Shown: positions 1 through 64,000, counted from the first letter of the stretch. The stretch: DNA of 64,000 nt from Longimicrobiales bacterium (GCA_965248195.1 CBDFIQ010000001.1:864001-928000); one strand, 5' to 3'. Translations and numbers: made by a program. The notes: a model not told the origin generated them from the letters alone.

Positions 1-435
1 GAACTCGGCCATGAGGTCGGCGAGCTCGTGGTGCACCTCCAGCGAGCCGCTGAGGATCGGGGATCCCGAGGCACCGTTCCCGTACCGGTGCACAGACTCG
101 ATCACGGCCCCCTTGACCTCGGGGCGGTAGGACAGCCCGAGGTAGTTGTAGGAGGCGAAATTCAAGAGGTCGCCGTGGACCTTGCCCGTCTTGGTGTTAC
201 GGATGTCGACTCGCGTCGTGGGCGAACCCTGCATGGGAAGCCCGTACAAGTAGTAACCGGACGGTTTGGAGTCCTTCCACCACTCGTCGAAGGGTTCGAG
301 CATGCCAAAGGCATCGTTCCCGGCCCCGAAGTAGAAGTTCGTGTAGTCGTACTGCATGGCGAGCGGGAGTTGCTTGCCGGACTTGTCGTTGAACATGCCG
401 GCCTGGCTCGTACCATCCGCTGTTTTCTCGCCCAT
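1..435 (-). CDS. PLP-dependent alpha-oxoamine synthase family protein (BioF/Kbl/serine palmitoyltransferase-like), runs off the left edge
   Basis: Not in the ORF track; translated by hand: MGEKTADG...LLNFASYNYLGLSYRPEVKGAVIESVHRYGNGASGSPILSGSLEVHHEL. The F-x-S-x-N-Y-L-G-L and G-A-S-G-S-x-x-L-x-G motifs are typical of the AOS family. GGAGG RBS upstream of the ATG at 435. Confidence 0.85.
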   Translation of the reverse strand, partial: MGEKTADGTSQAGMFNDKSGKQLPLAMQYDYTNFYFGAGNDAFGMLEPFDEWWKDSKPSGYYLYGLPMQGSPTTRVDIRNTKTGKVHGDLLNFASYNYLGLSYRPEVKGAVIESVHRYGNGASGSPILSGSLEVHHELADLMAEF

Positions 436-697
436 CGAGCCCTCCATCCAAGATACCTTTAGGTCCAGCCCCAAGTGTACGTGTCGTCCACCCTGGTCCC
501 AAGAACGATCACGGGTCGGAGCCGGGCGCCAGGGGGGCAAACCCTGAAGCTAAAAGAACGGGTGATCAGGTCCAGGCGTCGTAGGACCCGGGTGCGTCCA
601 CCACGTAGGGTCCCCCCGAGGCAACGCTCCATCGCGACACACGATCGAGGAACGGCCTGACACCCTGGGGGAAAGGTGCCGGTCCGTCCCCAAGAAG

Positions 698-770
698 CTC
701 CCGCGGCTGGACTCGAACCAGCGACAAGACGGTTAACAGCCGTCTGCTCTACCAACTGAGCTACGCGGGA
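698..770 (-). tRNA. tRNA-Asn (anticodon GTT), CCA not encoded
   Basis: Reverse complement TCCCGCGTAGCTCAGTTGGTAGAGCAGACGGCTGTTAACCGTCTTGTCGCTGGTTCGAGTCCAGCCGCGGGAG: 7-bp acceptor stem, D-loop, CTGTTAA anticodon loop, GGTTCGAGTCC T-arm. Confidence 0.97.
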
Positions 771-1605
771 TCGGATTCTTACCAGATGAATGTAGACTGA
801 GGTACTCTACTTCTGAGCCGGAGGGTGTCAAGGACTTCGCCGGCCAAGTAGGAAGTCTCAAAGTGACCTGCTACCCCGGGGGCCGCGAAGGGGCCGGCAG
901 AAGGATGTGCCCGGCCAACCGCGCCGGGATTCTACCGTACGATCAGATAGACGAGCGACGCCCCGGTGAAGAGGACGGTGAGTGCATTCCCCCAGATGCT
1001 GATTTGCTCTCGGAGTTGGGAGCTTTCGGCCCTGGGCACGTAAAGCCAGTCCCCCGACTGGATCTGCAGGCCAAGGATCTCCGGGCGTATTTCGAGCGGA
1101 CGCAAGTCGAGCACCGTGCCCACGCCGTTACGGACGAGGCGAACCTGGCTGGCATCGGATGCTCCGCCTGAAAGGCCCAAGTCGATCTCGGACGTCACGC
1201 CGCCGGCCAGGGCCAAGGCGTCGACCAACGTCGCCGAAGGCGGGACGAAGAACTGGCCCGGAATTCGGACCGCGCCCGTAATGTTCACGTTGACGTTGGT
1301 GACGACTTCGATGACCGGATCCGAATAGAGTGCGCCGTAGCGCTCCTCCAAGAGCCTCCGGATGTCGGCGGTCTCCATCCCGACCACGTGGACCGTCCCG
1401 AGAAAGGGCAGAAAGAGCTCACCGTTGGGGTCGACGGTGCGCTCACGGGAGACCTCGGCGAGTCTCGCTCCCGCCGACGTGTAGAAGGCGATGTTCACCT
1501 GGTCGCCCGGCTGCACCCCCGTCCGCGTCAACCCCTCTCTGCCAACGTACGTGAGACACGGAGCACGCAAAGAATTAGAGTAGGGCGAAGGCAGAGAAAA
1601 CGAAC

Positions 1606-2055
1606 ATGTTGGGACTGCGAGAGAGAATGGAAGAGAATGGTAGTGCCCCTGGAATCGGGGAGGCCAAGCGAAGCGCGGCAGCTCCTGCGGACCCGGAGGT
1701 AGTAGATAGGCCGCTACGCCGGCGGTTCAGTCCATCGTACAAGCTGCGGATCGTCGAAGAAGCGGACCGGTGCACCGAGCCCGGCGAGGTGGGTCAGCTC
1801 CTGCGGCGCGAGGGCCTGTACTCGTCGCACCTGACGACGTGGCGCAAGGCGGCGCATAGCGGGTCGCTGAAGGCCCTGTCGAAGAAACGCGGCCGCAAGC
1901 CGGAGCGGAATCCGCTGGATGAGAAGGTACGCAAGCTGGAGCGGCAAAACGCACGGCTCGAGAATGAGCTCAGGAAGGCACACCTGATCATCGACGTGCA
2001 GGGAAAAGTTGCGGGGCTGCTGGGGATAAGCCTCGACGACGGGACGAACTCTTGA
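1606..2055 (+). CDS. IS3 transposase OrfA (HTH); exact start uncertain
   Basis: RRRFSPSYKLRIVEEADRC...LLRREGLYSSHLTTWRK HTH followed by a coiled-coil/leucine-zipper segment. Confidence 0.9.
   Translation: MLGLRERMEENGSAPGIGEAKRSAAAPADPEVVDRPLRRRFSPSYKLRIVEEADRCTEPGEVGQLLRREGLYSSHLTTWRKAAHSGSLKALSKKRGRKPERNPLDEKVRKLERQNARLENELRKAHLIIDVQGKVAGLLGISLDDGTNS
2001..2007 (+). promoter_or_regulatory. Putative -1 programmed frameshift site G GGA AAA fusing OrfA to OrfB
   Basis: X XXY YYZ heptamer in the orfA frame (cag gga aaa). The -1 frame is open from here into orfB. Confidence 0.7.
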
Positions 2056-3059
2056 AGGCGGCCGATGAGCTGGCTAAGCACGTCGGTGTAAAACCGGCGT
2101 GCGCGGCTCTCGAGGTCTCCCGATCGACGTTCTACCGTCGTCGAGGCCCATCGACCGGGCAACGGCAGCCCCGCCCGACGCCCGCCCGGGCATTGAGCGA
2201 GACGGAACGAGGCGAGGTCTTCGACACGCTGTGTTCGGAGCGGTTCGTGGACCGCTCACCCGCCGAGGTGGTGGCCACGCTGCTCGACGAAGAGGTCTAC
2301 CTGTGCAGCGAACGCACGATGTATCGTGTTCTGGCCTCCGAGGTGCCGGTTCAGGAACGCCGGGCGCAGCGCACCCATCCCGAGTACAAGAAGCCCGAGT
2401 TGATGGCCACGGCGCCGAACCAGGTGTGGTCCTGGGATATCACGCGGCTACTCGGGCCGAAGAAGTGGAGCTATTACTACCTCTACGTCATCATGGACAT
2501 CTACAGCCGCTACGTCGTGGGCTGGATGGTGGCGGACCGGGAGAACTCGGCCCTGGCCGGCCGGTTGATCCAGCAGAGCTGCCTGAAGCATGGCGTCCAG
2601 CCCCGGGTCCTGACCCTGCACTCGGATCGGGGAGCTCCAATGACGAGCCAATGCACCGCTCAACTTCTCGCTGACCTCGGCGTGACTCGCTCGTTGAGCC
2701 GGCCTCAGGTGTCGGATGACAACCCGTTTTCCGAGGCTCAGTTCAAAACCTTGAAGTACCATCCCTCGTTTCCCGGGCGGTTCGGGGATCAGGGCCAGGC
2801 CAAGACGTTGTGTCGATCGTTCTTCCGCTGGTACAATGCCGAGCACCGCCATGGCGGTATCTCGATGCTAACCCCCGAGCAGGTCCACTTCGGGAACGCC
2901 GATCAGGTCATTGCCGGCAGGAAATCCGTGCTCCGCGAAGCATGGGCCGCTCATCCCGAACGCTTCGTCACAGGTGTGCCGAAGCCCAAACCGCTCCCGG
3001 AGGCCGTCTACATCAATCCTCCCATCCCTTCCCTCACCACACAGGATATTGCTCTCTAA
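2052..3059 (+). CDS. IS3 transposase OrfB (DDE integrase core)
   Basis: PNQVWSWDIT, DIYSRYVVGW, LHSDRG and DNPFSEAQFKTLKY motifs. Confidence 0.95.
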   Translation: MKAADELAKHVGVKPACAALEVSRSTFYRRRGPSTGQRQPRPTPARALSETERGEVFDTLCSERFVDRSPAEVVATLLDEEVYLCSERTMYRVLASEVPVQERRAQRTHPEYKKPELMATAPNQVWSWDITRLLGPKKWSYYYLYVIMDIYSRYVVGWMVADRENSALAGRLIQQSCLKHGVQPRVLTLHSDRGAPMTSQCTAQLLADLGVTRSLSRPQVSDDNPFSEAQFKTLKYHPSFPGRFGDQGQAKTLCRSFFRWYNAEHRHGGISMLTPEQVHFGNADQVIAGRKSVLREAWAAHPERFVTGVPKPKPLPEAVYINPPIPSLTTQDIAL

Positions 3060-3689
3060 TTAATCCCGTAGAGTGTCCCATTGTCGTTGACAGGTTCCGA
3101 ACTGGGGGAGCTCCATACGCAGGATCGAGCCGCTCGAGGCGCAGGCGCCGAGGAGAAGGGAGAGCACGAAGACGAGTGCGGCCGCACCGCCGGATTTCAC
3201 CATGGGTTCGGGATCCTGTTGAGTTGAGCTTCGATGGGTTCACCTGTATCTTCTAGTCTATACAAACGCCTGATCCTGTGTCCAGATTGACGGATGGCGC
3301 AGCTCGCGAGAATCGAACTCCATCTGTTTCCTTTTTTGGGTTATCTTCTCAGGTCGAATCCCTCAAACATCTTAGAGCAGTGACGGCTCTTTTTGGCGTC
3401 AAATGTTCCCACAAAAATTGAAGAGCTTGACAGGCGCACCCTTTGGCCTTCATATGAGGAGCCTCAATTGCCCCCCCCCTCGGAACTAGAGCGGGCGCAC
3501 GGAGGGACTTGCGCCCACGAAAATTTTCGACTCGGAAGAGATGAGCGGGAGAACCTACGCAGAGGAGGCTGTGGTTGCGCCGGCCGTGAATGCCGGACCG
3601 ACGAACGGTGGAGTGGGGCCAACTTCGAGTGGCCGAACTGGTCGTTGCTCGGAGCTGCCTCTCAAGTCGTTCCTCGAACCAACAACCTA

Positions 3690-4310
3690 GTGGACGCAGA
3701 ACTTACCCCCGAATCTAAGTGGAATATCGAGAGCGCCGAGGCGCTTCTCAACTCACTTAAGGGCGTGGTGTCGGCGCGAGTCGTGGCTCGCCCCGGTGGA
3801 ATTATAGAGGAGATCCACCTCCTCACGGAGGGGGATGTGTCGGCGAAACAGTCGGTCCGAAACGTCGAGTCGGTGCTGCTGGCTCACTTCGGTCTGAAGA
3901 TCGACCACCGAAAGGTGTCGGTCGCTCAGAAGGACGATGAGCAGGGTGACGCGGTGAAGGCTTTCGCTTTCGGAAGCGGGAGTGGAGAGGGCCGGTTCCT
4001 CTTCGTGACCCACCGCGTCGAGACGGAGAAGGCGCACCGAGTGCGGATCGCCGTCACCGTGGAGTGGGACGGCGAGCAGTATGAGGGCGAAGCGAGTGGG
4101 TCGGCGAGGGTGCCCTAACGTTGTCAGTAGATGGAGTGAAAGTGGTCGAGGCGTTCGACGGTCAGTTCGTCTTGGTTGCCATACATGCGATTCACGGACG
4201 GTCGAATCACGGCCCTCGCGGGGGCTGCGGCCGTAGAAGACACAGCCGATAGGGCTGTCATATTGGGGACGCTACAAGCCGCGGACCGTTGGGTCCGAGG
4301 CAGAATTTGA
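3690..4310 (+). pseudogene. Conserved hypothetical (IEEIH..KQ.VR.VES..IDHRKVSVAQ family), C-terminal part frameshifted/partly deleted
   Basis: The ORF stops at 4118 (GSARVP*), but coding-like sequence continues in shifted frames: TLSVDGVKVVEAFDGQFVLVAIHAIHGR, then ITALAGAAAVEDTADRAVILGTLQAADRWVRGRI* (TGA 4308-4310). The GTG start at 3690 is tentative. Confidence 0.65.
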
Positions 4311-4444
4311 GCGGAGACCCGCAGGAACAACTTTAAATCAGGGAGAACCCCTCGACCGGCCAAGAGCGAAGCGGAGAGCGAGCGAAGCGATAGCAGCTTC
4401 TTGAGCGGTAGAAGCTGACACCTACGAATAAGGAGGTGCAGCTT

Positions 4445-4507
4445 ATGTTTAGCTCTCTATTTCATTTTTTAGGAGCATTGCTCTTCAGAGGTATTTTGGG
4501 CCTGTAG
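4445..4507 (+). CDS. 20-aa hydrophobic peptide MFSSLFHFLGALLFRGILGL (putative signalling peptide)
   Basis: Perfect SD TAAGGAGGTG at 4429-4438, 6 nt before the ATG; TAG at 4505-4507; 28 nt upstream of the HD-GYP gene. Too short for the ORF track. Confidence 0.75.
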   Translation: MFSSLFHFLGALLFRGILGL

Positions 4508-4535
4508 ACCGGCCTGTCGAGGGGGACTTTCTCGA

Positions 4536-5924
4536 ATGCAGATCACCTCGCTTAGGATGTATGTTGGGATCGTCACGGCGCTCGCCGTGGGGTCCCTTTT
4601 CTTGCTGGATTGGGAGATGCTCGACTCCCTACCAGCGGAGTCCTGGCAGGGCCTGTTGTCTCTCGTCATACTGGGTCTCGTCTCAGAAAGCCTTTCCATT
4701 AAGGTCAAGCTCGGAGGAAACTCAGGCAGTTCGTCGATCACGTTCTTACCCCTGCTTACGTGCGTCCTGCTCTTCGGGCCGGTTCCCACGGTAATGCTCC
4801 ATGCGGCCACTGGTACTTTTGGTGAACTCATCGTTCGCCGAAGCGAGCCGATCAAAGCGATCTTCAATATCAGTCAGTATCTGCTTTGTACGGTGGTGGC
4901 GGGCTTCGTGTTTGAAGCCCTTGGCGGTGTTCCGCAAGCAGCAGTCACCACCCCGTTCGCGATTCAGGGCGTTCAACTTGTCGGGTTCGGGCTGGTTTTC
5001 CTCACGGTCAATCAGGCCGCTGTGTCCATCGCCATTGCGATCATCGAAAGCATGCCTTACCGGAAGGTATTGGCCCTTATTATAGGCCGCTCAGGTGCGA
5101 ATCTGGGTTACGATCTTCTCATAAGTCCGTTCTCGCTCGGAATGGCGTTTCTTTATTTGGAGTGGGGCATTGCTGGCTTCCTTTTTGTCATTCTCCCCCT
5201 CTTGTTCATTCGAACAGCCTACCTCAGGGCGTTTCAGCTTCAAGAGGTGAGCGCCAATCTCTTGAAGGCGCTTGTCAAGGCCATCGATGTGCGGGATCCG
5301 TACACGTCTGGCCATTCGCAACGGGTGTCGATGTTATCTCGTCGGATTGCCGAAGCGATGGGGCTCTCGACCACACAGGCCAAGTACGTCGAGACGGCAG
5401 CGCTGCTTCATGATATTGGAAAGATCGACGAAATCTATTTGGAAATCCTTCAGAAGCAGGGGCCACTCAATATGCTCGAGCGGAGGGTTATCCAATCTCA
5501 TGTAACCACCGGGGTGGAGTTACTCGAGTCACTTTCATCCTACCCTGAAGCGGTGCTCGGTGCGGTTCGACACCATCATGAGCGCGTGGATGGCGGAGGA
5601 TATCCCGACGGACTGGTCGGAAACGAGATCCCTATCGGCGCTCGAATTATCAAGGTGGCGGATGCGGTAGATGCGATGCTGTCCGACCGACCCTATCGAA
5701 AAGCGCTTTCAGTGCCCGTGGTTCGGGAAGAATTACTCGAGTTCTGCGGTACGCAGTTTGATCCCGGGGTGGTACATGCGATTCTGAAATCCTCGGTTCT
5801 GAACGACCACGCCGACGAGATCCTGGCAGCTGGGTTGAACTTGCCAGAGACGATCCACGGAAGCTTCTCCACGGGATCTTACCGAATGAGATCCGGGGCA
5901 CCCTGGCGGAGGTTGAAGCGGTAA
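4536..5924 (+). CDS. Membrane-bound HD-GYP c-di-GMP phosphodiesterase with N-terminal multi-TM (MASE-like) sensor
   Basis: About 7 hydrophobic helices in the first ~230 aa. D-x-YT-x-GHS-x-RV, LLHDIGKI, HHERVDGGGYPDGL and DAMLSDRPYRK motifs. Confidence 0.92.
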   Translation: MQITSLRMYVGIVTALAVGSLFLLDWEMLDSLPAESWQGLLSLVILGLVSESLSIKVKLGGNSGSSSITFLPLLTCVLLFGPVPTVMLHAATGTFGELIVRRSEPIKAIFNISQYLLCTVVAGFVFEALGGVPQAAVTTPFAIQGVQLVGFGLVFLTVNQAAVSIAIAIIESMPYRKVLALIIGRSGANLGYDLLISPFSLGMAFLYLEWGIAGFLFVILPLLFIRTAYLRAFQLQEVSANLLKALVKAIDVRDPYTSGHSQRVSMLSRRIAEAMGLSTTQAKYVETAALLHDIGKIDEIYLEILQKQGPLNMLERRVIQSHVTTGVELLESLSSYPEAVLGAVRHHHERVDGGGYPDGLVGNEIPIGARIIKVADAVDAMLSDRPYRKALSVPVVREELLEFCGTQFDPGVVHAILKSSVLNDHADEILAAGLNLPETIHGSFSTGSYRMRSGAPWRRLKR

Positions 5925-5936
5925 GCTGGATGCCGT

Positions 5937-8900
5937 CTACATGAGGGCTTGAATTCTCCTACCCTGATGAGTGAGCCCCAATTGTGTTGCCCTGCTCGAG
6001 ACCTCCTGGGCCAGCCGGGTTGCCGAGGCTGTGTCGGTCGTTCGTAAGAGGCGAATTTCCTCCATTCGAAGCTTGATCCAACTCAAGGGCAACCTTGCTT
6101 CGACTTGTTCAGCAGTCGCGCGCAGGACTCCTAATGCACCCGGCATGTCGCCGTGGCACCGACGAACGCGAGCTCGGAAGGTGACCGGCAATGTTGGATC
6201 AAAGGACCAAATGCTTGGGATTCGCATGAGGTCATTCCTCTTGACGGCCCGCCGTAGGGCGCCCGTGTGAAGTTCACATATTCCCAACCCGGCTTCGGCG
6301 GTGAGGGAGATGTGGGCGGGCAGGGACGCTGGATCCTGACGCATTACGCGCTGAAAACACTCTAGAGCCTTGGAGATCTCTCCCAGCCGCAAGTTGAGTT
6401 CCCCACAATTGACGTCGAGAAGAACATTTTCAGCTTCGGTTTCCCCGCTCTCGACGATTTCTCTCGCTTCACCGAAGGAGACCTCCGCCGCATCGTAGTT
6501 CCCGGAATCCAGGTGCCATACGCCTCGATTATGCCGAAGTAAGAACCGAAGCAGTAGATCGCCCGCCAGCGCCGCCGCCTCCTCCGCGTCGGCAATGAGA
6601 TCCAAGCCTCCGGTGGACGTTATTAGGCCCTGATAATTTAGGACAAAGATCAGCCGATTTAGTGCGATGGGTCTCTCACGGACGAAGTCGTGAGCCTCAG
6701 CCAACTGGACTGCCTTGCGAGCACTGGCGAGGGCCAGCTCGGGTACGCCGTAAAGTTGGTGTAACGTCAACACGCAATGAGCCCTGCATCGTGCCCGGGG
6801 GGTGCCGACTCTGCTCAACGCATCGGCCTCGTCGAGCTTCGTTCGAATCGCCAGGGCGTCGTCTTTCCGTTCCAATGCAAGGACTTCAATGTCTAAGGCC
6901 TTGGCATATGCCTCAGATTCCCCCTCGGCGCTGAGGGTTGATTCCATCTCGTGTAGCCTGGCCAAGAGGTCGGGAGTCAAGGCTGGATTGAGGCACAGCA
7001 GGCAATCCATTTGCTCGAGCTCGGCCTCCCAGGCCTTACTGGCGTGGCCGGCCGCTCTCAGGCCTTCACAAGCGAGCGCAAGAATGGGAGCCGCTGTAGC
7101 CAAGTCTTGGCGGAGGTAATGGAGGTGGCCCAACCTCCAGAGGATCTCACTCGCCAACGCCCCGTCCGCTTCGTTCCGCCGGGCGATGGACAGGTGAATG
7201 ATGGCCTCAGGAAAGGCGCCAGATTGCTCCGCGAAGCCAGCGGCGAGCAGCGAGTATTTGACGGCCTCTGGCGCGATACCGGCTCTGTCGAGGTGCATCG
7301 CCAGGGTTCCCCAATTGGCTTCGTCGTCCGCTCCAAGAGATTGGGCCACCCGTTCGTGCAGCATCCGCCGGCGCGCCGGGCCAAGAGAATCATACACGGC
7401 CCTGCGAACGAGCGGATGCCCGATACGACACCCTGCTTCGTCTTCGACCACTAGGCGGGAACGCAGCAGCTCCTCGCTGGCTTCAACGAGAATCGCCGGC
7501 GCTTTTTTAAGCATCTTGGCCGCTTCGGCAAGAGCCTGTGTCTGTCCAGACACGGCGAGCACTGCAAGAAGACCTCGAGCCTCAGTGGAAAGCTCCGATA
7601 ATCTGGGCTGAAGGAGATTCTGCACGGACGGAGGAATCGCGGGCTCGTTGGGCTCGGCCGTGAAGTCCATCCTTCCTGCGCTGGCTTCGGCCGCCAGCTC
7701 GGTGAGATAGAAGGCGTTTCCGGCGCCCAACGCACAGATCGACTCGAGTGTCCGGGATGGCAAGCCTCCTTGCGTGAGGTGGTCTACGATCGCCGCCGCA
7801 GCTGTTGGATCGAGTTCTTCCACGGCCAGGTGCTCGTAGTCCCCGTTGATAGAGGTCAGAAACTCCTGCACGCAAGCGCGCTTCTGGATCAACTCGGTGG
7901 TCAACACCAGGACAATTGTTAGATCGCCCTTGGCCCTTCGCCTCACAAACTGAATGACCGAGAGTGTGGTCTCGTCCATCCAGTGTACATCGTCGAGAAA
8001 TAGCGTGAGGGGCTGACGCCCCGAGAGATGTTCGAACAGAAGAAGAAAGGCCTCCATCAGGCGCCGTGACACATTCAACGGTCCGAGGGGAGGCGGCAGG
8101 GTTTTCTCCGGTGCTCCCTGGGCTCTCGGCATGAGGCCTCTCAACACCGTTACCCACGGCTCACCCAGCACAGAAAGATCTTCTTCTGACAACTGCTGTA
8201 GCACATCGATGATTGGGTTAAGGGGAATGCAGTCCTCGAACTCAGCTCCCCGGGCCCGGAGGGTCCGCACTCCGTCCAGGCGAATCCGCCTCATCGCCTC
8301 CTCGATAATCCTGGTCTTCCCAATTCCAGCTTCTCCCATCACGACGATGAGTTGTGGCTTCGTTTTTGGTGTGGTCAGCCGCGTTTGAAGAAACTTCAGC
8401 TCCGGTCGTCGACCAACCAGGGGAGTACTGCTGACGGCGACATCAGTGTTTCGTCCCGAAGGGCCGCACTCTTTGGCTTTATGGCACAGCTCGGAGGTCG
8501 CTCGCTCTGGGAGCCACACCTTCCCGTAGGCCCTTTCCCACCGTGCCGCGAAATCCGAAACTGTTTCGGGGACCTGGTCAGCATCATCGACCATGACGAG
8601 TTGGCGTATGGAACGCTGCAAAAAACCCTCCTTCGGAGGGCAGGCCTTGACCGCCACGGATAAGAGGGCGCCCAGGTCGGCCCACCTCGCCTCCGATTCA
8701 GCCCTCGCACACGCTCTCAATAGGGCTTCCGCGAAGAGTTCCTCACTCCGTCGGGCCAATGATTCACGCCAGCTCTCGAATGCGACTGTCGGGGCATTTT
8801 CGATGCGTGAGAGAAAGTCGGTCACACGGAGCGCATCGAATTCGTGAAAATCCTGGTGTTTGACCGATTGCAGGACTCGCGTCAGGTCGCACCACCGAGC

Positions 8901-9007
8901 GGCGAGGTCGCTCAGTAAGAATCCTCCGTCGCCCCGCATGATCTGCCGACCGCATTTGTTCTTGACTCCAAGCAACAGCTGGCTCAACCGATGACGCTGG
9001 GGAGCCC
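5937..9007 (-). pseudogene. BTAD/SARP-like - STAND (AAA_16) ATPase - TPR regulator, N-terminus removed by IS256
   Basis: LVGRRPEL, Walker A GEAGIGKT, Walker B LFLDDVHWMD, TPR-like C-terminus. The frame stays open to the IS edge (APQRHRLSQLL), resembling the 'RHxLSQxL' helix of SARP-type wHTH domains; no native start or RBS. Confidence 0.75.
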
Positions 9008-10383
9008 GGTAGTGTCCCTAGATTTGTGTAAAAGCGGATAAGCTGGACAGGAGGGAAAGAAAAACGGAAGCTCCTCTGTTGTTGTTCACTGTCACATGAA
9101 CCCGGGAGTCCGGGTCTGCAGAGCAGGCTCGGAACCGGAGAGGAGCTTCCGATGCAAGAGATTGTGGAGATCGGTCGGGCCACGCAAGACGAGCTACGCG
9201 ATGATTTGCGCGAGCTGTTTCAAGGCGCGATCCGGCTGACGCTCGAGATGGTGCTGGAAGAGGAGCTGAAGGCCATGGTAGGTGCACGCCGCTTCGAGCG
9301 GGTGGGAAGCCGGAAGGACCATAGGAACGGCACATACCTGAGGCGGCTGCTGACGAGCCTGGGGCAGATCGAGGTCGCCATGCCCCGGAGCCGGGACAAC
9401 GGTTCGCCGGCCGACGTGATCGGCCGCTACCAGCGCAGGAGCCCCGAGCTCGACGAGATGATGGTCGAGGCGTATGTGAGCGGCGTGTCACAGCGCAAGA
9501 TGGGCGACGTCACCGAGGCGCTGATGGGCGAGCGTGTTGGGCGCTCGACGGTGAGTCGTGTGGCAAAACGGCTCGACGAGGCCGTGGAAGGGCTGCGCCG
9601 TGCGCCGATCGAGGGGCCTCACCCCTATCTGTACCTGGACGCCACGTTCTTGGACGCCCGCTGGGCCCGCAAAGTCGAGAACGTGAGTGCGCTCGTGGCG
9701 TATGCAGTGGGCCCTGAGGGTCACCGACGGCTCCTGGCCGTCACGCTGGGCGCTGAGGAGTCGCAGCAGAGCTGGTCGGAGCTCCTCGAGCAACTCCAGG
9801 ACCGCGGCCTCGGCGGTGTCGAGCTCGTGATCGCCGATGAGCACGCAGGCCTGGCAGCTGCGGTCCGCCGCTTCCTGCCCGAGGCACGCCGTCAGAGGTG
9901 TACGGTCCATCTGCAGCGTAATGTGGGGGCGAGGGTCCCCCACCGCTTACGCAAGCGCGTGGCGCGTGAGGTCTCGGTGATCTTCCAGACATCCGGACTC
10001 GCCGAGGCGAAGAAGCTCCTGGGCGAGTTCGGCGCACGCTGGAAGAAGGAGCTGCCCGAGGCCGTGGAGGTCCTGGAGCGGGGCTTCGGGGCAGCGACGC
10101 AGTTCTACGCGTTCCCCGAGGCGCACTGGCCCCGGCTGCGTACCACCAACAGCCTCGAGCGGCTGCACGGCGAGATCAAACGCAGGATCAAGGCCGCCGG
10201 CGCCTTCCCGGACCGGGCCAGCGCCCTCAGGCTCATCACGGCCGTCGCACTCAGGACCACACACGTCTGGGGCGACCGGCGTTACCTCGACCTCTCACTC
10301 CTCCAGAAACAGGAGGTCGCCCAAGCAGCCTAGCCGAAGGCGAGGAGCTTCCTCCGCTTTTACACACAAATCGGGACTTGACC
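9008..10383 (+). mobile_element. IS256-family insertion sequence, ~31-bp imperfect IRs, no target duplication
   Basis: GGTAGTGTCCCTAGATTTGTGTAAAAGCGGA versus reverse complement GGTCAAGTCCCGATTTGTGTGTAAAAGCGGA. Flanks GGGAGCCC and ATCTCGAA differ. Confidence 0.9.
9152..10333 (+). CDS. IS256-family (Mutator) transposase
   Basis: RNGTYLR, YVSGVSQRK, YLYLDAT, QRCTVHLQRN and RTTNSLERLHGEIKRR motifs; GAGGAG RBS. Confidence 0.96.
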   Translation: MQEIVEIGRATQDELRDDLRELFQGAIRLTLEMVLEEELKAMVGARRFERVGSRKDHRNGTYLRRLLTSLGQIEVAMPRSRDNGSPADVIGRYQRRSPELDEMMVEAYVSGVSQRKMGDVTEALMGERVGRSTVSRVAKRLDEAVEGLRRAPIEGPHPYLYLDATFLDARWARKVENVSALVAYAVGPEGHRRLLAVTLGAEESQQSWSELLEQLQDRGLGGVELVIADEHAGLAAAVRRFLPEARRQRCTVHLQRNVGARVPHRLRKRVAREVSVIFQTSGLAEAKKLLGEFGARWKKELPEAVEVLERGFGAATQFYAFPEAHWPRLRTTNSLERLHGEIKRRIKAAGAFPDRASALRLITAVALRTTHVWGDRRYLDLSLLQKQEVAQAA

Positions 10384-10676
10384 ATCTCGAACTGGCATGG
10401 GTGTTCAACAACTTCCTGTTCCACCGGGACCAACGCTGCTGGGTCGTTCAGCTCGAGCCGGCGGAGCGTACCGCCCTCGAGGACCGATTCAACGACGTGC
10501 TCCGCGTACACGCCGACTTCGTCGGGGTCTGGAGCCAAGTGGACTTCAACGAAGGCATGCTCCCTTTCAAGGAGCTGCTCAACATCACTACGTACCCGGG
10601 TGGCCCCCAGCTCTGCTACACAAAGGGGACCGACGTGAGGGTTCCTGCCACGACCCCAAGTACTATGAATAGGTGA
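10384..10676 (+). pseudogene. 3' fragment of an unknown gene truncated at the IS256 right end
   Basis: The frame is open from the IS edge (LELAWVFNNFLFHRDQRCWVVQ...), with GC-rich third codon positions and no RBS or start of its own. Confidence 0.5.
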
Positions 10677-10741
10677 TCTATCCGGTGTGGGACCGACGTG
10701 CAGTAACTAGCGGCGTGGACGGCGAGTCTGGCGGTAACCCG

Positions 10742-11902
10742 TTAGGAGGCACACGAACTAGCGTCGACGATCTCTTGCCGCACCCAACCGTTCTTCTCCC
10801 GTTGCGAAAATTCCAGGAGTGACGCGCGGGCCTCCCTGGTGCCGACCCGACCCAGTGCCCACACCGCATGCCCGCGCACCAGTACCTCCCCATCCGCGAG
10901 AGCCCGGACAAGAACCGGCACCGCCTCCGGTGCCCCCCAGTTGCCGAGCGCTACACAGACGTTGCGCAGCAGCCCGGCCCGCTTGGCTCGGGTGATGGCC
11001 GAGTCTCGGAACACCTCACGAAACTCTTGCTGGTCTAGGCTCAACAGCTTTTCGGCCAGCTCCACAAGCGACGGCCCGTCCAGCCCCTCTCTCGCCCGGT
11101 AGGCCTCATCTTCTGCTGGCCGAGCAAACCGCTCGTTCCACGGGCAAACCTCCTGACAGATGTCACATCCGTACACTCGGTTCCCCATGAGCGGCCGGAG
11201 CTCGACGGGTATCGGGCCCCGATGCTCGATGGTCAGGTAGGAGATACACCGTGTGGCGTCCATTACCGGGGCCCCCGACGCATCCCGCCCCAGCAACGCT
11301 CCGGTGGGGCACGCATCCAAACAACTCCGGCACGTCCCGCAGTGGTCCTCCAGGAACGGAGCGTCGGCATCGAGCTCCAGGTCTAGAAGCAGCAACCCCA
11401 GAAAAAAATAGGAACCCTGTTTCGGGTGGATCAGCATCGTGTTCTTCCCGAACCAGCCGACGCCCGCACGCAACGCCATTTCCCGCTCCAGAATGGGGCC
11501 GGTATCCACATAGACGCGTCCCTCGACAGGTCCTTCCACGGATGCGTTAATCCAGCCGTGCAGCTCGAGAAGCCGCTTCTTGATGGTGCCGTGGTAGTCC
11601 TGCCCGCGCGCGTAACGGGCGATCACGCCCCTCGCAGGATCGGCGGGTACGCCGGGGGGGTCCTCCTGGAAGTACTCATGACCGACCACGACCGCCGATC
11701 GAATCGACGGCAAGGTTCGCCGGAGATCACCGCGCCGAGCGACGGCGTCCTCACGGGCGAGATACGCCATCTCCCCGTGCCTGCCGTCCTCCAACCATCG
11801 GCCATAGAGATCCAGATGATCGCTCGGTTCGACCGTGGCGACCCCCACCAAACTGAAGCCCAGCCCTCGGGCCTGCTGCTTGAGGCGGGTAGTCAGCGTC
11901 AC
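10742..11902 (-). CDS. queG: tRNA epoxyqueuosine(34) reductase QueG with C-terminal HEAT repeats
   Basis: ARYARGQDYH, VDTGPILERE, CGTCRSCLDACPT, CISYLTIE and GCDICQEVCPWN motifs. The GTG start overlaps the upstream TGA (GTGA). Confidence 0.95.
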   Translation of the reverse strand: MTLTTRLKQQARGLGFSLVGVATVEPSDHLDLYGRWLEDGRHGEMAYLAREDAVARRGDLRRTLPSIRSAVVVGHEYFQEDPPGVPADPARGVIARYARGQDYHGTIKKRLLELHGWINASVEGPVEGRVYVDTGPILEREMALRAGVGWFGKNTMLIHPKQGSYFFLGLLLLDLELDADAPFLEDHCGTCRSCLDACPTGALLGRDASGAPVMDATRCISYLTIEHRGPIPVELRPLMGNRVYGCDICQEVCPWNERFARPAEDEAYRAREGLDGPSLVELAEKLLSLDQQEFREVFRDSAITRAKRAGLLRNVCVALGNWGAPEAVPVLVRALADGEVLVRGHAVWALGRVGTREARASLLEFSQREKNGWVRQEIVDASSCAS

Positions 11903-13041
11903 ACCCGGTACTCCCTCCCTTTCCACTCGACATGGCCTCCGCGCATCCAACTCCTAAGAAAGATGTAGCTCACCACTCCGGCCGCTAGTGGATAGAACAG
12001 GCTGGTCCAGAGCGGCGCTCGGAGACGCCAACTGGTAAGGCTCCAAATGAGGACGCTGAATCCCGCGATCGAGGCCGACCATATCCGCCAGCTCTCTGGT
12101 CCGACCCCCGCAAGAGACATAAGCAGGATCACGGGAGGAACGATCCAGATCGCCACGCTGACCACGATCGCGGTCGGCATGACGATCGGAGCAGCCCAGC
12201 GTGGAACGGCTTGGCGAGCCCCCAGGGACACGTTCTTCGACCAGCCATCGATCAACTCATCCAGCGACCTGTACATCCGAGTTGCGAACACGGTCTCGCC
12301 ATCGCGGACCACGAGCCGTTTTCCGGATCTACACAGGATCTGCGCCAACCGCTGGTCCTCGACGACCTCCCACTTTACGGCTTCATGGCCTCCGATTTCC
12401 TCGTACGCGCCTCGGTCGAAGAGAATGAACTGCCCGTTGGCGATCGCATTCCGCCAGCGCTCGGGAGGACGGGGTTTCCCGGGGTTCGGAAAGCGAAATA
12501 CGATCGCCGCCATCATGTGGGTCTGAACCAACCGCTCCCAGAACGTGCCCATGAGTTGCCGGCCCAACAACGTGAGGGCATCTCCTTCGTCCTCGACTAT
12601 CTCCGCTACGGCGCGCCCCAGCAAATCGGGGGCGTGAATGGTATCGGCGTCGGTGAATAGCAGCAGATCTCCCTTCGCCGCCCGGGCCCCCTGCGCGCAC
12701 GCCCAGGGTTTGCCCATCCACCCATCGGGGAGATCCTGTCCTTCGACCACCACAATCCTCCGGGCGTGGTTTGGCGGGACCGCCCGCGCCATCTCCAGGG
12801 TGGCATCGTCGCTCCGGTCATCCACGACGAACACCTCGAAGTCCGGATAGTCCGAGGCGCAGATCGACTCGACGCAAGAACGGATGCTTCTCTCTTCGTT
12901 TCGGGCCGGTACGATGATGCTCACAAGCGGAGCCGCCCGATCCGCTACGTCCACCGCCGCTAGCGGAGGTGGAAGCCTGACTTTAATCAGTAGGTAGAGC
13001 GCGAGCGCGATCCAGGGGGCGAATGCGAAAGGAGGTGGCAT
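11899..13041 (-). CDS. Membrane GT2 glycosyltransferase (CrtQ/CruC/HpnB-like)
   Basis: VPARNEE, DDRSDD, GWMGKPWAC, FTDAD, ANGQFILF and VVED motifs; C-terminal TM helices. Confidence 0.88.
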   Translation of the reverse strand: MPPPFAFAPWIALALYLLIKVRLPPPLAAVDVADRAAPLVSIIVPARNEERSIRSCVESICASDYPDFEVFVVDDRSDDATLEMARAVPPNHARRIVVVEGQDLPDGWMGKPWACAQGARAAKGDLLLFTDADTIHAPDLLGRAVAEIVEDEGDALTLLGRQLMGTFWERLVQTHMMAAIVFRFPNPGKPRPPERWRNAIANGQFILFDRGAYEEIGGHEAVKWEVVEDQRLAQILCRSGKRLVVRDGETVFATRMYRSLDELIDGWSKNVSLGARQAVPRWAAPIVMPTAIVVSVAIWIVPPVILLMSLAGVGPESWRIWSASIAGFSVLIWSLTSWRLRAPLWTSLFYPLAAGVVSYIFLRSWMRGGHVEWKGREYRV

Positions 13042-13094
13042 GGGCGTTGATCCACCTTCCGGCCTCTGGGCTTACCAGCCGGAACCGGTTCCGC

Positions 13095-14069
13095 CTATAA
13101 CACCGGGCGGCTGACGCGGACGGTGACCCGCTTGTCCGTGAAGAGTCCGCCGTCGTCGGCCCGGCCCTGAAGCACGTACGTGCCGGGCACATGGAACGTC
13201 AGCTCCGTGACCCAGCGCCCATCCTCCGGCAACTCCGGGGGCACCCAGAAGGAGGACCAGGGAGAGTTGGAGTATGGGCGGGTGTCCTCCCAGGTCGCGA
13301 TCTGCCCAGGCCAAAAGCTCACGTCACCACCCACAGGCCCGCGATAGACATACCAGGACATATGAAGGCCCATGACCTTCTGCACGGTGATTCGTGAGGG
13401 AGTGCGCATAGCCGCGGCAAGATTCAGCGTCCCGTCGTCTTTGAGGGGCAGCCGCGACCGTGTGCTCCGGTTCGGAAGGCCGTCGTCGGTGACGTGGGCC
13501 GCGAGGGTCACAGGCTGACCCACTCGAGCCTCGATAACGGTGTCAACCTCCAGTTCGACGACCGGGGGTTGGTGTGCCCGAAGCTCCGGATCGCTGGAGC
13601 CGGGCCCGAGCGTCCCTGTCTCCGACATGATCACCATGTTGTCCACATAGTAGTCGGGCCTCAACGAGGCGTAAGCCTTCCTCTCTTGTCCCTGGACCCT
13701 GAGCGTCCAAACCAACTCCTGTTCGCCGAAGTCTGCCGGCACCCGGACCTTGAAGACAAACCGGTTGCGGCGGGGAAGGAAATGGGTGGGTTGTCCCCGA
13801 TCGGCGCTCCCCGGCGAAAAGTTGTTGTCGGATCCGACCGGGATGTCCGGCTCCGCTTCCCAGTTCCGGTTCAAGTAGCCGAAGAGGAGGCTGAACGAGC
13901 CGTCCGCGTTTCCTTCCCAGCCCTCGAAGGATGGAGAGAGGATCTGGCCACTCGAGTACGTAAGACCCTGGGCCGAAGCCGAATGCGTCCCCGCCGCCAA
14001 GGCCACGACGCCAAAGACGCATCCCGCACAAACGGCTCTTCGCAGCCGCCAAAACCGACGTGCCACCAT
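13095..14069 (-). CDS. Secreted conserved hypothetical protein, partner of the upstream cytochrome c/Cu protein
   Basis: Signal peptide (ASA-QG). Motifs FEGWEGNADGSFSLLFGYLNRN and GQPTHFLPRR; Ig/PKD-like C-terminal strand (FHVPGTYVLQGRADDG). Confidence 0.75.
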   Translation of the reverse strand: MVARRFWRLRRAVCAGCVFGVVALAAGTHSASAQGLTYSSGQILSPSFEGWEGNADGSFSLLFGYLNRNWEAEPDIPVGSDNNFSPGSADRGQPTHFLPRRNRFVFKVRVPADFGEQELVWTLRVQGQERKAYASLRPDYYVDNMVIMSETGTLGPGSSDPELRAHQPPVVELEVDTVIEARVGQPVTLAAHVTDDGLPNRSTRSRLPLKDDGTLNLAAAMRTPSRITVQKVMGLHMSWYVYRGPVGGDVSFWPGQIATWEDTRPYSNSPWSSFWVPPELPEDGRWVTELTFHVPGTYVLQGRADDGGLFTDKRVTVRVSRPVL

Positions 14070-14130
14070 TTTATCTACCTGTCCTCGTCCATTGGTCATC
14101 AGCCGGCGGGTCCCCGTCTTGGTCCTACGA

Positions 14131-15606
14131 TCAGTCTGGCTGCGCGCCCGAGTCATCATCGGCGGCTTTGGCTGGCGGCGTCGCCACCGTGGCCAGGCAA
14201 AGCGGGCACCCGATGACGTAGTCGTTCTTGGTCAGGTTGAGTTTTTCCACCCGCTCGGCCATCTCCTCCACGAACTGCTCGTCGGTGAGACCGACGCGCT
14301 CGCCCAGATCGATAAACATGTTGGCCACCGACCGATTGCCCGATCCTTGCCAGTTCCTCGGGTCAGGGATGTTCTGGTTCGTCACGGTGTTGTTCATGTA
14401 GCCGGTGATGTGGAGGATCGTGCCCTTGGGAAGCAGGGGCTGGTAGTCGTTGGCGAAGACGTAGGTGCGGACCCAGTTGTGGTCGTAGCCGACACAGGAC
14501 AGAGTCTCGGCCTTGAACCCCCAGATGGCCTCCAGGCACATCCGCTCACCCGGAGCGTGCAGGTGCGGCTCGAAGCTGATGATCTTGGTGTGCTGCGTCG
14601 TCACCGTGTAGGCGTCGAGCCGCTGGCCGGCCATGTTGGCCTCGATATCGATGTCCGAGCCGTTGGCAAGAGAGGTGATGCCACCCCGGTACTTCGGCTC
14701 GTATCCGATCGGGTGCAGCTCGAAGGCGATCTCCAGGCGGGCCCTGGTGTCCCGACCGTTCGAGTGGAGATGGATCGACTCGGATTCGACCTGCGAGCCT
14801 GCCTTCAACAGCCGGCCTGCGCCTGGATCGAAGAGGTCGGGGTTCCGGCCCACCTCATGTACAGGCCAGGACGTCCTCTGACGGGTTCCTGGCACCTGCG
14901 TTCGCCAGATCATGTGGTGGACGACGTACCTTCTGCCCACCGTCTCCCGGCCGTCGTCTTGATTGCTTGATACATCATTGACTTCGCGCACCTGCACGGC
15001 CGCAGCGTATCGGTCCTCTTCCAAACCCAGCGGGATGCTCTCGATCTCACCCCACCAGTCTGCATCCGAGCCCCTCACCAAGATCTCTTCGGAGCTCACG
15101 ACGATGTCGGGCCGGATGGTCCATTCACCGCTGTCGTCGAATATCCTGGCCGGGGGCAGATCCGCCGGATCACCTTCGGGCGAGCCGTTGTCCGCCCAAG
15201 CGGCGATCATCGCGACCTCCTCATCGTTGAGGGAGGTGTCCTGCTTGTACTCCTGGATGCCGATGTTCTTCTCGACGTACCAGGGCGGCATGGCACCCGC
15301 GCGATCACGGATCGCGGTGCGCTCCTTGATCCTCCGGGAAAAGCGCCGCGCGTCTTGGTACGTGACGAGCGACATGGGGGCGACGCCTACCGGGTTATGG
15401 CAATTCTGGCAACTACGCTGCAGGATCGGCGCGATGTCCCTGCTGAACGTCACGTCTTCCGGATTGAAGCCGGACTCGGAGGTGGAAGCAAATGTCTGCG
15501 CTGCGAGTGCGAATGGCACCATCAGGAGGAAGGCGGCCGGGAGAATCAGAATCCGACCGAACGTGTCTTTCCACCCGAAATTCAATCCGTAACGCATCGT
15601 TTTCAC
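14131..15606 (-). CDS. Secreted cytochrome c - copper type II (PHM/DBH-like) monooxygenase fusion
   Basis: Signal peptide; CQNCH haem motif plus MPPW; HHM, HLH (SIHLH), PHLH and late NMF as candidate Cu ligands. Confidence 0.75.
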   Translation of the reverse strand: MKTMRYGLNFGWKDTFGRILILPAAFLLMVPFALAAQTFASTSESGFNPEDVTFSRDIAPILQRSCQNCHNPVGVAPMSLVTYQDARRFSRRIKERTAIRDRAGAMPPWYVEKNIGIQEYKQDTSLNDEEVAMIAAWADNGSPEGDPADLPPARIFDDSGEWTIRPDIVVSSEEILVRGSDADWWGEIESIPLGLEEDRYAAAVQVREVNDVSSNQDDGRETVGRRYVVHHMIWRTQVPGTRQRTSWPVHEVGRNPDLFDPGAGRLLKAGSQVESESIHLHSNGRDTRARLEIAFELHPIGYEPKYRGGITSLANGSDIDIEANMAGQRLDAYTVTTQHTKIISFEPHLHAPGERMCLEAIWGFKAETLSCVGYDHNWVRTYVFANDYQPLLPKGTILHITGYMNNTVTNQNIPDPRNWQGSGNRSVANMFIDLGERVGLTDEQFVEEMAERVEKLNLTKNDYVIGCPLCLATVATPPAKAADDDSGAQPD

Positions 15607-15704
15607 TCCGATCGCGGGAGATCGTTTTGGGCGCCGAGAAAAGACTCCACGGCGGCCCTAACAATAGTTGAAAAACCACGAGTAGGTCAAAAGGGGAAAG
15701 GGTG

Positions 15705-16076
15705 CTACTCCACCTTCTTCGCCCAGCGCTCCCCGTCCCGGGTGCCGTACTTATCCATCACCCGGTCGAAGGCCTGGTCGAGGTCGATCCCCTGTTCGTT
15801 GGCCATGCACAAGACCACGAACAACACGTCGGCCAGCTCTTCGGCCATGTCCTGCTCGGTCTCGTCGGGCTTCTTGGGCTTTGTACCGTAGCGGTGGTTC
15901 ACCAGGCGTGCGAGCTCCCCAACCTCCTCCATGAGCCGGGCGAGGTTGGCCAGCGGCGGCCAATAGCCCTCTTCGAATTGTGAGATCCACTCGTCGACCC
16001 GGCGCTGGGCTTCCATCAGGTTCCCGACATTGCCGATCGGACCGTCGGCGTCCATGGGACTCCTGCCGGTGATCAC
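15705..16076 (-). CDS. MazG-like nucleotide pyrophosphohydrolase (YpjD-like)
   Basis: NLARLMEEVGELAR and EELADVLFV motifs. Confidence 0.9.
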   Translation of the reverse strand: MITGRSPMDADGPIGNVGNLMEAQRRVDEWISQFEEGYWPPLANLARLMEEVGELARLVNHRYGTKPKKPDETEQDMAEELADVLFVVLCMANEQGIDLDQAFDRVMDKYGTRDGERWAKKVE

Positions 16077-17110
16077 GGGACCAACACAAGTTTGCCGAAC
16101 ACCTCACCCGCCTCGAGAAGCTCGTGGGCGCGGCGAGACTCCTCGAGTGGGATCACTTCATGGACGCTTGGGGTGAGCCGGCCCTCGAACACCAGGTTCA
16201 TGACGCGCCGGAAGTCCTCCGGAGGTCCCATCGTGCTTCCCAGGATGGAGAGTTGCTTCCAAAAAATCTGACGGATGTCACTCGTGACCGCCGGCCCCCC
16301 AGTACCGCCGTAAGACACGATGCGTCCCCTAACGGCGAGGGCCCGAAGGCACCCCTCCCATAGCGGCTCGCCGACCGAGTCCAGAATCAGATCGACTCCC
16401 TGCTTTTTCGTGTCGCGCCACAGTTCCTTCGAGAAATCCACCTCGAGCCGATCATACACCACGTCGGCGCCGAGCTCCTTCACCCGCTCCACGTTGGCTG
16501 GGCCACTAGTCAGCGCGTAAACGTGAGCCCCAGACAGCTTGGCGATCTGGATCGCGGCGGTGGACACACCGCCGGACGCCCCCGTCACCAAGACAGATTC
16601 TCCGGGTTTCAGACCCCCCCTGCCCAACAGCGCAGCCCACGCCGTCACGAACGTGAGGGGCGCCGCGGCAGCTGTCTCGAACGAGACCTCTTCCGGAATC
16701 TCGAACAGGTTGGCCGCGGGGGCCACAAAGTAATCTGCGAAACCCCCCTGCGTGTGTTCACCCAAAACCGTTAAGGGTGGGTCCGCGAACGAGGGACCTC
16801 GACCTGTGCGCCGGTACCACTCGTAGTTCAAGGACGGATCGGCGACCACCCGTGTCCCGATCGCCGCCCCACCTGCTCCCTCCTCCACCCCCGGGCCCAG
16901 CGCGTCCACCACGCCGGCAACGTCCGAGCCGCCGATGTGCGGCATGGAAATTTCGAAGGGAAGGCCTCGCCGTGCCCAGAGATCGAGGTGATTGAGGGAC
17001 GCCGCTCGCACAGCGATCCGTACATCGCCGGGACCGGGCTCCGGGGCCTCGACCTCCGCGATTCGGATCACCTCGGGTCCACCGTGTTCGGAAAAGAGGG
17101 CCGCGCGCAT
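16073..17110 (-). CDS. MDR-family (zinc-binding dehydrogenase-like) NAD(P)H:quinone oxidoreductase
   Basis: MRAA...GGPEV, SLNHLD, GSDVAGVV, GASGGV and FGKLVL motifs; no Zn-cysteine cluster. Confidence 0.88.
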   Translation of the reverse strand: MRAALFSEHGGPEVIRIAEVEAPEPGPGDVRIAVRAASLNHLDLWARRGLPFEISMPHIGGSDVAGVVDALGPGVEEGAGGAAIGTRVVADPSLNYEWYRRTGRGPSFADPPLTVLGEHTQGGFADYFVAPAANLFEIPEEVSFETAAAAPLTFVTAWAALLGRGGLKPGESVLVTGASGGVSTAAIQIAKLSGAHVYALTSGPANVERVKELGADVVYDRLEVDFSKELWRDTKKQGVDLILDSVGEPLWEGCLRALAVRGRIVSYGGTGGPAVTSDIRQIFWKQLSILGSTMGPPEDFRRVMNLVFEGRLTPSVHEVIPLEESRRAHELLEAGEVFGKLVLVP

Positions 17111-17307
17111 GCTGGCTCCGTGGCAAAGGGACGACGTGGGCGGGCGCAAAGAGTACCCCCGAGGCGGTCGCCCCAGCAAGCGTCTAGGCTGTCGGCTCCT
17201 CACGAGATCGGGGCTGTGCGCCGAGGCTGTGCGGCACCCCACGTCTGTCTTATCGTTGACCACCGCCTTCGACCACCCCTAAGAGCCTAGGAGACTGTCC
17301 GAGTAGC

Positions 17308-17697
17308 ATGGAGGATCGTGAGACCACACCCGGAGCCCCTACGCCGTTGGACGACGGCGCTGAGGATTCCGATTCGCTGGACGCTACCGACCTGACGCTC
17401 GGGGGTTACCTGGAGGTCCATGAGCGGCCCCCAGCCTTTGCGGGCTTGGACGAGCAACCCTACACCGTCTCGGTGGAGGTCGAGTCCGTGGAGAACCTCG
17501 CCACCCCCTACGTGGCTTACCTGGTCTTTCCACGATGGGCCGAGACGGGCCTCGGTATCGTGGGTCACCTGGAGACGCCCGTGCTGTCCGAGGGGAGGAG
17601 TCGGGACGAGGTTCAGGACCGAATCCATGCGCTCCCCCTCACCGAGGTCAAGCGCCTGCTGGACGAGGCAATTCAGCGTAAGTACGGGGACGCCTGA
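17308..17697 (+). CDS. Conserved hypothetical protein
   Basis: Coding-like ORF (TLGGYLEVHERPPAF motif) 3 nt upstream of queE; likely the same operon. Confidence 0.7.
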   Translation: MEDRETTPGAPTPLDDGAEDSDSLDATDLTLGGYLEVHERPPAFAGLDEQPYTVSVEVESVENLATPYVAYLVFPRWAETGLGIVGHLETPVLSEGRSRDEVQDRIHALPLTEVKRLLDEAIQRKYGDA

Positions 17698-17700
17698 GCC

Positions 17701-18378
17701 ATGAGTACAACCGGATCTCCCTTCCTCCGGATCACCGAGATCTTTCACTCCATCCAGGGCGAATCAACGTGGTCCGGCCTACCCTGCACGTTCGTGCGGC
17801 TGACCGGCTGCCCTCTCCGATGTGTGTGGTGCGACACCGAATACGCGTTCCACGGGGGCGAACGCCAGACCCTCGACGAGATCGTCCACGAAGTCCGTTC
17901 GATCGGGACGTCACTGGTCGAGATCACCGGCGGAGAGCCCTTGGCGCACCCTAATGCCTATCTACTCACCGAGCGTCTGCTCGACGAGGGGTTCACGGTC
18001 CTCGTGGAAACGTCCGGAGCGTTCGACGTGGCCCCGCTCGACCCCCGGGCGCACCGGATCATGGATCTCAAGTGTCCGGGTAGCGGGGAGAGCGACAAGA
18101 ATCTTTGGGAGAATCTGGACCATCTGACAGGCCTGGACGAGGTGAAGTTCGTGGTACTCGACCGGTCGGACTATGAGTGGGCGAGGGACACGATTCGGGA
18201 GCGTAGCCTCGACCGCCGCCTGGAAGAGGGCACGCTTCGCGAGCTCCTCATGTCACCCGTTTGGGACGCCTGCGATCTCCTCGATCTGGCCGACTGGATT
18301 CTCGAGGACCGCCTGCCGGTGCGACTCCAGACGCAGCTTCACAAACACATCTGGGACCCGGACGCCCAAGGCGTTTGA
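17701..18378 (+). CDS. queE: 7-carboxy-7-deazaguanine synthase QueE (radical SAM)
   Basis: EIFHSIQGE, FVRLTGCPLRCVWCDT, ITGGEP, VETSG and QLHKHIW motifs. Confidence 0.92.
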   Translation: MSTTGSPFLRITEIFHSIQGESTWSGLPCTFVRLTGCPLRCVWCDTEYAFHGGERQTLDEIVHEVRSIGTSLVEITGGEPLAHPNAYLLTERLLDEGFTVLVETSGAFDVAPLDPRAHRIMDLKCPGSGESDKNLWENLDHLTGLDEVKFVVLDRSDYEWARDTIRERSLDRRLEEGTLRELLMSPVWDACDLLDLADWILEDRLPVRLQTQLHKHIWDPDAQGV

Positions 18379-18978
18379 GTGGAGATCCCAGACGCTCGGC
18401 TTCGTGGACTTGTTGACCGTCTCTCCGGCCAGCCAGAGCAGCAGAGCGAGCCAAAGCCGCTGGACGGTCACACGGAGGCGGCCGTTGCGCTGATCCTCCG
18501 GGCATCCGTTGAACTAGAGGTTCTCCTGATCAAGCGAGCCGAGTCCGAGCGGGATCCCTGGTCGGGGCATGTGGCGCTCCCGGGTGGACGCAGGGACGCT
18601 GAAGACGCGGATCTCACGCAGACGGCGATCCGGGAAACCGCCGAAGAGACGGGGGTGGAGCTCTCTTCATCCGGGTGGCCGCTGGGTCGCCTGGGGCGAG
18701 TCGTGCCGAGTCACCCCGGGTTGCCCCCGATTACCATCACGCCCTACCTGTTCGGCGTACGGGAAGGGATCGAGGCGAATGCGGACTCGGCGGAGGTCGA
18801 TCAGGTGCTCTGGGTTGCGCTCTCCGTTCTGTTCGATCCAAAAACGCGAGGGACCACGACCATCCAACTACCGAAAGGCCCAGGGGATTTTCCCTGTTAC
18901 TGGGTCGACGGCCACGCGATTTGGGGTCTCACTTTCCGGATTCTATCCGAGTTCGGTGAGCTCGCGGGTAGGCTCTGA
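18379..18978 (+). CDS. CoA pyrophosphatase (Nudix)
   Basis: AAVALIL, WSGHVALPGGR, Nudix box TAIRETAEETG, IWGLT. Confidence 0.9.
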   Translation: MEIPDARLRGLVDRLSGQPEQQSEPKPLDGHTEAAVALILRASVELEVLLIKRAESERDPWSGHVALPGGRRDAEDADLTQTAIRETAEETGVELSSSGWPLGRLGRVVPSHPGLPPITITPYLFGVREGIEANADSAEVDQVLWVALSVLFDPKTRGTTTIQLPKGPGDFPCYWVDGHAIWGLTFRILSEFGELAGRL

Positions 18979-19015
18979 TCTGCTCACTCCGCCCCGTCTG
19001 CCGAATCTGATCCGC

Positions 19016-20080
19016 TCACTCCACCCACTCCGCTATGAAGATGTTGGTCTCGCCCTCCTGAGCCTGCCCCCGGTTCGACCCCCAGACTAGAAACCGGCCA
19101 TCCGGACTGAACACTGGAAAGCCGTCGAATCCGTCCATGAAGGTGATGCGTTCCTGCCCGGACCCATCCTCGTTGATCATGTAGAGATCGAAGTCCCGCC
19201 CCGTGGGATCGTCCATGTTCGATGCGAAGATGATTTTCTCTCCGGAGGGGTGCCAAAACGGGCCGAAGTTCGCGGTACCGTTGTGCGTCACCTCAGTCTG
19301 ATTCGACCCGTCCGCTTCCATCACGTAGATCTCGAGCTCACTCGGCCGAATCAGTCCGTCGACGAGAAGAGACGTGTAGTCCTCGATCTCTTCTGGAGTG
19401 GTGGGGCGATGGGCACGATACACGATCTTGGACCCGTCCGGAGAGTAGAAAGGCCCCCCGTCATAGCCCATGGTATCCGTGAGACGCAGGACGTCGGAGC
19501 CATCCGCCTTCATGGAGTAGATATCGAGCTCCCCGTCCCGCATGGAGGTGAACACGACGCGATCGCCCACCGGGGAAAACGTGGCTTCGGCGTCGTAGCC
19601 GAACGAGTGCGTCAATTGTTGGAGGTTCGAGCCGTCCGCGTCCGCAACGAAGATGTCGAAGCTGGGGTACACCGCCCACACGTAACCACGCGAAAAGTCG
19701 GGCACCGCCGGGCAGGCCTCGGCAAAGTGGTGGGTCGACGAGTAGAGGATTTTGTCGCCCGCTGGATAGTAGTAGGAGCAGGTGGTACGCCCCTGACCGG
19801 TGCTCAACATCTCGACGTCGCTCCCGTCGAGCGACATGGTGTAGATTTGGTCGCATCCGCCGGCTCTGGGCGTGGACTGGAAGATCAGCTTGGTGCCGTC
19901 AAAGGAGAAATACGCCTCGGCGTTTTCACCCTCGAAGGTGAGTTGCCGTATGTTCCGTAGGTGGACTTCCTGCGCCGCTTGCGCCAGGTAGGGCTGATCC
20001 ACGGTATTGGCCCCGGTGGTGGCCAGAACAAGGAGTCCTGTGACGGTGGCAGTGGCGCCCGGTTTCATGAGTGAAAACAT
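19016..20080 (-). CDS. Secreted TolB-like/PD40 beta-propeller protein
   Basis: ENAEAYFSFDG, GYDAEATFSP, GYDGGPFYSPDG and FDGFPVFSPDG repeats; signal peptide. Confidence 0.88.
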   Translation of the reverse strand: MFSLMKPGATATVTGLLVLATTGANTVDQPYLAQAAQEVHLRNIRQLTFEGENAEAYFSFDGTKLIFQSTPRAGGCDQIYTMSLDGSDVEMLSTGQGRTTCSYYYPAGDKILYSSTHHFAEACPAVPDFSRGYVWAVYPSFDIFVADADGSNLQQLTHSFGYDAEATFSPVGDRVVFTSMRDGELDIYSMKADGSDVLRLTDTMGYDGGPFYSPDGSKIVYRAHRPTTPEEIEDYTSLLVDGLIRPSELEIYVMEADGSNQTEVTHNGTANFGPFWHPSGEKIIFASNMDDPTGRDFDLYMINEDGSGQERITFMDGFDGFPVFSPDGRFLVWGSNRGQAQEGETNIFIAEWVE

Positions 20081-20102
20081 TCAGAATCTCCAGGGTTGAT
20101 CG

Positions 20103-21881
20103 ATGTCTAACGTACTGACTGTCTTCCCGGCGTTCACGGCCGGACTCATTCTTGCGAGCCCGCCGGTGTCCGCGTCCGCCCAGCAGGTCATCGCCTGCCC
20201 CGATGTCGATCAGCTTACAGTGGGCATGGCTCCCGCGCTCGCGCACGTCCGTTACCTGGCCGACGACGCCCTCGAGGGCCGCGGAGCAGGAACGAACGGA
20301 GCGCGCTGCGCAGCACAGTACATTGCGGACCAATTCGAAGCCATTGGTCTCGAAGGCGCCGGGCCGAACGGAAGCTACTTCCAAAGATTTCCGATCCGTG
20401 CGGGCGCCGTCCTCGGCGTCGGGAGTACACTCCGAACGCCGCAAAGCACCTACACCCTCACCGAAGACTGGATCCCGTTCGGATACTCCGCGTCGGGCGT
20501 GGTCACCGGCACATTATTGTACGGGGGAGACGGGATCAACCGCCCCGGGAGTCGGAACAACGCGTATCCGACACTCGACCTCACAGGCCGCATCGTGGTG
20601 GTTGAGGACGGCGACCTACGGTCCCCCCTGAGTCGAGCCCTCCAGACGGATGCCCACTTCAAGGCGTCGGTCGCCGCCGGGCGAGACGCCGCCGGCATGC
20701 TAATCCTCCTCGAAGACGGCCGAGGGCTTCCCGATCTATCGGGAGAGACGAGGGCTGCCCTGAGTATTCCGGTGGCAGCGGTTGGCGGCGAGGCGGCCGA
20801 CCGCATTCGGCAGGCCGCGCGGAGCGGCGACCGCGCTTTCCTCGCGGCCTCCGTACAGCCACGGGCCGTGGAGGCCCGAAATGTCACGGCGCTGCTTCGG
20901 GGATCGGACCCGAACCTCGCCGACGAGGTCCTGATCATTGGAGCCCATTACGATCATCTCGGACTGGGAGGCGAGGGCTCGCTCGATCCCGATGCGCTCG
21001 GAGTGGTCCACAATGGTGCGGATGACAACGCGAGTGGAACGTCGGGATTGATCGAGATCGCCCGGCGCCTAACCGAGGCTGATCGCCAACCGGCGCGCTC
21101 CGTTCTGTTCCTCGCCTTTACCGCAGAGGAGAAAGGACTGTGGGGTTCCACCCACTACGTCCGGAACCCCCTTCTGCCCATCACCCAGACCGTCGCCATG
21201 ATCAACATGGACATGATCGGCCGTTTGGAGGGCCGTACCCTCACCGTCATGGGCGTTGGAACAGCGGAGGAGTGGACCGAGGTGCTGCGGGCCGCCAACC
21301 AGGCCATGACCCGGCCACTCAGTATTGCCACATCGCCGGACGGGTTCGGTCCCTCGGATCACTCCTCGTTCTACGGAGAAGGACTGCCCGTCCTGCACTT
21401 TTTCTCCAACACACACGTCGACTACCACCGGCCCTCCGACGATTGGGACAAGGTGGACATCGAGGGCCTCGGCCAGATCGTCGATCTCGTGAGCGAAGTT
21501 GCGTTCGACGTGGCCGGGGTCTCCGGCTCGGATGAACGCATCGCCCTCACGCCCGTCGAGCCTGACGCAGCTCTGGCCCACGGACAACCCTCGTCCTCCA
21601 CCACCGGCGGCGGATATGGTCCATACCTCGGCACGATTCCGGACATGGTTCCCGTCGACTCGGGGCTCCGCTTGACCGGCGTTCGTGAAGGCAGTCCGGC
21701 GGCCGACGCGGGCATAAGGGGGGGCGACATCGTGGTGGAGTTCGGCGGTAGAGAGGTCGGGGACATCTACGGGTACACGTACGCCCTACAAGATCACGAG
21801 CCCGGCGATGCCGTCGAGATCGTCGTTTTACGCGACGGCGAGCGGTTGATGTTCACGGCCGTGCTGGGGGACCGGCGGTAG
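20103..21881 (+). CDS. Secreted M28 aminopeptidase with PA and C-terminal PDZ domains
   Basis: GAHYDHLG, GADDNASG, AEEKGLWGS, NMDMIG, SDHSSF and YHRPSD motifs; PDZ YLGTIPD...GSPAADAG. Confidence 0.92.
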   Translation: MSNVLTVFPAFTAGLILASPPVSASAQQVIACPDVDQLTVGMAPALAHVRYLADDALEGRGAGTNGARCAAQYIADQFEAIGLEGAGPNGSYFQRFPIRAGAVLGVGSTLRTPQSTYTLTEDWIPFGYSASGVVTGTLLYGGDGINRPGSRNNAYPTLDLTGRIVVVEDGDLRSPLSRALQTDAHFKASVAAGRDAAGMLILLEDGRGLPDLSGETRAALSIPVAAVGGEAADRIRQAARSGDRAFLAASVQPRAVEARNVTALLRGSDPNLADEVLIIGAHYDHLGLGGEGSLDPDALGVVHNGADDNASGTSGLIEIARRLTEADRQPARSVLFLAFTAEEKGLWGSTHYVRNPLLPITQTVAMINMDMIGRLEGRTLTVMGVGTAEEWTEVLRAANQAMTRPLSIATSPDGFGPSDHSSFYGEGLPVLHFFSNTHVDYHRPSDDWDKVDIEGLGQIVDLVSEVAFDVAGVSGSDERIALTPVEPDAALAHGQPSSSTTGGGYGPYLGTIPDMVPVDSGLRLTGVREGSPAADAGIRGGDIVVEFGGREVGDIYGYTYALQDHEPGDAVEIVVLRDGERLMFTAVLGDRR

Positions 21882-21910
21882 CTGCGGGAGCCACCAACAG
21901 CGTTCGAACG

Positions 21911-24460
21911 CTACGGCAGCAGGTCCAACTGCCCCACCGATACCACGTCCCCGGCTTCCGGGTCTGGCCGCTCTTCGGACCCTTCCGACGCTTCGTCCGC
22001 CGCCACTTCCGCCTCGCTCCCCCGGCCGACCGTTTCAGTGTGCGCCCGCGTCACCTCCACTACCCTGTCGCCCGTGGCCGGTTGGACCAGTGGCCGTCCC
22101 TGCGTTCGCCGCCCTTGGGACCGCACTTTATCGGCGTGGAGGCGCGTGACCTTGCCACTCGCCATCACGACCATGACCTCGTCTCCCTCGAGCACCTCCA
22201 GAGCAGACACGAGCGCTGTCCCATCCCCGGACGGGACCGCCAGCGTGCCCAGGCCACCACGCTTCTGGAGCGGGAAATCCCCGACCTCCGTGCGCTTTCC
22301 CCTCCCATCCTCCGCGACGCTCAACACCCAAGCGTCCCTACGGATGAGCAGCATCCCGACGACGGCATCGTCGCCCTTCAAGTCGATGCCCTTCACCCCC
22401 TGCGCGGTGCGCCCGAGAACAGACAGATCGGATTCCGGAAAGCGGATCGCCCGTCCGTCCCTGGTGATCAGCATGACCTCCCCGTCGCCGTCGGAGAGGC
22501 GAACGTCCATGATGTGGTCGCCCTTCTTCAGGCCCGCGGCAATCACGCCCCCCGCCCGTGGATGCGCGAACTCCGAGAGCTTGGTCCGTTTCATGAGGCC
22601 GTTCCTAGTAAGGAACACGACAAAGCGCTCCGAAGTGAGATCGTCCGCCGGCACCATCGTGACGATCGCATCACCGCGATCGGCCTGGGTCAGCCCATAG
22701 ATCGACTGCCCCCTGGACGCCCGCGCCCCCTCGGGTACATCCAGCACCGGAAGGAAATGTAGATGTCCGTTCTCCGTGAAGGCGAGCAACCAACCCTGCG
22801 TGCGCGCCACGAAAACCCGCTCCAGATAGTCGTTCTCGAACCGCTCCATCCCGGCCAACGCCTTCCCGGATGAGACCCGGCGCCGGTAGAGGTGCATTGG
22901 AATTCGCTTCACGAACCCCTCGTGGCTGACGGTGATCACCGCATCTTCATCGGCGACCGTGTTTTCCACCGCCATCTCCTCCGACCCATCGTCCTCGACA
23001 ATGACCGTCCGCCGCGCATCCCCGTACTTCTCAACGATCTCGTCCAGCTCCTCGAGCATGACCTCGAGCTTTCGGGCCTCGCTCTTGAGTATCGCCTTCA
23101 GGTCCTTGATGATGGCCTTGAGCTCCTTGAGCCTCCTCTCGATCTCGTCTTGCTCGAGCGCAGTCAGCTTGGCGAGTCGCATGTTGAGAATGGCGTCCGC
23201 CTGGATCTCGGAGAGTCCGAGAAGGTCCTGGAGCTTCACGCAGGCCTCCGAACGATCCGCCGACCCTCGGATGATTCTGATGACCTCATCGATGGCGCCG
23301 AGCGCCGCCACCAAACCCTCCGCGGTGTGCTTTTCGGCCTGTGCTTTCTCGAGATCATGCTGGGAGCGGCGCTGGATGACCTCGATGCGGTGATCCCTGA
23401 AACGCTCGAGAAGCCGGACGAGGGTGAACTCCTTCGGTTCGCCGTGGTCCAGCGCGATCATGATGGCCCCGAACGTGCTCTGGAGGCTGGTCTTCTTCTG
23501 CAGCAACTTGATGACCTTGCCGGCCTTGGCGCCCCGCTTCAGCTCCAAGACCAGCCGGAGCCCGTCCCGGTCCGATTCGTCACGGATGTCAGCGAGGTCC
23601 ACAGCGCCGCCTTTTCTCGCAAGGTCGGCAATCTGTCGGATGATCCGAGCCTTCGAGACCGCATAGGGGAGCTCGGTCACCACCAGCTGGTCTCTTCCAC
23701 CCCTCAGCGCCTCCTTCACGATGCGGGCCCGCATGACGATCCGGCCCCGCCCGGTCTCGTACATGTCCCGAATCCCGTCGCGCCCGACTACGAATCCGCC
23801 GGTGGGGAAGTCCGGCCCCGGAAGGTGTCTCATCAGAACGTCGAGCGTTGGATCGGTTTCCTCGATCAAGGCTCTCAGGGCGGCGGCGACCTCTTTCAAG
23901 TTGTGGGGCGGCACGTTGGTGCTCAACCCGACGGCGATCCCCGAGGACCCGTTGACCAGAAGGTTCGGCACCCGGGACGGAAGCACGGTGGGCTCGGTGC
24001 GCTGCCCATCGAAATTCTCGTCGACATCCACCGTTTCCTTCTCGATGTCCGCTAGAATGTCCTCGGCAATTGGGGCGAGCTTGGCTTCGGTGTACCGGTA
24101 CGCCGCCGCGGAGTCGCCGTCGATGGAGCCGAAATTTCCCTGCCCGTCCACGAGCGGATAACGAAGGGAAAAGTCTTGGACCATCCGTACGAGCGCGTCG
24201 TACACGGCCGTGTCCCCATGGGGGTGATACTTGCCCAGGACGTCGCCCACCACGGTCGCACTCTTCTTGAAAGGCTTGTCCGGCCTAAGTCCCGCCTCAT
24301 GCATGGCGAAGAGGATGCGCCGGTGGACCGGTTTGAGCCCGTCCCGGACATCGGGGAGGGCCCTCTGGACGATCACGCTCATCGAGTAGTCGAGGAAGGA
24401 TTCTCGCATCTCCTGCTCGATGAGCCTCGGCAGGATGCGCTCGCGCGTCTGGGCCGTCAT
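21911..24460 (-). CDS. gyrA: Type IIA topoisomerase subunit A (GyrA/ParC paralog; canonical GyrA box absent)
   Basis: [22 protein letters not shown], catalytic [17 protein letters not shown]-terminal beta-pinwheel repeats. Confidence 0.9.
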
Positions 24461-24571
24461 TCCATCTCCCGGTGGACCGAATACATACCGAAAATCGGGG
24501 CATCTTGCCACGATGCCTCGCCTACGATCTCAGAATGGGTGGAGCAAAGCAAGCCAGGGCAGAAACGGGAA

Positions 24572-24601
24572 GAGCCGCGGGTCGAAAACGACCCGCGGCT
24601 C
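24572..24601 (-). terminator. Hairpin/intrinsic terminator after the ECF-antisigma operon
   Basis: Perfect 13-bp stem GAGCCGCGGGTCG-AAAA-CGACCCGCGGCTC, followed on the minus strand by TTCCCGTTTCT. Confidence 0.7.
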
Positions 24602-24630
24602 CTCAACTTCGAGTGATCCGGGCGGTGGCT

Positions 24631-24984
24631 TCAGTCCGTCCCCTCATCCTCCGCGAGCGCCTGGAGCACCCGCTCCCTCAAGCTCCGTGACACTCGACCA
24701 CCGTTCTGGGACCGCTGCAAGGCTTCCAGGAAGTGCCTCTCGAACTGGACGCGAGGATAGCAGGCCTCGCAGACCGCCAAATGGCAACGGACCTCCTCCT
24801 CGGACAGATCCTCGAGCTCACCGTCCAAATACTCGAAGAGTCGGGCGCTGGCCTCGTCGCAGGAGATCATCGCGACCGCCGCCTCACCAACCGAGCCATC
24901 GTTGCCGGACGAATCCGTGGCACCTGACCGGCCCTGCTGGCCGGTGCTGCCAAATAACCGTTTCAACGATTCGAAGAACGACAC
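24631..24984 (-). CDS. Zinc-binding anti-sigma factor (zf-HC2/ZAS, cytoplasmic)
   Basis: CDEA...YLDGEL...HLAVCEAC (HxxxCxxC); directly follows the sigma factor. Confidence 0.88.
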   Translation of the reverse strand: MSFFESLKRLFGSTGQQGRSGATDSSGNDGSVGEAAVAMISCDEASARLFEYLDGELEDLSEEEVRCHLAVCEACYPRVQFERHFLEALQRSQNGGRVSRSLRERVLQALAEDEGTD

Positions 24985-25575
24985 CTATTTTTCTCCCGCC
25001 TCCGAGATGTACCCCATCTCGAGGGCATATTCATAGAGCTGACTCTGTAGCTGTCGGCGTCCACGGAAGAGCCGACTCTTGACGGTTCCAACGGGAATCT
25101 CCATGACCTCGGCGATCTCCCCATAGGAAAGATCTTCCAGATCCGAAAGCACGACGGCCATTCGATACTCCTCCGGCAACTCCTCGATCGCCGCGAACAC
25201 CTGATCATCCACGATGGACCGGAAGAAGTCACCCTCCGGGTCCTCATCCCGGGATGCCGCAAACACCGGAGCCTCGCGGCTGATCGTTCGCGGATCGTCC
25301 TGCGCCGTTTCCAAAAGGATCGCATCATGGCGCTGGCTACGCTCCCGCCCCCTCAGAAACACATTCCTGCAGATCGTAAATAACCAACTCTTGCAGCGGG
25401 TTCCCGGCGCATACTGTTCCCACGCGCGAAAGGCGCGGAGGTAGGTGTCCTGCACGAGGTCTTCCGCTTCGTCTCGGGCCCCCGTTAGGCGCAACGCGAA
25501 TCTGAATACCGCATCCATGTGCGGGAGCGCATCCTCGGAAAAGCTGGCCCCCCGTGCGTTGCGGTCGCCGGGCAC
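24985..25575 (-). CDS. ECF RNA polymerase sigma factor (SigR/SigH-like); start uncertain
   Basis: AEDLVQDTYLRA, KSWLFTI, LSYGEIAEVMEIPVGTVKSRLFRGR motifs. Confidence 0.92.
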   Translation of the reverse strand: MPGDRNARGASFSEDALPHMDAVFRFALRLTGARDEAEDLVQDTYLRAFRAWEQYAPGTRCKSWLFTICRNVFLRGRERSQRHDAILLETAQDDPRTISREAPVFAASRDEDPEGDFFRSIVDDQVFAAIEELPEEYRMAVVLSDLEDLSYGEIAEVMEIPVGTVKSRLFRGRRQLQSQLYEYALEMGYISEAGEK

Positions 25576-25606
25576 ATCCCCACCCGTTTTCAAGGGATGC
25601 CCAAGA

Positions 25607-26029
25607 TCAGTCCGGAAAAGCGAAGTCTCTGGCGAGTTCGTCTGTGACGGGCCCTCCGGTGACCAGTTCAACGAGGGCCTGCATCTCCAAGCCTACCTCG
25701 TACAGACGAGTCTGCACGGAGAAGGCATGAGCGAAATCAAAGTACGCGGACACGGCAACTTCATGCGCCGGATGATTGGTCGCGACCGTGGACTCCATCT
25801 CGACGCGAAGCATCTCGACGATGATCGCCACGGTGTGGAGCAACGACCTCTGCTCGGCGAGTGTGATCACCGAGAAGTCGCCACCGAGGCGCTGCATGAG
25901 GGCCGCCACCTGCTCGCGCTCCTCCGGAGGAGCGGCGATCACGCCGTGCTCGGGAGCATACCCTTCCAGGACCTGCCGCGCACCGGCCTTGAGGGCGGTC
26001 AGTTCCTCGAAGTTGCAGTGCACGATCAC
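25607..26029 (-). CDS. Conserved hypothetical protein
   Basis: Coding-like ORF with GGAG RBS, co-oriented with its neighbours. Confidence 0.7.
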   Translation of the reverse strand: MIVHCNFEELTALKAGARQVLEGYAPEHGVIAAPPEEREQVAALMQRLGGDFSVITLAEQRSLLHTVAIIVEMLRVEMESTVATNHPAHEVAVSAYFDFAHAFSVQTRLYEVGLEMQALVELVTGGPVTDELARDFAFPD

Positions 26030-26106
26030 GTCATTCTCCTCATCCCGCGTGGTCCTAGTCCTTTCTACTTATTCGCTCCCCGTTTGTTTCTGCAAGTACC
26101 GAGTCT

Positions 26107-26526
26107 CTAGGCGGCGGCTCCAGGGCCCTGCGGTCCGTCTACTGACAACGGTAATGACACGTGATGCTCCCCATCCACCTTCACGTCGAAGCTATACATG
26201 CCCGGACCTGTGAAGACCAGTCCATCGAGATTGAGAATATGGGGAACGCGGATACCCTCTCCAAAGGACGGTCCTCCCGCCAACTGCATCTCTCCGTTGA
26301 GTGACAGTACTTCTTCGCCGCGCGGATCCGACATCCGAATTTGCACCTCGTGAGAACCGATCTCCGATGTCCCGGCGGTGAACCGCAATACCAGGGTAAC
26401 CCGCCCATGCTGAGCGGGAAACTGTACCACGCCGATGCGATCGAAAATCCCGAGGATACTCAATTTTCCCGACGCATCGATCGTGGCCGCATCCGCCAAC
26501 AATGCCAGGTCGATCTCCAATGTCAT
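26107..26526 (-). CDS. Hypothetical beta-sandwich protein (DUF6941-like)
   Basis: ALLADAA...GKLSILGIFD and F-x-x-PG-x-Y motifs. Confidence 0.72.
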   Translation of the reverse strand: MTLEIDLALLADAATIDASGKLSILGIFDRIGVVQFPAQHGRVTLVLRFTAGTSEIGSHEVQIRMSDPRGEEVLSLNGEMQLAGGPSFGEGIRVPHILNLDGLVFTGPGMYSFDVKVDGEHHVSLPLSVDGPQGPGAAA

Positions 26527-26568
26527 TCCCTCTGGTTACGACTGGTTACGCCGGCAACTCGTCTAGGC

Positions 26569-27303
26569 TTACGACAGCAATCTGTCTGCTACGACCAAGC
26601 CGACGACAAGGTCGATCAGAACGTGTGCGGCGATCGGCGGCCACACGCTCCCCGTATGGAGGAATACCATACCCATGATCACCCCGACCACTCCGGTGCG
26701 CACGACCCCTAATACCCCCTGGTACGAATGCAGGGCCGCGAAGGCCACCGACGTCACGGCAAGGGCCGCCGGAGCCGACCCGCCGGCGAGGATCACTGCG
26801 GGAATCGCATACCCCCGGTAGGCCAACTCCTCCCCGAACCCGGCACAGAACGACAACCCCGCGTAGAGGCCCTTTTCTCGACGCGTGACCGGCATCAACT
26901 CGTGTACGAGACGGCTTTCGCCCCACCCGCCCCTTTTTCGAATCACCAGGAAGAACCATAACGTTCCCACGCCAAGGGCGAAGGTGCCTGCACCCCAGGA
27001 CACCGCATGCGCGACGCGCCCAGGCTCTATTCGAAGGCCCATCGCCTCCATGCCCAACAGCCTCGACCCCAGCGTGAGGCTCAGGAAGCCCAAGAAAAGA
27101 ACCGTCAGGGCTGATGTTATGTACGCCTGAGCCCGCACCACGGCCAGATCACGAGCCAGATCGAGCTGGACAACAGCAAACACCGGAAGAAGTTCGATGA
27201 GTGCGGCGAGGAACAGAGCGTCGAGCCACCGGAGCGGCGTACTCGACAAGAGGACGTATACGACCACTGCGTATCCGATCAGACCAGCTATCGCAACTCT
27301 CAC
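26569..27303 (-). CDS. CPBP (Abi/CAAX) intramembrane metalloprotease
   Basis: EELAYRG, FAALHSYQG and AHVLID motifs; multiple TM helices. Confidence 0.9.
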   Translation of the reverse strand: MRVAIAGLIGYAVVVYVLLSSTPLRWLDALFLAALIELLPVFAVVQLDLARDLAVVRAQAYITSALTVLFLGFLSLTLGSRLLGMEAMGLRIEPGRVAHAVSWGAGTFALGVGTLWFFLVIRKRGGWGESRLVHELMPVTRREKGLYAGLSFCAGFGEELAYRGYAIPAVILAGGSAPAALAVTSVAFAALHSYQGVLGVVRTGVVGVIMGMVFLHTGSVWPPIAAHVLIDLVVGLVVADRLLS

Positions 27304-27482
27304 TCGACGATCTCCCGCCTCGTCTGGCCGGCCATAGGCCGGCTGCTATCCCCATCCCAAACCGCAGCCCTCAGCCCGTCCTCTTCGTTCAACGCTTCAC
27401 AACGGGCCCCGTCGCCTCTAGGATTGTTTGGGGGGCTCGCTGTGGCGCCCCGGTCCGAGGACCACATCCTCAACGAGCTCAT

Positions 27483-27809
27483 ATGGAAACCGTTGCGAAA
27501 AAACCCAAGGCGATCTTCCGTGTGCTCGACTCAATGGAGGCCCCGTACGGCGGCTGGTTTCTGAAGTTGCGCTTCGAAACGGGTGATGCCCCTACAATCC
27601 GGGAACTGAAGAACGCCATTCTAAGCGTATCGTCTCCTGACGGAGCGACCTCATTCGAGGTCGAGGTGCAGGGGTTCCCCCTTTTCGGAGGATATCCCTC
27701 CGACGATCGGCTTCACAGGACCGGGCGTGTGGATATCCACGTAAGAGTGCTGGACGGAAGTGGACGCACGATCAGTGCCAAGTGGAAGGTGGCGGGGCCG
27801 CTTCGGTAG
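27483..27809 (+). CDS. Hypothetical protein
   Basis: Coding-like C-terminal part of ORF 27201-27809, from ATG 27483 (METVAKKPK...). Confidence 0.6.
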   Translation: METVAKKPKAIFRVLDSMEAPYGGWFLKLRFETGDAPTIRELKNAILSVSSPDGATSFEVEVQGFPLFGGYPSDDRLHRTGRVDIHVRVLDGSGRTISAKWKVAGPLR

Positions 27810-27861
27810 CGGCATGCCTCCTCCCCCCAACGACACGAGGCCCTCGTGCCTGGGGTGCGGC

Positions 27862-28581
27862 TCAATTCCCCTCCGGCTCCCTAAGGCCCGGCGGCTCCAT
27901 CTCGAAGGTCTCGACGAACCAGCGGCGGTACTCGTCCTCGCGTCCTGGATTCCCCTGTAGCCACGTAACGCGTCCTTCCTCGAACTCTTCGGGGCGCGCG
28001 GTGAGAATAAAAGCGTCCAAGAACCCGTTTTCGTGAGAAAAAAGAAGCTCGTCGAGCGGTCCGTAGGGAGGAATATCGAACACCGCACGCCCGTATAACC
28101 AGGCGTCGGACAGGCGGGAAAGAATCGCCCGTTCGAGGTCGTACCCCTCGGCACCGACCGCCTCGGGTAGAACTTCATCGAGCCGATCCATGGTGTCCAT
28201 CAAATGGAAGTGTCCATAGAAGGACATGAAGGATCCGGACTCCGGAGCCGAGGCGGTTACGAGAACCACAGCCGTGTCGCCACTGATACTCAACCCATCC
28301 CAAGGATACGTCTCCTCCCCCGTCCTGTTCTCGATAATCCAAAACGACGGATCGATGATGATGTTCTCTTGCTGCTCCCGAACCCAGATGTCGATTTCGG
28401 CCAGGCGGGCTTCGTCGGCATAGATTCGGGCGCCGGAATGATTGACGAGGGTACGTGGGGGCGGCAGAGAATACGCTCCGGCACAGGCTCCAGCAGCAAG
28501 GGCACCGGCGATAAGTAACGCTCCCAACCCCTGCCGGCGGCGGCGCTCTGCCGGGCTATACGGTGATGATCCAAGCGTCAT
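27862..28581 (-). CDS. Hypothetical lipoprotein
   Basis: RRRR, a hydrophobic stretch and lipobox AGAC; GGAG RBS. Confidence 0.7.
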   Translation of the reverse strand: MTLGSSPYSPAERRRRQGLGALLIAGALAAGACAGAYSLPPPRTLVNHSGARIYADEARLAEIDIWVREQQENIIIDPSFWIIENRTGEETYPWDGLSISGDTAVVLVTASAPESGSFMSFYGHFHLMDTMDRLDEVLPEAVGAEGYDLERAILSRLSDAWLYGRAVFDIPPYGPLDELLFSHENGFLDAFILTARPEEFEEGRVTWLQGNPGREDEYRRWFVETFEMEPPGLREPEGN

Positions 28582-28694
28582 GACTGAAAAACTCCCTCGA
28601 GCGAGCCCGAAAAATCCTTGACACTCCCACCTCGCGGGGCGGAATTGGGACACCGTCGCAAAATGGATGTCACGTAAGAATGAATGGTTAAGAA

Positions 28695-29246
28695 ATGAGC
28701 GAGGACGGACAGGGGTTCCAAGCCCCCCAAACGATAACGCCTGATGGCCTTGCTGACGACCTGGCGGTCCTCGTCTGGGAGAGCTTCACCGACTTTATTT
28801 CGGAGTGGGAGGGCACCTCCACACTCGCGGATCCCGGCCTGATCGACGACGAGGGGCAGCCCGACCAGAGGGCCGTGGAAGAAGCCCTCATCTTCTTGAT
28901 GTGGGCCCATACCCGGGGCACCCAGCAAGCTTTCGTCGGTCGCGCGCCGGAGGACCTCCTCAAGAGGGCGCTCGACGGACTCCACGACGCGGTCCTCGAG
29001 GACATGGTGGATAATGGGACACCACGGGCACAACTACCCTATTTCGAAAAGCGTGTGAGCACGCGCTACTCGCAGTATCATGCCGCGGCGGCAGTGTCCG
29101 ACGTCGCCTTGGGGGAGGCCGTGGTCCATCATCTGACCGGATCCGCGGAATCTCCAGAGCCCTTCACTCAGGCCGTGACGGAGCGGGCTGTGGAAGTGAC
29201 GGGGCCGTTACGGGACTACCTCGAGGACGTCCAGCTCGTACCGTAA
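28695..29246 (+). CDS. Hypothetical protein
   Basis: 183-aa acidic, helical ORF with high-GC third positions. Confidence 0.65.
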   Translation: MSEDGQGFQAPQTITPDGLADDLAVLVWESFTDFISEWEGTSTLADPGLIDDEGQPDQRAVEEALIFLMWAHTRGTQQAFVGRAPEDLLKRALDGLHDAVLEDMVDNGTPRAQLPYFEKRVSTRYSQYHAAAAVSDVALGEAVVHHLTGSAESPEPFTQAVTERAVEVTGPLRDYLEDVQLVP

Positions 29247-29250
29247 AAGG

Positions 29251-29550
29251 CTACAACCCCAATGATGACCGAATCAGTGGAGCGATCCGCTCCGGGGTCC
29301 ACGGGGGATCGAACGTGAGGTCGACTTCGCAACTCTCCACCCCTTCGATCTCGGATATAGCGTTGCGGGCGTCCAACACGATCTGATCCGCGACCGGACA
29401 CATTGGTGACGTCAACGACATCACGACGTGCACGTCGCCTTCGTCTACTTCGATATCGTACACCAATCCGAGCACCACGAGGTCCAGGTTCAGCTCCGGA
29501 TCCTTCACGGTTTTCAGAGCACTCCGAACGTCTTTCTCGCTCACGGGCAT
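29251..29550 (-). CDS. Metal-sulfur cluster assembly factor (SufT/DUF59, PaaD-like)
   Basis: V-x-DPEL...LGLVY...LTSPMCP...FDPPWT signature. Confidence 0.92.
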   Translation of the reverse strand: MPVSEKDVRSALKTVKDPELNLDLVVLGLVYDIEVDEGDVHVVMSLTSPMCPVADQIVLDARNAISEIEGVESCEVDLTFDPPWTPERIAPLIRSSLGL

Positions 29551-29600
29551 ATCATGCAGTCCTGCGGTGTAGGCTACTGAATCGGCTGTATATTATCCCA

Positions 29601-30761
29601 TCAGTGCCGGCGTAGGAAGAGTACTGCCGTGTTATCCGCGTTGGACCCTTTCGCCCCCCGGATGGCTTGCTGCACCGTTTCCACAACTTCTCCGGCGGCC
29701 CTAGTCGGCAACCTCGATAGGGCATCGACCGCCCCCCGAAAGAGTCCCTTGGAGCCCCCGGAAAGAACCAGCATCAGATCACCGGAGCCGATCGGGATCT
29801 TCAGTATCCCAGGCTGAAAGCCCGCCCTCATTCCGAGCGGTGGCCCATGGTCGAAAAACTCGTTGAAGGTACCGTCCGTGCGGAGGAGGGCGCACTGAAG
29901 GCCGCCCGCGTTGGACCAAAGCACGTGGTCGCCGTGCGGAACGAGCATCCCTGCCTCCACGAACTGAACACCGGAAGGGACCTGGTTGTGGTAGAGACTG
30001 TCGCCGACACGGGCGAGCAGCGTCTGTGGCGGCTCCCCGGCGAGGCTGAACTCGTTGCAGAGCGCTCGAGCGATCGCGACCTGATGCAAGGGCGGCACCC
30101 GATCTCCCTGCAGAGCCAGCGCCACCAGCCCGACCCGGTCGTCCGAGAAACGAAGTGCCTCCCAAGCACTCAACTCGATGCCGGACCGGTTCGGTGCCGA
30201 GCCCCCAGCGACATCGAAGCCATCCACCCTGGGAGCGTTCCGCTCAAAGCGGACCGAACGCCCCCCTCCACGAGCGCCCTCCCCGGGGCCCGCTTCGCCA
30301 CGCTCAACGTTGACGAAGCGAACCCCGAGAGCCCGGAGCGCTTGCGAAAGGATCCTAAGCATGCGGAGGGAAAAACTGTCGCCGCCCATCAGCCTCTCGA
30401 AGTCATCCCTCGACAGGGTCATGCATTCACATTCTCGAGCCACCCTTGCGGTGGCAAACCGCGGAGCATTATTCAAGAGAGCCATCTCTCCAAACGCGTG
30501 CCCGGCCCTCCGCACCGCCAATTTCTCCTCTCCTCCTCCGGGCACGTGCTTCACGATCTCAACAGCCCCCGCCGTCACGACGTAGAACCTGTCGTCCTCA
30601 TCCCCCTCCTCGAACAGCAGATCACCTGGTTCTGCCTTGATTCGCTTGACGATCCCAGCCAGCGCCCGTAGTTCTTCGTCCGGGAGGCCTTTGAAAAGGG
30701 CCGCACGGCGCAGGGACTCCATCCCGTCCTCAGGCGACAGATTGTCTTGCTCGGTGATCAA
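29601..30761 (-). CDS. Cyclic-nucleotide-binding domain + degenerate SpoIIE/PP2C-like domain
   Basis: LFEEGD, FGEMALL..PRFATA cNMP motif; C-terminal SNAG...GPPLGM...GDLMLVLS. Confidence 0.8.
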   Translation of the reverse strand: MITEQDNLSPEDGMESLRRAALFKGLPDEELRALAGIVKRIKAEPGDLLFEEGDEDDRFYVVTAGAVEIVKHVPGGGEEKLAVRRAGHAFGEMALLNNAPRFATARVARECECMTLSRDDFERLMGGDSFSLRMLRILSQALRALGVRFVNVERGEAGPGEGARGGGRSVRFERNAPRVDGFDVAGGSAPNRSGIELSAWEALRFSDDRVGLVALALQGDRVPPLHQVAIARALCNEFSLAGEPPQTLLARVGDSLYHNQVPSGVQFVEAGMLVPHGDHVLWSNAGGLQCALLRTDGTFNEFFDHGPPLGMRAGFQPGILKIPIGSGDLMLVLSGGSKGLFRGAVDALSRLPTRAAGEVVETVQQAIRGAKGSNADNTAVLFLRRH

Positions 30762-30985
30762 GTCAGCGGCCCTCTGAACGAGTCTTGCCGATTCGTCGAT
30801 CCAAAGTACGCGTCTGTGGAAGTCGTGGGAAAGGACGTCTGATCGGGCCGAGTGGGCTTGCCCGAGACGGTCCGCTCCCGGTGGCCGCCGATAAGGCGCT
30901 CGCCCAAATGGGTGGCCTGTCCATAAATTTCAGAAACGTTGCCAATCGCCACCCCTTCACCGGAGACGGGATCGCGGAGAACGCA

Positions 30986-31888
30986 ATGGACCAGGTCTCA
31001 CCAGCTACGACGATCGACGCAGGAAGCGAGCGCTCGGTAATCAAGGCTACCTGCTGGGGTACTCGGGGCTCCATCGCCAGCCCCGGCCCAGACACCGTCA
31101 GATTCGGCGGGAATACGCCCTGCCTGGAGGTCCGGATTCGGGATGGACGCCGCTTCATCTTCGACGCCGGCACCGGCATCCGCCCTCTCGGCGTGAGCAT
31201 GATGGGTGGAACCGGCACATCCGACGCCGTGATTTTTCTCACGCACTTCCACTGGGACCACATCCAGGGGTTTCCCTTCTTTCTGCCGCTTTATGAGCCG
31301 GACGCCTCGTTCCGCATCGTCGGCCCAGACCAAGAAAGCGCCGACGTCGAAAAGCTCTTCGCCACTCAGATGGCGCCGATCAATTTCCCGGTCCCCTTCA
31401 CCGCGCTCTCAGCCAGGAAGGAGTTCTCGAATCTCGACGGGGGCACGTGGGAAGACGACGGGTTCTGCGTCCGCGCCCTACGGATGAGGCATCCGTCGTT
31501 CACTGTCGGACACCGAGTGGATTATGGTGGGGTCTCGCTGGCATACATGCCAGACAACGAACTGGCCGGTGCGGGCTACGACGTGGGAAAGGGATGGCGG
31601 AAGCGCCTGGTAGATTTTCTCGGTGACGTGGACGTGCTGATCCACGATGCCATGTTCACCGAGGAGGAGTACGGGTCCAAAGCGGACTGGGGACACTCGA
31701 CTTTCAGCCAGACCGTGGAGCTCGCGCACGAGGCGGGCGCAAAGAGGGTCCTGTTCTTTCACCACGACCCCGGCCGGAGTGACCAGGAGCTGTCGGAGAT
31801 CGTCGACTCTCACAGAGGCGAAGCCGCAGCACGCGGCTACTCCGTCGAAATCGGCGCAGCGGCGGAGCGCGATGAAATCATCGGCTGA
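30986..31888 (+). CDS. MBL-fold metallo-hydrolase (putative cyclic nucleotide phosphodiesterase)
   Basis: WGTRGSI, GGNTPC, DAGTG, THFHWDHIQG, WGHST and FHHDP motifs. Confidence 0.9.
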   Translation: MDQVSPATTIDAGSERSVIKATCWGTRGSIASPGPDTVRFGGNTPCLEVRIRDGRRFIFDAGTGIRPLGVSMMGGTGTSDAVIFLTHFHWDHIQGFPFFLPLYEPDASFRIVGPDQESADVEKLFATQMAPINFPVPFTALSARKEFSNLDGGTWEDDGFCVRALRMRHPSFTVGHRVDYGGVSLAYMPDNELAGAGYDVGKGWRKRLVDFLGDVDVLIHDAMFTEEEYGSKADWGHSTFSQTVELAHEAGAKRVLFFHHDPGRSDQELSEIVDSHRGEAAARGYSVEIGAAAERDEIIG

Positions 31889-31900
31889 GAATCACGTCGA

Positions 31901-33832
31901 ATGAGAACGTTCTTCGTGTTCTCTCCCCGCGGCGAGGTCCCGGAGGTCCTTCACGCCCTGGGAGAGGGCGTCGACATCGTTGTAATCTCGGACCTGGCAG
32001 ATGTGGAAGCGGGCGGTCAACCCTCGGTGCTCATTCTCACTGCGGAATTGGCGGAAGGTGACCTGCTCGCGTTGGTGCCCAGGCACGTGACGGTTTTGAC
32101 GAAGGGTCCCGGGGCACGCGCCGCCGCCGACAGCATCGATCGCCTCTTCCTCGACCTCGATGACTTGAGCGGTGCAGAAGCACAACTCCGGGCGATACGT
32201 TCGGCCGCGCGCGCCTCCGCGACCGAGCTCGCCCGATCCCAGGCGGCTTCGCAGCTCGACGAGCTCCGCGGCGACCTCCGGGGGCTGAACGAGATCGGCA
32301 TGGCGCTCATGAGCGAGCGCGACCCAGACGTGGTCCTGGGGATGATCCTCACCGAAGCGAGACACCTCACACTCAGTGACGCCGGCAGTCTCTACCTCGT
32401 GGAGGAGGAAGAGGACGGGGCCAGGACGTTGCACTTCCTGCGTGCCCAGAACGACTCCCTCACTGACCTGCCGACGCCGCATTTTTCTCTGCCGTTGGAC
32501 GATACCAGCCTGGCCGGGTACGTGGCGTTTCACGGGCGGCCGCTGATCATCGAGGACGCCTACCACATCCCGAAGTCGGAACCTTACTCCCACAACCCAT
32601 CGATGGACCGGGAGCACGGATATCGGTGCCGATCCATGCTGATCGTCCCCATGAAGGATCATCGGGATGCCGTGGTCGGGGTGCTGCAACTCATCAATAA
32701 GAAATCGCATTCCGGGGCGGTCATCCGGAACGAGGCCTCCTCCAAGCAGCACGTCCTGGGTTACGAAGAGAGGGACGTGGAGCTGGTGCAATCTCTTGCG
32801 GGACAGGCCGCGGTTTCTATCGAGAACGCGCGGCTCTACAAGGACATCGAGAACCTTTTCGAGGGGTTCATCAAGGCGTCGGTGATTGCGATCGACCAGC
32901 GAGACCCGACGACTTCCGGTCACTCGGTGCGGGTGGCGACGCTCACCTGTGACATCGCCGAGGTCGCGGACCGGGCGAGCGATGGCCCCTTCCGGGACAC
33001 GAAGTTCTCGCGTGAGCAGATGAAAGAGCTGCGTTACGCCGGACTCCTTCACGACTTCGGAAAGGTCGGCGTGCGGGAAGATGTCCTGGTGAAATCCAAG
33101 AAGCTGCCCCCGGTGCTCCGGGAGCGGATCGACGCCCGGTTCGACCTCATTCGCCGGACACTCGAGTCGGATTTCCACAAGAAGCGGGCCGAGCACCTGC
33201 TCGAGCACGGCGATAACGGTTTCGAGGTATTCCTACAGAGCCTGGAAGTTGAGTACGAAAGCTCCCGGAGCCGGGTAGACCGGTTCCAGAAGGCCATTCG
33301 AGAGTCCAACGAGCCCAAATTGCTGCCCGAAGCGACTGCGGAAATTCTCAAGGACATCGCCACTACGACCTTCCGAGACTTCGAGGATCAGCAGGTGCCC
33401 TACGTCACGCCCGAAGAGCTCCGCTTCCTCTGCATTCCAAAAGGCTCCTTGGATCCAGACGAGCGGATTCAGATCGAATCCCACGTCACTCACACGTACA
33501 ACTTCCTCAAGCAGATCCCGTGGACCACCAACCTCGCCCAGGTAGCCAACATCGCACACGGGCACCACGAGAAACTCGACGGCACCGGCTACCCGAGGGG
33601 GATCCAGGCCAGCCAGATCGCGATCCAGACTCGCATCATGACCGTGTCGGACATTTTCGACGCGCTGACCGCGTCGGACCGCCCGTACAAAAAGGCGCTC
33701 TCGGCCGACAGAGCAATCAAGATCTTGGACATGGAGGCCAAGGCCGGTATGCTGGACCGCTCCGTGGTCGAGCTCGTCCTGGATTCCGACGTGTACCACA
33801 AGATCGTCGATACGGACTGGCGGGAGCTTTAA
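31901..33832 (+). CDS. GAF + HD-GYP phosphodiesterase
   Basis: GAF (SMLIVPM...GVLQLIN); TSGHSVRV, LLHDFGKVG, HHEKLDGTGYP and DRPYKKA motifs. Confidence 0.92.
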   Translation: MRTFFVFSPRGEVPEVLHALGEGVDIVVISDLADVEAGGQPSVLILTAELAEGDLLALVPRHVTVLTKGPGARAAADSIDRLFLDLDDLSGAEAQLRAIRSAARASATELARSQAASQLDELRGDLRGLNEIGMALMSERDPDVVLGMILTEARHLTLSDAGSLYLVEEEEDGARTLHFLRAQNDSLTDLPTPHFSLPLDDTSLAGYVAFHGRPLIIEDAYHIPKSEPYSHNPSMDREHGYRCRSMLIVPMKDHRDAVVGVLQLINKKSHSGAVIRNEASSKQHVLGYEERDVELVQSLAGQAAVSIENARLYKDIENLFEGFIKASVIAIDQRDPTTSGHSVRVATLTCDIAEVADRASDGPFRDTKFSREQMKELRYAGLLHDFGKVGVREDVLVKSKKLPPVLRERIDARFDLIRRTLESDFHKKRAEHLLEHGDNGFEVFLQSLEVEYESSRSRVDRFQKAIRESNEPKLLPEATAEILKDIATTTFRDFEDQQVPYVTPEELRFLCIPKGSLDPDERIQIESHVTHTYNFLKQIPWTTNLAQVANIAHGHHEKLDGTGYPRGIQASQIAIQTRIMTVSDIFDALTASDRPYKKALSADRAIKILDMEAKAGMLDRSVVELVLDSDVYHKIVDTDWREL

Positions 33833-33857
33833 CGGGAGGTCACATGGAGCCACCCTC

Positions 33858-34961
33858 GTGAAGATCGCTATCAACACGGGCGGCGGAGACGCACCCGGAC
33901 TCAACGCCGTGATTCGAGCCGTGGTCCTCTCGGCTACAAGGCTCGGGTGGAGCGTGTACGGGATCCGCCGAGGGTACCAGGGACTCTTCGAGGACGATGG
34001 CGTAGTCGACCTGACCCGAGGCTCCGTCCGTGGCATCACACACCTCGGGGGGACGATCTTGGGGACCACCAACCGCGGCAATCCCCTCAGTTGGCCCGTG
34101 GAGAGGGAGGACGGCACGGTCGAACTCGTGGACCGATCCGACGAGATCATCGAGGAATTTCGGCGACGAGAGCTGGACGCACTCATCGCAATCGGTGGTG
34201 ACGGCTCCCTCCAGATCGCTTCGGCGCTGTCCGAGAGAGGCCTCCCAATCGTGGGCGTCCCGAAGACGATCGACAACGATCTCGCCGCCACCGAGGTCAC
34301 CTTCGGCTTCCACACCGCGGTCGACACGGCCACCGACGCCATCGGCCGACTCCACTCGACCGCCGAGGCCCACGGTCGGGTCATGGTTGTGGAGCTCATG
34401 GGCCGTACAGCGGGGTGGATCGCCCTCTTCGCCGGAGTGGCGGCCACGGCGGACATCATCCTCATCCCTGAAATCCCCTACCACTTGGACGCGCTCTGTG
34501 CAAAGATCGAGGAGCGATACGAGGCGGGTTCGGGATTCGCCATCGTCGTGGCAGCCGAGGGCGCGTTCGAGGCAGGTGGATCCGCCACTTTCCAGGAGGG
34601 GGCACCGGGCGGCATGTCGGCTCGCCTGGGCGGCATCGCGGAAAAGTTAGCCAGGCAGATCGAGGAGCGCACCGGGCACGAGACGCGTTCACTCGTCCTC
34701 GGCCACCTCCAGCGCGGCGGGGAGCCCAACGCCTACGACCGTATTCTCGCGATCCGGTTCGGGTCTGCCGCCGTGGAGCTGGTGAGGGATGGATGCCTCG
34801 GGTGCATGGTCGCTCTGAGTCCACCGGAGGTCCTCGCGGTGCCCTTGGGGGAAGCCGTCGCCAAGCTCAAGCTGGTCCCGACCGACGGCGACCTGGTGAG
34901 GACAGCAAGAAGCATCGGGATCTCATTCGGAGACGAGCGACCTCCCAGCTCGGTACTGTGA
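33858..34961 (+). CDS. pfkA: 6-phosphofructokinase (group III type, GGDG + PKTIDND)
   Basis: TGGGDAPGLN, GGTILGT, GGDGS, PKTIDND, ELMGR and LGHLQRGG motifs. Confidence 0.95.
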   Translation: MKIAINTGGGDAPGLNAVIRAVVLSATRLGWSVYGIRRGYQGLFEDDGVVDLTRGSVRGITHLGGTILGTTNRGNPLSWPVEREDGTVELVDRSDEIIEEFRRRELDALIAIGGDGSLQIASALSERGLPIVGVPKTIDNDLAATEVTFGFHTAVDTATDAIGRLHSTAEAHGRVMVVELMGRTAGWIALFAGVAATADIILIPEIPYHLDALCAKIEERYEAGSGFAIVVAAEGAFEAGGSATFQEGAPGGMSARLGGIAEKLARQIEERTGHETRSLVLGHLQRGGEPNAYDRILAIRFGSAAVELVRDGCLGCMVALSPPEVLAVPLGEAVAKLKLVPTDGDLVRTARSIGISFGDERPPSSVL

Positions 34962-35101
34962 GGATCACGGGTGCCGGCCCCACGGCACGGAACCTCACCC
35001 GCGGCGGATCGCCGTTGAAAAATCGCGTCGCCGCCAGTAATCTCCTGATACGGTCTTAGCGCGGTGATTCGCGCCGCCAGGTTGCGCCCACCACTGCTGG
35101 T

Positions 35102-36835
35102 ATGACTAAAAAGCCGAATGCCAAAGCACGGGCCACGCGGAGCCTGCCACGACGCGCCCAGGCTATACTCGATACGATGCAGCTCGGCGTGACGCACGCC
35201 AACCCCGACGGAGAGATCCTCTACGCGAATCCGGCCGTGGCGCAAATGCACGGCTATGGAGTCGACGAGTTGGTGGGGAGCAATCTGAGCGTCTTCGGGG
35301 CATCGCGTGAGGAGGAACCGACGATCGTGGGCGGGTCCGACGGGCCAACCAGCTGGGCCAGTGAGCGCGTCCACAAGCGAAAAGATGGCAGTACGCTCGT
35401 CGTGCGGGCGCTGGCCGACGTGGTCAGCGGATCGGCGGGCGGAACGATAGTCACCAGTTACGAGGACATCACCGAACGCCGACAGGCTGAAGACGCGCTG
35501 CGGGACCGTCACGAGCGGGAGTCTCTCCACGCTGCGTTGCACGATCCGCTCACCGGCCAGCCGAACAAGCTCCTGCTGCTCGACTTGGTCGAGCAGGCGT
35601 TGGGCCGCTGCAATCGCCATGACGACTATTTGTGCGCGGTGATGGTTTTGAACCTCGATCGCTTCCACCTGGTCAACGATGGCCTCGGGCATACGGTGGG
35701 GGATCAACTCCTGATTGCTGTGTCGGAGCGACTGAAGCCGTGTTTCCGATCGGTCGACACGTTCGCCCGGATGAGCGGTGACGAGTTTGGAATCTTGTTG
35801 GATGACATCAGCGACGTCAGCGACACGCTTCGGGTCGCGGACCGCATCCAAGAACAGCTCGCGACGCCGTTCCAGTGCGGGAGCGAGGAGGTTTTCACCT
35901 CGGGGCGCTTGGGTATTGCTCTGAGCGCAACGGGATACGAGGGAGCGGAGGACGCGCTTCGCGATGCGATTCTGGCGCTTCACCGGGTGAAGAGCGGCAC
36001 GGCCGTCCGTCACGAAGTCTTCGACCCAGTGATGCATCGGCGCGCTCATGCCCGCATGGAGCTGGAAACCGACCTTCGATGGGCCATAGAGCGTGGGGAG
36101 TTTCGCGTGTTCTACCAGCCGATTGTGTCGTTGGAGGACGGTACGCTTACCGGCGTCGAGGCGGTGTTACGTTGGGAGCACCCCCGTCGCGGTTTACTCG
36201 AGCCATCCGAGTTCCTCCCGGTCGCGGAGGAGACCGGCATGATCATCCCACTCGGCTCGTGGGTGCTCGAGCACTCCTGCCGCCAAATGCGGGAGTGGCA
36301 TGAGGCGAGCTCGCGGAAATCACCCTTGTCCCTGAGCGTCAACCTGTCCAGGAAGCAGATCTTGTGGCAGGGCATCGTCCAACACGTAGCTAGTGTTCTC
36401 GAGGAGACGGGTCTCGACGGACGATCGTTGAGATTGGAGATGACGGAGGTGGCGATGATGGACGACGCCGATCCGATGCTCAGTGTACTCGCGGAGCTCA
36501 AGGAGTTGAAAGTCAACCTGGACATAGATGACTTCGGAGTCGGCTACTCCTCGCTGCGCTACCTCCACCTGTTCCCGATCGATTCCCTGAAGATCGACCG
36601 GTCCTTTATCGCGAACCTCCACATCCGCAGCGAATCCGAGGAAATGGTGCGTACCATCCTGGCGTTCGCCCGAAACATCGGCGTGAGCGTGGTCGCCGAG
36701 GGCGTCGAGACTCCCGACGAGCTGGCCGTCTTGAAGAAAATGAACTGCGGACTGGCCCAGGGGCACCTCTTTTCGAGGCCGCTCCCCCACGACCAAATAG
36801 CCGAGTTGCTCGGAAACCACCGTTACACGGTGTAG
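35102..36835 (+). CDS. PAS-GGDEF-EAL protein (probably a c-di-GMP phosphodiesterase)
   Basis: PAS; HDPLTGQPN, SGDEF; EAVLRW, DDFGVGYSS, LKIDRSF and AEGVE motifs. Confidence 0.93.
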   Translation: MTKKPNAKARATRSLPRRAQAILDTMQLGVTHANPDGEILYANPAVAQMHGYGVDELVGSNLSVFGASREEEPTIVGGSDGPTSWASERVHKRKDGSTLVVRALADVVSGSAGGTIVTSYEDITERRQAEDALRDRHERESLHAALHDPLTGQPNKLLLLDLVEQALGRCNRHDDYLCAVMVLNLDRFHLVNDGLGHTVGDQLLIAVSERLKPCFRSVDTFARMSGDEFGILLDDISDVSDTLRVADRIQEQLATPFQCGSEEVFTSGRLGIALSATGYEGAEDALRDAILALHRVKSGTAVRHEVFDPVMHRRAHARMELETDLRWAIERGEFRVFYQPIVSLEDGTLTGVEAVLRWEHPRRGLLEPSEFLPVAEETGMIIPLGSWVLEHSCRQMREWHEASSRKSPLSLSVNLSRKQILWQGIVQHVASVLEETGLDGRSLRLEMTEVAMMDDADPMLSVLAELKELKVNLDIDDFGVGYSSLRYLHLFPIDSLKIDRSFIANLHIRSESEEMVRTILAFARNIGVSVVAEGVETPDELAVLKKMNCGLAQGHLFSRPLPHDQIAELLGNHRYTV

Positions 36836-36915
36836 CTCGCTAAAAGCGCCTCGGGCGCTCGCTGAAGACGCCTCGGCGCTCTCGGTGGCTCGCGTCCCCT
36901 TTTCCGATCACCCTC

Positions 36916-38409
36916 CTAGAACATCGTGGGCGCCCGTAGTTCGGCGAGGGTCATTTCGTTGACCTGGTCGATCACGCTCAAGAAGGCCCGCGTTGCGCGC
37001 TCCATGCCCTCGGCTGGGACCAATTCGGGGGTATCCAGCGTCGTATGGTAGATGACGTGGTCGATGATATGAAACCCAGGTGCCTGGCTGGTCAGCTTGG
37101 GGCGGCCATCCATCACTGTGTAGAGCGATACGCCGAAGTCCCGCAGGGTACCGTTGACGATGTCGAGGAATCCAGGACTTCCCATCGCGTTCCACCGGAA
37201 GGCGCCGATGGTGTTCGAGGTCATCAGATCATCGTTGTACCAGTATAGCTGTGTTTGAGAGGGGTGCTCGAGAGTGAGTGCCATTGCCACGTTGTCCCAT
37301 TCGTAAGTCCGTTCCCAAGCCCTCACTCCGATCTCGCCGTGGTGATGATCAGGAAAAAGGACGAACAGAAACGTGCGTGGACGGTCCGCCTGCGGCATCG
37401 CAGCGTAGTGGCGAGCGATCTCGAGGGCGCTCGCCATACCGCTGGCGTTGTCCATCGAAGCCTGAAAGTACCCGTCGGTGTGAGCGGCAATGACGATTAC
37501 CTCGTCGGATGCTCCGGGCAATCTCGCGTATACGTTCGCTGTTGGGACGTTCTCCCGGATTTCGATGTCGAGCTTCAGGCGAATCTCCACCGTCTCGCCC
37601 GCACCCAGGGCATCACGCAAGGCAAACCCGTCATCCTGGCTGAGGGTGATCAGCGGAACGCCATAGTCGGCCGAGGGTGCGCCCAGCGGATTGAACTGGG
37701 CGTTGCCCGGAACGCCCATGACGTTGATGATCATCGCGGCGCCAAGCTGGGAGGCACGCGTATTCGCGCCGAATATGCCGGCCCGATCGCTCGCAGAGTG
37801 ACTGCGACCGCCGGGAACGAAAGTGCTGTAGATGATCACTGCCTTGCCCTCGACGTCCCGCCCCAGGAAGTCGGGTTCAGCGCCGATACCAACCCAGAGG
37901 GCCTCGGCGGTGATCCCCTCGGTTGGTGTAGCCGCGGTCTGACCCGCGGGAAATGCAGTCGGGAGTCCGACCGATCTCCCTCCCACCGAGTATGAGGCCT
38001 CCCAGAACGTCGGTGACCAGTCGCGCGGTATTGTGTGGGGCACTCGCTCTATCTCGAGGCCGAGCCTCTCGAACTCGCCGATCATCAGGTCCATGGTCAT
38101 GGCGTCGTACGGGGTCCCCGGAAGGCGACCCCAGTACATGTTGCCGGCCGCCTGACTCTGCAGTGAGATGGCCGAGATCCTCCGAACCCAGTCCTTCAAT
38201 CGGTCCCCACTGACGTCGGAATAGCCCATCTGATCGGGTCGAAGTGGCCAATCCGGATAGTCACTGTCGGGAATGAACAAGACATCCCCGTCTCGGGGCA
38301 GGCCCAATCCATACGTACTCCCGTTTTGTGATCCCGGCGTCTGCGCCATGGATGGGGCTGAGGAAAGCAGTGCCACCACGACGAGGGCGGGAATCGCTAC
38401 GCTTCTCAT
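36916..38409 (-). CDS. Secreted M28-family peptidase-like protein with PA domain (atypical active site)
   Basis: Signal peptide; AHTDG, DNASG and YHTTLD motifs; the EE motif is replaced by PDHHH. Confidence 0.78.
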   Translation of the reverse strand: MRSVAIPALVVVALLSSAPSMAQTPGSQNGSTYGLGLPRDGDVLFIPDSDYPDWPLRPDQMGYSDVSGDRLKDWVRRISAISLQSQAAGNMYWGRLPGTPYDAMTMDLMIGEFERLGLEIERVPHTIPRDWSPTFWEASYSVGGRSVGLPTAFPAGQTAATPTEGITAEALWVGIGAEPDFLGRDVEGKAVIIYSTFVPGGRSHSASDRAGIFGANTRASQLGAAMIINVMGVPGNAQFNPLGAPSADYGVPLITLSQDDGFALRDALGAGETVEIRLKLDIEIRENVPTANVYARLPGASDEVIVIAAHTDGYFQASMDNASGMASALEIARHYAAMPQADRPRTFLFVLFPDHHHGEIGVRAWERTYEWDNVAMALTLEHPSQTQLYWYNDDLMTSNTIGAFRWNAMGSPGFLDIVNGTLRDFGVSLYTVMDGRPKLTSQAPGFHIIDHVIYHTTLDTPELVPAEGMERATRAFLSVIDQVNEMTLAELRAPTMF

Positions 38410-38425
38410 GGGTCTTCTCCCCTGG

Positions 38426-39541
38426 TTACATCGGCATGAACATCGTCATGCCGTTAATTGAGACCTCACCGACGAAGATATGTCCGGCCGCATCCACCGT
38501 GACTCCTTCGCCGATCGTCCCATAAGGACTGTCGTTTTCGTGAGGGGGGATGAAGGCCTGGACCGAGCCGTCCCTCGCATTCCCGATGTAAAGTCCGCGC
38601 CGCATGCCAGGATTCCGCTCGTCCCCCGATTCCGAGTCGAGCACGTACATTGTGTCGTCCTCGTCGATGAATACGTCGTTCGGCCGCCCGAACTGGTCCC
38701 ACTCATCGAGGAAGTTGTAATGCTCATCGAAGACCTGGATGCGGCTGTTGCCGCGATCCGCGACGAACAGGCGGCCCTGCGAATCGAACGCCATCGCGTG
38801 CGCGATTCTGAACTGTCCGGGGCCGCTTCCGAACTCTCCGAAACTCCCTAGGAACGTGCCGTCACTGGAAAACCGGGATATCCGCCCGTGCGGGCCCGAA
38901 GCAGAGTGCCCCTCCGAGACCAGGATCTCGCCATTCGGCGCTACGATTACGTCGTTGGGCTGGTTGAGCGCCTCTGGGGGCTCGCCCGTCGTCCCTGGTG
39001 TCCCGATCACCATCAGGACCTCCCCCTCAGGACTGAACTTCACGACCTGATTACCCTTCTTCGCGGCATCCGGCGCCTCCTGGAGCTCTGCTTCCCGCGC
39101 CGCGCGACCGTCGGTGACCCAGACGTTTCCCGCATCGTCCACATACATTCCGTGGGGCCGCACAAACATACCGGCGCCGAAGCTGGCCAGGAGCGTGCCA
39201 TCGGTGGCGAAGCGCAGCACCGCCGGATCGTCCGATGTGACGCAGTTATCGCCACCGCACCGCTCGAACACCCAGATGTTCTCGCCGCCGGGGTCGACAT
39301 ATACCCCACTCACTCTGCCCCAGTCACGCCCTTCAGGGAGCACGCCCCAGTTACGATGAGTCATGTAGGGATTGGGAAGGCCGGTCGGCTCTAGCATCTC
39401 GCCAGGAGCGGACATGTCCGAGGAGCCGACGGGCGCCGAGGCGGCATTCGCGCCACCGGTCTCTGTCCCGCATCCGGCAACCGCCATCAGGTTGATCGCC
39501 AGCAAGATCGCAGAACCCCTGGTATAGGTAGGGACTGGCAT
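38426..39541 (-). CDS. NHL-repeat lipoprotein (peptidyl-alpha-hydroxyglycine amidating lyase-like)
   Basis: Lipobox VAGC; FVRPHGMYVD, NQPNDV, HAMAFD...VADRGNSRIQ NHL repeats. Confidence 0.82.
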   Translation of the reverse strand: MPVPTYTRGSAILLAINLMAVAGCGTETGGANAASAPVGSSDMSAPGEMLEPTGLPNPYMTHRNWGVLPEGRDWGRVSGVYVDPGGENIWVFERCGGDNCVTSDDPAVLRFATDGTLLASFGAGMFVRPHGMYVDDAGNVWVTDGRAAREAELQEAPDAAKKGNQVVKFSPEGEVLMVIGTPGTTGEPPEALNQPNDVIVAPNGEILVSEGHSASGPHGRISRFSSDGTFLGSFGEFGSGPGQFRIAHAMAFDSQGRLFVADRGNSRIQVFDEHYNFLDEWDQFGRPNDVFIDEDDTMYVLDSESGDERNPGMRRGLYIGNARDGSVQAFIPPHENDSPYGTIGEGVTVDAAGHIFVGEVSINGMTMFMPM

Positions 39542-39776
39542 CAGGTACCTCCCGATTCGTTGAACATTGTTGTTGAACACTGTTGGGCAACGGTCGCTCG
39601 CCCCGAGGGCCCGGCGACTCGTTTCCAGGGCGGCGGTTGCTCTCTTGCAGAGCCAAGGTTGCTGGTCAGGCGATTACCGGCAAGGAGGGCTTCCCTCACC
39701 GCCACCCCCGCCGTCCATCAGAGCGAAAATGCCGCCGCCGATCACAAAGAGGCCCGCAGCGTTGTGAGCGGCCTCG

Positions 39777-39806
39777 TTGACGGATGTCGGAGACGGCGCC
39801 TAAAAT
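39777..39806 (+). promoter_or_regulatory. Putative sigma70 promoter of PQQ gene 1
   Basis: TTGACG-N18-TAAAAT. Confidence 0.55.
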
Positions 39807-39848
39807 GGTGCGATTGCCCGTCCTTGCACCACTTCCGAGAGGCTTACG

Positions 39849-41900
39849 ATGCCCACAGACGTCCCCTGCCAACCTGCGTTTGCCCGGCTCCTCGGTCTGA
39901 GCCTACTGGCTGCAAGCCTTTTCATCGGGAGCCTCGCTCTCCCGTTGTCCGCGCAGGACAGAGGCAATCGCGAGGGCGAGTGGCGCTACATTTGGGGGGA
40001 CGCGTGGAGCACGAGATATTCTCCCCTAGACCAGATCAACGCCGACAACTTCGAGGATCTCGAGGTCGCCTGGTTCTGGAAGGGAGACAACTTCGGACCC
40101 GTTCCCGACAATGTCGGGCGGTCGACCCCCATCTACGCCGACGGTATCGTCTACACGGTCGCCGGTCGCCGCCGCACGGTTGCCGCGATCGATCCGGCCA
40201 CGGGTGAAACCCTCTGGACATTCCGGGAGCCGAATACGGCGCGGTGGGAGGGCTCACCCCGCCAAAACTACGGCCGCGGTGTCGCTTATTACGAGATCGA
40301 CGGACGAGGAGTGATATACGTCGTCACTCCTGGGTTCTTCCTTCATGCGCTCGACGCCAAGACGGGGTACCCGCTGGCAGACTTCGGTGAAGCGATTCCG
40401 ATCGACGGGTTCCCCCAGACCGGGACCGTCGACATGCTCGCCACACTCGGCCATCCCTACAACGTGTTCTCCGGGATCGACCGGGACGTAGGGGCGATCA
40501 CGACGTCGTCTCCACCGATCGTGGTGAACGACGTGATCATCGTTGGAAATTCGGCCCATCCGGGCGGTGGGGGGCAGACTCGGATCGAGAACGTCCCGGG
40601 GGACATCCAGGCATTCCATGCGAGAACCGGAGACCACCTGTGGACGTTCCACACCATTCCTCGGGCAGGTGAGTTCGGAAACGACAGCTGGCTGACCGAC
40701 GCTTGGTCGTGGAGCGGGAATGTAAACGCTTGGGCACCCCTCTCGGCCGACCCCGAGCTCGGCATGGTTTATCTCGCGACGGACGCACCTACGAACGACT
40801 ACTACGGGGGCTTTCGTCCGGGTAACAACCTCTACGGCTCGAGCGTGCTCGCGCTCGACATCCAGACCGGCGAGCGCGTTTGGCACTTTCAGACTGTCCA
40901 CCACGACATCTGGGATTGGGACAATCCCGTCGCGCCGATCCTGGTGGACGTGACCGTCGATGGCGTGGATATCCCAGCGGTCGTCCAGACCACCAAGCAC
41001 GCGTTCGCATTCGCGTTCAACCGGGAAACGGGAGAGCCCCTCTGGCCGATCGAGGAGACGCCGGTACCCGCCGGAAACGTGCCGGGTGAGTGGTACTCTC
41101 CGACCCAGCCCTACCCGACGCGTCCTCTCGGTTATGAGCTACAGGGGCTGTCGATAGACGATCTCATGGACTTCACGCCCGAGCTCCGAGCGATGGCGAT
41201 CGAGCAGGTCAGCGATATCAATCTAGGTCCGCTCTTCAACCCGTACGTCCATGCCGGCAACGAACAGGGCTGGCGAGCGGTCGCCCAGTGCCCGAGCGCC
41301 ACCGGCGGCACCAACATCCCGGGCGGTACCGTCATGGATCCGGAGACCGGCATCATGTACGTGGCCTCGCGCAAGGCGTGTGGCGGTGGCCGGCTCGCTC
41401 CCGGGTCCGAGCGAGACGACGGCGGTCCGGACGGCCGTGGTCGGACGGTGGTCGACTTCGGTAGCGGAGGGGGCGGCGGTTTCGCTTCAATCGAGGGGCT
41501 TCCGATCTTCAAGCCGCCGTATGGCCGAATTACGGCCATCGACATGAACACCGGTGAGCACCTATGGTGGATCCCGAATGGGGACACCCCCGAGCGAATC
41601 GCGAACCACCCGCTACTCGAGGGTGTCGACATCCCCAACACCGGCTACCAAGGCAACGCCACGGCGCTCGTTACGAGGAGCCTTCTGATGTTCGCCGAGG
41701 GCCGGGGCGGGCAGCCCGTCTGGTTCGGTGTGAACAAGGCGACCGGGGAGAGGATCGGATCGGTCGAGATTCCGGCGCCCACGAGCACCGCCCCGATGAC
41801 CTACATGCATGACGGAATGCAGTACATCGTGCTACCTGTTGCGGCGGCGGGGGCTGGGATTCTCCCATCGCTGGTCGCGCTACGACTCCCACTGCCGTAG
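39849..41900 (+). CDS. Secreted PQQ-dependent dehydrogenase-like beta-propeller (quinoprotein glucose dehydrogenase-like), paralog 1
   Basis: Signal peptide; RYSPLDQIN, SSPPIVV, WHFQTVHHDIWDWD and PPYGRITAID motifs. Confidence 0.9.
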   Translation: MPTDVPCQPAFARLLGLSLLAASLFIGSLALPLSAQDRGNREGEWRYIWGDAWSTRYSPLDQINADNFEDLEVAWFWKGDNFGPVPDNVGRSTPIYADGIVYTVAGRRRTVAAIDPATGETLWTFREPNTARWEGSPRQNYGRGVAYYEIDGRGVIYVVTPGFFLHALDAKTGYPLADFGEAIPIDGFPQTGTVDMLATLGHPYNVFSGIDRDVGAITTSSPPIVVNDVIIVGNSAHPGGGGQTRIENVPGDIQAFHARTGDHLWTFHTIPRAGEFGNDSWLTDAWSWSGNVNAWAPLSADPELGMVYLATDAPTNDYYGGFRPGNNLYGSSVLALDIQTGERVWHFQTVHHDIWDWDNPVAPILVDVTVDGVDIPAVVQTTKHAFAFAFNRETGEPLWPIEETPVPAGNVPGEWYSPTQPYPTRPLGYELQGLSIDDLMDFTPELRAMAIEQVSDINLGPLFNPYVHAGNEQGWRAVAQCPSATGGTNIPGGTVMDPETGIMYVASRKACGGGRLAPGSERDDGGPDGRGRTVVDFGSGGGGGFASIEGLPIFKPPYGRITAIDMNTGEHLWWIPNGDTPERIANHPLLEGVDIPNTGYQGNATALVTRSLLMFAEGRGGQPVWFGVNKATGERIGSVEIPAPTSTAPMTYMHDGMQYIVLPVAAAGAGILPSLVALRLPLP

Positions 41901-41945
41901 GGAACCCCAGGCGGGCCGGCCCGACCAGATCAAGGAGACCCGCTC

Positions 41946-42920
41946 ATAGCGAAGTCGAGCCGTGTTCTTCTCGGCCTATTGGCCTTTTTTTACGCCGCGG
42001 TAAACGTTTCGCAACCGACAATGGCCCAACAAGGCACCGAAGCTACGTCCGCTATCTCCGCGGACTTCCCATTCGAATCCCGCTACGTAGAGGTCCTCGG
42101 CTCCCGTATGCACTACATCGACGAGGGCGAAGGCGAGCCCATTCTCTTCCTCCACGGCAACCCGACATCGTCCTATTTATGGCGCAACATCATCCCGTTC
42201 GTGACGGACGATTACCGGGCCGTAGCGGTCGACCTGATCGGCATGGGCAAGTCCGACAAACCGGACCTGGACTACACCTACCAGGATCATAAGCGCTACC
42301 TCGATGAGTTCATCGATGTCCTCGACCTGAGAAACGTCACCCTGGTCATCCACGACTGGGGGTCCGTGCTGGGGTTCGATTATGCGGTGGAGCACGACGA
42401 CAACGTCGTCGGCATCGCGTTCATGGAGTCGATTATCCCGCCCTCCTTCCCCAGATCCGAGCCCATGGGCGGCGCTCTGGGGAGGTATCGCACCGACGCA
42501 GGAGAGGACCTCATCCTCGAGCAGAACCAGTTCGTCGAGCAGATTCTTCCCCGAAGCGTGGTTCGCGGACTTACGGATGAAGAGATGGAATACTACCGGG
42601 GGCCCTACGCGACGCCGGAGTCCCGGGTGCCGACCCTGCAGTGGCCCCGCGAGCTGCCTGCCGCGGGGGAGCCCGCCCGGAACGTGGAGGTCGTGACCCG
42701 TATCGGTCGGTGGATGCAAGAAACCGACGTTCCGATGCTCTTCTTTTGGGCGCGGCCGGGCGCCCTCAACAACGAGGCGTTTGCCGAGGCGATGGTAGAA
42801 AGGGTGACGAACATTCAGACGGCGTTCGTCGGCGAGGGCCGCCATTTCATTCAGGAAGACCAACCCGAGATGATTGGCCGCACCTTGGCCGATTGGAGGC
42901 GACGCATCGGCGGGGATTGA
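41946..42920 (+). CDS. Haloalkane dehalogenase (DhaA/LinB-like alpha/beta hydrolase) with signal peptide; apparent start codon ATA
   Basis: HGNPTSSYLWRNIIP, DLIGMG, IHDWGS, FMES, WPREL and HFIQED motifs. SD AAGGAG 8 nt before the in-frame ATA at 41946 (track start: TTG 41979). Confidence 0.88.
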   Translation: MAKSSRVLLGLLAFFYAAVNVSQPTMAQQGTEATSAISADFPFESRYVEVLGSRMHYIDEGEGEPILFLHGNPTSSYLWRNIIPFVTDDYRAVAVDLIGMGKSDKPDLDYTYQDHKRYLDEFIDVLDLRNVTLVIHDWGSVLGFDYAVEHDDNVVGIAFMESIIPPSFPRSEPMGGALGRYRTDAGEDLILEQNQFVEQILPRSVVRGLTDEEMEYYRGPYATPESRVPTLQWPRELPAAGEPARNVEVVTRIGRWMQETDVPMLFFWARPGALNNEAFAEAMVERVTNIQTAFVGEGRHFIQEDQPEMIGRTLADWRRRIGGD

Positions 42921-42978
42921 GGGGCAGACTTTCAGACCGGACAAGACACCCCCTGGAGTGTGCTCATACTCGAATTAG

Positions 42979-43007
42979 TTGCTCAGACCCACCCGCGTGT
43001 GTAATGT
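42979..43007 (+). promoter_or_regulatory. Putative sigma70 promoter of PQQ gene 2
   Basis: TTGCTC-N17-TAATGT; similar elements lie upstream of paralogs 3 and 4. Confidence 0.6.
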
Positions 43008-43115
43008 CGAGGGCTAAAATAAGCCCTTGGCATATGGTTGAGCGTTACGGATGGTCCCGGGCCCTTTCTCGGACCTCATCAAGAACCCATGCCTACCTCA
43101 GCAAAGGAGAACACG

Positions 43116-45188
43116 ATGGGAAGCGACAATTCCCGACAGTCTCGGCACGTCTCAGCTTTTTTCGGACTCCCGCTCGCCCTCGCCATGGTGCTTTCCGTAC
43201 CGGTGGTGGCCATGGCACAGGGACCCGGGACCGAGGGGGGTCAGTGGACCTATCTCGGCGGTGACGCGTGGCACACCCGGTATACGCCGGCCGATCAAAT
43301 CAACGCGTCGAATTTCGAGGATCTCGAGGTAGCGTGGCAGTGGAACGCAGCCAGCTTCGGGCCCAGCACTTCTCGTGCGACCCCAACCTACGTTGACGGC
43401 AAGCTGATCACAGTCACGTCGGACCGTCGCAGCATGGTCGCGCTCAATCCTGGTACCGGCGAGCTACTCTGGAGCTTCACCGAGCCGAACACGGCGCGGT
43501 GGGAGTACTCGATGCGGGCCGGGTACGGCAAAGGCATCGCGTACGGCGAGCGTGATGGGCGGGGAGTGGCCTTCATCTCGACGCCAGGCTTTTTCCTCCA
43601 CGCACTGGACGTGGTCACGGGCGAGCCCCTCGCGAACTGGGGCGAAGCGGTTCCCGTCGACGGGTTCCCTCCGACCGGTAGCGTGGACCTCCTAGCCGAC
43701 TTGATCGACGGCTGGGGTCCGTGGGAGAACTGGAGTGAGCCATACGATGCGTACGCAGGGCTCCCCTTGGAGCTCGGGTACATCACGTCTTCCTCGCCGC
43801 CGATCGTGGTCAACGACGTCGTGGTCGTCGGCAACTCCGCCGAGCAGGGCTACCACCAGACGCGCATCGAAATGGTTCCGGGCGATATCCTGGGCTACGA
43901 TGCCAACACCGGCGACTTGAAGTGGAAGTTCCACGTGATCCCGCGCCCGGGCGAGTTCGGGCACGACACGTGGGAGAACGACGCGTGGTCGTGGACGGGC
44001 GACGTCTCGTCGTGGGCGCCGATGGCGGCCGATCCGGAGTTGGGTATCGTCTACATCCCGACCAACGGGGCTACGCAGGACTTCTACGGTGGATTCCGCC
44101 CGGGTGACAATCTCTTCAGCACGAGCCTGATCGCGCTGGACGTCGAGACAGGCGAGAGGGTGTGGCACTTCCAGATGGTCCATCACGACATCTGGAACTA
44201 CGACACTTCGACCGCTCCGGTTCTGATGGACGTCGTGGTCGACGGAGAAACGATCCCAGGCGTCTTCCAAACTGGGAAACAGTCCTTCGTTTACGCTTTG
44301 GACCGCAGGACAGGTGAGCCGATTTGGCCCATCGAAGAGCGTCCTGTCCCGCAGTCGAACGTCCCAGGCGAACATCTGTCGCCCACGCAGCCGTTCCCGA
44401 CGTGGCCACTGGCATACGAGCTGCAGGGCCGCCAAGAAGAGCACTTGATCGACTATACGCCGGAGATCCGGCAGATGGCGTACGACGTCGCCGTGGCGGG
44501 CGATCACTTCGCGCCACTCTTCAACCCCCCAACGAACGTGGGCAACCCACAGGGCGACGGGCCGGCGCGCATCTGTCCGGGCGGAGGCGGCGGTACCAAC
44601 ATTCCGGGGCCCACCGTGGCCGATCCGGTCGCGGGAGTCCTCTTCATCACCTCGGTGAGCGGTTGCTCATATGAGTTCCTGGAGCCGGGCGTAGACTCGC
44701 CGATGGATGGCGATCACCAGACGGGCACAACGATCACCGATTGGGCCCGAGGTGCGGAAGGTGATCGCCCGGCCCGGGAGGACGTCGAGGGTCTTTCGAT
44801 CTGGAAGGGCCCGGTCGGCCGGATCACCGCGATCGACATGAACTCTGGTGAGCATCTCTGGATGGTCCCGAACGGCGACGCGCCGCAGGAGGAGCAGGAC
44901 GCGATCCGAACTCACCCGCTCCTCCAGGGCGTCGATAACGTGCTTATCAATCGCGGTCGGCAAAGGCAATCGGTCATGGTCGCGACACCCACATTGCTGT
45001 TCTCTGCGGGCCAGACCGCGGACGACACCTGGAAGCTCTTCGCCATCGACAAGCGGACGGGTGAACGGGTGGGGGCAGTGGACATTCCTGGATCAACCCG
45101 GTACGGGATGTCGAGCTGGATGCACGAGGGCAAGCAGTACATCATCATCCAGCTAACGGACGGTCTAGCGGCGCTGGCACTGCCGTAA
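43116..45188 (+). CDS. Secreted PQQ beta-propeller dehydrogenase-like protein, paralog 2
   Basis: AAGGAG RBS, signal peptide, HHDIWNYD; highly similar to paralogs 3 and 4. Confidence 0.9.
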
Positions 45189-45220
45189 AGCCTTAGGCGG
45201 ATCCCGATACGCGGATCCGA

Positions 45221-45263
45221 AAGAAGCCCCGGGGGGACTGTCTCCTTCCGGGGCTTCTTTTTT
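45221..45263 (+). terminator. Intrinsic terminator
   Basis: AAGAAGCCCCGG...CCGGGGCTTCTT stem followed by a T tract. Confidence 0.85.
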
Positions 45264-45308
45264 CGCCCAAATTCCGCTCGAGGAGGCGTCCCGTGGGTGG
45301 ATTTCAGG

Positions 45309-45337
45309 TTGCCGATAGTCACTTGTCCGCGTACCGT
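45309..45337 (+). promoter_or_regulatory. Putative sigma70 promoter of PQQ gene 3
   Basis: TTGCCG-N17-TACCGT. Confidence 0.55.
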
Positions 45338-45407
45338 TCGCCGTTAATTCAGACTCTTGGGATAGTCACTGCGCCTACCGAATGTCCTCAGTCACGCTAC
45401 TCGGATC

Positions 45408-45446
45408 CGTCAGATACCCTGGGCCTACGTCAGATACCTGGGCCTA
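45408..45446 (+). repeat. Tandem duplication (20/19 nt) in the 5' UTR
   Basis: CGTCAGATACCCTGGGCCTA / CGTCAGATACCTGGGCCTA. Confidence 0.85.
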
Positions 45447-45468
45447 CAATCAGCAAAGGAGAACACCA

Positions 45469-47551
45469 ATGGAACGCGACAACTCCTCGCGATCTCGTCA
45501 CTCGTCCCCCGTACGATGGCTCGCCCTGGCGTTCGGCGCCGTGCTTGCGCTGCCGTTGGCAAGCGTGGCTTAGGGTCCCGGGACCGAGGACGGCCAGTGG
45601 ACGTATCTCGGCGGTGATGCGTGGCACACGCGCTACACGACGGCCGACCAAATCAACGCGTCGAACTTCGAGGATCTCGAAGTTGCGTGGAGGTTCAACG
45701 CGGCCAGCTTTGGGCCGAGCACGCCTCGCGCCACTCCGTCCTATGTGGACGGAAGGCTGATCACGGTCACCGGAGAGCGTCGCGCCATGATCGCGCTCGA
45801 CCCTGCGACGGGCGAGCTGCTCTGGAGCTTCACCGAGCCGAACACGGGCCGGTATGAGTACTCCATGAGGTATTCCTACGGCAAAGGCATCGCGTACGGT
45901 GAGCGTGACGGCCGGGGAGTCGCTTTCATCTCGACCCCGGGCTTCTTCCTCCACGCCTTGGACGTCGTGACCGGCGAGCCTCTCGCAAACTGGGGAGTGG
46001 GCGTTCCCATCGAAGGGTTCCCGCCCACCGGCAGCCAGGATGTCCTGGCCGACTTGATCGACGGCTGGGGCCCATGGGAGAACGCGGGTCGGCCGTTCGA
46101 CCCGGCAGCCGGAATCCCGCTCGAGCTCGGATACATCACGTCGTCCTCGCCACCGATCGTAGTCAATGACGTCGTGGTCGTCGGGAACTCCGCTGAACAG
46201 GGTTATCTCCAGACGCGCATCGAGAACATACCGGGCGACATCTTGGCGTACGACGCGCAGACGGGTGACCTGAAGTGGAAGTTTCACATCATCCCGCGGC
46301 CCGGCGAGTTCGGGCACGACACCTGGGAGAACGATGCGTGGCAATGGACGGGCGACGTGTCGTCGTGGGCGCCCATGTCGGCGGATCCCGAGCTGGGGCT
46401 GGTCTACATCGTGACGAACGGGGTGACGATCGACTACTACGGCGGCCACAGTCCGGGCGACAACCTTTACAGCACGAGCATTCTCGCGCTGGACGTGCAA
46501 ACGGGTGAGCGGGCCTGGCATTACCAGATGGTGCACCACGACATCTGGAACTACGACACGCCCACGGCTCCGATCCTGATGGATGTGAACGTGGACGGTC
46601 GCGAGGTCAAAGGGCTCTTCCAGGCGACCAAGCAGAACTTCCTGTACGCTCTGGACCGTGAGACGGGTGAGCCGATCTGGCCGATCGAGGAGCGAGCGGT
46701 GCCCGCGTCGAACGTCCCGGGTGAGAAGCTGTCTCCGACGCAGCCGTTTCCGACGAGGCCGGCTCCGTACGACGTTCAGGGTCGCAGCGAAGAGAACCTG
46801 ATCGACTACACGCCGGAAATCTACCAGATGGCGCTCCAGGTCGCGCAGGACGGCAATCTCTTCAACGCCTTGTTCGACCCGCCCCGGACCATAGACGATC
46901 CGCTCGGACCCGCCTGGAATTGTCCCGGTGGCGGAGGAGGTGTCAACATTACCGGACCGCCTGTGGCCGATCCGGTCGAGGGGGTCATGTTCATCACGTC
47001 GACGGGCAACTGCTTCCGGCTACAGGTGGAGCCCGGAATCACCTCGAGCATGGATAGCCCCGAGCAGTCAGGAACGACGCACGCCGACTGGGTGGCTGTG
47101 GCCACTTCCGTCCCGGGGGGGGGCCAGAGCGACGCTCAACGGTCAGGCCAACGGTCTGCCGATTTGGAAGGGTCCGGCCGGGCGGATCACCGCGATCGAC
47201 GTGAACACCGGCGAGCATCTCTGGGTCATCCCACACGGTGACGCGCCGCAGCAGCAACAGGACATGATCCGCAATCACCCGCTGCTTCAAGGCGTCCAGG
47301 GTGTGGATGTGAACCGCGGACGTGGTGGGCACTCCACGATGGTAGCGTCACCCACGTTGCTGTTCGCCACCGGCCAGACGGCCGACGGCGTCTGGAAACT
47401 CTTTGCCATCGACAAGCAGACCGGCGAACGGGTGGGAACGGTGGATATTCCTGGCTCCAGCAGATACGGAATGTCCAGTTGGATGCACGGAGGCAAGCAG
47501 TACATCATCGTCCAGTTGAATGACGGTCTGGCGGCAATGGCGCTGCCGTAA
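45469..47551 (+). pseudogene. PQQ beta-propeller paralog 3, with an amber stop and a +1 frameshift
   Basis: TAG at 45571-45573 where paralogs 2 and 4 have CAG (A-Q-GPGT). G9 tract at 47115-47123; G8 restores the frame into [17 protein letters not shown]...LAAMALP. Confidence 0.88.
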
Positions 47552-47585
47552 TGTCTTAGTCGGATCCCCTTCCGTGGATTCCAGA

Positions 47586-47620
47586 AAGCCCCGGGGACTG
47601 GATGTCTCCGGGGCTTCTGT
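47586..47620 (+). terminator. Intrinsic terminator-like hairpin
   Basis: AAGCCCCGG...CCGGGGCTT stem, homologous to the hairpin at 45221. Confidence 0.7.
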
Positions 47621-47640
47621 CTTGGAGAATCGTCTCGCGA

Positions 47641-47669
47641 TTGCCGATGAGCACTTGCGCGCCTAATGT
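47641..47669 (+). promoter_or_regulatory. Putative sigma70 promoter of PQQ gene 4
   Basis: TTGCCG-N17-TAATGT. Confidence 0.6.
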
Positions 47670-47752
47670 CGGAAGCTGGAGCGGACTCTTGGTGTTTGGA
47701 GCGGACTCTTGATGAAAGGTCTCCGGGCCTAACTCAGCACAGGGAGAATACC

Positions 47753-49822
47753 ATGGAAAACGACAACTCCTCGCGGTCTCGGCATCCGTCCCCCTTCCTT
47801 TGGCTCGCCCTGGCTTTCGGCGCTGTCCTATCGGCGCCGATCAGCGGCATGGCGCAGGGGCCGGGAACGACCAACGGTGACTGGACCTTCCTCGGTGGGG
47901 ACGCGTGGCACACCCGGTACGCGCCTGCAGCCGAGATCAACGCCTCGAATTTCGAAGACCTCGAGGTCGCGTGGAGGTGGGACGCGTCCAGCTTCGGGCC
48001 GAGCACGCCTCGTGCGACCCCGTCTCTTATCGATGGAAAGCTGATTACGGTCACGGGAGACCGGCGGCACGTGGTAGCCCTCGACCCTTCCACTGGTGAG
48101 CTCCTGTGGAGCTTCACCGAGCCGAATACGCCCCGCTTCGAGTACTCCATGCGCGCGGGCTACGGAAAGGGGATCGCGTACGGTGAGATCGACGGGAGGG
48201 GCGTCGTGTACATCTCGACCCCTGCGTTCTTCCTTCACGCGTTGGATATCGAGACTGGCGAGCCGCTCGCTAACTGGGGCGAGAGTGTGCCCATCGAGGG
48301 GTTCCCGCCCTCGGGCAGCGTGGACCTCGTCGCGGACCTGATCGAGGACTGGGGCCCGTGGGAGAACCTGAACCAGACGTACGATCCCAACCAGGGGATT
48401 CCGCTGGAGCTCGGCTACATCACGAGCTCGTCACCGCCGATCGTGGTCAACGACGTGGTGATCGTGGGGAATTCGGCCGAGCAGGGCTACACCCAGACAC
48501 GTCAGGAGATGGTCCCGGGCGACATCCTGGCGTACGACGCTCGCACCGGAGCGTTCAAGTGGAAGTTTCACGTCGTCCCGCGCCCGGGCGAGTTCGGGCA
48601 CGAGACGTGGGAGAGCGACGCCTGGCGGTGGACCGGCGACGTCTCGTCTTGGGCGCCGATGTCGGCCGATCCGGAGCTGGGCATCGTCTACATCCCGACC
48701 AACACGGTCACCATCGACTACTACGGTGGCTTTCACCCCGGCGACAACCTCTACAGCACCAGCCTCATCGCCCTCGACGTAGAGACGGGCGAACGAAAGT
48801 GGCACTTTCAGCTGGTCCATCACGACATCTGGAACTACGACACGTCCGCGGCGCCGATCTTGATGGATGTCACCGTCGATGGCGAGCAGATCCCGGGGGT
48901 GTTCCAGGCCACCAAGCAGGCCTTCCTCTACGCGTTCAACCGCGAAACAGGCGAGCCGATCTGGCCGATCGAGGAGCGCCCGGTGCCGCTGTCGAGGGTG
49001 CCGGGTGAGCAGGTAGCGACGACGCAGCCGTTTCCGACCAGGCCGGCGGCGTTCGACCTTCAGGGCCGCACCGAGGACCACCTCATCGACTACACACCCG
49101 AGATTCGGCAGAGGGCGCTGGAGGTCGCGAGGGACGGCGATCTGTTCGCACACATGTTCAACCCGCCTGCGTATGTGGGCGATCCAGAGGCCTCGGGGCG
49201 GGTCTGTCCGGGGGGTGGGGGCGGCGTGAACATCGGCGGCGCACCCGTGGCGGATCCCGTGGCGGGCGTGATGTTCATCTCGTCGCAGAGTGGGTGCGGC
49301 CGCAACCTGGTTGCCCCCGCCATCGACTCCCCGTTGGACGGCCCCGACCAGACGGGGGTGACCCACTCCGCTTTCTCGGCGGCGCAGGGTGTGGAGGGTC
49401 CACCACCCGTAGAGAACATCGACGGTCTTCCGATCTGGAAGGGCCCCGCGGGCAGGATCAGCGCGGTCGACCTGAACACCGGTGAGTACCTCTGGGTAAT
49501 TCCGAACGGCGACGCACCGCAAGAGCAGCAGGATGCGATCCGAAATCACCCCCTGCTTCAGGGGGTGGATAACGTGATGGTCAACCGCGGCCGGGGCGGC
49601 CTCGCGGCGATGGTCGCGACGTCTACGTTACTCTTGGCTTCCGGTCGAACCGCGGACGGAACCTGGAACCTCTTTGCCATCGATAAGCAGACCGGCGAAC
49701 GGGTGGGAGCGGTGGAGCTTCCCGGATCTACCCGGTACGGGATGTCGAGCTGGGTGCACGAGGGTAAGCAGTACGTGATCATCCAGTTGCCGGACGGACT
49801 GGCGGCGATGGCGCTGCCGTGA
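47753..49822 (+). CDS. Secreted PQQ beta-propeller dehydrogenase-like protein, paralog 4
   Basis: GGGAG RBS, signal peptide, HHDIWNYD. Confidence 0.9.
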
Positions 49823-49855
49823 CGACTTAGTCACTACGGTAGGCGAATCCGAGAG

Positions 49856-49888
49856 ACGGCCCGGCGGGACTAGATTCCTCCGGGCCGT
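49856..49888. terminator. Hairpin between convergent genes
   Basis: ACGGCCCGG...CCGGGCCGT stem. Confidence 0.6.
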
Positions 49889-49903
49889 TGTCCTGTGGTA
49901 TCC

Positions 49904-51265
49904 TCAGAAGTTGCCGCCACCACCCCCGCGCGGGAACCGGTTGTTTACGACGTTGTTGAAGATCGAACCGAACTGGTATGAGAGTCCAAAGTTCAACGAC
50001 GCCCGGGAGTCGGTCTGCTGCGTTTGCAGCTCGAGCAACCTTTCCTCGTCGCTCAAGTCCCCCCCAGGCAGGAAGATCTGGTCACGTATCCTCGAATATG
50101 AGGCGCCCACATTCAGGTCGAGCCCGCGTGTGATCCGAAAACTCAGAAACCCACGCAGAGAAACATTGTTCAGCGCCACATCGTGAAGGTAGGTCGATCC
50201 GGTCAGCCGGATGGTGGCGTTCCCCCAAGGTTGTCGTTGCGAGAATTGAAGGGTGAGTGCCTGCTCCCCGCGGAGTTCCTCTTCTTCTCCAAGAAGGGTC
50301 TCCTCGAAGTACTCTCGGTACACCGGACCGACCTCGTAGAACGCCGTCATTGAGCGACGGGTCGCCTCTTCGTAAGGGAAGAAGCTGTACTCGATCGCCG
50401 GGTTCACCTGCCCCCAGAGGCTCTGGTTGGTCCTAGTGTTGCGCCCAACATTGGACCTGATGCCGATGGACAAATGTTCGGCGACGGAGTAGACCACCCG
50501 CGCGAAGAAGCCCCAGTCGTATCTGCTATCGATGAACCGAGAGCCGTCATTGAGCTCGAACTCTTGCCTGCTGTTGCGATAGTTTCCGTTGTAGCTCTGC
50601 CTCCAGGTCGGGGTCACCCGAAAAGCGTTGATACCGGCTCCCAACTCCCGGCTCTCCTGCCTCGACTCAGTGTCGATATCTCCGTTCGCGCTCACACGGA
50701 AGACCCAAAGTTTCCAGGGGTCCTGCACATCGTCTGGCGAGAGGACCCCCGCCGGTTACGTGTCGAGGTTCGCGTTCACCTCACCAACGGGGGCAAGACC
50801 ATCGAGCTCAACGACGTTCCTGTATCCGGACTCCGTTGCGAAGGTGGCAAGCCCGAGACCCAACGTGAGCGCAACGCCGTCGAGCCGCTCCCTTTGAGTG
50901 TCGGTCGGGAGGGATTGATAGAGGGTCCGGGTCTCATAGTCCTGATACATGCCGCGTCCGAGGAAGTCGAGCTGGTACTCCCTCCCGCCTGCTCCGGTGT
51001 TCTGGCTTGTCATGATCACATGGACATTGGCGTCCTGCTGATCCCGGACCCACGCCACCCAGGCGATCTCCGTCCGGTAGTAGCGGTTGTCGCACTCGCG
51101 CCCACGGCAGTCGAAGAATACGCGAGGTACCGTGGTAGGGGCTCGGGGCAGCAGATCCTGCGCCTTCAGCGGGGCCGCCGGAAACGAGAGGCCCGCAATC
51201 AGAACGGTCAACGAGAGGAGTGACGGCCAATCTACGCGCTGCATCCACCTTTGCGCTGGATCCAC
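49904..51265 (-). pseudogene. Outer-membrane beta-barrel-like protein split by one in-frame TAA
   Basis: ORFs 51265-50756 and 50728-49904 are in the same frame (...NLDT*PAGVLSPDDVQDPW...). Signal peptide, VFFDC-x-x-x-C N-domain, C-terminal SYQFGSIFNNVVNNRF. Confidence 0.82.
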
Positions 51266-51379
51266 TTTCCCTTCCCTTGTCGGAGGCTTGGAAACCCTGT
51301 GATTCCACGGCTACAGGACGAAGACCCTAACACTCGAACGCCTTCGGCGGATACCCCAACCCGCGACAGCTCGACACCG

Positions 51380-52474
51380 TCACACCACCAGCATCGCCTC
51401 CACCACCAACCCGGGGCCAAAGGCGAGGGCCACGCAGGGAAGCGCGGCGCCTTCCTTCCTGAGCCGCTCCAGGACGAAGAGCACGGTCGGCGACGACATG
51501 TTCCCCTGGGCCCGGAGGATATCCCGGGACACGTCCAGGCTGCCGTTTCCCAGGGCCAGGGCGTCCTCCACTGCGTCTAGAATCCGTGGCCCGCCGGGAT
51601 GTACAGCCCAACTCCCAACATCGTCCACGGTGAGCCCTTGGTGCTGTAGCCAGCCCCCGAGCCACCCGCCGAGATTTGTCCGGATCAATTCGGGGACCTC
51701 GGCCGAGAGCGTCATGCGGAAGCCGTGGTCGCCGATGCGCCAGGACATGGCGTCGCCGGACTCAGGCATGAGAAAAGTCCCTTGGGCCTGCACGCTCCAC
51801 CCGGAGGTCGCTCCATTTTGCACGGGCGTGCCCACCACCGCTGCCGCTCCATCCGCGAACAGGGTGTTGGCCACGATCATCTCCGAATTCCATCCATAGG
51901 CGAAATGAAGGCTGCACAGTTCCACGGCGCAGAGGAGGACCCGCGCCCCTGCTTCCCCCGCCTGCGACGCGGCCACCCGCAGCCCGTTGAGGGCCCCGTG
52001 GCACCCCATGAATCCAACGTGGGTGCGATGCACCGTGCGCGGCATCCCCAGCGCGTCGATGAGGCCCGCGTCGAGACCCGGGGAGAAGAAGCCCGTGCAC
52101 GACACGGTGACCAGATGGGTGATGGCATCCACAGAGGTGGATGCATCCTCCAGGGCCCGCCACGCCGCCGCCTCGGCCAGAGCCGGCGCTTCAGCTTCGT
52201 ACCAGGCCATGCGCTGACCCGTGGTGGGTCCCCGATCTTCCGGCCCGTTGGCGGCCGGATAGCGCGGCACCCGTTCCTGCAGCGTTCCTTGGTCGCTTTG
52301 CACCATCACGGTGTTTCGGGTCTCCACTCCGGACCGGCCATAGAGCATGCGGAGCGCGCGGGCCTGCCTGGCGTCGGCTGCGCAGAAGGCGCCGCTCGCT
52401 TCGGCGGCGTCGGTTTGTTTCAGAACGCCAGACGGGACGGCCGTGCCCAGGCCGGACAGCTGGAGCTTCACCAT
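51380..52474 (-). CDS. Type III polyketide synthase
   Basis: Catalytic Cys-His-Asn in GFMGCHG, VHPGG and GNMSS; ELCSLH, LFADG and FGPGL motifs. Confidence 0.95.
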   Translation of the reverse strand: MVKLQLSGLGTAVPSGVLKQTDAAEASGAFCAADARQARALRMLYGRSGVETRNTVMVQSDQGTLQERVPRYPAANGPEDRGPTTGQRMAWYEAEAPALAEAAAWRALEDASTSVDAITHLVTVSCTGFFSPGLDAGLIDALGMPRTVHRTHVGFMGCHGALNGLRVAASQAGEAGARVLLCAVELCSLHFAYGWNSEMIVANTLFADGAAAVVGTPVQNGATSGWSVQAQGTFLMPESGDAMSWRIGDHGFRMTLSAEVPELIRTNLGGWLGGWLQHQGLTVDDVGSWAVHPGGPRILDAVEDALALGNGSLDVSRDILRAQGNMSSPTVLFVLERLRKEGAALPCVALAFGPGLVVEAMLVV

Positions 52475-53652
52475 GGACTCCCTCCTAAGAGGTGCGTTGT
52501 CGCCGACGTGTGCTTCACCAGGGGACGGGCCAGGCTCGGCACCGTGCCCAACGCGCGTAGGGCCATCTGCGCTATCCAGGGACGCCGAAGACCCCAGGCC
52601 ACCCTACTGCAGACACGCTGACCCCGCCGGATCCGGCGGCGGTGCACCTGGTTCCACCGGCGCACCAGGCCTTGGTCCCAGCGCGCTACTCCGGCGTGCA
52701 CCAGGGGCGCCAACGCCAGCGCTCCCCACAGCGCCCATGCCATACCTTCACCCGTGAATGGCTCGACGTACCCAGCGGCGTCGCCCACGAGAAACAGACG
52801 CTCCTCCGCCATCGAGGAGAGCCGTCGGGTGAGGGGCGGCGTGCCCTTCCATCCGCGGTGGATTCTATCGGGGAGCGGCGGCATACCCGCTAACTCGAGG
52901 TGCGCTCGAGCGGCTCGTTCCGGCGATCCGTTCCGGCGCACCCACTCGGCGTCGAAGGCGGCGGCCACGTTGAGGCGGCGATCCTCCTGGCGCACCAGGC
53001 CCACGTACCCCGCGGGCCCCACCACCATGTGTACCGTTCCGGGCCCGTAGCCCGAGCCACGGCCCTCCAGCACGGCGCCCACTCCCACGCGGGAGCCCGC
53101 TCGAACCGTGGCGACCGGAGCGGGACCGGCCACGGCGGAGACGCGCAGGCCGTGGAGTCCGGCTGCCGCGACGACTACCCGGGCTCGCACGTGGTGCTCC
53201 CCCTCGTCGCCCCGAACCGTCAGGGTCCGGTCTCCGTCGCGCACCGGCCCCAACTCTGCGGAGACGCCGTGTGCGAAAACGACGCCCTCCTCCACCGCAG
53301 CCCGGACCAGGGCGTGGTCAAGTGCCTCTCTGGACAACGCTACCGAGCTGTGGAGGGCCACGGACGCGGTCCTCTCCCAGCCCGTCATCCGAAGCTCCGC
53401 CAGCCGCAGCGCCCCGGCACGGGCTACCAACCCGCCGAGGCCCGCGTGGGCCAATGCCCCCTGCGCAGCCCCATTCATGCAGGCCCCACATACCTTCCAC
53501 CGGGGGAAGGATTGGCGCTCCAAAAGCAGAACCGCGCACCCCCTGCGGCCGAGCTCCAACGCCACCATGGCACCGGCGGGCCCAGCGCCCACCACCACCA
53601 CGTCCCAGAGCCGCTCGTCCAGACCACTGCCGGCCTCTGGGCCGCCGGTCAT
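52468..53652 (-). CDS. FAD-dependent oxidoreductase (geranylgeranyl-reductase/monooxygenase-like)
   Basis: VVVGAGPAG, FPRWKVCG and VGDAAGYVEPFTGEGM motifs; ATGA overlap with the upstream gene. Confidence 0.9.
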   Translation of the reverse strand: MTGGPEAGSGLDERLWDVVVVGAGPAGAMVALELGRRGCAVLLLERQSFPRWKVCGACMNGAAQGALAHAGLGGLVARAGALRLAELRMTGWERTASVALHSSVALSREALDHALVRAAVEEGVVFAHGVSAELGPVRDGDRTLTVRGDEGEHHVRARVVVAAAGLHGLRVSAVAGPAPVATVRAGSRVGVGAVLEGRGSGYGPGTVHMVVGPAGYVGLVRQEDRRLNVAAAFDAEWVRRNGSPERAARAHLELAGMPPLPDRIHRGWKGTPPLTRRLSSMAEERLFLVGDAAGYVEPFTGEGMAWALWGALALAPLVHAGVARWDQGLVRRWNQVHRRRIRRGQRVCSRVAWGLRRPWIAQMALRALGTVPSLARPLVKHTSATTHLLGGSPW

Positions 53653-54371
53653 GACCCGCTCCATCTGAGAATGAAGCGTTCGGGCCAGCCGCGGCGGATG
53701 ACCACCCCCGCCAGCCCGGCCTCCACGGCCATTGTCCGCACCTCCGGTAGGCTGAACGCGGCACGAACCGAGCGGGGGCCGTCCTCACGTGCGACGTCGG
53801 ACCTGGACAGGAGGCGGAGCGCGGACCACACCAACAGGTATCCCATGGTCCCCCGCAACAGATCCTGCACCAAGATCGCATGGCCCGCGTCGGCCATGGC
53901 CCTCAGAAGTTTCACGGCGTCTTCATTGGAAAGGTGGTGATGGAAGAGAGACGAGCACACCAGGTCATACCCCCCTGGGAGGCCTTCGACGAGAACGTTC
54001 CTGGCGAGGAAGTCCGCCGTCACACCCCGACGCTCCGCCTCTCGGCGTGCATGGTCCAGGGCAACGGGACTCACGTCGCACCCGTGGACCTCCAGCGGCA
54101 CCCCCGCCGACCGCGCCCGGCGGGCCACGTCGACCAGAATGTCCCCACCGCCGCAAGCAACGTCCAGAAGCCGCAGTGGCTCGTCCCTCCCTCGGGCGCG
54201 GCGCTCTCGGCTCAAGCGCAGTACGTCCTGCCAGACCCGTGCGGCCACCCCGGAGATCCGGTTCACCCGCGCCAGCGCCCTGAGGGCTTGGACGTGTCGC
54301 GCTGGATCCAGATCTGGCGCGTCCATGAGTTCGGGCTCCCGATGCCGGCCGCCCAGGTCGGGCAGTATCAC
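53649..54371 (-). CDS. SAM-dependent methyltransferase of the T3PKS cluster; start uncertain
   Basis: PELMD, LLDVACGGGD, SLFHHHL, QDLLR and DGPRSVRAAF motifs. Confidence 0.88.
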   Translation of the reverse strand: MILPDLGGRHREPELMDAPDLDPARHVQALRALARVNRISGVAARVWQDVLRLSRERRARGRDEPLRLLDVACGGGDILVDVARRARSAGVPLEVHGCDVSPVALDHARREAERRGVTADFLARNVLVEGLPGGYDLVCSSLFHHHLSNEDAVKLLRAMADAGHAILVQDLLRGTMGYLLVWSALRLLSRSDVAREDGPRSVRAAFSLPEVRTMAVEAGLAGVVIRRGWPERFILRWSGS

Positions 54372-54632
54372 CAGGACCCGGAGCGCCTCAGGGCGAAATG
54401 AGCGCAGGGAGAAAATCGCGTTCTCAAGGGGTCTCCGTTCCGCCCCAAGGGAGCCGGTAGCACGTCGTGAATGCGCGCCAAGTCCAGATCCTCGAAGGAA
54501 AGGCCGGGCGAGCGCGAGCGCCATCGAGGACTACCGCCTCCACGCTTGAGGCGGGCCGGTTACAAGCCGCAGGGCTCTCGCCCGCCTCCCGACTGGAGGG
54601 AGCGGGCGGAGCCCATCAACGGGGCCGTTCAG

Positions 54633-55295
54633 TCAGATCGCGAAACAGTAGAAGAGTCCGTTCCCTCCGGTGGCGACAAGGTCCTGCTGGCTGCAGCTGC
54701 GGGTCAGGTGCACCGCGTTCCAGGAGCTGTTCCCGCCACCGAGACGGTCGTGATGTCCGACCATCGCCCTGCCTTCCCCGTTGCTCGTCCAGTTGTTACA
54801 CGTGGTGGTGTTTGCAGCGCCGAGGAGCGCACGTCCGTGTGAATCCGAGCCCGTCAAGATGTCGTGTTGGTTGGGTTGATCACCCACGCCATTTACCGGG
54901 TCGCCACTCTCATCGACCGCGGTCGGTTTCCTCATGTTGTTCCGGTCGCGTTGAAAGTCTCCGTGGAGGTCAGCGACGTTCGCAGCGATGATCTGCCCAT
55001 TCGCGTTGTACCAGGGTCCTTCGCCGATTTGATCCCGTGCGTGCACCACGGGCTGGCCCCCTCCCGCGAGGGTGCTGAGGTATGCATGCCAGGTCCGGTT
55101 CCCCGCACCCACCGCCGCCGCCAGGGTCTGGCAGTGCTGGTCGGCCCCCTCGCGGCCCCCCAGGTTCGCTCCGTCTCCCGGACCGACACTCGTGATGAAG
55201 AAGCCCATCGGCTGGTCCTGCCCGCTCACGGCCGAAGGAACCAGCAAGAACGTCATCAACGCCAATGCAACGAGTACGCCGATCGATTGCTTCAT
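54633..55295 (-). CDS. Secreted lectin-like (C-type lectin/endostatin-like fold) protein
   Basis: Signal peptide; FFITS...GADQHCQ...WHAYLS...HDILTGS...CNNWTS...FYCFA motifs. Confidence 0.75.
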   Translation of the reverse strand: MKQSIGVLVALALMTFLLVPSAVSGQDQPMGFFITSVGPGDGANLGGREGADQHCQTLAAAVGAGNRTWHAYLSTLAGGGQPVVHARDQIGEGPWYNANGQIIAANVADLHGDFQRDRNNMRKPTAVDESGDPVNGVGDQPNQHDILTGSDSHGRALLGAANTTTCNNWTSNGEGRAMVGHHDRLGGGNSSWNAVHLTRSCSQQDLVATGGNGLFYCFAI

Positions 55296-55532
55296 CCTGT
55301 TCACCTCTCCGGTCTTTGGGAAACCCGTCTTTAGCACCCATGGACCCCGACCGAGTCCACGCGGTTTCGTGGATCGAAAATCATAGACGGCGCCTACCCG
55401 CCTTCGCAAGTCTCGATCAAGATTCGCCTAGCGATCCCAACCGAGCCCGTTGACCGCTCTGGTCGCGCACCTCACGTTGTCCGGACCCGTCAAAGGACCT
55501 TGGTTTTACGTATCCTTGAACCCCACGACGCG

Positions 55533-55661
55533 ATGCCGGAAGAGATCCCCAGCGATGGCTCCGACAGCTCCCGATTCCGCACTACGCTCATCCGAGTGAT
55601 CATCGTTCAGGTCGTCGCGCTCGGCCTGCTCCTGCTGCTGCAGCTCCGCTACCAACCGTGA
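55533..55661 (+). CDS. 42-aa single-TM protein upstream of the SSS transporter
   Basis: Hand translation MPEEIPSDGSDSSRFRTTLIRVIIVQVVALGLLLLLQLRYQP*; too short for the ORF track. Confidence 0.65.
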   Translation: MPEEIPSDGSDSSRFRTTLIRVIIVQVVALGLLLLLQLRYQP

Positions 55662-55743
55662 CCGGGGCTCCACAGGGTCCCCGCTGGGCGATCTTCGCTC
55701 AGGCGAGCTACCGGCAATACCCGAAACCCGAGTATTGAGCTGA

Positions 55744-57405
55744 ATGCACTGGATCAACTGGCTGATCGTCGCCGTCTACGTGGGTTGGGTAGTCGTCGAC
55801 GGCATCCGGAAGTCGAAGGATACCGACACGATCTCGGGCTACTTCATCGCCAACAAGAGCCTGTCGTGGTGGGTGGTGGGCCTGTCGGTGATGGCGACAC
55901 AGCTCTCAGCAGTCACGATGATCGGCACGCCGGGCCAGGGCGCCACGGACGGCATGCGCTTCATCCAGCTGTACCTGGGGCTCCCGATCGCGATGGTGAT
56001 CCTCGGCGTGACGATCGTCCCGCTCCTGCACGGGTCGGGCGTGTATACGGCGTACGAGTATCTGGAGCGCCGCTTCGACGCGAGGACGCGCTCGCTGACC
56101 GCGTTCCTCTTTTTGATCTCCAGGGGGCTCTCGGCAGGTGCCATCATGGCGGCTCCGGCGGTCGTCTTCAGCGCGATCTTCGGGATCCCGCTCGTGTGGG
56201 CGGTGGCCCTCATCGGCGTCCCCACTGTGATCTACACGATGATCGGCGGGGTTCAGGCCGTCGCCTGGGCCGACGTGAAGCAGATGGTCCTGATCGTCAT
56301 CGCGCTCGTCGCGATCATGATCGTGCTCATCGTCCAGATGCCCGTGAATCCCGACGAAGCCCTCAGGATCGCGGGGGCGACAGGCCGGCTGAGAGTGTTC
56401 GACTTCTCGTTCGACCTGAGCGAGCGGTACACGTTCTGGTCGGGCGTGATCGGCGGGACGTTCCTGATGTTGTCGTACTTCGGGACCGACCAGAGCCAGG
56501 TGCAGCGCTATCTCGCGGCCAAGTCCGCCGGTGAGGCCAGGAGCTCGCTCCTCATGAGCGCGTACTGGAAGATTCCGCTGCAGGCGCTCGTCCTCCTGGT
56601 GGGTGTCGGGGTCTTCGTCTACTACCAGTTCGTGCGCCCGCCCCTGCTCTACAACCCGGCGCAGGAGGCCGCGGTGGTCGCCGAGCGAGGCGCCGCGTAC
56701 GACGCGCTGCAGAGCGATTACGCCGAGGCGTTCACGCTTCGGGAGGCAGCGGCACAAGCGGTCGCGGATACGCAAGGCGACGATGCGTCCGCGGCGATGG
56801 AGGCGTTTGTCGCACGGGAGGCCGACATCCAGACGATCCGAGTTGAGGCGCTCGCGATGGTCGAAGAGGTCACCGGCGAGGCCTCGGGGGACACCAACTA
56901 CATCTTCCCACGCTTCGTGTTGTCCGAGCTTCCGATCGGGCTCGCGGGGCTCTTCATCGCGGGGGTCTTCGCCGCGGCGATGTCGAGCATCGCCGCAGAG
57001 CTCAACGCGCTCTCGACCGCATCAGTCATCGACTTCTACAGGCGGTGGATCAAGCCCGACGCCGACGACGCACACTACCTCGTCGTCTCGAAGGGCGCGA
57101 CTGCGTTTTGGGGGGTGTTCGCGTGTGTGGTCGCCACGTACGCGGCGACGCTGGGCTCGTTGATCGAGGTCGTGAACCGCTTCGGATCGTTCTTCTACGG
57201 CTCGATCTTGGGCGTCTTTTTTCTGGCAATGGTGCCCGGAGCCAAGTCGCGCGGGGCGTTTTACGGGCTGATCATCGGGATGGCGACCGTGGGCTTCGTC
57301 GCTTTCGGCACGACGATCGAGTACCTCTGGCAGAACGTCATCGGTGCGGTGGTGGTGCTGCTCGTCGGTGTGCCGCTGAGCAGGATCGGGAACGCGGAGG
57401 CCTAG
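55744..57405 (+). CDS. Sodium:solute symporter (SSS family)
   Basis: GLSVMATQLS, AYEYLERRF, GTDQSQVQRYL and AAAMSS motifs; many TM helices. Confidence 0.94.
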   Translation: MHWINWLIVAVYVGWVVVDGIRKSKDTDTISGYFIANKSLSWWVVGLSVMATQLSAVTMIGTPGQGATDGMRFIQLYLGLPIAMVILGVTIVPLLHGSGVYTAYEYLERRFDARTRSLTAFLFLISRGLSAGAIMAAPAVVFSAIFGIPLVWAVALIGVPTVIYTMIGGVQAVAWADVKQMVLIVIALVAIMIVLIVQMPVNPDEALRIAGATGRLRVFDFSFDLSERYTFWSGVIGGTFLMLSYFGTDQSQVQRYLAAKSAGEARSSLLMSAYWKIPLQALVLLVGVGVFVYYQFVRPPLLYNPAQEAAVVAERGAAYDALQSDYAEAFTLREAAAQAVADTQGDDASAAMEAFVAREADIQTIRVEALAMVEEVTGEASGDTNYIFPRFVLSELPIGLAGLFIAGVFAAAMSSIAAELNALSTASVIDFYRRWIKPDADDAHYLVVSKGATAFWGVFACVVATYAATLGSLIEVVNRFGSFFYGSILGVFFLAMVPGAKSRGAFYGLIIGMATVGFVAFGTTIEYLWQNVIGAVVVLLVGVPLSRIGNAEA

Positions 57406-60086
57406 CGGCGCTCCTGATACGTGTTCCAGTCCTCAGCGGTCAGCGAGACGAGATTGGCGAACAGGCGATGCGCCCCCGGGACCCCGGCCGGGAGCTGCCG
57501 AAAGAACGCGAGGGCAACGTACGCGTATAGACCTCGGCCGACCGGCGCCACCAACAACGACCCACGGCTGGGCTCCTCATCCGGATCATTGAACTCCAGC
57601 AGTGGCGTGAACCGGTCGTCCCATTCGGCCAAAAAGTAGAGACCCCGCTCCTGCACCCACCCCTCGAAGTCCGTCTCGACGATACGATTCGGCGAAGAGA
57701 ATACCGGAGACTCGGGGTCCAACAACGCGAACGGAGAGTTCTCATCGGTGACCCGCGGCGCCCCGCGCCCGCTCCCCATGCTGACCGGGTACGGAGCAAA
57801 GCCACCCCGCGGGTACTCGGTTTTGTTGTACTGGACGATCACCGTGCCGCCGGCCTCGGCGAACGCGAGGATCCGATCGTTCACGGCTGCGACGTCCGGG
57901 CGGGTCTCGTAGACGCGGATGCCCAGCACCAGCACGTCGTACCCGGAGAAGTCCCCCTCCCGGACCCGATCCGGACCTACCTCCTCGACGGCCGCGCCCA
58001 GCTGTCGCAGCGCCTCGAGGCCGTCGTCCCCCGACCCCATCACGTACCCGACCCGAATACCCTCTCGCACACGAACCGGAAACACCGCGGCCCGCGCCTC
58101 GGCAGGGCGTAGATACAGCGTCCGTTGCACATGGGGGTAGTCGATGACGTCGACCCGCTCATCGAAGCGTACACCGTCGTCCCGCGTGGCCACCGCACGG
58201 AACAGGTGCTCGCCGGCGTCCACCGCACCCATGGCGCGCACCTCGAAGGTGAATCCACGGCTCGCCCCTTCGCCCTGTAAATCGAACGGGAGACTCGAAG
58301 GGGTGACCTCCCAGCCCTGCGGGACCTCGAACGAGAGCTCCCCCGACGACCCCGAGGCCGATTCGTTTTGCAGAAGCACCGTCACCGGACGAGACTCGAG
58401 GGACCCCGCGGGCCAAGCCATGCCAGCCGGCTCGATCGCGACCGAGAGGGCAGGTGTGGCGAGAACCGGCTCCCGGAATTCCCCGAGCGCCCTGTTCACG
58501 CCCACGTACTCCGCGTCGTCACCCCAGACCACGTGAACGGGTTGGTCGAGCTCCGGGATGTGAATGTCGAACTCCCCGACCGCCCGCAGTAGTGGACGCG
58601 CGTTTCTGGGCAGCCCCTCCGAGGCTGGATCCCCGGTCCATCGGTACATGTCCCCGTCGCGCGGAGCTCCGAGGTAGTACAGGCGCGAGGCGGCGAGACT
58701 CTCCCGGAGCCGAACCTGGTAGCTCCATCGAGCAATCTCACCCGCCGCCAGGCTCCGAGGGGCTTCCGTCTGGCCCTCGGCGCCGAGGAACTCAGCCGGA
58801 AGAGCCACGTCCTGCTCACCCCCCGCACTCCGAAGCACGGCCCCTTCGATGCGGAACGGCCCACCGTTCCAGAGCTGGACGTCCAGCGTCACATCTTCGC
58901 CGGCGACCACGAGATCGTCCCCCGCCCGCACGTCGATTGCGACGGAGGCCGCGTTCAGTAGCCAGGACCGGACCAGCCCGGCGCGCACGGCGAGAGCCTC
59001 GGCGAGCGGCCCGGCGGAATCGCCGATCCCGCGTAAGAGCCCGAACGTGAGCTCCAGACTCAGGTAGGCTCGTCCCAGGGGACCGGCGGCGCGGCTGGGT
59101 TGGACGGCGTCGAGAGACTCGCCCGCCTCATGAATCGCAGTCCGATACGCGGCGATGGCGCTCCGAACCACCGGTACCGCCCTCGCTGGCAGACCATCCG
59201 CAAGGCCAGCGAGCGTGGTGTCGATCCCCGCGAAAATACCCCGGTCATCGTCGAGCCCGCCGACATGACTCTGCACCAAACGAAGGCCCGACGTGCGATC
59301 GCCAAGCGTCTGGGCCGCTCCCATCTCCTGCGAGCGGTGCTTGCTTCGGCTCTCCATGGCGAGTTGGTGGTATGAGCGGCCGAGGAGCGGGTCGAACGTG
59401 CCTGTCTGAATGTTCAACGGCGCCTCAACGGATCCGGGGCCACGAGCCCGGACCGAGTGAAAGAGCTTGTCCGTCCTCCACGGCTCCGCCGCGTTTCCCC
59501 CCAGCTCCGGGAAGCGGCCTGGATCGGCTGCAGCGTCGAACGCCTCGTTGGTCAAGATCCCACTGGCCTGGTGCTGCCCATGCCCGTCGCGAGGCGTACC
59601 GCCCCAGACCGATATGATCACTTGGGGACGGAACGTGCGGATCACCGACACCACGTCCCTGAGGACCTCCTCCCTCGGCCAATGGGCGAATGCCTCGGCG
59701 GCACTCTTAGAGAAGCCATAGTCGAACGCACGGGTGAAGAACTGACGTCCACCGTCCAGAAGACGGGCCGCCTCGAGCTCTCCCGTACGAATGATTCCGA
59801 GACCCTCGCCCAACTCCGGCCCGATGATATTCTGCCCGCCGTCTCCTCGGGTCAGCGAAAGGTAGGCTGTCTCGACGCCCATTCCCCGGGCGAGGGTCGC
59901 TAGAAGACTGGAGTCCTCGTCATCCGGGTGCGCTCCGATCATCAGGACCCGCTTCACCCCGTCGACCTGACGAAGCGCGAGTCCTACCTCCACGACGTTA
60001 CTTCCCTGGGGTCCGACCTGGGCCGAGAGGGGCTCAGCCACAAACAAACCGACCACACAAACGAACGCCTTACCTGTCATCCTCAT
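57402..60086 (-). CDS. Secreted PIG-L/LmbE-family deacetylase with NEW3-like and GATase-like C-terminal domains
   Basis: AHPDDE, TRGDGGQN, HGQHQA and HRSQ motifs; C-terminal GYVMGSGD, GWVQERGLYF and FFRQLPAG. Confidence 0.9.
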   Translation of the reverse strand: MRMTGKAFVCVVGLFVAEPLSAQVGPQGSNVVEVGLALRQVDGVKRVLMIGAHPDDEDSSLLATLARGMGVETAYLSLTRGDGGQNIIGPELGEGLGIIRTGELEAARLLDGGRQFFTRAFDYGFSKSAAEAFAHWPREEVLRDVVSVIRTFRPQVIISVWGGTPRDGHGQHQASGILTNEAFDAAADPGRFPELGGNAAEPWRTDKLFHSVRARGPGSVEAPLNIQTGTFDPLLGRSYHQLAMESRSKHRSQEMGAAQTLGDRTSGLRLVQSHVGGLDDDRGIFAGIDTTLAGLADGLPARAVPVVRSAIAAYRTAIHEAGESLDAVQPSRAAGPLGRAYLSLELTFGLLRGIGDSAGPLAEALAVRAGLVRSWLLNAASVAIDVRAGDDLVVAGEDVTLDVQLWNGGPFRIEGAVLRSAGGEQDVALPAEFLGAEGQTEAPRSLAAGEIARWSYQVRLRESLAASRLYYLGAPRDGDMYRWTGDPASEGLPRNARPLLRAVGEFDIHIPELDQPVHVVWGDDAEYVGVNRALGEFREPVLATPALSVAIEPAGMAWPAGSLESRPVTVLLQNESASGSSGELSFEVPQGWEVTPSSLPFDLQGEGASRGFTFEVRAMGAVDAGEHLFRAVATRDDGVRFDERVDVIDYPHVQRTLYLRPAEARAAVFPVRVREGIRVGYVMGSGDDGLEALRQLGAAVEEVGPDRVREGDFSGYDVLVLGIRVYETRPDVAAVNDRILAFAEAGGTVIVQYNKTEYPRGGFAPYPVSMGSGRGAPRVTDENSPFALLDPESPVFSSPNRIVETDFEGWVQERGLYFLAEWDDRFTPLLEFNDPDEEPSRGSLLVAPVGRGLYAYVALAFFRQLPAGVPGAHRLFANLVSLTAEDWNTYQERR

Positions 60087-60266
60087 GGGCCGAACGTACC
60101 TCCAATATCGAAGTCGGGGAAACTCCGGCACGCCCGCAAGCGTGCACGAAGTCTACTCATTCGCTTGTCCGAAGTTCAAAGCCGCGGATATGTTGGGGCC
60201 GAAATCGGGATCATACCAGGTCCACAACCTTCCCCGTGTCCGCCTTCTGATGAGGGAGCGTCATTG

Positions 60267-61655
60267 ATGAACCAGCCCCGCGAAAACTGGAGCTCAAACA
60301 TGGGCTTCATCCTGGCGGCGACCGGGAGCGCCATCGGGTTGGGTAACCTGTGGAAATTCCCGTTCATCACCTGGGAGAATAATGGCGGCGCTTTCGTATT
60401 GCTCTATCTCATGTGCATCGCGGCGGTGGGCCTGCCCATCATGATGGCCGAGCTCCTGATCGGCCGGACAACGCAGAAGAGCCCGGTGGGTGCCCTGAAG
60501 GAGGCGATCGGACCCTGGTGGGGGTGGGTCGGCGCCTGGGGTGTCATGGCAGGCTTCATCATCCTCAGCTACTACTCGGTCGTGGCCGGCTGGTCGCTCT
60601 TCTACTTCGTAAAGACCATCGGGTGGAGTCTGGGCGGCTTCCCGCCGGGACTGCAGACCGGAGATCTCTTCGTGGCGGTGATCGGAAACGGGGGCCTCCA
60701 GTTCCTCCTCTCGGGGCTCTTCATGGCCGCTACGGTGGGGGTCGTGTACTTCGGGGTGCACAGCGGAATCGAGCGGGTGGCCCGGATTTCCCTTCCGATC
60801 CTGTTCCTCATCCTGGTCCTACTCCTCGTCAGCGCGCTCACGATGGAGGGCTCCGGTGATGCGCTCACCTTCATCTTCCGCCCCAACTTCAGTGAGCTGG
60901 AGCCCCAGAGCATCCTGGAGGCACTCGGCCACTCGTTCTTTACCCTGTCCCTCGGGATGGGGGCGATGATCACCTACGGCTCGTACGTGGCCAGGAACCG
61001 ATCCCTCGTGAGCGCTGCAGGCACGATCGTTCTTCTCGATACGCTGATCGCGCTCTTTGCCACGATCATCATGTTTTCCGTGATCTTCTCGGTTCCGGGG
61101 ATGGACGAGCAGGTGACCGGATCGGCGGCCGGGATGTTATTCATCTCGCTGCCGGAGCTCTTCTACAACGTCGTTCCGTTCGGGGCGGTTCTGGGACCTC
61201 TGTTTTATATCCTGGTGGCGGTCGCTGCGCTCACATCTACCATCTCGTTGCTCGAGGTCGTCGTGAGTTACTTCATCGACGAGAGGAACATGCCTCGGCC
61301 CAAAGCAACGCTGGTGAGCGGCGGCGCGATCTTCGTCTTCACCGTGCTCTCGGCGCTCTCCTTCGGCGCGCTTCCGGGCCTGTCGAACTTCGAGATCTTC
61401 GAGGGGAAATTGGGTGTCTTCGGCACGCTCGACCACTTCGCCTCGAACTGGGCGCTGCCGCTCGGCGGTCTGTTGATCACGTTGGGCGCAGGGTGGTTCA
61501 TGACCCGGGAGGCGACCGAAAGCGAACTGGTGGACGACACCACGCCCGCTTGGTTCCACTACGGCGCCTGGCGATTCTTCATGCGCTTTGTGGCGCCGGT
61601 CGCGGTCGCGGCGATCCTGATCGCGGTGATCTTCTTCGGGGTGGACTTCTCGTAA
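60267..61655 (+). CDS. Sodium-dependent transporter (NSS/SNF family)
   Basis: RENWSS..GFILAATGSAIGLGNLWKFP, GGGAF-like (NGGAF), FFTLSLGMG and ITYGSY motifs. Confidence 0.95.
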   Translation: MNQPRENWSSNMGFILAATGSAIGLGNLWKFPFITWENNGGAFVLLYLMCIAAVGLPIMMAELLIGRTTQKSPVGALKEAIGPWWGWVGAWGVMAGFIILSYYSVVAGWSLFYFVKTIGWSLGGFPPGLQTGDLFVAVIGNGGLQFLLSGLFMAATVGVVYFGVHSGIERVARISLPILFLILVLLLVSALTMEGSGDALTFIFRPNFSELEPQSILEALGHSFFTLSLGMGAMITYGSYVARNRSLVSAAGTIVLLDTLIALFATIIMFSVIFSVPGMDEQVTGSAAGMLFISLPELFYNVVPFGAVLGPLFYILVAVAALTSTISLLEVVVSYFIDERNMPRPKATLVSGGAIFVFTVLSALSFGALPGLSNFEIFEGKLGVFGTLDHFASNWALPLGGLLITLGAGWFMTREATESELVDDTTPAWFHYGAWRFFMRFVAPVAVAAILIAVIFFGVDFS

Positions 61656-61662
61656 GGGGGGG

Positions 61663-61692
61663 AGGGCCCCACCGGTCGTCCGGTGGGGCCCT
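61663..61692. terminator. Bidirectional terminator-like hairpin
   Basis: Perfect 13-bp stem AGGGCCCCACCGG-TCGT-CCGGTGGGGCCCT between convergent genes. Confidence 0.75.
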
Positions 61693-61731
61693 GTTCGTTA
61701 TCGCAGCGTCGGTATCGACTCCAGCAGGTTC

Positions 61732-64000
61732 TTAGAAGTTGTATACGACGCGTAGGTACGTCATTCCACCGTGATAGCTGATCGGCGACCGGCGCGGGTA
61801 AGGCATGCCCTGTGACAAGCGCGTCGCGATCTCGTCGGGGAAATTGTTGAAGAGGTTGTTGGCTCCGCCGACCACGCTGAAATTCTCGTCGATCTGGTAG
61901 CTGAGCTCCGCGTCGATCAGAACCTCGGCGCCAACCACCTCTTGCTCGCCGCGTTCGTCAATGGTTCCGCTGTAGTAGTTGCCCCGGAGCGTCGCAGAGA
62001 ATTGCTCGCCGAACCCTTCGGTCACCGAAAGCGTGGCCCGGTGCTTGGCCAGATTGTTCTCGATGTTGAAAATCAGGCTGGCAGACACGGGGTCCACGCC
62101 ACCCACCTGCCGTTGTGTGAGAACTGTCGTCTCGTTGTAGTTGTACGCCAGACTGACGTCCGTCCTGTTGCCATCGCCCCATAACGTGTTGTAGACCCCG
62201 ACGACATCCAAACCGTCGGTCCTGGTATCGAGCGCGTTCGTGTAGAACGCGACCTCCGAGAACTCGGGATTTCCCGCCACAGGAAGCGATCGGGACTTGA
62301 TGATCCGGCTGTCGACGTCGATACGGTACGCATCGACGGTCACACTGAAGGCGCGGGTGGGCCGGGCGGTGACACCAAAGGTGACATTGACCGCGTCTTC
62401 CGGTTCCAGCGCCTGACCACCCAGGGAAACGGCGAGCGCGCTGGTCGGACGCACGGTGCCTTCCTGAACCTGCATGCCGGTCACCCCATCGAACGACGTG
62501 ACAATGCCCGTGAAATTCGACTGGCCGGGGGTCGGCGCGCGGAAGCCCGTGTTGACCCCGCCACGTAATGCGAATTCGTCCGAGGGCGAGTAGCGCGCCG
62601 CCACTTTACCGTTGTAGGTCGTGCCGAAATCGGAGAAGTCTTCAAAACGGCCGGCGACTTGCAGAAGGAACTCCTCAGTGAGGTCAAATTCGACCTCGGC
62701 GTAGGCGGCATAATTTTGGCGGTCGAAGATACCAGCGGCGTCCGGATTCGTGCCGGGCATGCCGTTGGCTGCCAGGCCCGGAGCCCCGTAGGCCATCCCG
62801 GTTACCGGATCCGTGAGTAGGGCTACGTCGGCCCATGGACCGGCCAACCACGCTTCCTTCTGCCCGAGGAACATCTGGTACACCTCTTCACGCCACTCAA
62901 AACCCCAAGCCAGATTGACGACCTCGGAGGCCAGGTAGGAGAAATCCGCGTTGAGGTTGGTTTCCTCTTGCCTCAGGTCACCAATATTGAAATTGAATGG
63001 GGAGTTGGGCCCCCAGGAGAGGTTCAGCGTCCCGAGGAGCGTGTATACGATCTTGTTATTCCCGTGGCTCACGCTCAGGTCGTAACCGAGGCCGCTGTCG
63101 AATTCGCCCCTGAGACCGAGCACTCCACTGAAATCCTGAGCGTCTCCTTCGAGACGCGGCGTAAATCCTGCCGGGAACTGATCGCACCAGCAAAAATTCC
63201 CTTGGGACGGATCCGCGGGGTTCAAGGGGATCGGCGTCAGGGCACCCTCCCGGCCCGGCGGGCGGAAGAAGAAGCTGTAGTTGCCATAGGTGTCGGCGAA
63301 ATTACCAAAGCTATAGGCTTCAGCTACATCGCTCAGCGTCAATCCGGCATTCCAAATCCCCCGAAAACCGCTGCTCTTGGGACGCCCCCAATTCATGGCA
63401 GGATTCTGGACATCGGGAACACCGATAGCGTCGGCATGCTGAACACCGCGGGAGAGCTCGGGACTGTCGGAAAACTCGGCGCTCAGGTTGAGGAAGCCGT
63501 TTTCGGTGAGCGGCAAGCCTACGTTGCCGGCGATGTTCGTATCGTTTTCGCCTTCGTACCACTGACCGGTCTGGGCCTGCAGCTGAACGCCCTCGGATGC
63601 GTCCTTCAAGATGAAGTTCATCACCCCGGCAATCGCATCCGACCCGTACTGGGCCGCGGCGCCATCACGCAAAACCTCCAGCCGCTGCAACGCGATACTG
63701 GGGATCATGCCGACATCGACGGCGTGGGCACCCACGTTCATCGCCGCACCGAAGTGCGAGATCAACGCGGACCGATGGCGGCGCTTCGAGTTCACGAGGA
63801 CCAGGATATCGTCCGGCGGGAGGCCGCGTAGCGATGTGGGCCGCACGAATGCGGCGCCGTCACCCGTCAACGGGGTGGCGGTGTAGGACGGCACCAGGTT
63901 CTTCAACGTCTCGGTCAGATCACCGTTGCCTTGACGCGCCAACTGCATGGCCGGGAGTACATCGATCGGCGTGGGAGATCTCAACACCGAGCGGGGCGCG
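61732..64000 (-). CDS. TonB-dependent receptor (5' end beyond the window)
   Basis: Plug motifs LRGLPPD..LVLVN and EVLRDGAAAQYGSDAIAGVMNFILK; barrel motifs GFRAP and NLFN; terminal YNF. Confidence 0.93.
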   Translation of the reverse strand, partial: APRSVLRSPTPIDVLPAMQLARQGNGDLTETLKNLVPSYTATPLTGDGAAFVRPTSLRGLPPDDILVLVNSKRRHRSALISHFGAAMNVGAHAVDVGMIPSIALQRLEVLRDGAAAQYGSDAIAGVMNFILKDASEGVQLQAQTGQWYEGENDTNIAGNVGLPLTENGFLNLSAEFSDSPELSRGVQHADAIGVPDVQNPAMNWGRPKSSGFRGIWNAGLTLSDVAEAYSFGNFADTYGNYSFFFRPPGREGALTPIPLNPADPSQGNFCWCDQFPAGFTPRLEGDAQDFSGVLGLRGEFDSGLGYDLSVSHGNNKIVYTLLGTLNLSWGPNSPFNFNIGDLRQEETNLNADFSYLASEVVNLAWGFEWREEVYQMFLGQKEAWLAGPWADVALLTDPVTGMAYGAPGLAANGMPGTNPDAAGIFDRQNYAAYAEVEFDLTEEFLLQVAGRFEDFSDFGTTYNGKVAARYSPSDEFALRGGVNTGFRAPTPGQSNFTGIVTSFDGVTGMQVQEGTVRPTSALAVSLGGQALEPEDAVNVTFGVTARPTRAFSVTVDAYRIDVDSRIIKSRSLPVAGNPEFSEVAFYTNALDTRTDGLDVVGVYNTLWGDGNRTDVSLAYNYNETTVLTQRQVGGVDPVSASLIFNIENNLAKHRATLSVTEGFGEQFSATLRGNYYSGTIDERGEQEVVGAEVLIDAELSYQIDENFSVVGGANNLFNNFPDEIATRLSQGMPYPRRSPISYHGGMTYLRVVYNF

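Follow-up and report, generated by a model that had tools for sequence, protein, structure and literature searches.

A cross-phylum module of an accessory protein, a structured RNA leader, a micropeptide and a predicted MASE9-HD-GYP phosphodiesterase

Does a short open reading frame ahead of a membrane-bound HD-GYP gene encode a peptide that works with the enzyme, and from which side of the membrane would it do so? The question is raised by a locus in a Longimicrobiales genome (GCA_965248195.1 CBDFIQ010000001.1:864001-928000). We analysed this whole stretch of 64,000 nucleotides, here called the window, and give coordinates from its first letter. A preliminary description had read positions 3690 to 5924 as a peptide-sensing c-di-GMP module comprising a hidden peptide gene, an HD-GYP gene and a conserved hypothetical gene. 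The locus is one instance of a cross-phylum module of four parts: an accessory protein, a structured leader, a micropeptide and a MASE9-HD-GYP protein. Its features and neighbours are as follows:

932..3203, minus strand: Wza-like polysaccharide-export gene, divergent and split by an insertion sequence (IS) (N-terminal piece 3101-3203, IS 1535-3100, C-terminal piece 932-1534); context only
3690..4310, plus strand: accessory gene, broken in the window copy
4348..4361, plus strand: 5′ arm of the long-range helix P1 (11 pairs, 94% of cells paired, 7 pairs with two-sided change)
4365..4390, plus strand: five single-stranded AGCG(A/G) repeats including a tandem AGCGRAGCG core, likely protein-binding sites
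4394..4417, plus strand: hairpin P2 (7 pairs, 6 with two-sided change) with a sixth AGCGG in its loop (4404-4408)
4429..4438, plus strand: Shine-Dalgarno of the small ORF, whose 3′ end can pair weakly with 4419-4422 (helix 3: 4 pairs, 90% paired)
4445..4507, plus strand: 20-codon peptide gene (amphipathic leader, Gly at −5, tail ILGL)
4511..4525, plus strand: 3′ arm of P1, including the HD-GYP Shine-Dalgarno (GAGGGGG, 4519-4525)
4536..5924, plus strand: intact gene for a putative MASE9-HD-GYP c-di-GMP phosphodiesterase of 462 aa (residues 1-237, predicted inverted ECF S-component fold; residues 245-409, HD-GYP)
5937..8987, minus strand: convergent STAND-TPR gene, a neighbour in Gemmatimonadota only

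The outer genes bear on the EPS or biofilm switch that had been proposed. The export gene is divergent, as described, but neither intact nor directly adjacent, being interrupted by an IS of 1.57 kb (1535-3100) to which the genome holds 52 near-full matches. The STAND-TPR gene is indeed convergent, as in 47 of the 48 loci that carry it among 54 from Gemmatimonadota, a diderm phylum, and it is treated here as a neighbour. An export gene neighbours 33 of 73 Gemmatimonadota loci, and neither neighbour has a match in 80 distant metagenome loci. With conservation of both confined to Gemmatimonadota and the export gene interrupted in the window copy, the biofilm switch is unsupported. The window also holds a second transposase-like ORF (9152-10333) and a tRNA gene (698-770, minus strand). 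Just upstream of the module, a 49-codon ORF (3541-3690, plus strand) overlaps with its stop the GTG start of the accessory gene (TAGTG). This overlap is kept in six of six same-genus loci checked, with an ATG-led open frame in five of the six and a similar sequence in two to three of them, and translational coupling is possible.

The small ORF encodes the 20 aa attributed to it and lies 28 nt ahead of the HD-GYP ATG (4536), in agreement with the preliminary description. TAAGGAGGTG sits at 4429-4438, 6 nt ahead of the small-ORF ATG, and was rightly called a strong Shine-Dalgarno: it is the sole such 10-mer in the window and one of three in the genome. Since the 16S tail of the same genome ends CACCTCCTTT, nine of its ten bases pair, and a fully matching AAAGGAGGTG is present in 50 of 72 relatives. 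Of the 161 AAGGAGGT sites in the genome, only this one leads an ORF of 15-30 codons with at least 60% hydrophobic residues, so the small ORF behind its Shine-Dalgarno is not chance. The peptide matches no family in Pfam or NCBIfam.

Comparable small ORFs accompany orthologous HD-GYP genes, as the preliminary description had anticipated. In a MASE9-anchored survey of 70 loci from 156 matching genomes, with best-scoring ones favoured, a small ORF precedes 58 of 60 MASE9-HD-GYP genes across Gemmatimonadota and none of six weak non-HD matches, and the accessory gene lies beside it in 58 of 59 loci; the unpublished genome G212 enters this tally and no other. In the accessory-anchored set, a small ORF with at least two repeats is found in 69 of 70 GTDB loci having at least 330 nt downstream (10 of 80 loci were dropped as too short), the single miss being an apparent IS insertion. 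Distant metagenome loci carry a small ORF in 58 of 66 cases. The Bacillota-type set, from the phylum of G300 (a record titled Bacillota), comprises 70 loci from 137 matching genomes and has a small ORF in 39 of 42 accessory-adjacent loci by script, with two more by eye. The ORF-picking score rewarded repeats in the first three sets; for the Bacillota-type set it ignored repeats and rewarded a Gly-Gly-Ala-like site. Natranaerobius thermophilus has the full set (accessory gene, leader, peptide and MASE9-HD-GYP) plus a DUF5317 gene, and Nonomuraea gerenzanensis has the peptide and MASE9-HD-GYP only. The proposed tie between peptide gene and enzyme therefore holds across phyla.

The pN/pS of the small ORF is 0.30 in frame versus 1.08, 2.60 and 1.64 otherwise, a test that is partly circular because its 25 sequences were chosen by length and first residues. 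Differences between the window copy and its three nearest relatives are mostly synonymous. On this sequence evidence, the small ORF is a real peptide gene, under coding selection and conserved across phyla, and we infer that it is translated. Separately, the second copy (L293) in one Gemmatimonadota genome (G116) encodes a peptide of the signal-peptide-like type, has no accessory gene beside it and may have come from another group. In records titled Bacillota (L046 and L333, G300) and Phycisphaerales (L055, G301), modules of Gemmatimonadota type point to misbinning or transfer.

The preliminary description overlooked a conserved RNA leader in which a covarying long-range helix occurs together with AGCG(A/G)A repeats and a hairpin. 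From the accessory stop to the HD-GYP start, a stretch of 231 nt, the RNA folds with a z of −4.2, and P1 encloses the repeats, the hairpin, the small-ORF ribosome site and the ORF, with that ribosome site outside the P1 pairing. In an alignment of 39 Gemmatimonadota leaders (39 of 53 available plus the window, near-duplicates omitted), 22 pairs are 92.8% paired and 14 of them show two-sided changes, while slid controls bring the paired fraction down to 38-56%. Covariation is 0.358 versus 0.208 shuffled, a value reached by none of 500 shuffles in a test inflated by kin and by deriving the structure from the same sequences. P1 is better than shuffles in 67/70, 41/55, 35/56 and 33/38 loci of the four sets, and the hairpin with the loop repeat beats flank shuffles in 49/54 and 26/36 cores. 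The repeat motif is single-copy in 24 of 61 genomes and has two copies in one, always at the peptide locus where placeable.

The 3′ arm of P1 starts at a median of 5-6 nt past the small-ORF stop codon. In a count that excludes 11 loci with doubtful starts, it covers the HD-GYP Shine-Dalgarno in 54 of 54 Gemmatimonadota loci, holding the downstream site in the helix, and leaves the HD-GYP ribosome site unpaired in 18 of 39 distant loci. Behind P1, 17 of 33 Bacillota-type loci have a T-rich tail (at least 5 T of 8). These two placements would fit a single helix that serves translational control in one phylum and termination in another. Masking a ribosome footprint at the small-ORF stop codon left the unpaired value of the HD-GYP ribosome site at 0.29, as before; a longer mask gave 0.51. 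The Bacillota-type P1 keeps a sequence core, GG(A/C)CCGRC pairing with GTCGG(T/C)CC, which suggests recognition by a protein or RNase besides pairing.

Searches against described RNA elements returned no family for the leader. In Rfam, window positions 1-12000 gave only the tRNA at 698-770 (E up to 1). A CsrA/Rsm leader was rejected: the repeat is AGCG(A/G)A, not ANGGA, and csrA was not found in the genome by a search that matched three controls. As for ANTAR, whose leaders carry two hairpins with hexanucleotide loops, the window leader has one hairpin with a larger loop, and the ANTAR family search matched no control genome.

Relative to its nearest relative, the window's accessory gene has a 79-nt deletion at 4100 and one extra base near 4205, and three in-frame stops lie between the two lesions; the conserved accessory protein described ahead of the peptide gene is thus a conserved family but not intact here. 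Several same-genus copies of the HD-GYP gene (L030, L007, L024 and L005) contain frameshifts or stops, and for all these lesions decay and long-read error are indistinguishable. Intact accessory relatives are about 234 aa long, and their model (pLDDT 85.6) predicts an N-terminal domain of CDF-CTD/BolA-like fold, with conserved Lys, Arg and HRK residues, and a C-terminal domain whose predicted fold matches the LeuA/citramalate-synthase allosteric domain. Leaders are more alike where accessory identity is higher (r 0.51, 45 pairs). In the Bacillota-type set, at least two repeats are present in 36 of 38 accessory-adjacent peptide loci; two peptide loci without an accessory gene have 0 and 1 repeats, and Nonomuraea has 0. 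The pairing of repeats with accessory gene is not strict, since repeats persist in G050 and G060 without an adjacent accessory gene and accessory paralogues at other loci have no repeats downstream, which leaves RNA binding as no more than a lead. The accessory protein is a candidate RNA-binding regulator that probably binds the AGCG(A/G)A repeats. Tandem accessory paralogues, one with the C-terminal domain only and one full-length, occur in G000 (C2:330474-331921, minus strand) without repeats, peptide or HD-GYP, and similar pairs occur in family f3 genomes.

The sensor domain of the enzyme is Pfam MASE9 (PF20972; E 3e-7, 30.8 bits versus a cut-off of 24.3). Its output domain matches HD_5 (E 1e-32) with the HD, HHE, GYP, DxxDAM and RPYR motifs all intact, which at the level of motifs bears out the HD-GYP phosphodiesterase call. 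The membrane sensor domain described earlier stands, but its approximately seven TM helices do not: the model gives eight membrane segments, two of them short, with a short hairpin. Specifically, six helices of the model form a core that is superposable on solved ECF S-components. F70, F110, N111, Q114 and N159 are conserved in MASE9, and E51, F70, N111, Q114, N159 and positions 170 and 179 are predicted to line an inward pocket. Positive-inside counts place the pocket side in the cytoplasm in 76 of 76 sequences, and an outward-facing L1/L3/L5 and cavity was rejected on these counts. MASE9 thus appears, by model and charge counts, to be an inverted ECF S-component fold with its pocket toward the cytoplasm, which argues against AgrD/ComC-style sensing from outside.

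MASE9 occurs in 156 of 251 sampled genomes of the window's phylum and 137 of 301 of a second phylum, and the window genome has 14 matches to GGDEF genes. None of the 16 MASE9-GGDEF paralogues fetched has an adjacent small ORF, so the MASE9 family needs no cis-encoded peptide; these paralogues may answer to a peptide in trans or to other ligands. The opposing enzymes, MASE9-GGDEF and MASE9-HD-GYP, may share one sensor type. Many of the stand-alone MASE9-GGDEF paralogues (L337-L356) lie in genomes that also carry the peptide module.

The peptides are of two types. Gemmatimonadota peptides have an acidic amphipathic leader, then Gly (68 of 72), then a four-residue tail that ends in Trp in 66 of 72 and reads hydrophobic-x-x-Trp in most; a basic N-region is absent (0.03 Lys/Arg in the first 8 residues). 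In the window's clade the tail is ILGL or ILGI, and the window copy has no terminal Trp. At locus L188 the Gly-tail unit is repeated. Distant peptides have a signal-peptide-like leader of 19-22 residues followed by a short aromatic or basic tail, with a basic N-terminus in 48 of 57 and a Gly-Gly-Ala-like (AxA-like) site in 47 of 57. A DUF5317 gene follows the HD-GYP gene, within the fetched span, in 23 of 36 loci with such a site, and is found in none of 61 relatives' genomes of the window's order nor in the window genome. DUF5317, a membrane protein whose invariant residues include Asn and Asp, is encoded directly 3′ of the HD-GYP gene at L134, L142-L146, L151, L157, L161-L165, L178, L184 and L210. 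It is a candidate for processing or partnering peptides of the signal-peptide-like type. Models of agr, ComC and NprX precursors gave no significant match among 31 distant peptides and none for the window peptide, the NprX model giving sub-threshold matches to 2 of the 31 (best E 0.089). At L110, L113, L114, L120 and L122-L131, the MASE9-HD-GYP gene is overlapped at its stop by a second, short HD-GYP gene, whose product has a single N-terminal membrane helix, and these loci carry Pro-rich extended peptide tails.

Peptide and sensor diverge together. Across 45 tree-based pairs, one of them the same genome twice, tail similarity tracks MASE9 identity with HD and accessory identity controlled (r 0.33, p 0.026), but not accessory identity (r −0.04). 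Where HD identity is at least 0.80, MASE9 identities are 0.77-0.89 if the tail is unchanged (9 pairs, duplicate omitted) and 0.32-0.76 if it is changed (13 pairs). In the pherotype-like swap between L055 and L061, the accessory proteins are 93% identical, the tail is changed and MASE9 is 38% identical. The covariation of peptide and TM domain that had been put forward as a check is thus seen for the tail as a whole, but not for single residues: the terminal Trp shows no significant link to MASE9 positions 170 and 179 in 6 independent pairs (median p 0.25, position 170). The peptide leader also tracks MASE9 (r 0.34), and because the peptide and HD-GYP genes are 28 nt apart, simple linkage could account for the co-divergence.

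In our judgement, there is an even chance that the tail is a ligand or partner of MASE9 on the inner side and that expression is coupled by way of P1 and the repeats. The micropeptide would then be made as a functional product, and its C-terminal tail (ILGL here) would bind MASE9; with the predicted pocket opening to the cytoplasm, the tail would act from the inner side and tune c-di-GMP hydrolysis. The peptide may work in an inner-membrane-anchored form or as a cleaved piece, and the direction of its effect on the enzyme is presumptive. A second layer, at the RNA level, would set the amounts of peptide and enzyme: P1, which in Gemmatimonadota lies over the ribosome site of the HD-GYP gene and in Bacillota-type loci often has a U-rich tail behind it, would hold the downstream gene off, and the accessory protein would probably bind the repeats. 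The basis is ORF conservation, coding selection, RNA covariation, gene linkage, predicted folds, charge-based topology and co-divergence. Against it, distant peptides look like signal peptides, which would put the tail outside, opposite the predicted pocket; the peptide leader tracks MASE9 too, the residue-level Trp link is not significant, and MASE9-GGDEF genes lack the small ORF. In addition, repeats persist in G050 and G060, the footprint mask did not open the HD-GYP site, and the window copy has a broken accessory gene and no terminal Trp. It is possible, though doubtful, that the whole circuit holds, with an inverted S-component receptor sensing the tail inside to alter c-di-GMP turnover and a two-domain RNA-binding protein reading the repeats that control P1.

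The small ORF could instead serve the leader alone: its translation would melt P1, freeing the HD-GYP site or preventing termination, the accessory protein and repeats would gate the process, and the peptide would be incidental. The position of the P1 arm on the HD-GYP Shine-Dalgarno in all 54 Gemmatimonadota loci, 5-6 nt past the stop, the covariation beyond all 500 shuffles, the T-rich tails of the 17 Bacillota-type loci and the precedent of mgtQ before mgtB, as given in the passages used of PMC8092293, all favour this. We nevertheless consider it unlikely, given the amino-acid constraint and conserved Gly-tail pattern, a tail that tracks MASE9 and not the accessory protein, and a footprint calculation that left the HD-GYP site closed. 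The peptide is, moreover, kept in three loci where repeats and accessory gene are missing, and in the 18 of 39 where the ribosome site is unpaired.

Other readings give the peptide a fate outside the cell or a target other than the enzyme. A processed, secreted pheromone sensed outside by MASE9, switching EPS or biofilm through c-di-GMP, would suit the leader, AxA-like site and short aromatic tail of the distant peptides, the frequent DUF5317 gene 3′ of the enzyme gene and pherotype-like swaps such as L055/L061. The pocket side is predicted to be cytoplasmic, however, Gemmatimonadota peptides are acidic and amphipathic with few Lys/Arg at the start, DUF5317 is missing from relatives of the window's order, and the export gene is IS-split here, with EPS and STAND neighbours at none of the 80 distant loci. 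No AgrB was found at the locus or in the genome (91.8% complete), in a search in which no control genome matched above the cut-off. We hold this reading to be improbable, and the analogy to AgrD/AgrC or ComC/ComD drawn by the preliminary description is unsupported, given the predicted pocket side and the missing basic N-region of the Gemmatimonadota peptides. An RRNPP-like route, in which the tail is exported, cut, re-imported by a peptide transporter and bound by the inward pocket, would still be cell-to-cell signalling and would reconcile signal-peptide-like distant peptides with an inverted pocket. The NprX match of two distant peptides that points to it is not significant, and the window's order shows neither an export signature nor DUF5317, which makes it likewise improbable. 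Type I toxin mRNAs have a short hydrophobic ORF within an end-paired RNA, and the window has such a layout together with a sigma-70-like site on the minus strand (4520-4493). A toxin-antitoxin-like or antimicrobial membrane peptide, its mRNA closed by 5′-3′ pairing and unrelated to HD-GYP, is nonetheless scarcely credible: the ORF is single-copy and fixed before MASE9-HD-GYP, P1 leaves its own ribosome site uncovered, promoter-like sites number 3 versus 1.1 ± 1.0 by chance, and no Pfam or NCBIfam toxin matches.

For MASE9, an orphan sensor, the module offers a candidate ligand that is cheap to synthesise, the four-residue tail. With this tail, named pocket residues and a cultured host, Natranaerobius thermophilus, the ligand question is testable. 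If the preferred reading of an inward-acting tail is true, peptides feed directly into c-di-GMP control, MASE9 gains its first ligand and the S-component fold works in both membrane orientations. Likewise, a common uncharacterised protein family would be a sequence-specific RNA regulator, giving a new protein/motif pair, and the whole would be a widespread, undescribed signalling circuit.

In agr and ComCDE, a short precursor gene lies beside a polytopic membrane receptor, and tail and receptor diverge together. By analogy, the window module resembles them in a putative precursor gene that adjoins a polytopic receptor-like protein and in a co-diverging tail. Unlike them, the locus has no histidine kinase, thiolactone Cys pattern or ABC peptidase-exporter, its predicted output is c-di-GMP hydrolysis by HD-GYP instead of a histidine kinase with response regulator, and its pocket is predicted to face inward. 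MgrB and SafA are tiny hydrophobic proteins that partner a membrane signalling enzyme, PhoQ; the window module differs in sensor fold and output and in having a cis-encoded precursor, a separable tail and an RNA leader. In the portion of PMC8092293 considered here, mgtQ is a small intergenic ORF between mgtC and mgtB in Salmonella whose RNA structure sequesters the next ribosome site. The window leader shares a small ORF in ribosome-site-sequestering RNA with mgtQ as presented there, and differs in a long-range helix round the whole ORF, the preceding repeats and a constrained tail tracking the downstream protein.

Closest to the enzyme are the MASE9-HD-GYP proteins TM1467 of T. maritima and HdgA of S. 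venezuelae (bioRxiv 10.1101/2021.11.05.467447, PMC6205966), which, according to passages of these papers, have the same domain architecture, are membrane-bound and carry an orphan sensor. The same passages report no developmental phenotype of hdgA mutants, for which the authors proposed a missing activating signal; they name no upstream peptide, RNA leader or accessory gene and state neither an S-component fold nor an inverted orientation. The bioRxiv paper, in whose main text 'peptide' and 'small protein' do not occur, was the sole paper on MASE9 that our literature search found, and the search, which covered main texts of accessible papers, found no description of the module. In the sections used of PMC11109136, 5TMR-LYT receptors and ECF S-components have, like MASE9, a six-helix ligand-binding core as sensor and an extra N-terminal helix; L1 and the cavity of 5TMR-LYT receptors face outside and H6 leads to the cytoplasmic domain. 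MASE9 departs from that account in an additional helix behind H6 and in a reversed charge bias, and its cavity side is therefore predicted to be cytoplasmic. By the features examined, the module belongs to none of the agr, Com, CsrA or Rfam-described systems, and its enzyme is a member of the MASE9-HD-GYP family.
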